DNA of 63,649 nt, filler included, from Ministeria vibrans ATCC 50519 (lineage: Eukaryota; Protista; Filasterea), in the NCBI GenBank assembly GCA_943704425.1. It is 8 parts of 8 records of this genome, joined end to end, with 100 filler letters (N's around TTAATTAATTAA, not from the genome) between each part and the next. Parts side by side here need not be neighbours in the genome. Positions count along the whole stretch, not along the records: positions 1 to 8,257 come from CALSCP010000915.1; 7 more parts are not named here. One strand, given 5' to 3'. The position numbers were made by a program, and so were the translations under genes. Shown piece by piece: positions 1 through 63,649 of the stretch. The number at the start of each line of letters is the position of its first letter. The first letter of the stretch is position 1. Below the pieces are notes generated by a model that was not told where the DNA came from, searched no databases, and saw only the letters and a list, made by a program, of their open reading frames with translations.

Positions 1-1123
1 TCATCCTCATCCTCATCCTCATCCTCATCCTCATCAACCACAGTGCTCGTGTAAGTGTCCTGAACAGCAGCGCCAGCACCTCGCATTCCTGGCGGCTTGT
101 CAGAGTTACCGTTTTCGGCGACCGCGACACGAATGAGCCGTTGCGTCAGCAGGTCCAGGTTGCTCGCTTGAGGAAACTCCTTCGCTTTATACCGAGGATC
201 CAGCAGCATGGCAGTGACAAAGAGGTTGTCCTTGAACACCTTGTTCAATGTGTTGTGGCCAGCGTAGTCCTCGTGAGTGCTGAACGAGCCGAAGTAATAG
301 GCGAGCTCGCCAATCACAAGTTTGGCGCAGAGGTCGGCGGCAATGAGCGCGGCGCGATTGGGGGTTGTGGTGGGATTGAAGGTACGTGGCAGTAAATGCT
401 TGCGCACGCCAGTATCAAGCTGAACGAGTGTTGGCAGCAACTGTGACGCCGCCGCATAGCTGGACCCTCTTTCATTGACGGCGTCGAATAAGTGGTCGAT
501 GGGTGCAGTTTGCTGACGAAGCGGTCGAAGAAGCCGCTCTCGATCAGCGCCAGCGGCAGTTTTTCGGCGATGACCAAGTCGATGAGGGAATCATCCACAC
601 TGGTAGCCTCTGTTGGCTTGAACGCGCTTAACTTTAGTTGCAGGCTGGACACGTCAGATCCACGCTTCTGAAGCTAGTCCGGCGGCGTGAGCATCCCACA
701 GACACTTGTAAAGCCGTGGACTTCTTTCAGATGCTTCGAGAAATTACTTTCGGTGGTCTCCTGACGAGCAACACGGCCGACGCGCCCCGTCTGGTTGCGG
801 CAGGGGAGTAGGCGACAACGGTAGAGCTCGTTGCCGGATTTGTTCATAGTGTTCAGGGACACGAACCAGGCGAGAGCATCACTTGTATTACGATTCATTG
901 AAAAAAAAGGTCAAAAAAAAGGTGACACTGTGATCAAATAAATGGCACCAATCGGCAGCTAAGCCGAAGATCGATCGAGATCCGCTGTTACTACAACGAT
1001 AGGATCACTGTGGAGAGCTCCGAACCTTGTCGAATCTTGGCGAACCTTGAGCGGCGCTCGAATATTCGAGGTTCGGAAGATTCGAAGATTCGAAGATTCG
1101 AAGATTCGATTTACCAGGGCCTA
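1..1123 (-). mobile_element. Degenerate, internally deleted hAT-family DNA transposon (left end plus transposase remnants)
   Basis: Minus strand shows a BED zinc finger (AWFV...YRCRLLPC...SNFSKHLKEVHG, 898-720) and an in-frame TAG at 674-676. It continues with a Hermes-type DNA-binding motif (LIDLVIAEKLPLALIESGFFDRFVSKLHP) and the hAT motif TAMLLDPRYK near 215-186. The DDE core between these is missing. A terminus-like TAGGCCCTGGTAAATCGAAT starts at 1123, followed by subterminal (TTCGAAGA)n repeats at about 1072-1108. Confidence 0.75.
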
Positions 1124-1159
1124 AACACCAATCTTTCTCTGTTTCTTTGTCACAAAACC

Positions 1160-4100
1160 ATGTCTTCGCTACAGAAACGCATTCAAGAGGCTCGGATGTC
1201 CCAGTCCTTGAACCTGAGGGAGATGGGGCTCAGTTCTCTCCCGGACGAAATTCTTGTTCTTGCTGACTCTCTACAGGAATTGCTGTTGACATACAACCCG
1301 CTTGGCGTGCTCCCCGACTGGATTGGCCAGTTCAAGAAGCTCAAGGTATGGAAAAGGGGAGAGAAGGGTGAGGGCTTCTCACGGGTCGGCGCTTTTTTTT
1401 TTCGTTCTGGACGAAGCTTCTGGACGTCGGGAAATGCAAGCTCAAGACGCTCCCGGCAGCCATTTTAGAGTTGCGTGAGCACCTGGAGGAGATAACTTAC
1501 TGGGGAAATGAGGGATTCGCGCCATCTCTCGACAATCTCTGTGCAAGTAAGAGGAGATTTTTGGTTGACGAGTGGTAAAACGAAAGATTTGTCTGTAGAA
1601 GGTTTGAGATACCTGGATCCAGTGTATTGATTAATTCTAACTCCTTATCTTGCGCTTCTGGGCGTGGCAATGTTGGGCTGCTCAGTCTGTAAGAAGGCCT
1701 CTTTTTGTATGATTTTCCTAACACTCGCAACTTTTGCAGTCTGTAAGATGTCAAGAATTCAGTGTATTATCTGACACAATTTTTGCTCGATTCGCTGCTC
1801 TGTGCTATTTGGTTTAGGGGGTAAGTTTGAAGAATAGATCGAAATGGATGGTGACTGATTTGGACTGTGATTTGGACTGTTCTTTGCATTGTTTTAGCTG
1901 GTAAGTTTGAAGAATAGATCGAAATGGATGGTTGATTTGGACTGTGATTTGGACTGTTCTTTGCATTGTTTTAGATTGTAAGTTTGAAGAATAGATCGAA
2001 ATGGATGGTGACTGATTTGGACTGTGATTTGGACTGTTCTTTGCACTGTTTTAGATCGTAAGTTTGAAGAATAGATGGAAATGGATGGTGACTGACTTGG
2101 ACTGTGATTTGGACTGTTCTTTGCATTGTTTTAGCTCGTAAGTTTGAAGAATAGATGGAAATGGATGGTGACTGATTTGGACTGTGATTTGGACTGTTCT
2201 TTGCATTGTTTTAGATCGTAAGTTTGAAGAATGGATCGAAATGGATGGTGACTGATTTGGACTGTGATTCGGACTGTTCTTTGCATTGTTTTAGTTGGTA
2301 AGTTTGAAGAATAGATGGAAATGGATGGTGACTGATTTGGACTGTGATTTGGACTGTTCTTTGCATTGTTTTAGGGTGTAAGTTTGAAGAATAGATCGAA
2401 ATGGATGGTGACTGATTTGGACTGTTCTTTGCATTGTTTTAGCTCGTAAGTTTGAAGAATAGATGGAAATGGATGGTGACTGATTTGGACTGTGATTTGG
2501 ACTGTTCTTTGCATTGTTTTAGATCGTAAGTTTGAAGAATGGATCGAAATGGATGGTGACTGATTTGGACTGTGATTTGGACTGTTCTTTGCATTGTTTT
2601 AGTTGGTAAGTTTGAAGAATAGATGGAAATGGATGGTGACTGATTTGGTCTGTGGTTTGGACTGTTCTTTGCATTGTTTTAGTGTGTAAGTTTGAAGAAT
2701 AGATCGAAATGGATGGTGACTGATTTGGACTGTGGTTTGGACTGTTCTTTGCATTGTTTTAGGGTGTAAGTTTGAAGAATAGATGGAAATGGATGTAACT
2801 GATTTGGACTGTGATTTGCGCTCTTCTTTGCATTGTTTTAGCTCGTAAGTTTGAATAATAGATCGAAATGGATGGTGACTGATTTGGACTGTGATTTGGA
2901 CTGTTCTTTGCATTGTTTTAGATTGTAAGTTTGAAGAATAGATGGAAATGGATGGTGACTGATTTGGATTGTGATTTGGACTGTTCTTTGCATTGTTTTA
3001 GGGTGTAAGTTTGAAGAATAGATGGAAATGGATGGTGACTGATTTGGACTGTGATTTGGACTGTTCTTTGCATTGTTTTAGACGGTAAGTTTGAAGAATA
3101 GATGGAAATGGATGGTGACTGATTTGGACTGTGATTTGGACTGTTCTTTGCATTGTTTTAGCTCGTAAGTTTGAAGAATAGATCGAAATGGATGGTGACT
3201 GACTTGGACTGTGATTTGGACTGTTCTTTGCATTGTTTTAGCTCGTAAGTTTGAAGAATAGATGGAAATGGATGGTGACTGACTTGGACTGTGATTTGGA
3301 CTGTTCTTTGCATTGTTTTAGCTGGTAAGTTTGAAGAATAGATGGAAATGGATGGTGACTGACTTGGACTGTGATTTGGACTGTTCTTTGCATTGTTTTA
3401 GCGCGTAAGTTTGAAGAATAGATGGAAATGGATGGTGACTGACTTGGACTGTGATTTGGACTGTTCTTTGCATTGTTTTAGGGTGTAAGTTTGAAGAATA
3501 GATGGAAATGGATGGTGACTGATTTGGACTGTTCTTTGCATTGTTTTAGATTGTAAGTTTGAAGAATAGATCGAAATGGATGGTGACTGATTTGGACTGT
3601 GATTTGGACTCTTCTTTGCATTGTTTTAGACCGTAAGTTTAAAAAATAGATCGAAATGGATGGTGACTGACTTGGACTGTGATTTGGACTGTTCTTTGCA
3701 TTGATTTAGCTGGTAAGTTTGAAGAATAGATGGAAATGGATGGTGACTGACTTGGACTGTGATTTGGACTGTTCTTTGCATTGTTTTAGAGGGTAAGTTT
3801 GAAGAATAGATCGAAATGGATGGTGACTGACTTGGACTGTGATTTGCGCTCTTCTTTGCATTGTTTTAGGGTGTAAGTTTGAAGAATAGATGGAAATGGA
3901 TGGTGACTGACTTGGACTGTGATTTGGACTGTTCTTTGCATTGTTTTAGCTCGTAAGTTTGAAGAATAGATGGAAATGGATGGTGACTGATTTGGACTGT
4001 GATTTGGACTGTTCTTTGCATTGATTTAGCTGGTAAGTTTGAAGAATAGATCGAAATGGATGGTGACTGACTTGGACTGTGGTTTGGACTGTTCTTTGCA

Positions 4101-7100
4101 TTGTTTTAGCTCGTAAGTTTGAAGAATAGATCGAAATGGATGGTGACTGACTTGGACTGTGATTTGGACTGTTCTTTGCATTGATTTAGCTGGTAAGTTT
4201 GAAGAATAGATGGAAATGGATGGTGACTGACTTGGACTGTGATTTGGACTGTTCTTTGCATTGTTTTAGAGGGTAAGTTTGAAGAATAGATCGAAATGGA
4301 TTGTGACTGATTTGGACTGTGATTTGGACTGTTCTTTGCATTGTTTTAGCTGGTAAGTTTGAAGAATAGATCGAAATGGATGGTGACTGACTTGGACTGT
4401 GATTTGCGCTCTTCTTTGCATTGTTTTAGGGTGTAAGTTTGAAGAATAGATCGAAATGGATGGTGACTGATTTGGACTGTGATTTGGACTGTTCTTTGCA
4501 TTGATTTAGCTGGTAAGTTTGAAGAATAGATCGAAATGGATGGTGACTGATTTGGACTGTGATTTGGACTGTTCTTTGCATTGTTTTAGCTGGTAAGTTT
4601 GAAGAATAGATCGAAATGGATGGTGACTGACTTGGACTGTGATTTGCGCTCTTCTTTGCATTGTTTTAGCTCGTAAGTTTGAAGAATAGATCGAAATGGA
4701 TGGTGACTGACTTGGACTGTGATTTGGACTGTTCTTTGCTTTGTTTTAGCTCGTAAGTTTGAAGAATAGATGGAAATGGATGGTGACTGATTTGGACTGT
4801 GATTTGGACTCTTCTTTGCATTGTTTTAGGGGGTAACTAAATGAGAATATTGAGAAATTGTTCGTGACTGATTTTATTTTTAGTTGGTAAGTGCGTTTTT
4901 ACATCAAGCTTGTGACTCCCCTGTACCTCGCAGACCATGCGCGATGGAAGCAGGACACACAGGCGTTCTTTCAGCTTCTCGCGGAAGGAGCTCAAAAGGA
5001 GCAACAGCGATTGGAGCAACAGCGACTGGAGCAACAGCGACTTGAGCAACAGCGACTTGAGCAACAGCGACTGGAGGAAAGAGTGCTTCGTCTCGTTGAG
5101 GTACCACATCAATCCATTGACTCTTCCAAATATCATCTGTTCTAGGAGAACGAAGCCGCGCTGAGTCGGCGACTTCAATTAGAGACGGTAAGTTTTACTT
5201 TTCATTTTCAGCGCGCCCCTTATTGTATCATTTTCAGGAATTGAACGACGCTCAAAAGCTTCTCGAGGTACCTCATCATAGAATCCCTGCCATATTGTGT
5301 TTAAAAATCACATTCAACTTGCACAGTCGGAGCGCCAGGCCAACAATACTCACGCAAAGCTACTGGAGAACGAGCCACCGCTGGTGACGCTCAGTCGCGC
5401 AGCCCATCGACTCGATCAGCTCGTTATGTCCGCCACGGCCGACAGCCTCGTCAGTGCCGATGTTGCGTCGCATCTGGCCGTCCTCCGTTCCCTCTCGCTT
5501 GATCCTCCCACACTGCAACTCCTTGAGCGAGGTCTCGACGAGCCCGATTCGCTCCTTAAAATCTGCGGCGCTGCCGAGGCGGCCCTTCGCACAGCCCAGA
5601 CGGCCTTTGAGGACGCTCCCGCCACTGCCATTGTCAGTGAATCGGACATTGACGAGCGCGACCGTCTTCGAGAGGCATTCATCACCGCTATGGATCGCTT
5701 TCTTGGCGCGCTCGCGTCCACCGACCTGGAGTATCTCCTCTCTGTTGTGCACAACGTCACTGCTACTCTCCCAGCAGCCGCCACAGCCGATACTTCACAC
5801 AATGCTACTCTCACAGCAGCCGCCACAACCGATACTTCACACAATGCTACTCTCCCAGCAGCCGCCACAGCCGATACTTCACACAATGCTACTCTCCCAG
5901 CAGCCGCCACAACCGATATTGCTACTCTCCCAGCAGCCGTCACAGGCGATGACGGCACCACTTCACACAACGTTTCCCTGTCTGCGATGGTGCACACTGC
6001 TGTCACTGCCGTCTCACAGTGGTCCACCGCTATTGACAAGCGCAACAATGACATCACGACTGCCTGTGGCAAGGTGGGCCGCCTCATCAGCGACTTTGGC
6101 AGTCTAGTAGCACAGCGCAAGAGTACCGCCGCCAACGATCAGCATCATTGTGCCGCCTCCCTCGAGCTGCACTCCGCCATCGACGCCATGCGAGACACCA
6201 CATGGCGCTTCCAGATGCAGAATGAGTTTCCTTCTGCCGCCGTTCAGGACGCGGTGCACACTGTTCGAGGTGTTGCTGCCACACTTTGCGCGCGCATTGC
6301 CGAGATCTTCGACGCTCAGGAACGCTACGAGCTGCTTCTCAAGGAGGTGAAGAGAGCACAGGCGCAAGGACCGCCCGAGACGACGACGATCGACGCTTTG
6401 AATGCGACAGTCAAGAAGCTGCGTCGTCGTATGGGGCACGCGAAGGTCGACCTCGAGAGCGAAGACGATCCGGCCGAGCAGGAGATCCTGATCCAAGAGC
6501 TCGCCGAGTTCAAGAAGGAGCTGCAGTCGACGTTGGGCTCGCTCCGTCGCGAGATCTCCCGTGTGGTTATTCTTGCCCAGGGACACTTTCCTGAAGTGTT
6601 GCGCCGAAGCACCGAGCTCGCGCAGTTTGGTAGCGCCATGGTGGGCGGCGAGCTCTTTGCAGAGCGACCGCTCGACGAGTACTTTCAGGAAAGAATTCTG
6701 GCGCGCAAGCCACACATGGTGCGACTCATGTCTTTTGATGGGGAGCTCTGTGTGCTCAAGGAGTTCTCGGTGCACGCTCTGAAGACATTTGTCTCGGAGG
6801 CCAATCGCTTGCGCCGCCTGTGCCACCCTCATGTTGTGTCTGTGGGTGTGTGCTTTGCTCACAAGGATCACGTCTACATGGAGATGCCATTTTATGCGGG
6901 CGGATCACTTCCAACCTGGCTGGAGCGGCTCTCTGGCGGTGGCGTCGAGGTCCCTTCTGCATGCCGTCGCTGGATCATGCGCGAGACTCTGACGGCGATT
7001 GAGGCAAGAAAAATGCCGACGAGAACAATGTGAAATCTGACTATTTGCATGCTTTAGTATGTGCACTCGCAAGGAATCATTCACTGTGACGTGAAGCCTG

Positions 7101-8232
7101 AGAACGTGCTGATGACAAGCGAGTCGGAGCAGGCGCGGGCTGTATTGGCCGACTTTGATGTGAGTCTGGACGTGAGTGGGCGCACAATGACGATGATGAT
7201 GACCGTTGCTGCACCCGCGTCTGGACCGCGAGGCACGATGCAGTTTATGGCGCCCGAGCTCCTCAGCGGCACGCAAGAGCCTACGCCTGCCGTCGACATG
7301 TACTCGTTCGGCGTGACGCTTCTGTGGACCATGACGGGGAAGACGCTTTCAGTGCAGCGAACACTTCCTGTGCTCGCCGACAATGTGTCGCTGATGAGCG
7401 TGCTTCAGACGCTGGTGACCGACGACGCTGCCGGGCGTCCGACTGCTGCTCTCACACTGGCCGCCGACTTCTTCTCGGCGGACGTTTCGCAAGAGACGAT
7501 TGCCCTTGAGCAGCAACAGAGTGAGGCGGCAGTGGCGGCAGAACAAGTTGCTGCGGAGATTCGCGAGCGCCAACAAGTGCTACGCCAAGAGCAGGAGCGT
7601 GTGCAGCGCGCGGCAGAGGAGCAGGCAGCACGCGAGGCTGAGCTTGTGCTCGAACGCGAATCAAGCAAGGCGGAGGACGACGTGGCGCGACGCACATTGC
7701 AGGCACACGAGGCGCAGGTCAAGGAATCGGCTGCGAGGCTGCGCAAAGAGATGCAAGAGGTGCGCAAGGACCGTGAAGCCGTCGAGAAGCTGCAAAAGTC
7801 CGTCAAGGTATGATGGATACTCCACGTCTTTTCTTGTCTCATCTTGTTCTGTAGCATCTGGTGACGCCCCCACTGCACTGGACACTGACAACGCTCGAGC
7901 AACCCATGATGAAGGAGATGGCCGTGAGCAGGGAAGTTCAGGCGGGACTGGAGCGGTTGCTGAACGAAACGGCGGAGGCGGACACACACGGGGTTGGCAG
8001 AGACAGTCATTCTGTTCGCTTTCGGCGTTTCAAGGTGACTCGAGCTACCCGCATCGAGAACCCGCTTCTGTGGCGAACGTACGCTTTGGAGCGACAACGA
8101 GTGGCAGACCAGTGGAAAGGCAAGGGGCAGCTGCAGGTGACGCCAGCTGTACGTACGGACTCGGTGATGTGGGACGGACGTCAGCGACTGATGCAGGAGG
8201 CGGGCGAGCATTACCTCTTCCACGGAACGAGC
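1160..8232 (+). CDS. LRR - microexon-encoded variable segment - coiled coil - non-RD Ser/Thr kinase - PARP catalytic domain protein (3' end cut by contig end)
   Basis: Predicted exons: 1160-1345 and 1417-1546 (LRRs: LNLREMGLSSLPDEI, LLLTYNPLGVLPDWI, LDVGKCKLKTLPAAI); 43 three-nt exons between 1599 and 4886; 4934-5100 (EQQRL repeats); 5146-5187; 5238-5267; 5327-7003 (helical region, CVLKEF, CHPHVV); 7058-7807 (HCDVKPEN, DFD, GTMQFMAPE); 7855-8232 (RIENPLLW, EHYLFHGT). With these splice sites the frame is continuous from the ATG to the contig end. Confidence 0.85.
1818..4832 (+). repeat. Tandem array of about 80-bp units: 38 near-identical 77-nt introns separating 39 variable 3-nt microexons
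   Basis: Unit is NNN|GTAAGTTTGAAGAATAGAT(C/G)GAAATGGATGGTGACTGA(T/C)TTGGACTGTGATTTGGACTGTTCTTTGCATTGTTTTAG. It has a perfect donor, a CTGAY branch site, a pyrimidine-rich tract and an AG acceptor. The triplet between AG and GT takes 12 different values. Confidence 0.9.
4998..5075 (+). repeat. Coding 15-bp tandem repeat (EQQRL x5), coiled coil
   Basis: GAGCAACAGCGACTG/CTT-type unit repeated in the exon directly after the microexon array. Confidence 0.85.
5761..5938 (+). repeat. Coding 42-bp tandem repeat (ATLPAAATADTSHN, about 4 copies)
   Basis: TGCTACTCTCCCAGCAGCCGCCACAGCCGATACTTCACACAA repeated in frame within ORF 5297-7033. Confidence 0.85.
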
Positions 8233-8257
8233 GTAAGGCACAGAAGAAAAACGAATG

Positions 8258-8357
8258 NNNNNNNNNNNNNNNNNNNNNNNNNNNNNNNNNNNNNNNNNNN
8301 NTTAATTAATTAANNNNNNNNNNNNNNNNNNNNNNNNNNNNNNNNNNNNNNNNNNNN
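8258..8357. other. Artificial contig linker (N-TTAATTAATTAA-N); the same linker is at 16312-16411, 23883-23982, 55093-55192, 57252-57351, 59022-59121 and 60810-60909
   Basis: Identical 100-nt blocks with a six-frame stop cassette in the middle of an N run. Confidence 0.98.
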
Positions 8358-11300
8358 AGAGTGTAGCGTGTCGCCGCCAATGTTGACACCAGCCACACCA
8401 GTGCTTCCGGTCAAAGCCACCCGCTTGCCAATGCCCCACGCATGGGCGAAGAAGACGGTGGCCTTGACTGCCTCGGACTTGCCTGAAGGGATCAAAAAAA
8501 TCAAAAACAGTCGAAAAAGAAAAAAGACAAATTCAATACCTACACCACCTGCTCCAAAAGTACCCATGCGAATGCCCGTGTAGCTGTTGGCCACACTTCC
8601 CGCATCGTCGTCTGCCGCGGGCGAAACGCTTGCAAACATGTCTGAAAATCTCGCTGTAACTTCCCGACGTAGCGCAGCTTGTTGCGCCGTGTCCTGTACA
8701 CCCGTTGGTAACGGCGTTTCGAACAGCATTCGACGTAGAAGGTCTCCAGCAATGACGATGAAGGCCCGACGTTGCAGCGCATTGAGATTGAACAGATGAA
8801 TAACACTGGTCAAAGATGGCGGCGGACGAGTCATGTCCGCGGCCAAGTCGTCTGCAATCTGAATGCACTGCTCCATTGACCGAGGGCGCTCGTCAGCCAG
8901 CACATCAACAGCAACGCCCTCATCAAGGTCCATGGCACGTAGGATCGTGACTTCGAGCGTGTTAAAGTGTCTCTGGCGAAACCTCAACTCTTGCGGCGCC
9001 ATCACACCAACGTTCCCAAAGCGCCCGTCGTCTGCGCCATCGTCCGCGCCATCATGAAGACCACCGTCGACCTCCTCTTGATCATGATCAACAACCGCCG
9101 TCCTTGACGCCAGACGAAGCGTGGCGGCAGACCAGTCAAACTGCAGGTGTCGCACGTCGTCAACTGGAAGTTGAACGTTTCCGAACTCTTCGCGAATTCT
9201 CGCGAAAGCTGCCAAGGCTACTGTTGGGCCATCGACCACATGCACAGGCGCCACTGGACCACCCCCCTCCGACCCGGCTGGCTGTTGCGAGTCGTGGTGA
9301 AAGTGGCGCAGGGACGCGAGTACATTGCGGGTCAGTGCGAGAACGTCGTTGTCGCTTGCACCCATGGCACTGTCTTCCAGCCGCACACCAACGTTGCCAG
9401 CTGGCACGTCAATCTCAGTGCCATTGGCGGTGAAGGCAGCCGTGACGGCATCTGCAGGGCACACAGCGTCCACGACGGCGTCACCTGAGTCATTCTCTGC
9501 CTGTGCCGCCATCTCCTCTTCAACTTGGTTGAGCGCATTCACTGCTTCACCCCCTGTAAAGACCCGTCGCGCGGCAGCGAGTGCCTCTGCAGCGTCTTCG
9601 TGGCGCTTCGTTCGACTGATCTGGTCAGACACTCGGCCGTCATGGATGCCTTGGGCATTGTCAAGGAAACGCAGTGCGTAATGACGCGATGCATGCTGTC
9701 GCCTGTCCACCTCTGGCAAGGACTCCACCACATCGGCGTCCCGCTTGGCATGTGCATCGCCGTTGCCTTGCATCAGCCACAGACGCACAGCAGTCCAGAG
9801 TGGCACCGTGAGACGCTGTGCAAGCTCGTCGGGAACGACTGCGAGTTGCTCATCAATAAAACCACGCACCGTTTTGACACTACTCGCAAAGAAGAATGCG
9901 TCCTCTCTCTCCAGCGCCTCTTCATGAGCCTGCTCAAAGGCCTGCCAGCGTGCGTTGCGTGGCGCCGCGTCGTCGACCTCGAGATCATCTTCATGGCGTG
10001 CAGCTAGAGGTGGGGCGGCGCTTGTGACGCGATGAGGGACGAGCAAGGCGAAGACGTACTGCGCCCACTCAAGGCGAGACGTTCGAATGTCCACTGCTCC
10101 CTCTACGCCATCAGCAGCAAGCGCCTCCTCCTCTTCAATGCGGGCTGTCGGATAGGATCGCAGCGCAACAGTTCCACCTCCACCATCACCAGCAAGAGCA
10201 CAGTTGGCCAACGTTGGTGGCACAAAATCCAACGCGTTTGGAACCGCACACTGCGCTCTTGTCCACCACAAATGGGTGGAAGACAAAGGATGTGGGTAAA
10301 GAGGAGCCCCAAGTTGGGCCACGACCTGGTTGTGCACAGGTGGAACAGAACGCCAATTCGATCTGCCCCGTAGTGTTGTGGCAGCCGTCGTAGCAGCCGA
10401 ATCACCCTTTTTTAGTTTAGGTATGATCGTAGTGAGCGCCGTTACCTGCTGGGCGCTGTGAAACTCCATAGCCACCGGGCGAAAGAGGTAATCGTCATGT
10501 GCAGTAACCAGTGCAAAATTCTTCTGCTTTCTCGCAGGATCTTCCTCACTGACGTTTGCATCGCGCAGCTGGAGGGCGCCTTCGACGTCGACGTGCACAT
10601 GCTCCTCATTGAACAGCTCATCATCGCCCATACCACCAAGTAGACCATCCAGTTCGTCAGCAGGCGCATAAACGCCATCGTCGACGCTCTCCGCAGCCAA
10701 TCGTCGAGGAAGGGTCACCACACGAGCCTGCTCAGCACCCACGACACCACCAGCATGCTCAAGGCGCTGTCGGGCACGACGAGACGCCGCAGAATCAGCA
10801 AAGACAGCCACAACGAGATCAAGAGCTCGGAACACGACAGAAGAATGTGACAAAAACCCCACAGTACCACACAAAAGGTAATACATTGCCAACTGCACCG
10901 GGACATCCACTGACACACTTGTGTAGGCATTGAGCAGGGAGAGAGTGCGCTGCATCGCTCGACGGGAAAGGGAAAGCGCCTGTTCGGACGCGTCAGGCTC
11001 ACCAGCCAAGGCCAACTGCGCACCTACATGTCCAGCTGCCCTTGCGACGCGAACTGCCTCCACACGAGCTGCCTCGGCCGCCTCCACTTCCATCTTGCGC
11101 ACTTGCTCGCGAGCTGTGAGACTCGCAATGCCTCTTTTCATAGTATCCATTGTACTCATTCCATTTTCCATGTCGAATTTCGTCGAGTATTTAACGGTAT
11201 ACTCAGCAGAGGCACCACCTGTCCCAACAATCAATCGCACATCGCTGTTGCATCGCATGTAGGTTGTGACGAGGGATGCGTGCGCAACGCGGAACGACGC

Positions 11301-14300
11301 CCATGGTGGGCGTTTGCATGTAGCCACTACCAAGGCATCCGTGCACGGAGCATCCGTTGAACGGAATACGACAGTTGTTTCTACCTGTTCTCGCCTCGGG
11401 TATGCAAATCGGCACAGTGACACTCCATCCACCTTGGCCTTGCCCTTGGTGCACGTAAAGGTATGTCCTGGGCGATGGTACGCCACGGCAAGATCCAGCA
11501 TCATTCTCCATGCGTCGCTTACATCCACAAGAAGGGCACCTACGTTCATTGCAAGCACCTGGCAGACCTGCTGGGTAGCGTGCTCGTCCAACTCCAAAGG
11601 CACTGCAGCAAGCGTCTCGGGCTCAACAATGTCAACCACAAGGCACCCTGAAGAGTAGATTTCCCGCAGTTGCGCTGCGGCTGCCATGACATTTCGGGAG
11701 GCCAATTCAACAGGGGCAGCAAGCAGTTGGTGGGGCGATTCACTCAGTCGCGACAGTGCCGTGGCAGTCGCCTTTGCATTTCGAGTGACCGCAAGCCAAA
11801 GTCCCGTCACATCAGTGCCATTTCCAATGTCACGAACGCGCAAACGTCCTCGGTTGCCAGTCAAGTCGTCAACATCAACACGAAGAGAAGTCGCGGTTCG
11901 TACAACAGTCAATGCTGAGTACCGCAACATTACCTCGCTGGATAATGCAGTGTTACACTCGACGCAGATTATGTCTCTACGCGCAGGCTCATTGCGAATA
12001 GAAGGGACCTGAAGAGCTTTGAGCGTGTCTTCACCAACCTGCCTAAAGTTCCCGGCCGCACTCGAATGAGAGAACAGCGTTGTGGAGAGGGTGTCGTAGT
12101 CGTCATTAGCCGGCACCATCGCATCGTCGCCACCACCTCCGCCGCAAGCACAATGCGGACACCGAAGCAAGTGCGATGAGATGGGCACGTCTGCACACAT
12201 TCCCGACTGTACCAGCAGACTCATTCGCCCTTCAAGCCTGGCCAGATTCTCCGCTTGAGCTGGCGTTCGAAGAGGATGGCGCAGCAGGCCAGGGCGGACC
12301 GCTTGCACAGGAGCACGAGCTGACGCTTGTGGATCTGCGGGATCGGGAGGCACTGCGTCGAGCCCTCGCGCGCGCGCTCTGCCTTGGTCTGCGGCATGTA
12401 CTAAATCTGCGGCCGGCGCTGCGGGTGCGCCCTCTCGATCAAGCTCGGGCTCGCCTTCGTGGAAATTGCTCGAGGCCAAGCCAATCCGTTGTTGAATGTG
12501 CGTGGGACTGCCAACCAATCCACGTACGTGAAAGCACATATGCATGTGTAAAACTCCTCGCTGAGTACACTCCACCTTCGTCAGAAGCGACAAAACCTCA
12601 CCGAAGACCCCACCTCCCTTGCGTGACTTCCCCGTGTCGGTGTTGAAGCCAAGAATGTGGCGGATGAAGACGTTCGAGATTCGCGCAAAATAAAGCACAC
12701 AATCCCCAGGCTGACGCATTGCATCGGCGTAGAGGGTGCTTGGTAGTACATCACCCTCGAGGAGGTCGGTGAGAGAAACGCGAAGATGCTGAGCCACTCG
12801 AGCGGGACTGGACTGGCGCGCAATGTTATGAACGTCAACGGCACCCGCGGAGACACTTGGATTCAGTGTCACAAAGAATGAGTACGGTCCAAACGAGTTC
12901 ATCGCGGCCATCGCTTCCTGGCGGAAGGACAGCATCTCTTTCGGTGAGCCATACGCCGCCTTGCTCGCACTCACTATGTTGTTCACAAATGAGAGCGCGT
13001 CGGACGTGACTGTGTCCGCCCGCATCGGCTCTGCTCCACCACATCGCTTTGCCTCGTGCGAGGCGAGTTGGTAAGCAAAGGCATCGCTAATCTGAGTGTC
13101 TGTGAGATCGGCATTTCGCTCATCAAACGTGCGGTCTCTGCAAGCTGTTGAGTACAGCGCGCGTTTGGCCGTCGAGTCACGTGAAAAGTGGTCGAACAAG
13201 GAGAAGATCAAGCTGCTGTTGTTGCGATGGTGACCGTTGAAACGGAGCAAATAGTTGTCCAGCGCGACGCGTTTACCAACGGCGGGTTTTCTTTTCACGT
13301 CCAAGTCAGTGTTGTTGAAAAGAAACGATGCTGCCGCAATCATGTGAAGCGAAACGCCCTTATGAAACTGCCGAGTCGGTCGGGAGACGATGCGCAGGAT
13401 CGGCGGGGCGACAGGAACCGGAGCGGCAGGAGCTGCTGGGCCTGGAGCAACGGGGTCGGGGGCAAGTGCCGCAGGGGCATCATTAGCCGGATTTGGCGCA
13501 ACAGCCAAGCGGCACAGTGCCGCGTGAGCTGCAGCGCCTCCAGCTGTCATTGCGCCTCCAGACTGCCCTTCTTGTTGCAGTTGATCAGCTGCAGGTCCTG
13601 TCCCAACCTCTCTGCTTGTTGCAGTACAACTTGACGTGCTTGAAACGTCAGCCAAATCACCACGGTGTAAGACTGCCGATTCGGTAATGAGAATCTCAGC
13701 AGCACCTGCTCCAGTAGCGTCCGCTCGAGCGTAGCCAACCAGCTCGCCCCTGTCCGCCGAGAAGGGTGAGACACCGGTGGCGTCGCTGCCATCATCCCGC
13801 TCACCCTCGACGACGCCGTTCAAATGCGCTGTCTCGATGTCTTGGCGCTGAAGTAGCTCGTCCAAGTGACCGTCCACTGGAAGGTCGTTGAAGGCGGCTT
13901 CGTTGAGTCGAATGGCTTGGTACGCCCTGTGGTGGGCTTTGTAGTGCTCCATGACAGCGCGTACGACCGTGCGTCGACAGCGCAAAGGACGGCGGGCGGC
14001 AGCGACCTCGTCATTGGTCATGGGGCCAACAAGGACGACTTGGAGCAACTCGGCCACATCTGCGCGGGTGTAAGGAAGCGACTGGGCGAGTTCGTTGGTG
14101 TCGACAAGGTAGGTGTTGACATGACCCCGAAGTTTGGTGTTGTTGTTCGCATTGTCGCTGCCATTCATCGAACGCATCGTCATCAGACACATGATGGCAC
14201 GAGTGGGAGAGACAAGACAAAGTTCGACTACGCGTGTATGGATCAGAATTCATATTTCATAACCAACTAAACGGTCTAAACCAAGCAAGAAGCATTTTTT

Positions 14301-14308
14301 TCTTTCTT

Positions 14309-14341
<33 letters not shown>

Positions 14342-15711
14342 GTACCTGCAGTTGGGCTCATCGCAAGAATGGCCGGAGGCAGACCAACATCGTAGAAGCC
14401 ATTAGAAAGGGCAAGTTGTGGGCGGCGACCGCGCGAAACGTACGACATGCAACTGTTACAGATGACAACGGAAGGATCTGGATTTGCCTGTGAGGCAACA
14501 CGAATCGCCAGAGGAAATATCATGAGATCTCGTAGCCAGGGGGCATTCAGTGACGCATACTGTTCGTCGGTGGCTCGAAACTCGTCGATTTGGAGCTGTT
14601 TGGGCGGGAAGACCGGGGCAAACGCTGCCTGAAACTCGACACGCAGGCTCTCGACCTCTGCAGCGACCAAACGGCGTGTCTCGCTGGGCTGAACGCCCTG
14701 AGCACATGACAGACAAGGTAGGCTGTGTGTAGCGTCGTGCATAGCCTCGCTAACGAGCTCGTGCATTTCGTCAGGCGTCGGCAGTGGGTTGGAGCCAAAG
14801 TCGGCGAAATCTCCGGAGAGAATGCTGTCATTCATGTCTTCGTAGGACAGGAAACGTTTATCCTCCTCTGGGACAGCGTTGGCGACCACAGGCCTGTTGG
14901 CACGCTCTTGGTCGCGGTGGAGTTGGTGACCTTCGCGGTCTCGTGCGAGACCCTCTTCGTCCCTTCCTTCGTTGACGGCATTTCGTCGCTCCTCGAAAAC
15001 GATGGCACGCTGGCGACGGCAGTGCCCATGGTAGGCATCAATGCGTGCACCCAACAGCAGCTGTCGATGCTCGTCGTTGGCCTGCAGGGGCGCTGCGCCG
15101 TGTTTTGCCACTCGCAATGAAGGGTCTATGCGTCGTCGCCACACTGCGTCAGACTCGACGTCACGTCGTGCAAAAACGTTGAGTAGGGTCACGTGTAGTC
15201 GCGTTGCGTGGTCGTCCTCGTCTTCGCCGTGTAGACGACATAGATGGGAGTCAATGAGCCAACCACGAAGCTGTGCGGAATAGTCGGAGTCGGTCGAGTC
15301 AGGCACTCTAAGTGCAGTCTCAATGTCGGATCGCTCGCTCGCGATACGGCGAGCGTACTGTGTGTAGCCCTCAGAGGAGAGCTCATCGGGACGAGGATCA
15401 AAGTCCACGCGGGCACGAGGGAGGTGGTTCAGTCGATGTGTGTGTTGCTCGTCCGTTTCGCCCTCCCGACGACTTATCGCTACATGATGCTCGGTGTTGA
15501 GGCGTGTCAGCATGTCTGTACGAGACTCAATGATCAATGAAGCTCGACAGAACTGTATCTGTCGTAATTCCAGCAGACGGGCAAGGTAGCGGGGCGGGCT
15601 TTCCCGCTGCCGTTTGCTCACTGCAGATGTCAAAATACGAGTCGCTCGTTGAATATACTCGGCAGCGGTCTCGACATGGGCACCCTCCTCATTGACTCGG
15701 GGATGCAGCGC
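8358..15711 (-). mobile_element. Helitron-type Rep/PIF1-helicase gene with introns (3' part cut by contig end; first exon not identified)
   Basis: N-terminal Arg/Glu repeats and CxxC pairs (CLSC...CNSC). HUH Rep motifs FFVTLNPS, VECTQRGVLHMHMCF and AEYTVKYSTK. PIF1 helicase motifs LNALQRRAF, GAGGVG/KS (Walker A) and TGSTGVAGVNIGGDTLHS. GT-AG introns at 14345-14228 and 8539-8483 join ORFs 15633-14257 and 14192-8358. Confidence 0.9.
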
Positions 15712-16411
15712 CTAATGATCGCGAAGAGGTCCAGGGGGGAGTGGTATTTAGACTGAGCGAGCGATTTTGCGCGTTTTTATGAAATCGCCATGTAACGTTT
15801 CTTACCTCAAGGTAGGTCAAGGCAGCGCTCACAGCGTTATCCCTTGGACGCCGGGCATTATGAGCGGGGAGGAATGCGCTAGGATCAAGTGGCGTTTGAG
15901 AAAGCTATGGGATTTCAGCTCCATATATTAGCAAAAAACAAACGTTGAGATTTTTGCCGAACTCACAATCAATAGCATAGTCACAAATTCAAGTCGAGGA
16001 CAAAGCACGATCGCGAGGGCCGAAGGCTGGTACAGTGGTACTTGCGCTTGCGATTTGTGAAGTGGTCAAGGATACGATATGAGTGTCCAAGAAGAACAAA
16101 ATCGAATGAAATTTTGAAGTTTCGAAAAGAAATAATAGTCAATAGGCAATACAGTCCCCTCGGCTGAGTCGGCTCCCATCACTCGGCACTCGCTCAGTAC
16201 CCAGAAGGTGACAAAGTAGCTTTTGGGGGTTTCAACTGCTGATCGCTCTACTTTGCGATCGTAGTCGAATAAGTTTAAAAAGAAAAAGAAAAAAATAAAC
16301 GTTTTTTTAAANNNNNNNNNNNNNNNNNNNNNNNNNNNNNNNNNNNNNNNNNNNNTTAATTAATTAANNNNNNNNNNNNNNNNNNNNNNNNNNNNNNNNN
16401 NNNNNNNNNNN

Positions 16412-16508
<97 letters not shown>

Positions 16509-16536
16509 ACTCACCCTGTCACTCACTGGCGCACAG

Positions 16537-16859
16537 ACCATGGAACCAACGTGTCCCTTCCGGCCCTGCCCCATCCTGTCCTGCAAATTGCCTACAGTGC
16601 CACTGTGCTTGTCCTGCGCAAGTTCATTGCCAAGAAGTGCGATTGCGATCCCAACGACATTGAAGTGCTCTGTCGCGGCGAACCACTGGGCCGCGAGCTT
16701 AACCTTGCCTTTATTCAGGCGACCCGCTGGAGACAATCCGTAAGCAAACATTGCTGACATCTCTCAGACTCTTCTTATTATCGTTGTTATTCACAGCACA
16801 AGCCTCTGGAGCTGACGTATCGAAAGCGCACGGCTGCTCCCGTCTCGGGCGGAACCTGA
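16537..16859 (+). CDS. 3' exons of a Polycomb-group RING finger protein (PCGF-like RAWUL domain)
   Basis: Exons 16537-16739 and 16797-16859 give SATVLVLRKFIAKK...IEVLCRGEPLGRELNLAFIQATRWRQS|HKPLELTYRKR, which matches the PCGF3/5 RAWUL pattern. Confidence 0.75.
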
Positions 16860-17117
16860 TCTCTATAATTATTGTTGTATTTTATATAAAAATAAATTAA
16901 AAAAGTGAGAGAGTGACTTTTTCAAAAGAAATTTTATCATCTTATTTTCAATGCTTGCTGCGAAAGCGTATCTGTGGTGAGTGTGGGTCTATGAGTGTTC
17001 CATCTTCTCGGGGCTAGCCTATGGGGGAAGCATTGTATTAAAATTATATTAATTCCTCATTTTTGACTTTTGAGCTTACTTTTTTTTCACTTCATTTCTT
17101 CATACTTCCATTATACT

Positions 17118-17749
17118 ATGGCTTCGACCCCTCGCACGCCTCCCACCAGCGCGGCGGCCCCCACAGCGGGTGCGTCCACAGCCCACAGCGCGTCCACAGC
17201 CCACAGTGCGTCGTCTCTCCAGGCAGACTCGCTGGAGCGCCTCGCCGAAGACATGTTCGCCAAAGTAGCGGCGTATGTCAAGGGTGAGCTGGCATACAGC
17301 ACCGAAGACTACCGACTGTTGGCCGTAAGAACCCCAAATGCAGAAACCCCAACCGGTCCGACCGTCTCCCTCTCACTGCGCCCCCACGCCACAGGCAATG
17401 AACAACATGACGACGGAGAAGTATGTGTCCCTGACGGGTGTTGCATCGGGTCTGAATGAATCCATGGCAGAGCTGCGCGAGAGACGTAAGCGAAAGAGAA
17501 CGAGAGAAATGCTAACCATTTTTTTTTCTCTTTTACTTTTTCATTGCTCTCCCGTCGTTGTAGAAAACGCCCTTCAGCCCTACCTGGACCAAATTGATGT
17601 GATCGAAGCATCCGTGGTTCAACTAGAACAAGCTGCGCAGCGCCTCGACTCGTATTCCAAGAGATTAGGTCGGGAAACACACTTTGGATGCGGATCAAAA
17701 TTGACTTGTGCTGTTTTTTTTAGAAGCGCGATTCAAACAACTTACCTAA
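17118..17749 (+). CDS. BLOC1S2: BLOC-1 subunit 2 (BLOS2), 4 exons
   Basis: MFAKVAAYVKGELAYSTEDYRLLA|AMNNMTTEKY...LQPYLDQIDVIEASVVQLEQAAQRLDSYSKRL|EARFKQL; GT-AG introns keep the frame. Confidence 0.9.
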
Positions 17750-17806
17750 ACATTGAAACGCTACGGTGGCGCTTTTCCTTGTATCATAGGAGGGTTGTGA
17801 CGAGAG

Positions 17807-17879
<73 letters not shown>

Positions 17880-18006
17880 AACAAAGTGAGAGAGAGAAAG
17901 AAACAAAGTGATAGAGAGAAAGAAACAAAGTGATAGAGAGAAAGAAACAAGAGAGAAAGAAACACAGAAAGAAACAAGAGAGAAAGAAAAAGGGAGATAA
18001 CTCAGA

Positions 18007-18046
<40 letters not shown>

Positions 18047-18329
18047 AAGAAACGAGAGAGGAAAACGGATAAAATTCTAGTATGAGAGATTGGCATCTTT
18101 TGGGTCTGTGGTGTTTAGGTTGTGCTTTGCATGACCTACCTTGCCTCTTACATGTCAGCACCCTTTTGTGTGATCTTTGAATGTACTTCTACGACCAATG
18201 TATTTTGAAACAATCAGAGTCGAGAATCTTTTTATCTTGTGTGTTCTCTGCGACAGCATTAGTCATTACAGCAACATTACTTTAAACTTTTATTATCATA
18301 TTTTATTATATTATTCTTTTGTTTTTCTT

Positions 18330-21300
18330 ATGAGTAACCCAAGCGTGCCCTTGTCGGTATCGTTAGACTCGCTCAACTTTGGTTCCGACCTGCAGCAGCA
18401 GCAGAGAAGCTCTCCGCGCAAGTGGAAAAAGTTCTCCCGCACTGCCAACGCTGCAGCCCAATCAGCTTCGCCACAAGCGTCGCTCAGCTCAGACTGCTTT
18501 ATGATGGCAACAGAAAGCAACATGGGAGACAGCGATAGCGGCAATCTCCCCTCCAAGGTGAAGGTGACAGACGGCGACGATCAAGTCCAGCTTGTCGACC
18601 TTCTGGTGCGTACGGCGCGCCTGTGCAAACTCCCCACAGATGTCTCTACCGCACCCTCCAGCATCCTGCCACGCGCGTCGGCATCACTTCTCGACACCAT
18701 GACTCGTGTGGTTGCCGCACAGAGTGAACTTGATGCAATTCAGTCGACGTTCCAAGACGTCCCACTCTCAGAATGCGCCCAAGCCGAGCTGGAGTACTCC
18801 CAGGGACTCGCGACACTCCGAGAAGCGTGCAACAACAACAATACTGCAGCAGCGGTTGCTCAAGGGGATGCCCCTGTGCCGCCGTCAGGCAAGGACGCGC
18901 ACATTGTAGACGCGATTGCCTCGCGCGACTCGACGCGTCGCAACCTTATTGAAGCCATCGAGAAACTGCTTGGCCTCACTGCCAAGCTCACCGAGTATAC
19001 CGATTGCTGCACGAAGGTCATGACGATGGTGGAGCCTGGCGTGCTCGAGCCTCCCTCCGCCAATGATGACTTGCCCACTCTAAGCATATCGACGAGCGAT
19101 CAAGTGAAGTTCGCGTCAGAAATCGCCGCCAAGTGGACCAAGGATGTCGAAGCGGCGCAGGCCCGCCAACACCAAGGCATTACAAACGTCATCTCCGAGT
19201 ACACATCCTTGCTCGGAGAACACGCGTCACTCATCAGCCAGGGCCAGATCGAGCGCGCCACCTCGCTCCTGACTTTCTCGCTCACGCCGGTCCTTGACAA
19301 ACTCGTGGCGGCCCAACGTCCCACTGAGAGCGTTACACCCACGGATGTTTCTATGACGGATGTTTCTATGACGGGGGATTTGGCAGGCTCTGCTGGACAC
19401 ACGTGGCAGGACAAGGCGCGCCGTTGCTTCCCTGCACAATTACTGCGAAGTGTGCTCCGTTCGGTCCACTCTCTAGCCTCCACCCAACACCAGTGCGCAG
19501 TGTCCCTTAAAAATGCTATAATACGCTACAATGAGATGCACGGTGAGTTGATTGAAGCCGAGCAGGCGGGCGCACCAACCACTAAGATCATAGACGACCT
19601 GCAGCGCCGCTACAAGCGACTGTGCCTTGAGCGACACACGCTCGAAGGACAGATCCGATATTACGACGACGACGACGACAACGACGACCAACAACAACAA
19701 CAACAAGAGGGAGCGCGTTTGGGTGTGGTACAACTCAAGGCAAAACAGGCACAGCTGATTGCGCAGGTGCAGGACACAATCCACGAGCGACAGGAAGAAA
19801 TTGTGCGACTGGCCAGTGCCGCCAGCACTCACTTTCCCGAGGTGTTATTACGCATGAGTGCACTCCGAACACACTTTGAGACACTCGCGGGGGAAACAAT
19901 TGCCAAGGACCGCTCACTGAGTGACTATGAGCTCATTGGTGCGCCACTCTCGTCGAGCCCGCACGTGGTTCACCATGTGTGCTTCCGTCGCACACATAGG
20001 GTGCTCAAAGTGTACGTTTTGTCGCGCGCCTCGTCGCTTCGCACAATGGCGCACGAGCTGCGTCTTCTACGCCGTCTTCAGCACGACCATGTCATTACTG
20101 TCACTGCCAGCTTCATCGAGAACCACTTTGCGTACGTCGAGTTTCCGTACTATCCTGGCGGAACCCTTTCCGTGTGGCTGACGCAACACGCCCCTCACGT
20201 CGACTACAATCGCCGCATTTCTCTCATGCGCACCATCGTCGATGCCATTGCCGTACGTCCTCTCCCCCCCCCTCTGCTTACTCTCTTGCATTCCCACCTT
20301 TGCACTGTCCCTGACGCTTTTTTTTTTTTGCTCTTACTTGTAGTACATCCACTCGTTCAATGTCATACACTGCGACATCAAGCCGGACAACATTCTGATG
20401 AGCGAGAATAGTGTGCGTGCCTATGGAGTCCTTGCTGACTTTGATGTGAGTGTGGACTTGAGCGGACGCACAGAGACAGTGCGTCAGGCGACGATGGTGG
20501 CGACAGCAGGAGAGGGCGGAGCAGGAACTGTAGGGTACATGGCGCCCGAGGTACGCAACGGTGGTCAGTGTACGCGTGACTCGGACATGTTCTCGTTTGG
20601 TGTTGTGCTTCTCTTTACGCTGTCGGGTGGCTGTGCTGTTCCCGCCGACCCGACACTCGTGACCGTCCCTGGTTTCGTCGAGTCAGCTGTCTCCTCTCTG
20701 CAACTTGCACAGCCCCAGTCGCTGTTGCGTGTGCTCTCTCAACTGCTCAAGGCCCTTGCCAGTGCCAGCGACGCGCGGCTCAGTGCATCCGAGTGTTTGC
20801 GTAGCGACCTCTTTTCGCTGGATGTGCTGCGTCGCCAGAGTGAGCTCGAGCAGGAGCGCAACCGCATTTCAGCTGAATGGATGACCTATAAAGAATTGGA
20901 GCAGCAACTTGCACAGGCACACGCTCAACTGTGCGACGACCGATCGCGCGACCAAGCGGAACGTGAGCGACTCCTTGCCGAGCTGCATTGCCAGCAGGAG
21001 AGTGCAGAACAAAAGGAACAGCAGTTGCGCAGAGAAGCACAAGCCCTTGCTGAGACCCGCTCGAATTTGCAGCGGCAGCAACGCGAAGCCTCAAAGGTAA
21101 ACAAAAAAAACAGTCGTTAAAATGCAGAGAGAAAGAGAACTTCTCTTCTTCTCGTGCTCTGTAGGTTGTGTATGACTTTCCGTTGTATTGGTTTGCAACG
21201 GCACCAGTGGCTCGTGGCTCGCTGGTGCGCGAGTACGACGTAACAAGCATGCTGGGCACGGCAGTCGAGCACTTGCTCAATGCAACTGCGGATGCGTCTA

Positions 21301-21656
21301 CACACGGCCGGTCCGGTCTGCGCGACTCCCACCGCTTTGTCTTCCAGCGCTTTGCAGTGCATCGCGTTACACGCATTGAGAATGTGCGGCTGTGGCAGTT
21401 GTACGCGACCGAGCGCCGACGCATTCAGCGTGACACGAGCGCAAGTGCCCTGCACACGCCTCCTCTCACGCCACCCGTCGCCACCGATCGTTTTCCACTC
21501 TCCGACCTACATCAGCTGCAGACCCAGACTGCCGCCAGCGAGCACTATCTCTTCCACGGCCTTAAGGTTTCAATTCTCAATTCTCGAGATTACCCGAGGA
21601 TTACCCCTCACAACTCTTATCACTTTGTCTTTGTTTTTTTTCTCCTCTTCTTTCTC

Positions 21657-21719
<63 letters not shown>

Positions 21720-21841
21720 ATCACTTTGTTTCTCTCTCTATCATGTTGTCTCTCTATCACTTTGTTTCTCCCTCCTTTCTCTCTATCACTTTGTTTCTCT
21801 CTGTCTGTCTGTCTCTCTCTCTTTATCACTTTGTTTCTCCC

Positions 21842-21889
<48 letters not shown>

Positions 21890-21896
21890 ATCACTT

Positions 21897-21982
<86 letters not shown>

Positions 21983-22463
21983 ATGTATAACAGGACGCTA
22001 GTGTGACACATGTGATCAAACAACAGGGCTTTGAGGAACGTCTGGCGCGCGAGTCCGGAAATATGTTTGGAAAAGGATGTTACCTTGCCGAAAGGTAATT
22101 AGTTTACCACAACGGACAAAGCCCCGTCTTATTCTTGATCATTGCATATTGGATAGTGCATCCAAGAGCGACCAGTACGTAAAAGGGAGGGGTGGAATGC
22201 ACGGGCGCTGTTCGCTGTTCCTCTGTCGTGTGCTACTTGGGCGTCACCACCTAGTGTTTGCTGCTGACCCGACGCTCCGTCGGCCTCCGTGCGTCGCTGG
22301 CCACTTTGACCCTTTTGTTTGTGCCCACGACCGCTGTGACTCGCTTGTGGCGCCATCCCGCCGCACGCATGTCCAGTCGGTCCTCCGACACTTCCGTGAG
22401 TTTATCGTCTACGATCGTCGACTTGTGTACCCGGAGTACTTGATTGAGTACGACCGTGTGTAA
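18330..22463 (+). CDS. Helical domain - non-RD kinase - coiled coil - PARP catalytic domain protein; paralogue of the 1160-8232 gene, no LRR visible
   Basis: Exons 18330-20252, 20344-21096, 21165-21566, 21994-22094 and 22157-22463. Kinase motifs RVLKVY, HCDIKPDN, DFDVS and GTVGYMAPE. PARP motifs EHYLFHG, MFGKGCYLAESASKSDQY, LCRVLLG and FREFIVYDRRLVYPEYLIEY. The start codon is uncertain. Confidence 0.88.
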
Positions 22464-22600
22464 ATTCCAATGTAAAAACCGTATGTTGTGTTCGACCAAT
22501 GTTGCTCCTTCTTTTCTTTCCCATCCTTAAAAACTGTAAAAACCGCCAGGGGCTCTCTTTCTCATTACATTTGGGTCTGAACAATCAACAATAGAAAAAA

Positions 22601-23427
22601 TTAGCACATTTCCTCTTTGTCTTTGCGCAGGTTTTCGTGCTGGTCGCGCAAAAAGTTCACGTACACACTCTTGTACTCGGATCGCATCGGTATGTGGTGA
22701 CCCTCAATATGTTCTAAGAGCTCGGCCTTGTCAAAGGACTGGGCCAATTCGCGCGAGCGCTCAGGCGTGATTATCTCGTCCGACTTGCCAAAGACGTGCA
22801 GAGTGGGCAACTCGAGAGGATGGCTCTTGGCCTGCGCAAAGTAGGTCTCGAGGACAGCGGGTGAGCTGGGAAGGAAGCCCGAGAAGAACATGCCAAAGCG
22901 CAGGGGGTAGCGCTCGGGCATGGTGCACACGAGCGCGGCAAACATTGCGCCTTGCGAGAAGCCGATGATTCCGTCGAAAACGTCGTCGGCAAAAAGCTTA
23001 TCAAGAGCATTCAGGGTCTCCGATACGCCGTGGTAGGTGTGCACGTTGTCTGTGAAGAAAAGGAAGGAAACGTGAGAATCGAGGGAAGGGCCACTTAAGG
23101 AGGATGGATGGACGGAATAAGGAAGTCGGCGCAGGGGAACTTCGCTCTCGTACCGGCGATTGTGTACGTGCACCACGCTTTGCCTGACTCAACACTGGAC
23201 TCGTCGGACGACTCCATGTGCATGGGCGGTCGAGTGGCGGCGAACGGGCCGTCAGGACAGGTGTAATCGGCGATTGCCTAAACGAGGTGAGATGAAAACG
23301 TCACCAAAAGGAATTGTTGGAGTCGGCGCACCTTTGTCGCGGTTCTCAGCGAGCCGATTTTCAGGCGGAACAATTCACCAGTCTGTGTGAAGCCGTGGAG
23401 GCACAGAACTCTCAGTTTTCGAGACAT
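22601..23427 (-). CDS. FSH1/OVCA2-family serine hydrolase (spliced)
   Basis: N-terminus MSRKLRVLCLHGFTQ, nucleophile elbow GIIGFSQGA, LHVFGKSDEII (Asp) and GHHIP (His). Confidence 0.9.
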
Positions 23428-23552
23428 GTTGGAATTTTAAACAAAAATTACTTATTTGAATAATTTCGTTTCAATATGAAACACAGTTTCAGTTTTTGAA
23501 AAGTACATTATTCAACCCGTACGAAAAAAAGAAGATCTTTCAGTCATTAAAA

Positions 23553-23785
23553 CTACATGGTTTCAAGCGTCGGTTGATACCGCACATACAACGCTCCCAG
23601 AGAGCCAATTCGCGAGATCAGTAGAGGGCTAAATGAGACACGAATAAAAACAAAACTCTTTTCACGTTTTTGTGTCTCACCGAATTTCCTCGAGTGAAAT
23701 GCGAGCAATGTCATCAGAGACACGTCGTCTTTGCCAACACTTTGTGCCCCCAACAGCGCTTCCATCACGATATTCTTGGCGCTTC
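23553..23785 (-). CDS. Probable 3' exon(s) of an unidentified gene cut by the contig end
   Basis: Protein-like reading (SAKNIVMEALLG...IGSLGALYVRYQPTLETM*) after a (TG)n intron ending in TTTAG; no family recognised. Confidence 0.3.
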
Positions 23786-23813
23786 TAAACACATACACAC
23801 ACAGACATGACAC

Positions 23814-23882
<69 letters not shown>

Positions 23883-23982
23883 NNNNNNNNNNNNNNNNNN
23901 NNNNNNNNNNNNNNNNNNNNNNNNNNTTAATTAATTAANNNNNNNNNNNNNNNNNNNNNNNNNNNNNNNNNNNNNNNNNNNN

Positions 23983-26900
23983 GTGGCAGCGGTAGGGGTC
24001 CTGCCTCGCCGCGTCCGACATCGCCTAGTGGAGGCAGTCGGAGGGGCAGTCCCTCTCCTCTCTCTTTACGCCGTCATCTTTTCTGCGTGCCCCATTCGTT
24101 TCCATGCAGGCACGCCCTCATGGCACCGCCAACTCATTCGCTTTCCTTCATCCCGTTCTCCTTTCAGATCATCCGATGACAGAAAGAGCGTCAGTAGCAT
24201 TGACGAGAGTGGCGAAGAGACAGTGCCACGACCGTCGTCGTTTGCAAGTGTGGGCTCGCTCAACCAACTGCTTGATCGAGATGACTCCGAGCATATGATG
24301 CAGCAGGCGGACGACGATCCCAACGATTCGCCTGGCTTTCACTCGTCTGCCGGCGATCTCGCCTTTGTCCGTCGTCGTTCGCCCATGACCTCGCTCACAG
24401 ACGTCACCATCAACGCACGTGGCTTGTCACTGTCGCCGTCCGCTGGCGGTGGCAACAGTGGAGCCAACTTGAGCAGCAGACGAAGCTCGTACGCCTCGTC
24501 GCATCTCAGCTTTGGTCCATCCACCACCATGTCACCTTCCACATCAACTGGCATTTCCCCTCAACTCGACAGTCACCTGCCCATCTCTCCCGTAATCACC
24601 ACCACGGTTGTATCGCCTACTCCACTCGCGCGTGGGCCCAGTCAATCGCCACCAAGAGGTTCCTCTCCACTCGACTCCAACTCTCTTCAAGTCTTCGACT
24701 CCCTCTCACCCTCAGACTCTCCCTTGCAACGTCCCTCCTCCAGCCTTGGTCGATCGCTCTTCCTCGGCGTCAACGCTGCCGACATTGTTCCGCTAGACTA
24801 CAGTCGCTCCCCTACCCACTCCACCTACCCAAACCTTCCCATGAGCTCGTCCACCTCGCGCACCCTCGGCTCTCCTCAATCTCCGTCCACCCCCGCTTCC
24901 TCCTCGCAAACCTCATCACCAGTGACCCCCGTCATTGCTCCCCCATCGTCCATGTCAAACCTTTCCGCAACAACAACAGCAGCAGCAGTTCCTGCTGCGT
25001 CCCCTCCTGCACCCACCCTGCGCACCAGTCTAGCTGACATCTCACCAGCGGCTCGCCTGCCCCACGCTGCTCTCGCTCACTCGTCACGTCATGTGTTTCC
25101 TGACCTCGATCCAAACGACTCCATCAATGCGCCTCTCAGCAGTATCTCAGCGATCGAGACGGGTGCTCAAATTACAATGATGGACGACCTTGGCCAACAG
25201 TTCCTCGAGCGTGACATTCTCGCAGAGTTTCGCACACGAAAGGGACGCACCGACGAGCGTCTACGTGACCTCGTCGAGGGTCTCAACCGTGTTCAGGTTG
25301 CACAGGCAGGCGGTCGTGAACGCGCCAATTCGTGGCCTCCCACCGCGACGGGCACCCATCTGCGTGACATTTGTAATCGTATTCGTTCTCTTGTTGAGGA
25401 TGTCATTCGCACAAACGCAAACGACATGGTGCGCTGGCGCTCCCGTCAGTTTATGCGTGAACTGCACGATCTCATGGACGAACAGCGCGAGCTGCGTCAC
25501 ACGGCACCCAACAAGCATTTGCCGGGCATCGACCGAATGCTCACCAAGCTCCTCTTTGCCTTCTCTCCGTGCGCCCGCCTTGCCGATTTCCTCGCGTCCA
25601 CTCCGCAGTTTCAGTACGAGGCAGCCATGCACCGTCAGGCGCAAGAGCAGCAGCAGGCGCGTCGTCTCGAGCAGCAGCAGAAAGAGCAAGAGTTGCATCA
25701 GTCGCAGTTGAGACGTCAGCGTCTGCAGCAACAGGAGCAGCAACGCATCCACCAGGAGAACAGTGTGGTGCGCAGGCGCTACAAGCGTCAACAGAGCGAA
25801 CAACCGCCACCCATTCGCCACTCTGGTGCCTACGATGATGATGAGGACATGCATGGCAGACTCGACGACCTCGGTGGTCGCAAAGTCGAAGATGACGATG
25901 ACGACGAGGTCCTATTTGACATGGACGAGTCATCCTTGATTGCACCCGCTCCTCTCCCTGGCTATCGTACCTACCAACAGGCGGTGCGCGAGCGCGAACG
26001 ACAACGCGATGGCAACTTGGGTCGTGTGAGCGAACTCGACGACAACCTTTTAGGTGTGGGTGCGCCCGCGAGTGGAGACAGCGAAGACCAAGGGAGCAGC
26101 CCCCAGACCGGCTCGCCTACGGGTGCCCCTCGACGCTACACCAAGAGACGGCGTGCAACGGGCGATGTCTCGTCGGGCGCAGAACAGGGTGGCGACGGAG
26201 TCTTGATGATGATCAATGATTCGGCAGTGCTGTCGGCGGAAGAAGAGGCGACGCTTGCCGAGACGGTCCCTCCGCAGCTCATCGCGCAGCTCAAGTCGTC
26301 CACGCCAAAGAAGACGCGCGCTTGGACTGTCATTGAAAATCGCCCCCGTATCGTCTCGTCGGGCGAATATGACTTTGCCGACGACGAACGTGACAACATT
26401 CTCGTCCCACCTCTTGCGTCTGTGCCCTCCATTGACACTCCCCCGCTCCTCAGACGTCCCGACCTTGTCTTGTCCAATCAGTCGTCGTTTGACGCAACAG
26501 ACGATCGTTCTTCTCACCTTCCTCTCTCGACGAGCTCTTCAACAGCTGCTCTCGCTCGTCAACGCATCGGTAGGTTTTCATCTGGCTTTTTTTTGTTAAT
26601 TTTGTTTTTTTCGCTTATTTTTTTTTATTTTTTTTTTTGCACAGTGTCCTCTACTGCCTTGTCTGAGGTGGGCCAAGATGGCTACAAGGGCTCGTTTGAA
26701 TCGGTGTCCTCTACGCTTGCTTCAGAGGTACACAGTGCGCCTGCAACGCGCGCCGTCTCAATGGACGTGACACAGCGCCATACTGTGGACCGTCAACGGA
26801 GCGATATTGTGCCAGGTGCCAGTCGTATATTGCCAGTGAGTCAACCGCACAAACGGCGCCTCAAGCGCTCCATGTCAGATCTATCGTCGATCTCCAATGC

Positions 26901-29900
26901 CACGGGCGACGACGACCTCCAATCAGACTTGGCCATGTCGCGCCAGCATCTCTTGGATATTGTTGATGAGCCGCGGTCGCGCAGTCGTACCAGCTCGTTC
27001 ATGTCTGAGTCCGACCCGTGTCTTTCGGACCAGGATATCCATCCGGGTGCGCCCACGTCGGCGCTCTCCTCGTCGAGTGATGTCCTCTCGCCGTCGGGTC
27101 GCCGTGTCTCCAACTTCCGACCCATCTTCACTCGCTCCGTGTCATCGCTGTCGGACGAACAGTCGACGCCTCCCGTTCGCCATACGCTGCAGCCGTCGCT
27201 TCTCGAGTCGGACGAGGCCGTTCCACACAGCGACAGCGAAGACGATCGCCAACGCGCATTGCAACAGCGACGTCGCAAACGCAGCATGGCCGAACGTATC
27301 GCCGAGCGCGTCATTCAGACAGACTCGCCAAGCTCGGCCGTCTTTGAGAGAGTGCCTATTGCCAGTGTTGTGACATCGCGCACGAGCCCCACCGTCGTCA
27401 CCTCGAACGATTCAACTGCGACGCACACTCGCGAGGACTCTATCAGCACCATTGTGAGTCGCCCGTCGTTAGTGGCGAGGCACCGCTCCAGTGAGCCCTC
27501 CGCCGACGTCACGAACATTGTCGATCCACACGATCCACACGATCCGCTGCCACGCCGCAGCTCCGAGACGGCCACGTCGGCGACACCGCCTCGAAGCGAC
27601 TCGGGCTCGGCCAACACCTTGGTGAACCGTGACCCCTCAGGCTCGAGCCTTCGAACTGGCCTCATCTTTCCCGAGCCCTCCTTCGTCCAACAACAGACTC
27701 AGCGTACCGATTCGCCCTCCATGACATCCTCGCCAAACCGTTTTGGTGGTCTCAAATCCTCCATTGGACGCCTGTTCAAGAAGCGCGACGGGAACGCGTC
27801 GCCCGTACCTGCCGCCGCCTCTCGTCTGCCCGATATGTCTCCTGCCTCGTCGCCCCTTTCGCGCGACCTGCGTCAACTTGAGTTGCTTCCCTCGCAATCT
27901 CCTAAGTCACGTCGGTCCGCCGTGCTAGCGAGCGAACGTCAAAAATCGCTTTATTCACGCGGTGTGAGTTCCGAGAATGTGAGCGCGAGTGCACCCGTGG
28001 TATCCACCGAGTCACCCAAGGGCTCACCTTATCTTTCTCGCGCCACCGTCAAGAAGTTGCTGTCGCCTCGCTCAGCTCGCAAGAAGGACTCGGCAGCTTC
28101 CATTACTGCTGCTGATGCTGGCACATTCTCACCCGATTCGCTTAAAACTCCCGACACGTCGCCGAGCAACAGCGGCAGCGGCAGTGGTGGTGGTAGTGGT
28201 GGTGGTGGTCTGTCTGGTCTGTTCCGTCGTGCGTCACGTCGTAACAAGCAAAACAACACCGACACGTCGACTGCTGCAGCGGTCGCAGCGGCTGCCGCCG
28301 CGGCAAGTCCTGCGTTTGCCAACAATAATAACAAGGATCATCAGTCGCCACAATTGGATCGCACCATTGAGACGATGCGCCTCGAGGCCAAGTCGCCGTC
28401 AAGCGTGTCACAGCAGGGTTTTGAGCGAGCCCTGTCGCCCGCATCCGGTGGTGCCATTAGTGTGCTCTGTCGCATTTGTGAGGAAGTTGTCTCGTCCGAT
28501 TTGCTGGCGCAGCACAGCAAGTACTGTGCCATGAACGAACAGATGGAAGTGAAGCGCATCACAGACAACCAACGTCTTGGCAAACTTCTTGTGGCATTGC
28601 GCGATCAGATGAAGGCGCATCGCGAACGTGTGGCACAGTCGTGCGAGGACTCGGCGGCCGAACGGGGCAGCGCCGAGGATTGCAGCAGCCCCGGGTCGCC
28701 GCGTCGTCGTGTAGTCATTGCGCCTGTGGCAGTGGCAATGGGCGCAGCGTCGTCGTCGTCGCTTGCCACCACCACCACTGCGTCTCCGTCGCCTATAATG
28801 TCACCACCATACGGCGTGACGCCGCAGGGTGCCAGTGAAGAGAGCGCCCCTTCGTCGCTGGGCGGCACGCCACTGTCGCCCATAGCTATGCGCGCCTCGG
28901 ACTCTCACTCGCACGCGTCATCGCCGCAGCAACTCTCGTCCATGACCATGATGGTCAATTACTATGCCGATGTGATTGAGAGTGTGGGCAATCGTGCGGC
29001 GAATCTCGAGTACGGCGGCTCCAAGTCCATCAAGGAGCTTGAGAAGATGCAACTGACGCTGCGTGGACTGTGTCTGCACGTGGAGAAACAACCTCAACAG
29101 GTGGTTGAGGTGCTCACGCTCGGTCGGCGCATTCTGACGGTGGTCGATTCGAAGCTTGACACGTTTCGCGAGACGTATCGAGTGCGTCGCGAGCGTGCCG
29201 AGAGCTCGGGTACGCCCTTACCCAGCGACGACGTAGACGAGCAGCGCAAGAGTGCCGCGTCAAGCCACGGTGGTGGTGCCGACGGACGTGGTTCTGGTGC
29301 TGTCAGCAGCAGTGCCGGGAACCTGTCAGGGTCCTTGTCGAAGAAGACATCGAAGGCGACCGTTGCGGAAGTGTCGCCGAGTAGTGGCAAGTCGATGTTG
29401 TCGCGCAAGAAGTCTGGTCTGCGAGGTGGTGGCGACCTTGCTACGCAGCAGGCACAGCTATCGCCTATTCAGCGGTCGGTGCAGCAACGTTCGCAAGTAC
29501 ACGGCCACAGTGCGCGCGGTCCACCACAGCGGCGCTTTGTTTCGCTGTTCGCGGCGATTGCGCGCGGCGCAGCGGGCGCACTGGGCCACCGTCGAACTCC
29601 TAGTTCGGAGATGGGCAATGAGGTGCGCGCCACAGGCAGTGGGCGCACGAGTCCGGTGAATGCCGCTGTGTCGCCCAGTGGACCTCGCCTGGGCGGTGCC
29701 GGCTACCAGCGACGCGGCAAAATGCCCAACATTATGGACTTTAACATCATCAAGCCAATCAGTCGGGGTGCGTACGGTCGTGTGTATCTGGCGCGCAAGA
29801 AGACCACCAACGACTTGTATGCACTCAAGGTGGTGAAGAAGAACGACATGGTGCGCAAGAATATGGTGAACCAGGTGATTGCGGAGAAGGAGGCGTTGGC

Positions 29901-32900
29901 CCTGAGCAAGAACGAGCACGTTGTCAAGCTCTTCTACACGTTCCAGAGCAAAGATGCTCTCTACTTTGTCATGGAGTACTGCAACGGCGGCGATCTCATG
30001 TCGTTGCTGCGCATCTTCACCTGCATTGACGAATCGTGGGCGCGCATCTATGCCGCCGAGGTGGTCCTTGCGCTCGAGTACCTGCACAAGTGTGGCATCA
30101 CCCATCGTGATGTGAAGCCTGACAACATGCTTATTACGTCGGCGGGCCATCTCAAGCTGACCGACTTTGGCCTGGCACGCATTCAATTGCCCGACGAAGA
30201 CGACGAGTTCTGCACTCCCAAGGCTCCCGCGCCGCCTATTCCAGTTGGTAGTATGGCGACAGCATCAGCATCAGTCGCTGCTACTGCTGCTGCTCCTTCC
30301 GTAACAACCGCGTCGGCTGCAACACCTGCAACCACGACGGTGAGCAGTGGCGCGGCGACGGGTGCTGCAACGACGACGGCCCAATCGTCGTTTTTGTCAC
30401 CCCCAAGTCCTTCGCCGACCCATTTGATGCCTGGTGATCGTGCTGGCAAGCGCTCGTCGGATCCCCTCGTCAGACGCTCCCCTACCGCCTCTGTGATGGG
30501 CACCTCATCGTCGGTGTTTTCGGCACAACTGCAGCCGCAGCAAGGTCAACTGCAGCTGGAGCAACAACATCGTGGTGCCCATGCGCGTGTCGAATCGTTA
30601 CGCCAGAGACGTACCATGACCATTTCGGGTAGAGATGCTGCTGGTGTGCCCACGGCGATGACACGAGATGGAGCGGTGGTGGCAGATTCAATTGAAGGGG
30701 CGTCGATGGATCGCAATGTGAGTGGTGGTTCGATGCGCAGTCGATGTTACTCTGCGGGTGCCAGCAAGAGCTCGGAGCGACTGAATGTGGGCGAGGGAGC
30801 CATGTCCAAGGACGAGGCAACGGACGCGGTGCGACGACTGGTCATGCTGAGTGCCGCTGCGAAAGTGGAGCAAAAGGCGGCCGAGGCACGTCGACTGATG
30901 CGACGTCGACGCAGCAGCGACACCTTGCTTGACTCGACGGACGTCGAGCGGCTCAAGCGCAAGTCGCGTCAGTCGCTGTTGTCAGTCGAGCCCGAGGAGG
31001 AGGAGGAGAAGGAGGAGGATAAGGAGGAGAAGGAGGAGAAGGAGGATGGGGAAAAGGTGAAAGATGAGAGGACGGACCTTGATGAAGGAGTGGTTGACGA
31101 TGATACAGTTACCGGGACTGTTGCTACGAATGGGAGTACGAGTGGTGGGAGCGAAGAGGATCTTGCCTCGCAGACTGCGCCCACTGCCCCACCACCGGAA
31201 CAGATCCAACAGCACATCAAGCAGTTGAGTGAGCTTCACCGTCGCCATGGTAGTGACCTGCGTTCCGACTGGGCTTCCAAGAAGAGCCTGTCGGTGGCGG
31301 AGATTGCGGCTGATCCGAGTGCCGCATGTGTCTCCGACGACGATCTGACGTTGAAAACACCCAAGTTCCAACCGCGCAGTTCTGATTCAAGTATCCACAG
31401 CAGTACAACGGGAAGCATGTCTGACGACTCACTGCTCAAAATGAGCTCCCCTCCGGCGGAGCAACAGCAACAAGACGATGCGGCTGCCGCAGCCACCACT
31501 GCACGCGTGAACATGACGGCAGCAGCCGCCGCCGCTGCGGTGGCCGCTAAGAATGCAGATGGAACAGAGGAGGAAGAGTCTGAGCGAGCGCTGGGCACAC
31601 CCGACTATCTTGCGCCCGAGCTGCTCTTGGGGGTGGGTCACGGCAAGGAGGTCGACTGGTGGTCGCTGGGTGTGTGTTTGTACGAGTTTATTGTGGGCGT
31701 GCCGCCTTTTACCGCATCCAGTCCGGAGCTCATCTTTCGGAATATTCTCAACCATGCCATTGAGTTTCCAGACGTCCCCGAGGACATGTCGTACGCGGCC
31801 AAGGATCTCATTTGCAAGCTGCTCTCGCCCAACCCGCGCATGCGCCCTACTGCGGACGCCATCAAGGCACATCCCTTCTTTGCCGGCATCAACTGGAAGA
31901 CACTGCTGCTTGAGCCGGGTCCCTTTGTGCCCGAGCCAGACAATGCCGAAGACACAAGCTATTTTGCCGAAGATCGCAAGCCCGCAGATGACATTAATGC
32001 GCCCGATGAACCCAAGAGCGCTACTGAGACCACTACTACTGCTTCTGCTGCTCCTGCTGCTGACGATGATGATAATCATGATGGCGCTAGTGAAAGTGCC
32101 AGTGGTGTGGATCAGACGACGTCTGCGCTGAGTGCGCACAGTTCTGCGGTGAGTGCTCCCATCACAATTGCAGACTCGGGTGTCTCAAGTGCCTTCTCCT
32201 TGGCCACGACCGCTGATGCTGCTGCGTCGTCTGCGACTTCAGGTGGTGCACTTGTTGCTGAAAATGACATGGATTGTCAACAGGGCGTCGATAGCCAGCG
32301 CAGTATGAGTACCTCTGTGCTCAGTGCGGAGTGCTCCTCCGACTCCATTGCCTCAGTGAGCTTTTCCGCCTCGCCCCTTCACCCTTCCACTGCTACAACT
32401 GCTGCCGCAATGTCACCTCCTTCACGCGCTTCCCCCGCCAGCAGCCCGCTGCCCAATCACCCTTCCACCAGCTCGCCCACTGTCATGTCTGCGTCCGCTG
32501 CGCGTGCCTTGTCCATTTCGTTGGGTGGTCGTCCCCAGTCTGTCCCTTCCTCACTGCGCAACTCGCCACTCAATGCGAGTCTTCCGTCGCTCAGCAATAG
32601 CGGTCGCAGCAGTGCAGCTGACTCGGACGCAACCGACACATCGTCCACATCACGCTCAAGTAAACGGCGCACTTCTCTGCACGTTCTCAAGCGCATCAAG
32701 AGTGGAATGAAGCGACCCCTCTCCATCACCTCCAGCATGCCCCTGGTGCCGGCCACCGACGTTGCAGCGCCGACCTCGGCCACATTCACGCGACCCAGTG
32801 CCACCCATGCGCAGCCCACCGTCGACGAGGAAGACGACGGCGAATTCCTCTCTGACTCAGCATCGCCTGCCACCACTCCACCCACCTCCCCGCCCCGCAG

Positions 32901-33390
32901 TCCCCCCTCCCGTCGACACCGTCTTCATCATCATCATCAGCACCACAACCCATCAACTGCACGTGCCGCCGCTCTTAGCCGCTTCTCCGCCTCGCAAGAC
33001 CCGCGCTTTGGTAATTTTGACGCGAAGATTGTCCACAACCTTGATGACATGAACACGACGGTGGCGCGCATTGGCGTGAGCACTCCCATGCTCAACGATA
33101 CCACCGACCAGAGCACTTCTTCAGATCAGCGGCGTGACTCCCCCTCGCCTAGCTTTGCCTTCGATGCCGGCTTTGTCTTTGTCTCTGACCCAACACTGTC
33201 TCCTCCTGATCGCGCTGTCTCCACCACGTCCAGTACCGATCATCCTCACGAAGGACGCACCAGCAGTGCACTTAGTGACCCGCTCTCTGTCTCATCCGAC
33301 CCCCTCCGCGACGACGACTCCGATGCAGCTCTCGATCGCGCTGTGCTCAATGTCCTTCAGGACTCTCTTCCCCCCGTTTCCGACTTGTAG
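23983..33390 (+). CDS. Very large AGC kinase of the IRE/RIM15/Greatwall (MAST-like) group; start uncertain
   Basis: Zn-finger motif LCRICEEVV...LAQHSKYC. Kinase motifs [27 protein letters not shown] and KLTDFGLA, then an insert of about 470 aa before GTPDYLAPE, and an AGC tail. A 75-nt in-frame intron lies at 26570-26644. Confidence 0.9.
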
Positions 33391-33811
33391 AAAAAAAATA
33401 GTAAAACGTAATAATTGTGTATTAGTTCAAGCTTGACCTAAGGAGTCAGTCGGTCGGTGTGTCAACGATGTAATTATTAAATAAAAACAATAGGACAACT
33501 ATAGATTTCCTAAAATCTGTTGACGATTGAAAGAAAAAAAATCTCGCATGTCTGTTGTTAAAACCACTTGAGAACTTTATTAACAGACACAGTTTGGTGG
33601 GCACGTGCTCATACATTCAGCCCCAAGGCTACTGTGCCGATCACAAAAACAACGTCTTTCAGGCGGGAACGTAAACAAACATACGAAACGTTTGCTTTTA
33701 CATATTTTTTTACACTTTTCCCTCACTTTTTCTTCCGACTCTAATTGACATTGGAGTTTCACTTTCGTTTTGTTTTTCATTCGTATTACACAATAATATT
33801 CCTCTCTCTCT

Positions 33812-35321
33812 CTACTTACGAGCATAGGGCATGAATCGTTTTTCGCGTGTCGCATTTTTCTTTCGTCTCTTCTCAATATATTTCGAGAGTTTTCCACTTT
33901 CCTACAACATAAAAAAAGTTCAATATCAAATCACTTTTGAAGTTATATTTATATTATATTTATACCTTTAGCTCTTCAAACTTCTTTTTCAATTCTAATT
34001 CTTTCACAGTCGCTATAAAGATAAGGCACAAAAGATAAGCACAAAAACGTTTTGCGCATTTTTTCTCACATTTTTTCAAATAGAAACGCTTTTGCTTTGC
34101 GCCCGATCGAATCAGTTCCTTTTCGCGCTTTTGGTGTTCACTCTTAATCTCTTCTCGTTCACTTTTTCTCTTTTCCGCCTTTTTTTGTTCAACCTAACCC
34201 CAAAAATATGTAATTTATATCAAATCAGAATTTCCGTCGTTTCTTGATCTTGTTTTGTACCATTCGATTCAAAAGTGAAAGCAATTCAACTTTTCGTTCC
34301 TCATTTTTCGTCTTCTTCAGTTCTTTTCGTACTTCTTCCATTTCCCTATCAACATAAAATCGTTACTAATTATCATTCTCTCTCTCTCTCTCTCTTTGAT
34401 GTTACTTTTCGCGAATTTCATCCAGAAACTGATATTTAGTCGCAAAATCATTCATTTTGACTTTTCCGGCACTGCGCTCGTCAAAACGCGGATCGCGCGT
34501 TCTTCGCGCGCCCATCAGCCCGGAAACCTGTCGTGAACGACTCACAGGCTTCTTCGAAGTGATTTCTTGTGGTCTAAAACAGCGGAAGTTGTGACGGCCG
34601 TTTAGCTTCTTGTAAACATACTCTTTTCTTCTTACGCGTGTTTTGATTTGATTTTACGTGCGCCTGCGCCTCTGACTGGCCCTGAGACGGGTGGAGCATC
34701 GTCACTGTCGTCACTTTCACCCTCACTCTCACTCTCGTCCTCGGCATCTTCTTCTCTGGCGTAGTTGCCTTCGCGACGTGTCTTGACAGGTCGTTTGCCC
34801 GCGAGAACATTTCCAACAGTGGCGGCAAACTCTTTGGTGCCAAGACGCTGTTGAAGCTGCTGGAGTTGTCCCAGCGGAATCTCTGATGCGCGCTGTTGCA
34901 TTTGGGCGTCATTGTCTGAGCCATCCTGAGACGAGTCAGACTCGTCCGCTTCCTCTTCCTGGTCTTCATCGCTCTCGCTCATCTCTGCATCTTCGTCTTC
35001 GTCTTCATCCGAGTCATCTTCTTGCTGGTCTTCTGCGTCACTGGCGCTTGCGCTGTCGTCGTGGCTCTCGCCTGCACGGCCGCCAGGGTGCGCTGAAGAT
35101 GTCGTCTTGCTCACATACACTCTGTCCAAATGCGCACGATACGGCACGCTCTGCGATCCGTCGCTCTCACTGCCAGACCCGCTTGACTCCTCGCCATCCG
35201 ACGGCGGAGGAGGAGGCCCAGCACGCGCTCTTGCTCGATGAGCTATCAAAAAATAAGAAAAAAGAAGAAAAAAAAACATTTTTAAGTCATGTGCAACCCT
35301 ATAATCCACTCTAGCGTACAC
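33812..35321 (-). CDS. RRP36: rRNA biogenesis protein RRP36 (multi-exon; ends approximate)
   Basis: Acidic N-terminus, EIPLGQLQQLQQRLGTK, PQEITSKKPV, RDPRFD, YQFLDEIRE, KKKFEELK and SGKLSKYIEKRRKKNA. Confidence 0.85.
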
Positions 35322-35588
35322 ATAGACACGTGTGAAGGATGCTAGGTCCTAAGAGTGTCGAAAAATGATTGATTTGACTCATTTGCATTTGACATTTCAC
35401 ATTTTCAGAATCAGCTGATGAAATAAATGAATAGTTTTTATTGTTTATTGTGTGTTTCTGTGTGACGTGTGGTCTGTTTCTCATTTTGTTCTGAATTGAG
35501 TGACGACGCACGGGTTTTGTTTTTTGTTTCTTCGTTTATCTTGTCTGTGAGATAAAAAATTTAGTCAGAGACGAATAATTATCATACG

Positions 35589-39413
<3,825 letters not shown>

Positions 39414-39629
39414 ACAATTATTACAACTCAAAGAAAACAATTATACTACGCTAATAATATTACAAACAATTTCGTGGTCGAAAAAGAATAATAATATAAT
39501 TATTATTATAATGAGTTTTACTTGTGTTTTCAATGCGTATACTTAATATTATATTAATTTTCCTTTAATAATTTTAATAATATTACTTACTCACATAACA
39601 ATATCTCCTTCTCTTTCTCTCATTGTTTT

Positions 39630-42600
39630 TTAAAAAGTCTGAAAACTCAAATTCAACGCATTTTCCTTTGTCTCGTCACTCTCATTCACCGCCAGCGCAA
39701 ACCCCAACTGAGTGTCTCCTCCACTCGTCCGTTCAGCACGCGCCATTTCACTTGTCCGCCGTTTCAGTCGCGCAATCTCCATCAAAAGTGTACTGTTCTC
39801 TCGTTTTAACCTTAAAAACAACGTAAAAATATCATTATTAGTATTATTATTAGATTTATTATTAGTATTACTAATGCGCTTTCTCTTACTTCTCTTCCGT
39901 TCGCACTCGCTCGCGCGCACTTGTCTGTCCTCCCAACTTCTCATTCAGTGCCTCCACTCGTTCATTTGCACTCCTCAGTGCTTTTATGTCCATTTCCATT
40001 CGTTCAATTTGCGCTTTATACCTAAAAACAATAATATTATTATTGATTGCGATGATTTTGAGCACTGCACAAAGGAATGTTTTTCTCCTACTGAGCATTT
40101 TCTTCCTCAATTGCGCTTGTCACCACTTTTGTCTTCTCCAATTCTTCCAATGACAGCGCGGCGTCTTCTTCAGACTGTTCGCACTGCGCTCGTTTCATCT
40201 CAAACTGCTCTGACATCAAAACCAATCGAGATTCAATTTTGCGCTTCTCAGTCTAAGACAAACACAACGGTCAATTTTTTCTCAACTTTTGGTATTTTTT
40301 TTACCATATTTGACTGACAAAGAGCATCGAGTTCTCTGTGACGGTCCTTGAGAGCGGCAAGTTCGGTTCGCAGTGCGTCCAATTGAGCTTCATAGTCCTT
40401 GCGAGATGCTTCAAGTCGCTTCTCAAGGGACTCTCGCTGCATCTGCGCAATGACTCGATCCTCATTGGATGTTCCGCCACTGTTCCGCACTTTGCGCTTT
40501 AACGACTCAATCTCGGCATCCTTTTCACGCACTGTCTTCTCCCAGTCGCTGACCATGTTCGAGAGGAACTCAATCTGACTCGTCAGTGACTCAATTTGCG
40601 TGCGCTGTTGCTCCACCAGTGCGCCGCGCACTTCCGCCTGCTCCATCACCGTCTGTACCGTCCGCTTGCGCTCTCCTTCCTCTCCACTCTCTCGCACCAG
40701 TTTCCGCTCCAGATTCCCCACCTTCTCCTCCACCGCCTCCGCTCTGCGTCGCCACTCTTCCATCCCTTTCAGACGTCCCTGCGTCTCCACCAATTCCTTC
40801 TCCACCGCAATCACCTTTTTCTCCATCTCCTTCATCTCCTCTTCATGTTCACTTTCCCGTCGTCCCATCATCTCCCGCACCAACTTCACCTCCTCTTCGC
40901 GATCTCTCACACTATTGTACGCCGCTCGTCGCTCCGCCTCAATCGCACTCAGCTCCTCGCTCGCCGCATCAAGCGCACAGGCACTCTCTGCCATCGACAC
41001 TCGCTCACTCTGCAAATCCTCTTCCAGTCGCGCCACCACTCCCTTGAGCTCCTGCACTTCGTCGGCACAGCAACTCAGCACGTCCAATCGCTCTCGCTGC
41101 GCCTCACACGTTACTCGCAGTCCCTTTTCGGCCGCACTCACACGCGCAATCTCGCTCGTGAGTCGCTCGCAGTCCTTGCGCAGCACGCTCACTGCCTCCC
41201 GCGACTCACACAGCTCTTCGGTAGCCCCACGCGAGCGCACTTCTAACTCTTCCTTAAGCTTGTCACACTCGACAAGTGTCTCTTTGTGTCCTCGCTCCTT
41301 TTCCTCCAGTGCGCTTCGCAGAACCTTTTCCTGCTCCTCCTTGAATGCACACTCCTTCACGACAATCTCATGCTCTGCCTCCAGCTCTGCATGCTCCTCC
41401 TTGAGACGACGCAGGTCACCCTGAAGCACTGCCAACTCACTGCCAACACAGACGTTTTCCTCTTCAAGTCGCAAGTACTCCACACGCGCCCGCTCAGCAC
41501 TTTCATGGCTGGCACGCACAGCTGCACTCGCCACCACGTCTGCCTCGGCCGCACGCTGCTGCACGCGCTCCAGCTCCTCTGCCATCTTCTTGTGCTCTGC
41601 CACCGTGTCCTTGAGTTCAGTGCGCAGTCCTTCTAGCTGCTCTTCCATCTCCGTTTCGCGTTGCTCCAGCATCTCCTCAAGCTTTGCCGCGCGCAGTTCG
41701 CTCTCGTCGAGTCGTTGCAATTTTGTGCGCACCTCAACCTCTTCGCTGAGTGCGGCCGAGGCCGCACTGCTCAGACGCAATTGAGTCGTCTGCAGCGCCA
41801 GCTCAATCTCCTTGGCCTTGCGCTGCGACGCGGCACTCTCGGTCTCGAGACGCACAATAGTGCGCTGCAGAGCCAACTCGCTCTCGCGCGTCTGTACCTG
41901 CACCGCTGCGTACGAGTCCTGCAAGTCGCGCAGCTGTGTCTCAAGCTCCTCAATACGTTCACGGTCGCGCAGACGACGCGATGGCGTCTCGGGCTGGTGC
42001 TGGAGCAAATGACGGGTCGGGGTGGTGCCGCAGGCGGGCGACATGAGGTGGTGGTGGGAGCGCGCTGTGGGCGTCTTGACGGGCGTCGAGGGCGACACAA
42101 GCAGCCCAGCGGGTGCTGTGGCCGACGCAAAAGCACCCATGGTGGTGGTGGGCGATGGTTCGCCGAGTGTCGCGGAGAGAAGCGCTGACTCGAGTTCGAC
42201 AAGGCGATTGCCAAGACGACGCGAGTTGTCCCGCTCGTTCACGAGCGCAGGCGCATCTCGCACATCGTAGCCTGTCGCGTGAACCATCTTGCCGTCCTCT
42301 TCAACCGCCTCAACACCACTGTACATACGCTTGACGCGGTCCAGCTCGTTCTGCAGTCGCAGATTGTCCGCTGCAAACCGTGTCACCTCCGGATGGTGCT
42401 CAATCTGCTCGCGGAGCAGCTTGTTCTCCGCCTCGAGTGCACTCACGCGCGCATTGCCTTCTGCTCCCTTGGTTGCTGTTGCTGTTGCTTTCCCCTCGAG
42501 ACTGCGAATGGTCGCTTCACGGAACTTGATGATCATCTTGGCTTTGCTACACTGGTTTTCGCGTCGCGATGCCAACTCACGCATGAGCAGCAGCTCATGC

Positions 42601-44912
42601 TGAGCCGCCTCTCGGTCGTGCTCAGCCACATCGCGCGACTCAATGGCACCCCTCAGCAACTGCAGCAACTCCTCTTCATCACCAACACTGCCCGCGAGTG
42701 ACTCCGAGTGGCGTGGCGATCCACCACTCTCCATCAGTGCCAGTTGTGCCTTCAGCCGCCGCACTTCCTCCTGCAGTGTTGCCACATTTCCTTCTGCCTC
42801 TTCGTTGATCACTGCGCGATTGCGAATCAGTTTGGCGCGACTCGCAAACCCCAGCGTCGACAGTGACTCGCCAAAACAGCGCTCGCTGGGATTCACATTG
42901 GCAATAATGAACGTTTTGGCATTGCCACCGAGTGAGTCGCGCAAAAGGTACGTCAGACGTGAGTTCCGGTACGGAATGTGCGACACTGTGCCCTGTGACT
43001 GCTGCTCCAGCGCACGGATCACATTGCCCAGTGCCGACAGTGACTTGTTGATGTTGCCCGCTTCTTTCAGTCGCGCCCCGACCGAGTGTGTATCCTTTTG
43101 TCGCTCAGAACCTGAGTAAGTGAATAAAAGATAATTGAGAGACTGATCAAATCGATTTGAGAGACTGCTAAAATCACTTTAAAAGACTGTTCAAGTCACT
43201 TTGTGGGACTGACTGAGTCAATGTGTAAAATTGAAGAAGCAAGTGAGTGATTGAATAAGCAAGTGGGTGATTGAATAAGATTGAATAAGCAAGTGAGTGA
43301 TTGAATAAGCAAGTGAGTGATTGGAGGGAACGAAAGTGACAAATTTTAGTGTACCTGCAAGATCAACCAGATGCAATTGTGAAACACGCGTGTTGATCAC
43401 GGTCCCTTTGACTTCCTTGCTTTGAATCTACAAAAATTATACAATTGTACATTTTTGTAGAGCAACATTGTGAGTGGAAGTGCATATTGTATACACTATG
43501 GTGTCGTACGTGGAGAGTGAAGACGGCATGGCTGCGACTTGATTCTCTGTTCATGGCAGTGGATGCGACGCGGCGGTTGCGGTTGCCGGTTTCGAGGATG
43601 TCAAAGGCGTCTTGGGGCGAGCCTACGTCGCGTTCCGCCGCGCCAGACAGGAAAATGCCTTTCTTTTTATCTAACATAATAATATTATAATGGTTATTAT
43701 GATTATTTTTATTATTATTATTAACGTCCTGCTTGTGTTATCATCAAAATTAATGTGCTTTCTGCTATTGACGTACCTTCGTGAATTTGGATTGCGGTGC
43801 CTGTTGGGTCAAGGAGGTCGTAGACGTGTTCGTTGTAAATCTCGACAAAGGAGCACTGCATATGATCAATAAGTGAGTAGAAAATTGCAACGAAGAACAT
43901 TGTGATCATATTATTATTACAGTCAATACTTTTATAAATTATAATAATAATAATAATATTATTATTATTACTATTATAATCATTAACATTATTATTATTG
44001 TTATTATTATAATAATATTATTAGGCATAAAAATAAGTTGACAATTAAAAGAAATATTGATGCTGCTGTTGACTTGATGCTGCTGCTACTGTTGTGGTGG
44101 TTACCTTGCAGCTGAATGTGATGTCGCGCTTTTGCTGTTCGCGCGAAATGACAGAAAAGAGATACTCAAAAGAGCGAGGAATCACTCCGCGCATCTCGTG
44201 AGGTGCTGGAGTTGACTCGTCTTCGGAAGTTGGACCGAGCATGGTGAAGGTTTTGCCGCTTCCTGCAATCGAATGAGCGAGTTTATTCAAAGATCATTAT
44301 TCAATCTTTGAGTTCACGAGAGAAAAACGCCGTACCTGTTTGCCCATAGGCGAAGATGGTTCCGTTGTAACCCATAACACAGTTGTCGACTATCCCCTTG
44401 CCAGCGCACAGAAACACGTCAGCTTGGCGACTGCACGAACGAAATGATATTTATTATGATTTTTGAAATTTTGAATCCTATTCGATCGGAGTTTCTGGGT
44501 CGCCACGACGCTTTCAGTCGTACCTGTCCTCGTCAATGACCTTGTCAAACACAAAGGTGTTGGGATCGCGCGAATTGGTGTTCATCTGAGCGAGAACAGA
44601 GGAAATATCAAAACTTTCACATCGCAATCTGTCAGTCCGACAAACGGCAGTAACAACACAAAATTCGACTGAGAACAGGGAGATTTAGTAAATACAGTGG
44701 GTGTCCGCGTGGAAAGGGCGCGTGGGAGAGTGTAAACATGCTTAGAGATTCACTTGATGTGATTCGTTTTTGAATTGTTTTTGAAAAAATCGTACGGTGA
44801 TTTTATTGCCTTGGACTGTAAGACACCGCCCGTAGTTGACGGTGCTGAGTCCATTGTACTCCTGCATTGGCCGGATGCGGATCGCCACGCGAATGTTCGA
44901 GTCCTCACTCAT
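39630..44912 (-). CDS. KIF15: Kinesin-12 / KIF15-like motor protein (many exons; 3' end approximate)
   Basis: [16 protein letters not shown]|[24 protein letters not shown]|GSERQK and [20 protein letters not shown]. The stalk has the KIF15-type motif [13 protein letters not shown] and a long coiled coil. Confidence 0.85.
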
Positions 44913-45324
44913 AATCAGATTATGTGAGGACAAGACGTAAAAATAATGCTAATCAAATTATTATCAAATATCACAGTCCATTCTCCAAAAAATCTACAGA
45001 ATGATCAGTCAATCGCTTTCATAATAAGTAGTAGATTAATAGGTTCTCGACTTGCCTCTTGCCTCTTGTCATCTAACATCTTGTGACTTGTCATCTTGTC
45101 ACACTTGTCAGCTGTCACTTGTCATAATTATTCCTCACATTTCAGTCAGTTTTTTGTGACAATAATAATAATAATAATTATAATTATTATTAATAATATT
45201 ATTAGTATGATTGTTTTATTTACTTATATGTTTATCGAATCTCCATTTATTTCATCTTATTTTTATTTATTTACTAATGTAATAATCATAAAATTCATTC
45301 ATTTGTACAAAATGCTACTCAGAT

Positions 45325-52924
<7,600 letters not shown>

Positions 52925-53093
52925 GGGATGGGGGCTGAACGGAAGCTGAACGACGCGAGATGGGTGTCAACACGGATCAGTTGAGATGGTGGGGGCACAG
53001 TGACAAAATAAATGAGTATTTCACTATTAATATTGTGTGTTTAGGGGGATGATTGCTTTGCATTGAATGACGTCTTTCCAATGCTAAGAGTGA

Positions 53094-53126
<33 letters not shown>

Positions 53127-53865
53127 ATAAACCCTCAAAACGTGCGTGGAACCCATGAAAGATGGATAGAGAAGTGAACACAAGTAAACAATCAGCAACA
53201 TGAGGCGATGCGAGTGACTTGTGCAAAGTTGTTTACGATTTGTTTGTCTTTATTGCCATTGTATTGAAGTAGTAGACGTAATGAATAACAAACGAACAAC
53301 AAAATCAACACAATCACGGGATGCAACTTATTTACAAAATAATTCTACAAACCCATTGTGAATCATCTTTTTGGACGCCCTCATCGGCGACAAGAGCTCC
53401 GAGTAATTTTCGGCTACATCGGCAAGTGACGGCGTGTGTGAAGGCGATTTTGTTGTGAGACAGAGGAAAGACAGAGTATCCGCACCTCATCCGGACGGCC
53501 ATCTTTTGAAGAGCACTTGCACGTCTGTTGTGCTAGCTACATGGCCCCAGCACGCGGCAGCATGCAGCGAGTAACGGGTTGCTATCTGCTTCCGGGTTAA
53601 CACGACCATCGTCAAGTAGTGTATAGGGGGAATAAGGGCTCCACTGACGCAAAGGTGCGCAAAAGCTGAGAGAAAACGTTTGTGAGTGTGACTCATCCGC
53701 ACGTCACTGGGCAACACAGACACGATTTGAGTGTGATTGTGATGGGAGGCCGATTGACGCCCCTCGTTATCTTGTCATGATTGTTACGCTTATATGTATT
53801 GCGTTTCACACATATGATAATGATAAAAATAAGTTGTTTACACATTGGAATCAGGTTTCGGAGTT

Positions 53866-54934
53866 TCATTTCATGTTGGAATAGAAGTGCTTTGCGCGCA
53901 CTACACGATCCACCACAACATTGTGAAGAACATCAATGGGCGCCAAGGGGACACCAATGGCCGGTGGTTTGGCCAGAGGGTGTGCTGGAGCGTGCTGTTG
54001 TGCACTCAGGCCTGACAGACAGTAGCATGTGTGGTAGAAATCACGCGATTTGCCAGGTTTGTCGACCAATCCACCGCGTTTAGTGTCCTGGCAGCACACA
54101 AGAATGTACCGCTGAAGCGCACCCACATTACACAGCAAACAGTGCTGCTCGGCACTTGCACCGGCACTTGTAGTAACGCTCTCATGCAACACCGCAAACG
54201 CCCCGCCTTGCCAGAAGGAGTAACACCCATCTACCAGCTTGTTCGTGCGCCCCTGAAAGCCCCCTTCAAGTCGCATTTGTCGCATTGCAAGCCATTGCAC
54301 ACACGCATCCACTCGCAACACATCCCGTTCGCGCCCCAACAGTCGCAATGCCGCCACTCCACAGAAGGTATAGCCTCCGTGTGCCTCCACCCCCGGCTCA
54401 CCCCCAATCCCTCCCTCGTACGTCTGACACTGAGCAATCCATTCGGCTGTGCCCGCAAATAGTGCCTCGCTTGCAAGTCCACACAAGTGTGCCACACTCA
54501 CTGCACAGTAGGCCGCGCGCACGTCCACTTCTCCATCTAAAACGAACGAGTTGATTATAGTGTGCGCGAAGTTCTCGAGGCTTTACCGTCATGCATTTGA
54601 AAGGAGCCGTTAGGCTTTCGCATTCGTTGTAAGAACGATAAGAGTGTAGTGCGATTGATGACTGTCAGTGCTTCGTCTGATCCAAGCGTCACAAGAGCGT
54701 TGACTGCGGCATATGTGGTCGCCTGCACAGCAAGAGCATGAAAGACGTACTAAATCATTCGGACCGATTACCAGATGTGGGAGTTGCCCTGGACCGCCGC
54801 AGAAGCCACCAGTCGGTGCCTAGACAAGAAAGATGGTTGGAGAACAACAAAGCAAAAAAAGAGCCTACCTGGCAGTGCGCAAGAAAGCGGGCACACTGTG
54901 AGATGCCCTCGTCGCAAAAGTCGTCTTTCAAAAG
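53866..54934 (-). CDS. FNTB: Protein farnesyltransferase beta subunit (5' end missing)
   Basis: GGFCGGPGQLPHL|ATTYAAV, DGEVDVRAAYC, CQTYEGG, EAHGGYTFC, GGFQGRTNKLVDGCYSFWQ and DKPGKSRDFYHTCYCLSGLS. Confidence 0.95.
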
Positions 54935-54955
54935 CTGTGTGTGAGAGAGAGAGAA

Positions 54956-54988
<33 letters not shown>

Positions 54989-54989
54989 C

Positions 54990-55092
<103 letters not shown>

Positions 55093-55192
55093 NNNNNNNN
55101 NNNNNNNNNNNNNNNNNNNNNNNNNNNNNNNNNNNNTTAATTAATTAANNNNNNNNNNNNNNNNNNNNNNNNNNNNNNNNNNNNNNNNNNNN

Positions 55193-55298
<106 letters not shown>

Positions 55299-55311
55299 GC
55301 CTTTGTCGTAC

Positions 55312-57251
<1,940 letters not shown>

Positions 57252-57419
57252 NNNNNNNNNNNNNNNNNNNNNNNNNNNNNNNNNNNNNNNNNNNNTTAAT
57301 TAATTAANNNNNNNNNNNNNNNNNNNNNNNNNNNNNNNNNNNNNNNNNNNNCATCCGATCGGCGCTCCCCGAATCAGCGGCCGCCGCCTTTCAAGCCGTC
57401 TATTCGTCGGACGGCCTGA

Positions 57420-57613
57420 AGGCGGCCGTTGCATGGTGGCTGCTGCATGCCATTCTGCACATTGTCGTGCCGGGAAAGTGGGTCAAGGGATCGGAACTGG
57501 AGCGAGAGCGCACCGGACAACGACTCGACTACAAGATGAACGGTACACTTCCCTCTCTCTCTCTTTCTGTCTCTATCGCCATCATCACAGCTCTCATTAT
57601 TGCTGCATGTCTG

Positions 57614-57653
<40 letters not shown>

Positions 57654-58740
57654 TCCACGCAACGTAGGCCTGGCGTGCTTTGTCGTCTCCATCGCTCTCA
57701 TGGTTGGCTGGCACGCTATGGGAGTGCTCGATCTGAAGTGGATCGCACACAACTTTGTTGCCATCGCCACCGGCTCCATTATCTTCTCCACCATCCTCAG
57801 TGTCTACCTGTACATCACGTCGTTTGGCGCGGGCAAGCAGCTGGCAGCGCATGGCAACACTGGTAGCGTCCAAATCAACAAACAAGGGAGGAGAGAGACG
57901 ACCAACAGACTGATTCTGTTTGTAGGCAATCCCATTTACGATTTTTTCATTGGTCGTGAGCTGAACCCTCGCATTGGCTGGTACCACCAAGCATATTCTA
58001 CAGTGCTATTGAAGGCGCTCCTTTTTTATGCAGCTATTTTTTTTTCATTATTCAGGTTTGACCTGAAGATCTTCTGCGAACTGCGACCGGGCCTGATTGG
58101 ATGGGTTCTGGTGAATCTGGCAATGGCCCTTGAGCAGTACAGTCGCTTTGGATTTGTGTCCAACTCGATGATTCTCGTCAATGTCTTCCAGGGAATCTAT
58201 GTCATCGACTCACTCGTGTTTGAGGTAAGGAGGGAGAGGGAAAGTGAGAGAGAGAATTGAGGAAGAACGGAGTGATAGAAGAGAAAGGTGATGGACAGAG
58301 AGAGAAGGGAAAGGAGTGTGTGAGAGAAACAAAGTGATAGAAAGAAAGTGTTTGATAGAGAAAAACGTTAAAGTGATAGAAACTGATCATTCGCCCACTC
58401 ACAGTCTGCGATTTTGACGACAATGGATATTACGACAGACGGCTTCGGGTACATGCTGGCGTTTGGCGATCTGGGCTGGGTTCCCTTTGTCTACTCTCTT
58501 CAGGCGCGCTTCCTCGCGGCTCGTCCTCTCGTTCTTTCTACTCCCATGCTCATTCTCATTATTGCTTGTGAGCTGCTGGGTACATCAAAACATTGACTTT
58601 TGAAATTGAAATAAGAGGAGCCTTATTTCCAGTGTCTCGCGTATTTATTTGTTGTTTCATATAGGAATGTTTATTTTCCGCAGCAGCAATTCGCAAAAGG
58701 ATCGATTCCGCAGTCAGCCCGACCACCCGTCCATCAAAGG
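57420..58740 (+). CDS. ERG24: Delta14-sterol reductase (ERG24/TM7SF2/LBR family), partial
   Basis: GNPIYDFFIGRELNPRIG, FDLKIFCELRPGLIGW, TTMDITTDGFGYMLAFGDLGWVPFVYSLQARFL and FRSSNSQKDRFR. Confidence 0.92.
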
Positions 58741-58970
58741 CACTCAACGAAACAGTGTGTATGTGCCTTAACCATCCTCACCCTCTCTCTCTGTTCTTTT
58801 CTCTCTCTCTATCACTCTCTCTATCACTCTCTCTATCACTCTCTCTATCACTCTCTCTATTATTTTCTCTCTCTATCACTTTGTCTCTCTCTCTATCACT
58901 CTTTCTATCACTCTCTCTATCACTCTTTCTATCACTCTTTCTATCACTCTTTCTATCACTCTCTCTATCA

Positions 58971-59021
<51 letters not shown>

Positions 59022-59409
59022 NNNNNNNNNNNNNNNNNNNNNNNNNNNNNNNNNNNNNNNNNNNNTTAATTAATTAANNNNNNNNNNNNNNNNNNNNNNN
59101 NNNNNNNNNNNNNNNNNNNNNATGAAAATTATGCGGATGGTCCGCGGTGTCACGACAACTACACGCCGTTGCATGACAAATTCAAAACTGAATGCTCCTT
59201 ATTGTCATTGAAATTCATCTTTTTGACCTTCATTCTCTCTCTCTCTCTCTCACCCACACACACACTCTCTCTTTCTCTCGACACACACACACACCTTTCA
59301 CTCCTCTCTCTCTCTACTCTCTCTTACTTTTACTGTTTCAAAACCAAGCAAATTCGTTTGAAACAGAACACATATCAGAAGAACCGGAAATCAATATCAT
59401 TGTGGCTGT

Positions 59410-60063
59410 TTAGTCCAGAAGACGTCGACGAAGTGCGGCCACCTTCGCCTCAAGTTCAGAAACCATCGCACGCATGAGAACGTTTTCTTGCTCGAGTCGC
59501 TCGCAACGAGCGGTTGTCTCGGCCATTTGTTGACGCTTGCGCTCACGGCACTTGCGCACTGCTTCGTTGTTCTTGGCACGACGGGCCTTGTACTGGACAA
59601 CGCCAGTGGTAGAGCTGGTCGCAGCGCCCTTGACGCGTTTGGGCGAGCCATTGCGACGCTTTGGTGTGGAGGTGGAGGAAGTTGCCTCGTCATTATCATC
59701 ATCATTGTCGAGGTCATCATCGCTAGTCCCCAGCGAGGTGGCGGGAGCAACAGTGACGTGCTCCAAAAGATAGTTGTCAACCGAGCCACCCTCGGTCATC
59801 CAACTGGGTCCAAGGCTCACCGTGTCGGTGGGGGGTGCAGGACGCGCATCCTCAAAAACAGCGGCGGTGCACTTGGCGGCAGGCATGGTGTAGAGGGACT
59901 TGTCGTCGAAAAACTCATTCAAAAAGTCTTCGGTCACCTCGGGCACAATGCACGACGTAGGTGCCGGCGTAGTGGTGAGCGAGGTGAACAGGTCGTCGGG
60001 CACTTGAAGATCAAAGTTGAGCGGCGATCCGACCGAAATCTTCTTGCTGATCTGAGACACCAT
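59410..60063 (-). CDS. C/EBP-like bZIP transcription factor
   Basis: YKARRAKNNEAVRKCRERKR followed by a leucine zipper (LEQENVLMRAMVSELEAKVAALR). First ATG is at 60063; the frame stays open to 60204. Confidence 0.8.
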   Translation of the reverse strand: MVSQISKKISVGSPLNFDLQVPDDLFTSLTTTPAPTSCIVPEVTEDFLNEFFDDKSLYTMPAAKCTAAVFEDARPAPPTDTVSLGPSWMTEGGSVDNYLLEHVTVAPATSLGTSDDDLDNDDDNDEATSSTSTPKRRNGSPKRVKGAATSSTTGVVQYKARRAKNNEAVRKCRERKRQQMAETTARCERLEQENVLMRAMVSELEAKVAALRRRLLD

Positions 60064-60909
60064 GGTTGTTGTTGTTGTAGTAGTAGTACTGGTGGTGGTA
60101 GAAGTCGAGCCGAGTGGGAGTGAAATATTGGACGGCTGAAACGACGACGTGCTGTTTGATTGGCTGCTGGTCGTGGCGGGGGGAGGAGACCGCTGCAACA
60201 CCGTTTACCGCTAGGCTGCAGTCAATCAGAAGAAAATAGAGTCCGGTGTTTTCCTGGAGAGGGCAGGCAGAGAAAGGGAAACACCGGTTAGGTTTGAAAC
60301 CCTCTTATAGAAAAAAAATTTTTTTTTGCTGTCGGTTGAGTTATTGCGTAATCGCTTGAAAAAAGAACAGCCGTCGCACAAAAGGACGTGAAAATACGGC
60401 GAAAGCTTAGCAATGATACGCCTCAGACAGGTGCTGCACACACTTTGATGGTGATTCATACGGCGATTGTGTGATTTAGACGTTTTTCGTTCCTTTTTTT
60501 TTTTTTTTTTTTTTTTAAGGGTCGAGCAATCTTTAGATATAAAAATGCGGCGGGAGACCACTGGGATGCGCACACTTACCGTAGAAACAGCGGCTGGAAG
60601 GGTTGGCAGAGGGGTATGAGCGCTGGCTCGAAAGGTTGCTTTTTTTTTTTCAAGGACACAGAAAAAGAGAAGAGAGAGCAATCCACGCGACGGATAAGAG
60701 GGTGGAAAGCGTCAAAGGCACAGGTAGAGGGGGTAGGTGTAGTTGGATCGGCGCAGCAGTGGTGTTCTGGATGCGTCGAGACGGGTGCTCTTTTTTTTTT
60801 TTTTTTTTTNNNNNNNNNNNNNNNNNNNNNNNNNNNNNNNNNNNNNNNNNNNNTTAATTAATTAANNNNNNNNNNNNNNNNNNNNNNNNNNNNNNNNNNN
60901 NNNNNNNNN

Positions 60910-61071
60910 AAGACAGCGAACTGTGCCATTCTCAAGAAGAGTAAACACGGAACTCAAATCGGGTGATAGCGTTGCTCGCTCGCGTTCACTCGTTGGCACA
61001 TGACGCAGCAGCATGTTTTTCGCGTACTCGCATGCGGCATCGGTCGCGATGGAGGGCCATGAATCGCTCAT
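60910..61071 (-). CDS. N-terminus of an unidentified gene (cut by contig end)
   Basis: MSDSWPSIATDAACEYAKNMLLRHVP...LENGTVRCL; a GC-rich ORF starting after an AT-rich spacer. Confidence 0.4.
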
Positions 61072-61152
61072 GGAGTGAATAAAAAATGAATAAGGAATTA
61101 AGGATAAAATATGATAAATGAATTTTTTACGATTTATTTTGTTGATATATTC

Positions 61153-63470
61153 ATGGACTCTCTCCCTCCCCTGTCCTTTTGGGCATCCACGTCGTCGCTG
61201 CCGCGGTTTCCCGACTCGAATCGCGATTCGCTCATTCCGCCAGCGCTCTTTCTTTCGCCCGTCTCGTTTGATGGATTCTCGCGAGTGCCACTGAGCGCTC
61301 CTCGCTGCGCCACGTGTGGCGCCTACCACGACCTTGGCTCGGCAGCTGCGTCGTGTCCCATTTGCGGGCGCGATGTCGACGCAGACTACGCCAATGTGGA
61401 GCAGTCGACGGTGAACGAAGCGGTGCAGTCGGCGTCGCCTTCGTCGCCTTCTCCGTCCTCCTCGAGCCTCTCGCCCGCTCCTCCTGCCTGTGTTGTCATA
61501 GCCCTCGACGAGTCGCTTCTATCGACCGACCGAGAGCATGTGGCGTCGTCGATCCGCAGCGCTGTCGCCTCTCTGCCCGACTCAACGTCGATCGCACTGC
61601 TCACCTTTGGCGCCACCGTCTCCGTCTACGATCTTGCCTTTGGTGCGTCGCCCGACGACCCTACCTGCCCAGTGGTTGCGACTGTCGTGCCCATTGCCGT
61701 CGCAGCCGCAACCTCAGTGCCTGTCAATGTCGGTCCTCCACTGCCGCTTGTCGACGCTCGCCCCGCACTCGACGCAGCCCTCACCGCCTTTGCAAGCGGC
61801 GGCGAACTCGAAACCCGCGAGTCGCAACAGCAGCGCATGTCGGCCAAGCGATGCACTGGTGCCGCTGCTCGTCTCGCAGTCACTCTCCTTCGTGCCGCAC
61901 GCACCAACCGCCCTCCCCAGCTCATCGTCGTCCCCCACACCCCCTCTTCGTCGTCCTCAACCTCTTCCTCGTCTGTCGTCTTCTCGGGCCGCGTCCTCCT
62001 TTTCACTGGCGGGCCTTGTAACACAGGGCCCGGCGCCTCAACTACCACCGAAGACCCTCTTCGCAGCAACAGCAACAACAACAACAACAACGACAGCAGC
62101 AGCAGCAGCAGGAATGACGACAATTCGCCACAGAGCACAGAGGATACTCTTCGTAGCGCTGGGACATTCTTCACAACGCTCTGCGACGAATCCAATGCTC
62201 TCTCCTCCGTCTTCGATGTCTTCTGTCTCGGCTACGACCACTTTGATGTGCCCACCCTTAAACGTCTCTCTTCCACCGGCACTCTCCTGCTCCACAATGA
62301 GACCAACGAAGCCGCTTTCCATCGCGATGTCCTCTCCACTCTTTCTCTCCCGCGCGCCTCCCACGTCTCCTTTCTTATTCTTGCCTCAGCCGTACTCGCT
62401 TCCCAACCAAATGCCGTCTCACTCGTCATTGGACCCGCTTCAACGACAAACGACACGCACAATGTCACTCAGAGTCAATCATTATTGCCACCCGTCTCCT
62501 CTGGTCTCACCGGCTTTTCCTCCTCAAAACACCTTCTCATGGCATCCCGTGTGCCCTCTCTCTCTCCACGTCACCTCTACATGGCTTTGCTGCACATCAC
62601 ACGTGACTTGGGCGACGCTCCAATCCACCTTCAACTCTACGCGCACACCCAGTCGCTTCCGCACTCTCTCTTTCGTTCCCCCCTTCTCCGTCTCTCCACT
62701 TCTCACACCAATTCTGCCTACTTCTCCGCTCTTCATCAATCCTCAGTTGCACTTCTTCTCGCTCGCAGAGCTATTCTCTCTGCAACACACAGCGACAGTT
62801 CATCCGCACTAGATTCCGCACAAAAAGCACTTCTTCTGCTCAACAAGCAGTCCACAGCTTCACCGCACTTCCCATCCCATCTTTCCGCACTTCCCTCGTT
62901 CATCTACCATCTCCGTCGTGGTCCCCTTCTTGGCTCAATGCTTCAACACTCTGATGATATCTCCGCTCTTCGTTCGCGCTTCCTTTCAGCCGATCTGCTC
63001 ACAACTGATCTTCTGGTGGTACCGCGACTCTACTCCGCAAGTGGTTTGGGTCGTATGGACCATCTTCCGCCCGCAACCTATTGTCTTCAGTCACACCGGT
63101 ACGATGGAACGTAATTGTTATATATATATAGATATAATTATATAAATTATATATAATTTATATGTGCGCGCCAAATATTTTATTCACAATAATTCAATCT
63201 TTTATCTCTCCAATATTTCACTCAAAATTAATCACTCTCAATCAAAACGCAATATCTGTCTCCCACCCCAACCCTATTTTACTCACTCACTCTCAATCAT
63301 TCTTCTCTGTTAGTATTCTTGTTCTTGACCATGGCACTCACATATTCATATGGAGTGGGTCTGGCACTGTCTCCTCGCAAGAAAATGCTCTGCGCGAACA
63401 GTGCATGAGTTTCGCGCAGAGGCTCGCTGAAAATCGCTTTCCTTCTCCCATCATTATGTCCCTCAAACAG
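61153..63470 (+). CDS. SEC23: Divergent Sec23-family COPII protein (continues beyond window)
   Basis: Zn finger PRCATCGAY...CPICG; vWA trunk VIALDES, LLTFGATVSVYDL, RCTGAA and LFTGGPCNTGPG; helical YHLRRGPLLG; gelsolin-like ILVLDHGTHIFIWSG and RFPSP. Confidence 0.88.
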
Positions 63471-63649
63471 GTAGCTTAGGAAGGGGTTTGTGTGTTTTTT
63501 CTCTTTTATATTTGATTGATAGTGAGAGCCAAAACAAAACTCATAAGACCAATCGAACTCTCAATTGTGCACATTCACAATTACTCGAGCTGATTCACAA
63601 TTACTCACTTTCTTCTCCACTAACCCACCACTCGCCCCCCCCACCCCCC

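Follow-up and report, generated by a model that had tools for sequence, protein, structure and literature searches.

In a 63,649-nucleotide stretch of DNA from the filasterean Ministeria vibrans (hereafter the window), one plus-strand gene contains what we take, with a probability of about three in four, to be a real coding array: 43 consecutive three-nucleotide exons with short introns between them, all spliced into the mRNA and satellite-like at the DNA level. The array comprises 39 core microexons and four flanking ones (three leading and one last). The RNA data consist of short assembled contigs, not reads, from two independent studies, X1 (2011) and X2 (2025), with a DNA run, X19, as control; a related species is seen in a further run, X6.

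The core of the array (1818-4832), defined from the sequence, repeat analysis and RNA contigs, alternates 39 three-base exons with 38 near-identical introns. Tandem Repeats Finder reports it as an 80-bp unit present in 38.0 copies (1821-4829). The unit pattern has no exception: GTAAGT at the start, TTTAG at the end, and then exactly 3 nt. All core introns are phase 1, and 33 of the 38 are 77 nt long, the rest being 65, 74 or 76 nt. Comparing the 33 units of 80 bp in pairs gives a difference per site of 0.034 for the 77 intron positions vs 0.625 for the three triplet positions. Higher-order repeats of several units, in which the intron variants match, are present as well. The first-pass annotation of this DNA had described the unit as an intron plus exactly 3 nt, placed the four flanking microexons and contrasted uniform introns with varied triplets, all of which was borne out; its list of 39 core triplets in 12 distinct forms was recovered unchanged when we re-parsed the sequence.

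The array is set among ordinary exons. Exon 1 (1160-1345, 186 nt from the start codon, ending in phase 0) is an ORF with weak LRR_1/LRR_8 matches that encodes the N-terminal LRR part; its amino-acid identity is 77-89% in six paralogs, and its join to 1417 is visible as a loose end in X2. By eye, its N-terminus is polar and runs on into LRR-type sequence, which argues against a secreted product. Exon 2 (1417-1546, 130 nt), delimited by RNA contig ends and by paralogs, continues the LRR; it is 74-93% identical in the paralogs, ends in the same way in all of them, and leaves in phase 1, passing a single A on to the next exon. The leading microexons are AAG (1599-1601, flanked by AG and GT), TCT (1686-1688) and TCT (1740-1742), the last two supported by paralogs and joined to each other in an X2 contig (1688>1742). 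On the other side of the core, the penultimate intron (4833-4883) starts with GTAACT and is not homogenised; it is removed in X1 and X2 contigs that read GGG-TTG-exon. The last microexon, TTG (4884-4886), ends every complete paralog array and is joined to 4934 in both studies. The exon that follows (4934-5100), supported by sequence, RNA contigs and paralogs, enters in phase 1, so that the phases at 1546 and 4934 agree with those first annotated. It needs two bases to complete the codon, after which the frame, checked exon by exon, is open through all later exons. Its junction with TTG codes Val then Asp, and its conserved D-R/H-A-Q/R-W-K start is followed by a 15-nt coding repeat.

Ordinary GT..AG joints (5187>5238 and 5267>5327) and loose ends for 5100>5146 are found in X1 and X2 and are absent from X19; thus, the X1 and X2 contigs are spliced RNA. 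Both studies contain CTG CTG CTC CTC GGG TTG, the last six microexons, directly before 4934. In the 5' half, contigs carry CTC joined to ATC and TTG joined to GGT; among the parsed arrays, ATC and the TTG-GGT adjacency are unique to the window array. The middle of the array appears in RNA as two-exon joins only. Among the contigs listed, those from X1 and X2 that extend to the end of exon 2 cease to align exactly at 1546 and continue in letters that are not contiguous in the genome. In the two exact-match contigs these loose ends, known by their length, are 27 and 63 letters, both multiples of 3. One X2 contig retains intron 4433-4509 while the five introns after it have been removed. Joined runs were also recovered for three paralogous arrays: C73 with 9 triplets, C2647 with 6 and a further 2 within an assembly gap, and C43 with 3. 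Wherever a joined run can be interpreted, its triplets follow one another as they do in the genome, with none left out, and a search of the genome DNA that tolerated up to 2 mismatches did not find the joined triplet string. Joined triplets, which the first-pass annotation had proposed looking for, are therefore present in the transcripts of two studies, and the array is not removed as a single intron. The RNA supports reading each unit as a working intron followed by a coding exon of 3 nt.

The stop-free frame proposed earlier for the joined triplets is backed by three independent arguments: the exon phases, the distribution of stops and the synonymous pattern among paralogs. In that frame there is 1 stop vs 4.5 expected (P 0.029), the one stop lying in a 5'-truncated array, and the unused frame has 13 vs 12.6 expected. 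The triplets' own frame is also free of stops (0 vs 3.6 expected), so stop avoidance by itself cannot select the frame. Only in the proposed frame do all the changes seen between paralogs in the leading microexons come out as synonymous or conservative. The first reads AAG in all but one of the six paralogs read, the exception having GAG (K or R), the second is TCT or TTT (both Val), and the third is TCT, TTT, ATT or ACT (F or Y). Phases, stop depletion and frame-specific synonymous changes, all read from sequence, support this as the probable frame of translation. Read in their own frame, the triplets would give a hydrophobic, Gly/Leu/Ile-rich peptide; this reading was rejected because both the exon phases and the pattern of synonymous changes agree with the proposed frame instead.

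Array units occur at at least 13 loci of the genome. All 138 DNA matches fall on 12 contigs, and each locus examined is a tandem array or a remnant of one in the same gene family. The genome-wide scan for chains of 3-nt exons suggested by the first-pass annotation returned further arrays in this family and in no other gene. At the six further loci where the upstream part was read, conserved LRR exons precede the array, which lies between the conserved N-terminal LRR and variable C-terminal parts. Complete arrays range from 13 to 45 microexons among paralogs; unit counts on the other contigs are minimum values because those arrays contain assembly gaps. Across eight arrays (the window array and seven others), triplet diversity is 0.54-0.71 vs intron diversity of 0.008-0.039, a 15- to 89-fold contrast. 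Unit pairs with introns at most 1 base apart carry different triplets in 68-92% of cases (83% in the window array). The order of the triplets is not colinear from one paralogous array to another, and intron variants are weakly coupled to triplets, so simple whole-unit duplication cannot explain everything.

Read as a coding array, the segment would encode a low-complexity linker of about 43 residues, rich in aromatic residues, Gly, Pro and Ala, placed after the small N-terminal LRR and before the remaining protein. The unit of one intron and one codon would act as an 80-bp satellite at the DNA level. We infer that the driver is unequal recombination, by which whole units would be gained or lost; with 77 of the 80 bases spliced out, each gain or loss would alter the protein by one in-frame residue. 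Concerted evolution probably holds the introns near-identical while the codons escape; for such escape, either the translated product must be under selection, as we infer, or mutation must be locally in excess. Splicing most likely proceeds stepwise by intron definition because neighbouring splice sites are only 3 nt apart.

A stronger version, which we regard as doubtful, would make the array an evolvability device. The homogenised introns would then provide recombination homology for a receptor-like linker beside the LRR, permitting single residues to be gained, lost or reshuffled at satellite-like rates with the frame never broken. Stochastic or regulated microexon skipping could add isoform repertoires, and diversifying selection or a targeted mutation process would maintain codon diversity. 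If true, hypervariable proteins would here arise by a new route, in a unicellular organism closely related to animals.

It is unlikely that the array serves mainly to diversify the protein combinatorially within a single cell or clone, with regulated skipping of single 3-nt exons producing many isoforms. All units are symmetric, so any subset stays in frame, and partly spliced species are abundant (depth in X2 of 74.6 vs 248.5 for the fully spliced 3' end). One X1 contig has a joint 2841>4933 with 20 letters between. Yet the consecutive order of all interpretable runs speaks against skipping, and the mixed contigs retain whole introns, which fits processing intermediates and not skipped exons. 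Contigs lose rare variants, so the lack of observed skipping is weak evidence. Of the two means by which the earlier proposal had a hypervariable loop tuned one residue at a time, unit gain and loss is visible in the range of array sizes among paralogs; tuning by alternative splicing has found no support so far.

We consider it very unlikely that the function lies in the excised intron RNA, some 40 copies per transcript, with the triplets as frame-keeping spacers. This would account for introns far more uniform than the exons and for conserved blocks, including the branch-site region and the 3' third, shared by the 77-nt and 85-nt intron families. A parallel would be the SNORD115/116 hosts, in which tandem introns bear snoRNAs (PMC11608373). 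The window array resembles them in having dozens of tandem near-identical introns per transcript, but those hosts are non-coding and carry a snoRNA in each intron, and no such RNA was detected here. Rfam gave no match in the array, the intron fold is ordinary (z -1.57), and eight arrays lack conserved structure or covariation (consensus structure -1.6 kcal/mol), results on which a box C/D or hairpin RNA in the intron was rejected. A spacer role would also leave the escape of the triplets from homogenisation and their frame-specific pattern unaccounted for.

Highly improbable, too, is an origin of the introns as mobile copies, introner-like or by reverse splicing, that invaded each codon boundary of a once continuous, older exon, so that the triplets would be old and the introns young. 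The near-uncoupling of intron variants from triplets fits such an origin, as does an intron consensus 96-99% identical between four loci, against about 85-92% for the flanks. But introners place near-identical introns across unrelated genes, and matches to this intron family are tandem and confined to the arrays of one gene family, not dispersed. Inspection by eye showed neither terminal inverted repeats nor target duplications, short arrays have no leftover multi-codon exons, and the several-unit higher-order repeats indicate unit duplication. A classical DNA-transposon origin was rejected, as the two ends of the intron do not form an inverted repeat. The chance is close to negligible that splicing discards the array as a single intron made of non-coding satellite, or that its triplet variation is assembly noise, as the first-pass annotation had allowed: short-read assemblies are prone to errors in repeats of this kind, and N gaps occur in other arrays here, but no direct 1546>4934 joint occurs among the X1 and X2 contigs, RNA from both studies repeats the exact triplet order, and X19 covers all 30 bins.

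Several known systems share parts of this arrangement. The microexon genes (MEGs) of Schistosoma and other flatworms have exons of 6-81 nt, long and mutually unrelated introns, secreted products and documented exon skipping. As in MEGs, a run of very short symmetric exons (multiples of 3 nt; here 43, found in RNA) lies amid normal exons, and the segment varies between gene copies. The window gene differs in that all these exons are 3 nt, the introns are a homogenised tandem repeat, the protein is of an intracellular LRR/kinase type, and only consecutive joins are seen. Zhuo et al. (2007, PNAS) are said to have described introns born from tandem arrays, a title phrase that recurs in PMC2891723; these lie mostly in non-coding or alternatively spliced primate repeats. 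There too each repeat unit has splice sites and the repeat is processed as several introns, but in no such case does each unit contribute a single codon to a reading frame that a gene family conserves. In recursive splicing, ratchet sites leave nothing in the mRNA. They likewise place a 3' splice site almost against a 5' splice site and remove long stretches stepwise, whereas the window array retains 3 nt per step, present in the RNA contigs and read as code. Fungal NLR WD/ANK/TPR repeats and HLA class I introns combine homogenised sequence with a small number of codons that remain highly diverse. The likeness extends to receptor-like hosts with cell-death domains; the difference is that their homogenised unit is coding or lies between alleles, whereas here the intron is homogenised and the whole exon is variable. 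Inclusion of a mini-exon reportedly needs sequential removal of its flanking introns, in a model credited to Sterner and Berget (1993). An isolated 3-nt microexon can be included in RPS24 (PMC12207440); the window array has 43 in a row.

Literature searches found no earlier description of a tandem array of 3-nt exons. The array combines extremes: the smallest practical exon, more than 40 in a row, at least 13 loci of one gene family, and RNA support. For splicing research, it offers a natural test of how the spliceosome handles sites 3 nt apart and orders intron removal. For genome evolution, it would be a coding satellite in which copy-number change edits a protein by single residues, with homogenised introns adjoining codons that stay diverse. 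Since exons of this kind are beyond what standard gene finders and read aligners can model, similar arrays may hide in "intronic satellites" elsewhere. The filasterean host, whose gene content fits that placement, gives the array a bearing on splicing abilities that predate animals.

The rest of the window gene consists of exons 5146-5187, 5238-5267, 5327-7003, 7058-7807 and 7855-8232, supported by frame, RNA joints and a kinase match. Protein and domain searches were made exon by exon. The Pkinase match (E 6e-20) spans the last part of 5327-7003 plus 7058-7807, and its continuity suggests that intron 7004-7057 is of the GC-AG type. Of the LRR-kinase-PARP label given at first pass, the kinase is thus confirmed, the LRR is weak (below the Pfam cut-off), and PARP had no match in Pfam, in the genome scan of this contig or in PDB; the contig ends at 8257, where a short HGT-type motif is the sole PARP-related trace in the window. 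Searching exon 2 against 1.84 billion protein representatives gave one read-through ORF only, from a 685-bp metagenome contig; word-index protein searches gave no match, and a protein atlas gave generic kinase clusters only. A match from a metagenome scan was bacterial and discarded as a false positive. An AlphaFold model of the paralogs' central domain had a pLDDT of 35 and was unusable. On a possible membership of the host family in the ROCO proteins, in which a Roc GTPase with a COR domain adjoins LRRs, a PDB profile search returned LRRK2 at E 0.61, and Roc matches occur in paralogs only (E 0.0017 to 0.12, below cut-off). Across the family, the C-terminal parts vary, with a kinase in the window gene and a caspase elsewhere.

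Sequence parsing of the window bore out the 39 array triplets, in 12 forms, listed by the first-pass annotation. Tandem Repeats Finder reports an 80-bp unit in 38 copies at positions 1821–4829, and all units run from GTAAGT to TTTAG followed by exactly three bases. The core array extends from a first GGG microexon (3-nt exon) at 1818–1820 to a last GGG at 4830–4832, preceded by the leading microexons AAG (1599–1601), TCT (1686–1688) and TCT (1740–1742) and followed by a last microexon, TTG (4884–4886). Among the array introns, 33 are 77 nt and two 65 nt long, and the other three measure 74, 76 and 77 nt. A 12-nt element (TGATTTGGACTG) stands twice in direct repeat in each 77-nt intron (e.g. 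1856–1880) and once in the 65-nt introns (2378–2442 and 3485–3549). In every intron copy the 3′ end is T-rich and a branch-type motif, CTGAT or CTGAC, is present; the other introns of the gene have similar signals and comparable lengths (44–86 nt).

The RNA evidence consists of assembled contigs from two runs of different studies and with different organism labels, X1 (2011) and X2 (2025). Both contain ordinary intron joints (5187>5238, 5267>5327) as well as the junction 5100>5146, none of which occurs in the DNA run X19 although it spans the entire stretch. Thus, we conclude that X1 and X2 represent spliced RNA. In both runs, contigs over 4933–5027 are preceded by 17 letters that, with the aligned G, read CTG CTG CTC CTC GGG TTG. 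These are the last six microexons (4510–4512 to 4884–4886) in genomic order, joined to the exon that starts at 4934. One X2 contig retains intron 4433–4509, followed by CTG, the next five microexons and exon 4934, which explains why the fully spliced 3′ contig breaks at 4510. Three contig rows, of the forms intron-CTC-ATC-intron and intron-TTG-GGT-intron, come from the 5′ half and show two neighbouring microexons with the intron between them removed; the ATC triplet and the TTG-GGT adjacency are unique to the window array among the parsed arrays. Mid-array RNA support consists of two-exon joins only. Leading microexons 2 and 3 are joined in one X2 contig.

For other arrays too, loose ends and joints can be matched to joined runs: nine triplets of contig C73, six of C2647 (plus two within an assembly gap), and ATG TTG TTG of C43, ahead of its retained last intron. 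In a related species (run X6, about 7–9% divergent) TTG and GGG are joined, and a contig from microexon 2 to the downstream exon has 55 unaligned letters, a length that fits 17 triplets plus four mismatched exon bases.

Removal of the whole array as one intron would join the end of LRR exon 2 (1546) directly to 4934, and no contig shows such a join; the 3-nt exons are spliced together, as first proposed. The two contigs that match exon 2 exactly extend 27 and 63 letters past 1546, both multiples of three, which is what breaks at microexon boundaries would give. A genome search allowing two mismatches did not find the joined 27-mer, so it is no retrocopy. In a separate X1 contig with a joint 2841>4933 (depth 8.5, nine exon mismatches), intron end and exon are separated by 20 letters that neither parse into whole triplets nor match any assembled array.

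The proposed reading frame, in which each codon takes the last base of one triplet and the first two of the next, is the one on which exon phases, stop codons and leading-microexon differences between paralogs agree, and the array triplets would be read in it. The phases of the exons flanking the array fit this frame and are conserved in all paralogs. Among 211 triplets it contains a single stop, located in the 5′-truncated C312 array, against an expectation of 4.5 from shuffling the triplet order (P = 0.029); the unused frame has 13 stops against 12.6 expected. A leading microexon that is TCT or TTT among paralogs gives Val either way, one that is TCT, TTT, ATT or ACT gives Phe or Tyr, and the GGN that follows always gives Trp, for an overall conserved K/R-V-F/Y-W. 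If the triplets were read in their own frame, these differences would be radical changes. The array-encoded segments are low-complexity and array-specific, the window segment being rich in W, Y, H, A, P, G and S and a C73 segment in G, R, W and F.

For pairs of 80-bp units in the window, the per-site difference averages 0.034 in introns and 0.625 in triplets, an 18-fold contrast, and the splice sites are invariant. Where two units have introns at most one base apart, their triplets differ in 100 of 120 pairs, by 1.8 bases on average. Such a pattern is not that of a neutral satellite. The same contrast was found in all eight analysable arrays (intron diversity 0.008–0.039, triplet diversity 0.54–0.71).

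Scanning the genome (29.7 Mb, 2860 contigs) located array units on 12 contigs: C915 (the window), C43, C73 (two arrays), C2647, C2596, C1260, C312, C1600, C1049, C173, C2854 and C2414. Apart from low-complexity noise, a pattern search for 3-nt exon chains returned these loci alone. The introns form two families, with periods of 80 bp and 88–89 bp and a consensus identity of 78–82%. The arrays on C43, C2596, C1260, C2647, C73 and C1049 are preceded by the two LRR exons, which have 74–93% amino-acid identity to those of the window, and exon 2 ends in phase 1 with identical bases in all LRR-bearing paralogs. Next come three leading microexons, whose introns are not homogenised and differ from those of the array, then the array, a final TTG microexon and an exon that opens with a conserved D-R/H-A-Q/R-W-K. 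Complete arrays have 13 (C1049) to 45 (C43) microexons; the arrays on contigs other than C915 contain assembly gaps.

Some copies are irregular. The arrays on C2647 (stretch L033, 7078–7330) and C1600 (L036, 5992–6060) stop at a matching point within the intron, just past the branch-site block, with unrelated sequence beyond; either a rearrangement hotspot or an assembly join may account for this. The C2596 paralog (L040, 5297–5900) has intact LRR exons and leading microexons and an array reduced to one unit, then repeated non-coding sequence and a tyrosine-kinase-like fragment, and is probably rearranged or a pseudogene. The C312 array (L035, 4100–5240, minus strand) has no LRR exons upstream, GAT GAT forms a stop in the proposed frame, and one of its units has a GC donor; this copy is probably in decay.

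The C-terminal parts vary among paralogs. That of the window gene combines a coiled-coil region with a protein kinase (Pkinase, E = 6e-20); the PARP domain originally assigned to it had no match in Pfam, genome-scan or PDB searches. A weak Roc-like stretch occurs in several paralogs, together with a caspase (Peptidase_C14) domain that scores above Pfam's cut-off. Paralogs end in the caspase in place of the kinase at L037 (1899–2834), L032 (1296–2162) and L039 (7762–8628), one of them also having CHAT. The family thus pairs a common N-terminal LRR-plus-array module with different effector domains. Two in-frame coding tandem repeats follow the window array, one of 15 nt (×5.3, 4998–5076) giving a Q/R/L/E coiled-coil-like stretch and one of 42 nt (×3.8, 5761–5939) giving a 14-residue Thr/Ala/Ser-rich repeat. 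Judging by kinase motif continuity, the intron splitting the kinase domain (7004–7057, starting GCAAGA) is a probable GC-AG intron.

With introns this short, recognition probably occurs across the intron, which would lift the usual lower limit on exon size. Since splice sites 3 nt apart could not be occupied simultaneously, neighbouring introns would have to leave one after another. The abundant patchwise-spliced contigs fit such successive removal and show that introns do not leave strictly from 5′ to 3′. Multi-unit higher-order repeats with intron variants in common show that blocks of units duplicate, but intron variants are only weakly tied to triplets and paralogous arrays do not share a colinear triplet order, two findings that speak against simple duplication. 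Four arrays on different contigs have intron consensuses 96–99% identical and flanks about 85–92% identical. On the simplest reading, frequent conversion and unequal exchange would homogenise introns within and between arrays, and codons would be either shielded by selection on the peptide or renewed through a local mutation process.

Full-text literature searches, related terms included, found no description of tandem 3-nt exon arrays. The nearest known systems are the micro-exon genes of flatworms, introns that arose from tandem arrays, 3-nt exons occurring singly, recursive splicing and snoRNA introns in tandem. The genome scan found no light-harvesting proteins and just two fungal Zn-cluster matches, and elicitin went unmatched, as did the controls of that scan. 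SH2 matches number at least 28, and integrin-beta yields three strong ones. This gene content and a size near 30 Mb suggest a unicellular holozoan, for instance a filasterean. Upstream of the window gene, an 8-nt tandem repeat (TCGAAGAT, 6.5 copies, 1058–1109) lies ~50 nt before the start codon. Beyond it, hAT-type transposase remains (1–890, minus strand, across three frames), with a BED-like N-terminus and an LDPRYK-type C-terminal motif, look like a broken copy.

Follow-up and report, generated by a model that had tools for sequence, protein, structure and literature searches.

The gene and its three-base exons

The window analysed here is a stretch of 63,649 nucleotides, filler included, from the Ministeria vibrans ATCC 50519 genome, in which parts of eight records are joined end to end, and the gene described below lies in the first part (positions 1 to 8,257, from CALSCP010000915.1). 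The gene encodes a protein of more than 1,100 residues with leucine-rich repeats (LRR) and a kinase domain, and approximately 42 of its residues are supplied by exons of only three bases (Table 1). Exon 1 is an open frame with weak Pfam matches to LRR_1/LRR_8, and its end (1345) is the position at which the RNA contigs stop. The amino-acid identities to paralogs are 79-89% for exon 1 (six paralogs) and 77-93% for exon 2. Contigs of two RNA runs, X1 and X2, align exactly to positions 1464-1546 and then diverge from the genome sequence, with extensions of 27 and 63 bases past 1546.

Downstream of the three-base exons, the exon starting at 4934 encodes a conserved D-H-A-R-W-K stretch followed by five E-Q-Q-R-L repeats, and a 15-base repeat is found within it at 4998-5076. 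Its frame is set by the junctions 5100/5146, 5187/5238 and 5267/5327 in X1 and X2, as well as by the long open frame from 5327. The introns 5188-5237 and 5268-5326 (GT..AG) are absent in both RNA runs and present in a DNA run, X19. Pkinase profile positions 43-111 were matched at the end of the long exon. The borders of the following exon, which carries the catalytic loop, were placed from the continuity of frame and profile, not from RNA, and the intron between the two (7004-7057) begins with GC. As the contig stops at 8257, the 3' end of the gene lies beyond it. The last visible exon yielded no match in Pfam or among PDB sequences, and a PARP-like identity considered for it from a short motif was dropped for the same reason. 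Protein homology searches with exon 2 and the exon 5327-7003, each taken by itself, returned no match, albeit the searches were length-limited and say little, and the minus-strand ORFs at 3-673 had no Pfam match.

Table 1. Exons, introns and repeat array of the gene, in positions of the window
Feature	Position	Strand	Remarks
Exon 1	1160..1345	+	ATG at 1160; ends in phase 0; leucine-rich repeat
Exon 2, LRR-like	1417..1546	+	Final base opens a codon (phase 1)
First microexon, TCT	1686..1688	+	AG/GTAAG context; 139-base non-repeat intron upstream
Second microexon, TCT	1740..1742	+	Splice context and paralog comparison
Repeat array, 39 three-base microexons and 38 near-identical introns	1818..4832	+	TRF, RNA
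Penultimate intron, 51 bases	4833..4883	+	Related by alignment to the 5' half of the array intron
Last microexon, TTG	4884..4886	+	Conserved across all paralogs
Final intron of the series, 47 bases, non-repeat	4887..4933	+	
Downstream exon	4934..5100	+	Phase 1; first two bases complete a codon
Exon, 42 bases	5146..5187	+	RNA ends 5101/5144; joint 5186-5237 in X1 and X2
Exon, 30 bases	5238..5267	+	GT..AG joints in X1 and X2
Long exon	5327..7003	+	Open frame; last 75 residues are the protein kinase N-lobe
Kinase catalytic loop exon	7058..7807	+	Pkinase E 6e-20, profile from position 113; coiled-coil-like tail
Last visible exon	7855..8257	+	Open frame; cut by the contig end at 8257

The array was detected by TRF as 38 copies of an 80-base unit with 92% matches, and each unit comprises one whole short intron and one triplet. 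We counted 40 three-base exons from 1818 to 4884, and all counts given in the sequence-only reading of this locus were reproduced; together with the two TCT exons at 1686 and 1740, the microexons number 42, all of which are bounded by an AG acceptor and a GTAAG or GTAAC donor. The array introns are 77 bases long in 34 cases, 65 in two, and 74 and 76 in one each, and they share a GTAAGT donor, a CTGAT branch-like motif, a T-rich tract and a TAG acceptor. The diversity per site is 0.034 in the introns vs. 0.53-0.69 at the three exon positions, so that the triplet sites are approximately 18 times more diverse than the intron sites. Between paralogs, the array-intron consensus is 98.7% conserved, which exceeds the conservation of the exons. 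This raises the question of how introns stay more uniform than the exons surrounding them. The folding z-scores of the intron unit, a window across a microexon and the unit of the 88-base family (-1.3, -0.5 and +0.4, respectively) indicate no special RNA structure, and a metagenome scan with the intron core found no match. Standard gene prediction will break genes of this kind.

All microexons are read in phase 1, as had been proposed earlier. Exon 2 ends one base into a codon, and the exon at 4934 must be supplied with two completing bases, since it has to reach the in-frame exons at 5146-5187, 5238-5267 and 5327-7003. Although every array can also be read through in phase 0, giving a peptide with much L, I and G, this reading was excluded because the exons on either side require phase 1. 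An alternative acceptor at 4908, which would shift the reading to phase 0, was likewise excluded, as it leaves an intron of only 22 bases and the RNA begins at 4934. The base composition described earlier for the array exons also held: among the 40, the third base is G in 16, C in 14, T in 10 and never A, and the first two bases are only GG, CT, AT, TT, TG, AC, CG or AG. The 24 codons that can be reached correspond to the 14 residues listed before plus TAG, and T+AG is thus the sole reachable stop. Ten exons end in T, and both AGG exons (3790 and 4270) are preceded by CTG.

Splicing of the microexons into the mRNA

The triplets between 1686 and 4886 are real exons spliced into the mRNA of the LRR-kinase gene. 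In one contig each of X1 and X2, the 17 letters before 4933 are those of the microexons 4510, 4590, 4670, 4750, 4830 and 4884 in order, and the match to the downstream exon starts at 4933/4934 with the microexon letters just before it. The TTG of the last microexon precedes 4934 in the contig ends of both runs, and the penultimate intron is spliced out in both. One contig of X2 contains a retained intron and 4510-4512, followed by the next five microexons and the sequence from 4934 onward. Other contig ends carry nine consecutive microexons of the paralog C73a, eight of a C2647-like array and three of C43, and three-letter insertions in contigs correspond to the adjacent pairs TTG-GGT and CTC-ATC. 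Several of the microexon runs are flanked by retained introns, and these contigs hence represent splicing intermediates. At the 5' side, RNA joints beginning at 1688 were seen in X2 and in X6, a run of a relative. The joint from 1688 to 1742 in X2 unites microexons one and two, albeit it probably belongs to the paralog C2596 because its letters read TTT.

Six of the 42 microexons at this locus, plus two ambiguous pairs, are directly seen joined in order. The depth in X2 is 0 over most bins of the array vs. 300-1200 on the exons. These data are assembled contigs of the runs, not raw reads, and rare isoforms are dropped from them; no junction between non-adjacent microexons was found in the contigs of the three RNA runs, which have little power for such isoforms.

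The gene family and the encoded peptide

Exons 1 and 2 and the first and last microexons recur in at least six other loci, and the phase-1 downstream exon is present as well in those with a complete 3' array end. A genome-wide search for the two-microexon pattern gave 135 matches vs. 2 for the control, and the 100 matches listed all fell in the arrays of this gene family, except for one simple repeat. For the most part, the search with the unit likewise recovered tandem arrays belonging to one gene family, with a few short matches on other contigs. Array length varies from 12 to 44 microexons across the family. The array of C43 (44 microexons vs. 42 at this locus) shows no positional homology to that of this locus inside, and the flanks of the two are 84-96% identical. 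Within the array of this locus, two duplications are seen, one of a four-unit block (2135-2375 and 2443-2683) and one of a CTG-intron-AGG block. In X6, 55 letters are found where this locus has 126 plus 4.

In the peptide encoded by the array, Trp, Tyr, Phe, Gly and Pro are abundant and Leu, Lys and Gln scarce (Trp, 9.4% vs. 1.1%; aromatics, 22% vs. 4.7%), and this composition is consistent across independent arrays. The ends of the peptide are conserved across paralogs, starting with I-[F/Y]-W and ending with V-[V/D]...W-K. All paralogs carry TTT or TCT at the position homologous to the first microexon, and these two triplets are synonymous in phase 1 only. Every intact array, those of the paralogs included, is open in phase 1, for which the joint chance under random order is ~0.035, and the only 5'-truncated copy, C312, contains a phase-1 stop. 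At the middle base of the microexons, which in phase 1 is the synonymous position of the codon, there is a strong bias that disfavours A and favours T. The open frames, the conserved ends and the TCT/TTT synonymy support the idea, put forward in the sequence-only reading, that the spliced product is under selection; the stop avoidance on which that idea had been based did not survive the analyses described below.

Origin of the array and comparison with known systems

It had been suggested that the microexons are variably skipped to form hybrid codons, and that their composition was selected so that stops are rare. Any subset of the microexons indeed keeps the frame, the shared splice signals of all introns make the joining of a donor with a later acceptor mechanically plausible, and no single-exon skip in this array yields a stop. 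Nevertheless, skipping among the array exons would make TAG at 17 junctions, or at 21 of 820 (2.6%) when the two TCT exons are included, whereas the gene's ordinary exons, cut likewise, give a mean of 1.9%; the array stands at the 73rd percentile and its rate of stops is no lower than in ordinary coding sequence. The lack of adjacent stops is what chance predicts, as 51% of random orders of this exon set lack them (P = 0.51). The two CTG-AGG pairs are not independent events; they have one intron haplotype in common and so stem from a single duplication. The composition rules are also not general, since paralogous microexons include GGA, CGA, AGA, ACA, AAT and GAT, that is, exons ending in A or starting with AA or GA, and in one paralogous array 11% of the skip junctions make a stop, an observation that the proposal itself had named as speaking against it. 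Together with the recovery of neighbour-to-neighbour junctions alone in the contigs of the three RNA runs, these results make the suggestion improbable, and there is no support for a tuning of the array towards exon mixing free of stops. Dropping this idea redirects attention to the counting of isoforms by long-read cDNA. We regard as equally unlikely that the peptide is incidental, i.e., that the array is a self-propagating intron minisatellite, or a load of 42 introns in 3.2 Kbp that slows or gates expression, and is tolerated since what it encodes is a disordered linker. The higher conservation of array introns than exons between paralogs, a middle-base bias pointing to constraint on RNA rather than protein, the freely varying array length and partly spliced intermediates abundant enough for assembly are all in line with such a scenario. 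Against it speak the consistent amino-acid composition across independent arrays, the conservation of the peptide ends in phase 1, and frames that are open in all intact copies and lost in the truncated one. A minisatellite inside a single long intron (1547-4933), the triplets of which never enter the mRNA, would leave the frame untouched, because both flanks are in phase 1 and skipping the entire array is frame-neutral. Such an intron is almost certainly ruled out by RNA contigs of two studies in which the downstream exon is directly preceded by microexon letters, and no contig in the RNA runs joins 1546 to 4934.

The observations are probably best explained by a constitutively spliced array of 42 exons that gains and loses units in the DNA and encodes a fast-evolving linker in an LRR/coiled-coil/protein kinase protein of a small gene family. 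As each triplet is exactly one codon in phase 1, such changes in unit number cause no frameshift in the spliced message. The near-identical introns would promote unequal crossing-over or slippage, by which the array grows, shrinks and is reshuffled, and the product may serve as a low-complexity linker of variable length that connects the N-terminal LRR cap to the remainder of the protein. The introns are presumably removed singly by intron definition in no fixed order, with adjacent triplets fusing stepwise. On present evidence, diversity is found among gene copies and among strains, but not at the level of transcripts. If the array turned over by unequal crossing-over alone, the triplets would be expected to become as uniform as the introns; given the ~18-fold difference in diversity, extra selection on triplet diversity or on the intron sequence is needed, albeit we cannot demonstrate it. 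We are doubtful about a second level of diversification, in which the turnover of units per copy or strain is complemented by stochastic skipping in RNA, as the identical splice signals would allow, to give linker variants and new junction codons. If this is genuinely the case, the locus represents a eukaryotic device that generates protein diversity with exons as small as they can be.

Three bases mark the practical minimum for the recognition of an exon, and to our knowledge exons of this size are otherwise known only in isolation or in small numbers. We found no published description of a tandem array of three-base exons in the literature on tandem three-base microexons, microexon arrays and repeated introns, which gave only isolated microexons, plant clusters and the micro-exon genes (MEGs). 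The ratchet points of recursive splicing in long Drosophila introns are zero-length exons (AG|GTAAGT) that leave nothing in the mRNA. They resemble the present sites in that the acceptor adjoins a strong GTAAGT donor, for which reason neighbouring splice sites would not be occupied together and removal would be stepwise. However, ratchet points remove one long intron, whereas the introns here are short and each site leaves three letters in the RNA. The locus offers a natural test bed for how the spliceosome deals with an acceptor only three bases ahead of a donor. Introner elements of algae and fungi are near-identical introns dispersed among unrelated genes. The array introns are likewise numerous near-identical spliceosomal introns in one genome, but among the matches listed in the unit and pattern searches they are tandem and almost all in one gene family at the same gene position, not spread over many unrelated genes. 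In coding minisatellites, such as the VNTR-type repeats of linkers and mucin-like regions, the whole unit is exonic. They share with the present array the change in length of a low-complexity segment by unequal exchange with the frame kept, but 77 of the 80 bases of the unit are intronic here. As 80 is not a multiple of three, the frame is kept only after splicing, and the locus illustrates how a protein segment may change in length through the copying of introns.

Single three-base microexons occur in animals and plants, e.g., in RPS24 (PMC12207440), and clusters of microexons are known in plants (PMC8831610). As in RPS24, three-base exons are recognised and included by the spliceosome at this locus, the last six being joined in X1 and X2, and clustering is shared with plants. 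Those microexons are isolated or in clusters of a few, conserved in sequence and separated by ordinary unrelated introns, in contrast to the tandem array of dozens found here. In the MEGs of Schistosoma, the exons are mostly of 6-36 bases, the introns are unrelated and up to 5 kb long, and alternative splicing is documented. Exons of 3-81 bp amid long introns, encoding secreted proteins, are described for these genes (PMC10526429). Both systems have runs of very short, frame-symmetric exons, the loss or gain of which is safe for the frame, and a short, disordered and variable product; in the present gene the symmetry is complete, all microexons being of three bases and in phase 1. The gene differs from MEGs in that its introns are tandem copies of 77 bases instead of long unrelated ones, and in that the product, far from being a secreted protein made almost entirely from micro-exons, has a kinase domain and no evident signal peptide.

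Architecture and splicing of the microexon array

In the LRR-kinase gene of the window, Tandem Repeats Finder detected an 80-base unit in 38 copies (92% matches) at 1821-4829, each consisting of one complete short intron and then three bases. The intron opens with a GTAAGT donor, contains a CTGAT branch-like motif and a T-rich tract, and closes with a TAG acceptor. Scanning for AG-NNN-GTAA gave 40 triplets between 1818 and 4884, to which two upstream microexons are added (see the table). The array introns are mostly 77 bases long, and two of 65 bases (2378-2442 and 3485-3549) are missing one of the two copies of a 12-base sequence that is duplicated within the intron. RNA folding revealed no notable fold of the array intron. 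The earlier observation is confirmed, and the array is a real and unusual object. The direct duplication, TGATTTGGACTG, lies inside each array intron (e.g., 1856-1880), and the two introns one copy short are placed like the rest. A TCATCC hexamer repeat opens the contig (1-35), and 6.5 copies of an 8-base repeat, TCGAAGAT, occupy 1021-1109, immediately upstream of the start codon.

Exons flanking the repeat array of the LRR-kinase gene
Feature	Position	Length or sequence	Remarks
Exon 1	1160-1345		LRR-like; ends in phase 0
Exon 2	1417-1546		ends one base into a codon
Two further microexons	1686 and 1740	both TCT	upstream of repeat array; flanking introns unrelated to the unit
Downstream exon	4934-5100	167 bases	first two bases complete a codon

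Contigs from four public runs were aligned to 1100-5400; as assembled contigs, they are blind to rare isoforms, transcript ends and levels. Runs X1 and X2, which belong to different studies, are RNA, as the two GT..AG introns (5188-5237 and 5268-5326) are missing from their contigs, and run X19 is DNA, as both introns are kept and every bin is covered. The depth of X2 was 300-1200 on exons versus zero over most array bins. X1 and X2 each contain a contig matching from 4933 on and preceded by 17 non-genomic letters, which are the microexons at 4510, 4590, 4670, 4750 and 4830 plus the start of that at 4884, in genomic order. A second X2 contig carries a retained intron, the triplet 4510-4512, the next five triplets and the exon at 4934 without interruption. 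Contigs of X1 and X2 whose match ends exactly at 1546 extend for 27 and 63 more letters, and a direct join of 1546 to 4934 was found in no contig of the runs aligned. The triplets are exons: six of the 42 are directly shown by two independent runs, and the remaining 36 rest on sequence context.

Other loose ends of X1 contigs correspond to paralogous arrays on other contigs of the assembly, namely nine consecutive microexons of an array on C73, eight microexons of a C2647-like array up to a retained GTAAGT, and three C43 microexons between retained introns. Three-letter insertions in further contigs correspond to the neighbour pairs TTG-GGT and CTC-ATC, with retained introns on either side. 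These are partly spliced intermediates, and they indicate that the array introns are spliced out one at a time in no set order.

Recursive splice sites and introners are like the array in single aspects only. Full-text literature searches did not turn up any account of 3-base exons arranged in a tandem array. Isolated 3-base exons can be spliced (PMC12207440), and plant microexon clusters show that splicing of such exons is possible (PMC8831610). The schistosome micro-exon genes (PMC10526429) are the closest system, sharing tiny frame-symmetric exons with the array but differing in exon size, intron nature and protein type and in that their alternative splicing is documented.

Reading phase and the encoded segment

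The junctions 5100/5146, 5187/5238 and 5267/5327 were fixed by RNA contigs, and a 559-codon frame opens in the exon from 5327 and continues into the protein kinase domain. Counting back from this frame through the RNA junctions sets the start of the downstream exon, which together with the end of exon 2 gives phase 1 on both sides of the array. The phase-1 geometry proposed from the sequence alone therefore holds, with both flanks in agreement. Phases 0 and 2 were rejected, being excluded by both flanks; phase 2 contains stops, and phase 0 is also open in this gene and rich in Leu, Ile and Gly. In every array (1686-4886 and the paralogous loci L031-L038), phase 0 is likewise stop-free and reads as a Leu/Ile/Gly-rich, membrane-segment-like string. 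Although this pattern is consistent, the open phase 0 is probably a by-product of base bias, since the flanks exclude it.

Further downstream, a GC-AG intron, starting with GC instead of GT, is inferred at 7004-7057 because the kinase profile continues across it from position 111 to 113. Ordinary exons carry two in-frame coding repeats, a 15-base unit encoding E-Q-Q-R-L (5.3 copies, 4998-5076) and a 42-base unit (3.8 copies, 5761-5918). Protein homology searches with exon 2 and the long exon 5327-7003 returned no homologue.

The array unit also occurs elsewhere in the 29.7-Mb assembly, as 80-base arrays on C43, C73 and C2647 and as related 88-89-base arrays on C1260, C1049, C312, C1600 and the opposite end of C73. 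Six loci have exons 1 and 2 in common (77-93% amino-acid identity); their microexon series start with TTT or TCT, then TTT, ACT or ATT, then GGx, and end with TTG, mostly TTG TTG. A homologous phase-1 exon follows in paralogs with the array complete at its 3' end. Microexon number ranges from 12 (C1049) to 44 (C43), and assembly gaps interrupt two of the paralog arrays. A search with a strict pattern of one microexon followed by the next gave 135 matches versus 2 for the reversed control, and among the 100 matches listed all but one simple repeat lie in arrays of this gene family. C43 alone among the paralogs has C-terminal parts related to those of the window's gene. The shared 5' module, comprising two LRR exons, the microexon array and the W-K exon, is fused to unrelated 3' parts at L033 (C73), L035 (C1260), L038 (C1049) and L036 (C312), including open frames of 558 and 709 residues that gave no match in Pfam. 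C73 carries two array genes in tandem. A few words recur in a seawater metatranscriptome.

Phase 1 is open in all intact arrays (product of random-order probabilities ~0.035). The sole copy in which phase 1 is interrupted by a stop, at two successive GAT triplets, is on C312 (L036, 7792-8849, minus strand); it starts abruptly after unrelated sequence, has no upstream LRR exons, and is likely a truncated pseudo-copy. In all copies the encoded segment starts with I-[F/Y]-W and ends with V-[V/D], followed by D/G-[H/R]-A-[R/Q]-W-K, and the TCT/TTT difference at the first microexon is synonymous in phase 1 only. When seven arrays (170 residues) were pooled and compared with ordinary exons of the LRR-kinase gene, Trp (9.4% vs 1.1%), Tyr (6.5% vs 1.0%), Phe (5.9% vs 2.6%), Gly (12.9% vs 4.1%) and Pro (7.6% vs 3.5%) were enriched, Leu was depleted (1.8% vs 12%), and neither Cys nor Met occurred among the array residues. 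The richness in aromatic residues noted earlier holds for the constitutive product itself. Selection on the spliced product, as previously suggested, is supported by the open frames, conserved ends and composition, but not by the stop-avoidance pattern on which the suggestion had been based.

The proposed avoidance of stop codons

The sequence-only reading regarded the phase-1 microexons as a combinatorial codon generator that mostly avoids stops, a pattern taken as suggestive of selection on the spliced product. Its counts were all reproduced: the third base is G in 16, C in 14, T in 10 and A in none, with eight first dinucleotides; 24 codons can be reached, encoding 14 residues plus TAG; T is the last base of ten array exons, and CTG precedes both AGG exons. 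The absence of an adjacent stop does not exceed chance expectation, as 51% of random orders of the actual exon set are stop-free. The two CTG-AGG cases share an identical intron haplotype and therefore represent one block duplication rather than separate events, and a single AG-starting exon falls after a non-T exon ~70% of the time by chance. Nor are skip junctions stop-poor: 21 of the 820 non-adjacent pairs (2.6%) would give a stop, the 73rd percentile of ordinary exons of the same gene taken as phase-1 triplets in windows of 42 (mean 1.9%, median 1.5%).

The triplet rules also break down in the paralogs, which contain A-ending GGA, CGA, AGA and ACA as well as AAT and GAT, starting with AA and GA; they hold locally, in two arrays that are close relatives of each other. 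Skip-junction stop rates in paralogous arrays were 0, 0, 1.3, 3.3 and 11%. This is the outcome that the reading itself had named as refuting it, and the evidence does not support the proposed stop-avoiding combinatorial function.

Array evolution and a possible RNA-level constraint

Mean diversity among units was 0.034 at intron sites and 0.69, 0.53 and 0.67 at the three exon sites. Multi-unit block duplications were found (e.g., 2135-2375 and 2443-2683), and the 51-base penultimate intron is similar to the 5' half of the unit, so the array unit originated from an intron already resident in the gene. Between the window's gene and C43 (L031/L032), flanking exons and introns are 84-96% identical and the triplet orders are unrelated; the array-intron consensus is 98.7% identical, whereas exon identity is only 89-92%. 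Uniformity is thus maintained more strongly in the repeated introns than in coding sequence. In run X6, from a relative (90-95% alike, spliced at 5101), only 55 letters lie between 1688 and 4938, so that its array would comprise ~18 microexons in all and be shorter, unless the contig is a paralog's. One X6 RNA contig (1588-1688 with 4938-4990) retains the intron before the first microexon, with the whole array already spliced. Units have probably been gained, lost and exchanged at the DNA level, and some force must in addition maintain either intron uniformity or triplet diversity.

No NAG microexon, which would make a tandem acceptor, occurs among the arrays of the window's gene, C43, C73, C2647, C1260 and C1049. 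In the same arrays the middle base, a synonymous codon position in phase 1, is T-rich and is A in only 5 of 177 microexons, unlike ordinary third positions (P = 3e-20; 4e-7 with each distinct neighbour pair counted once). This bias points to a constraint at the RNA level.
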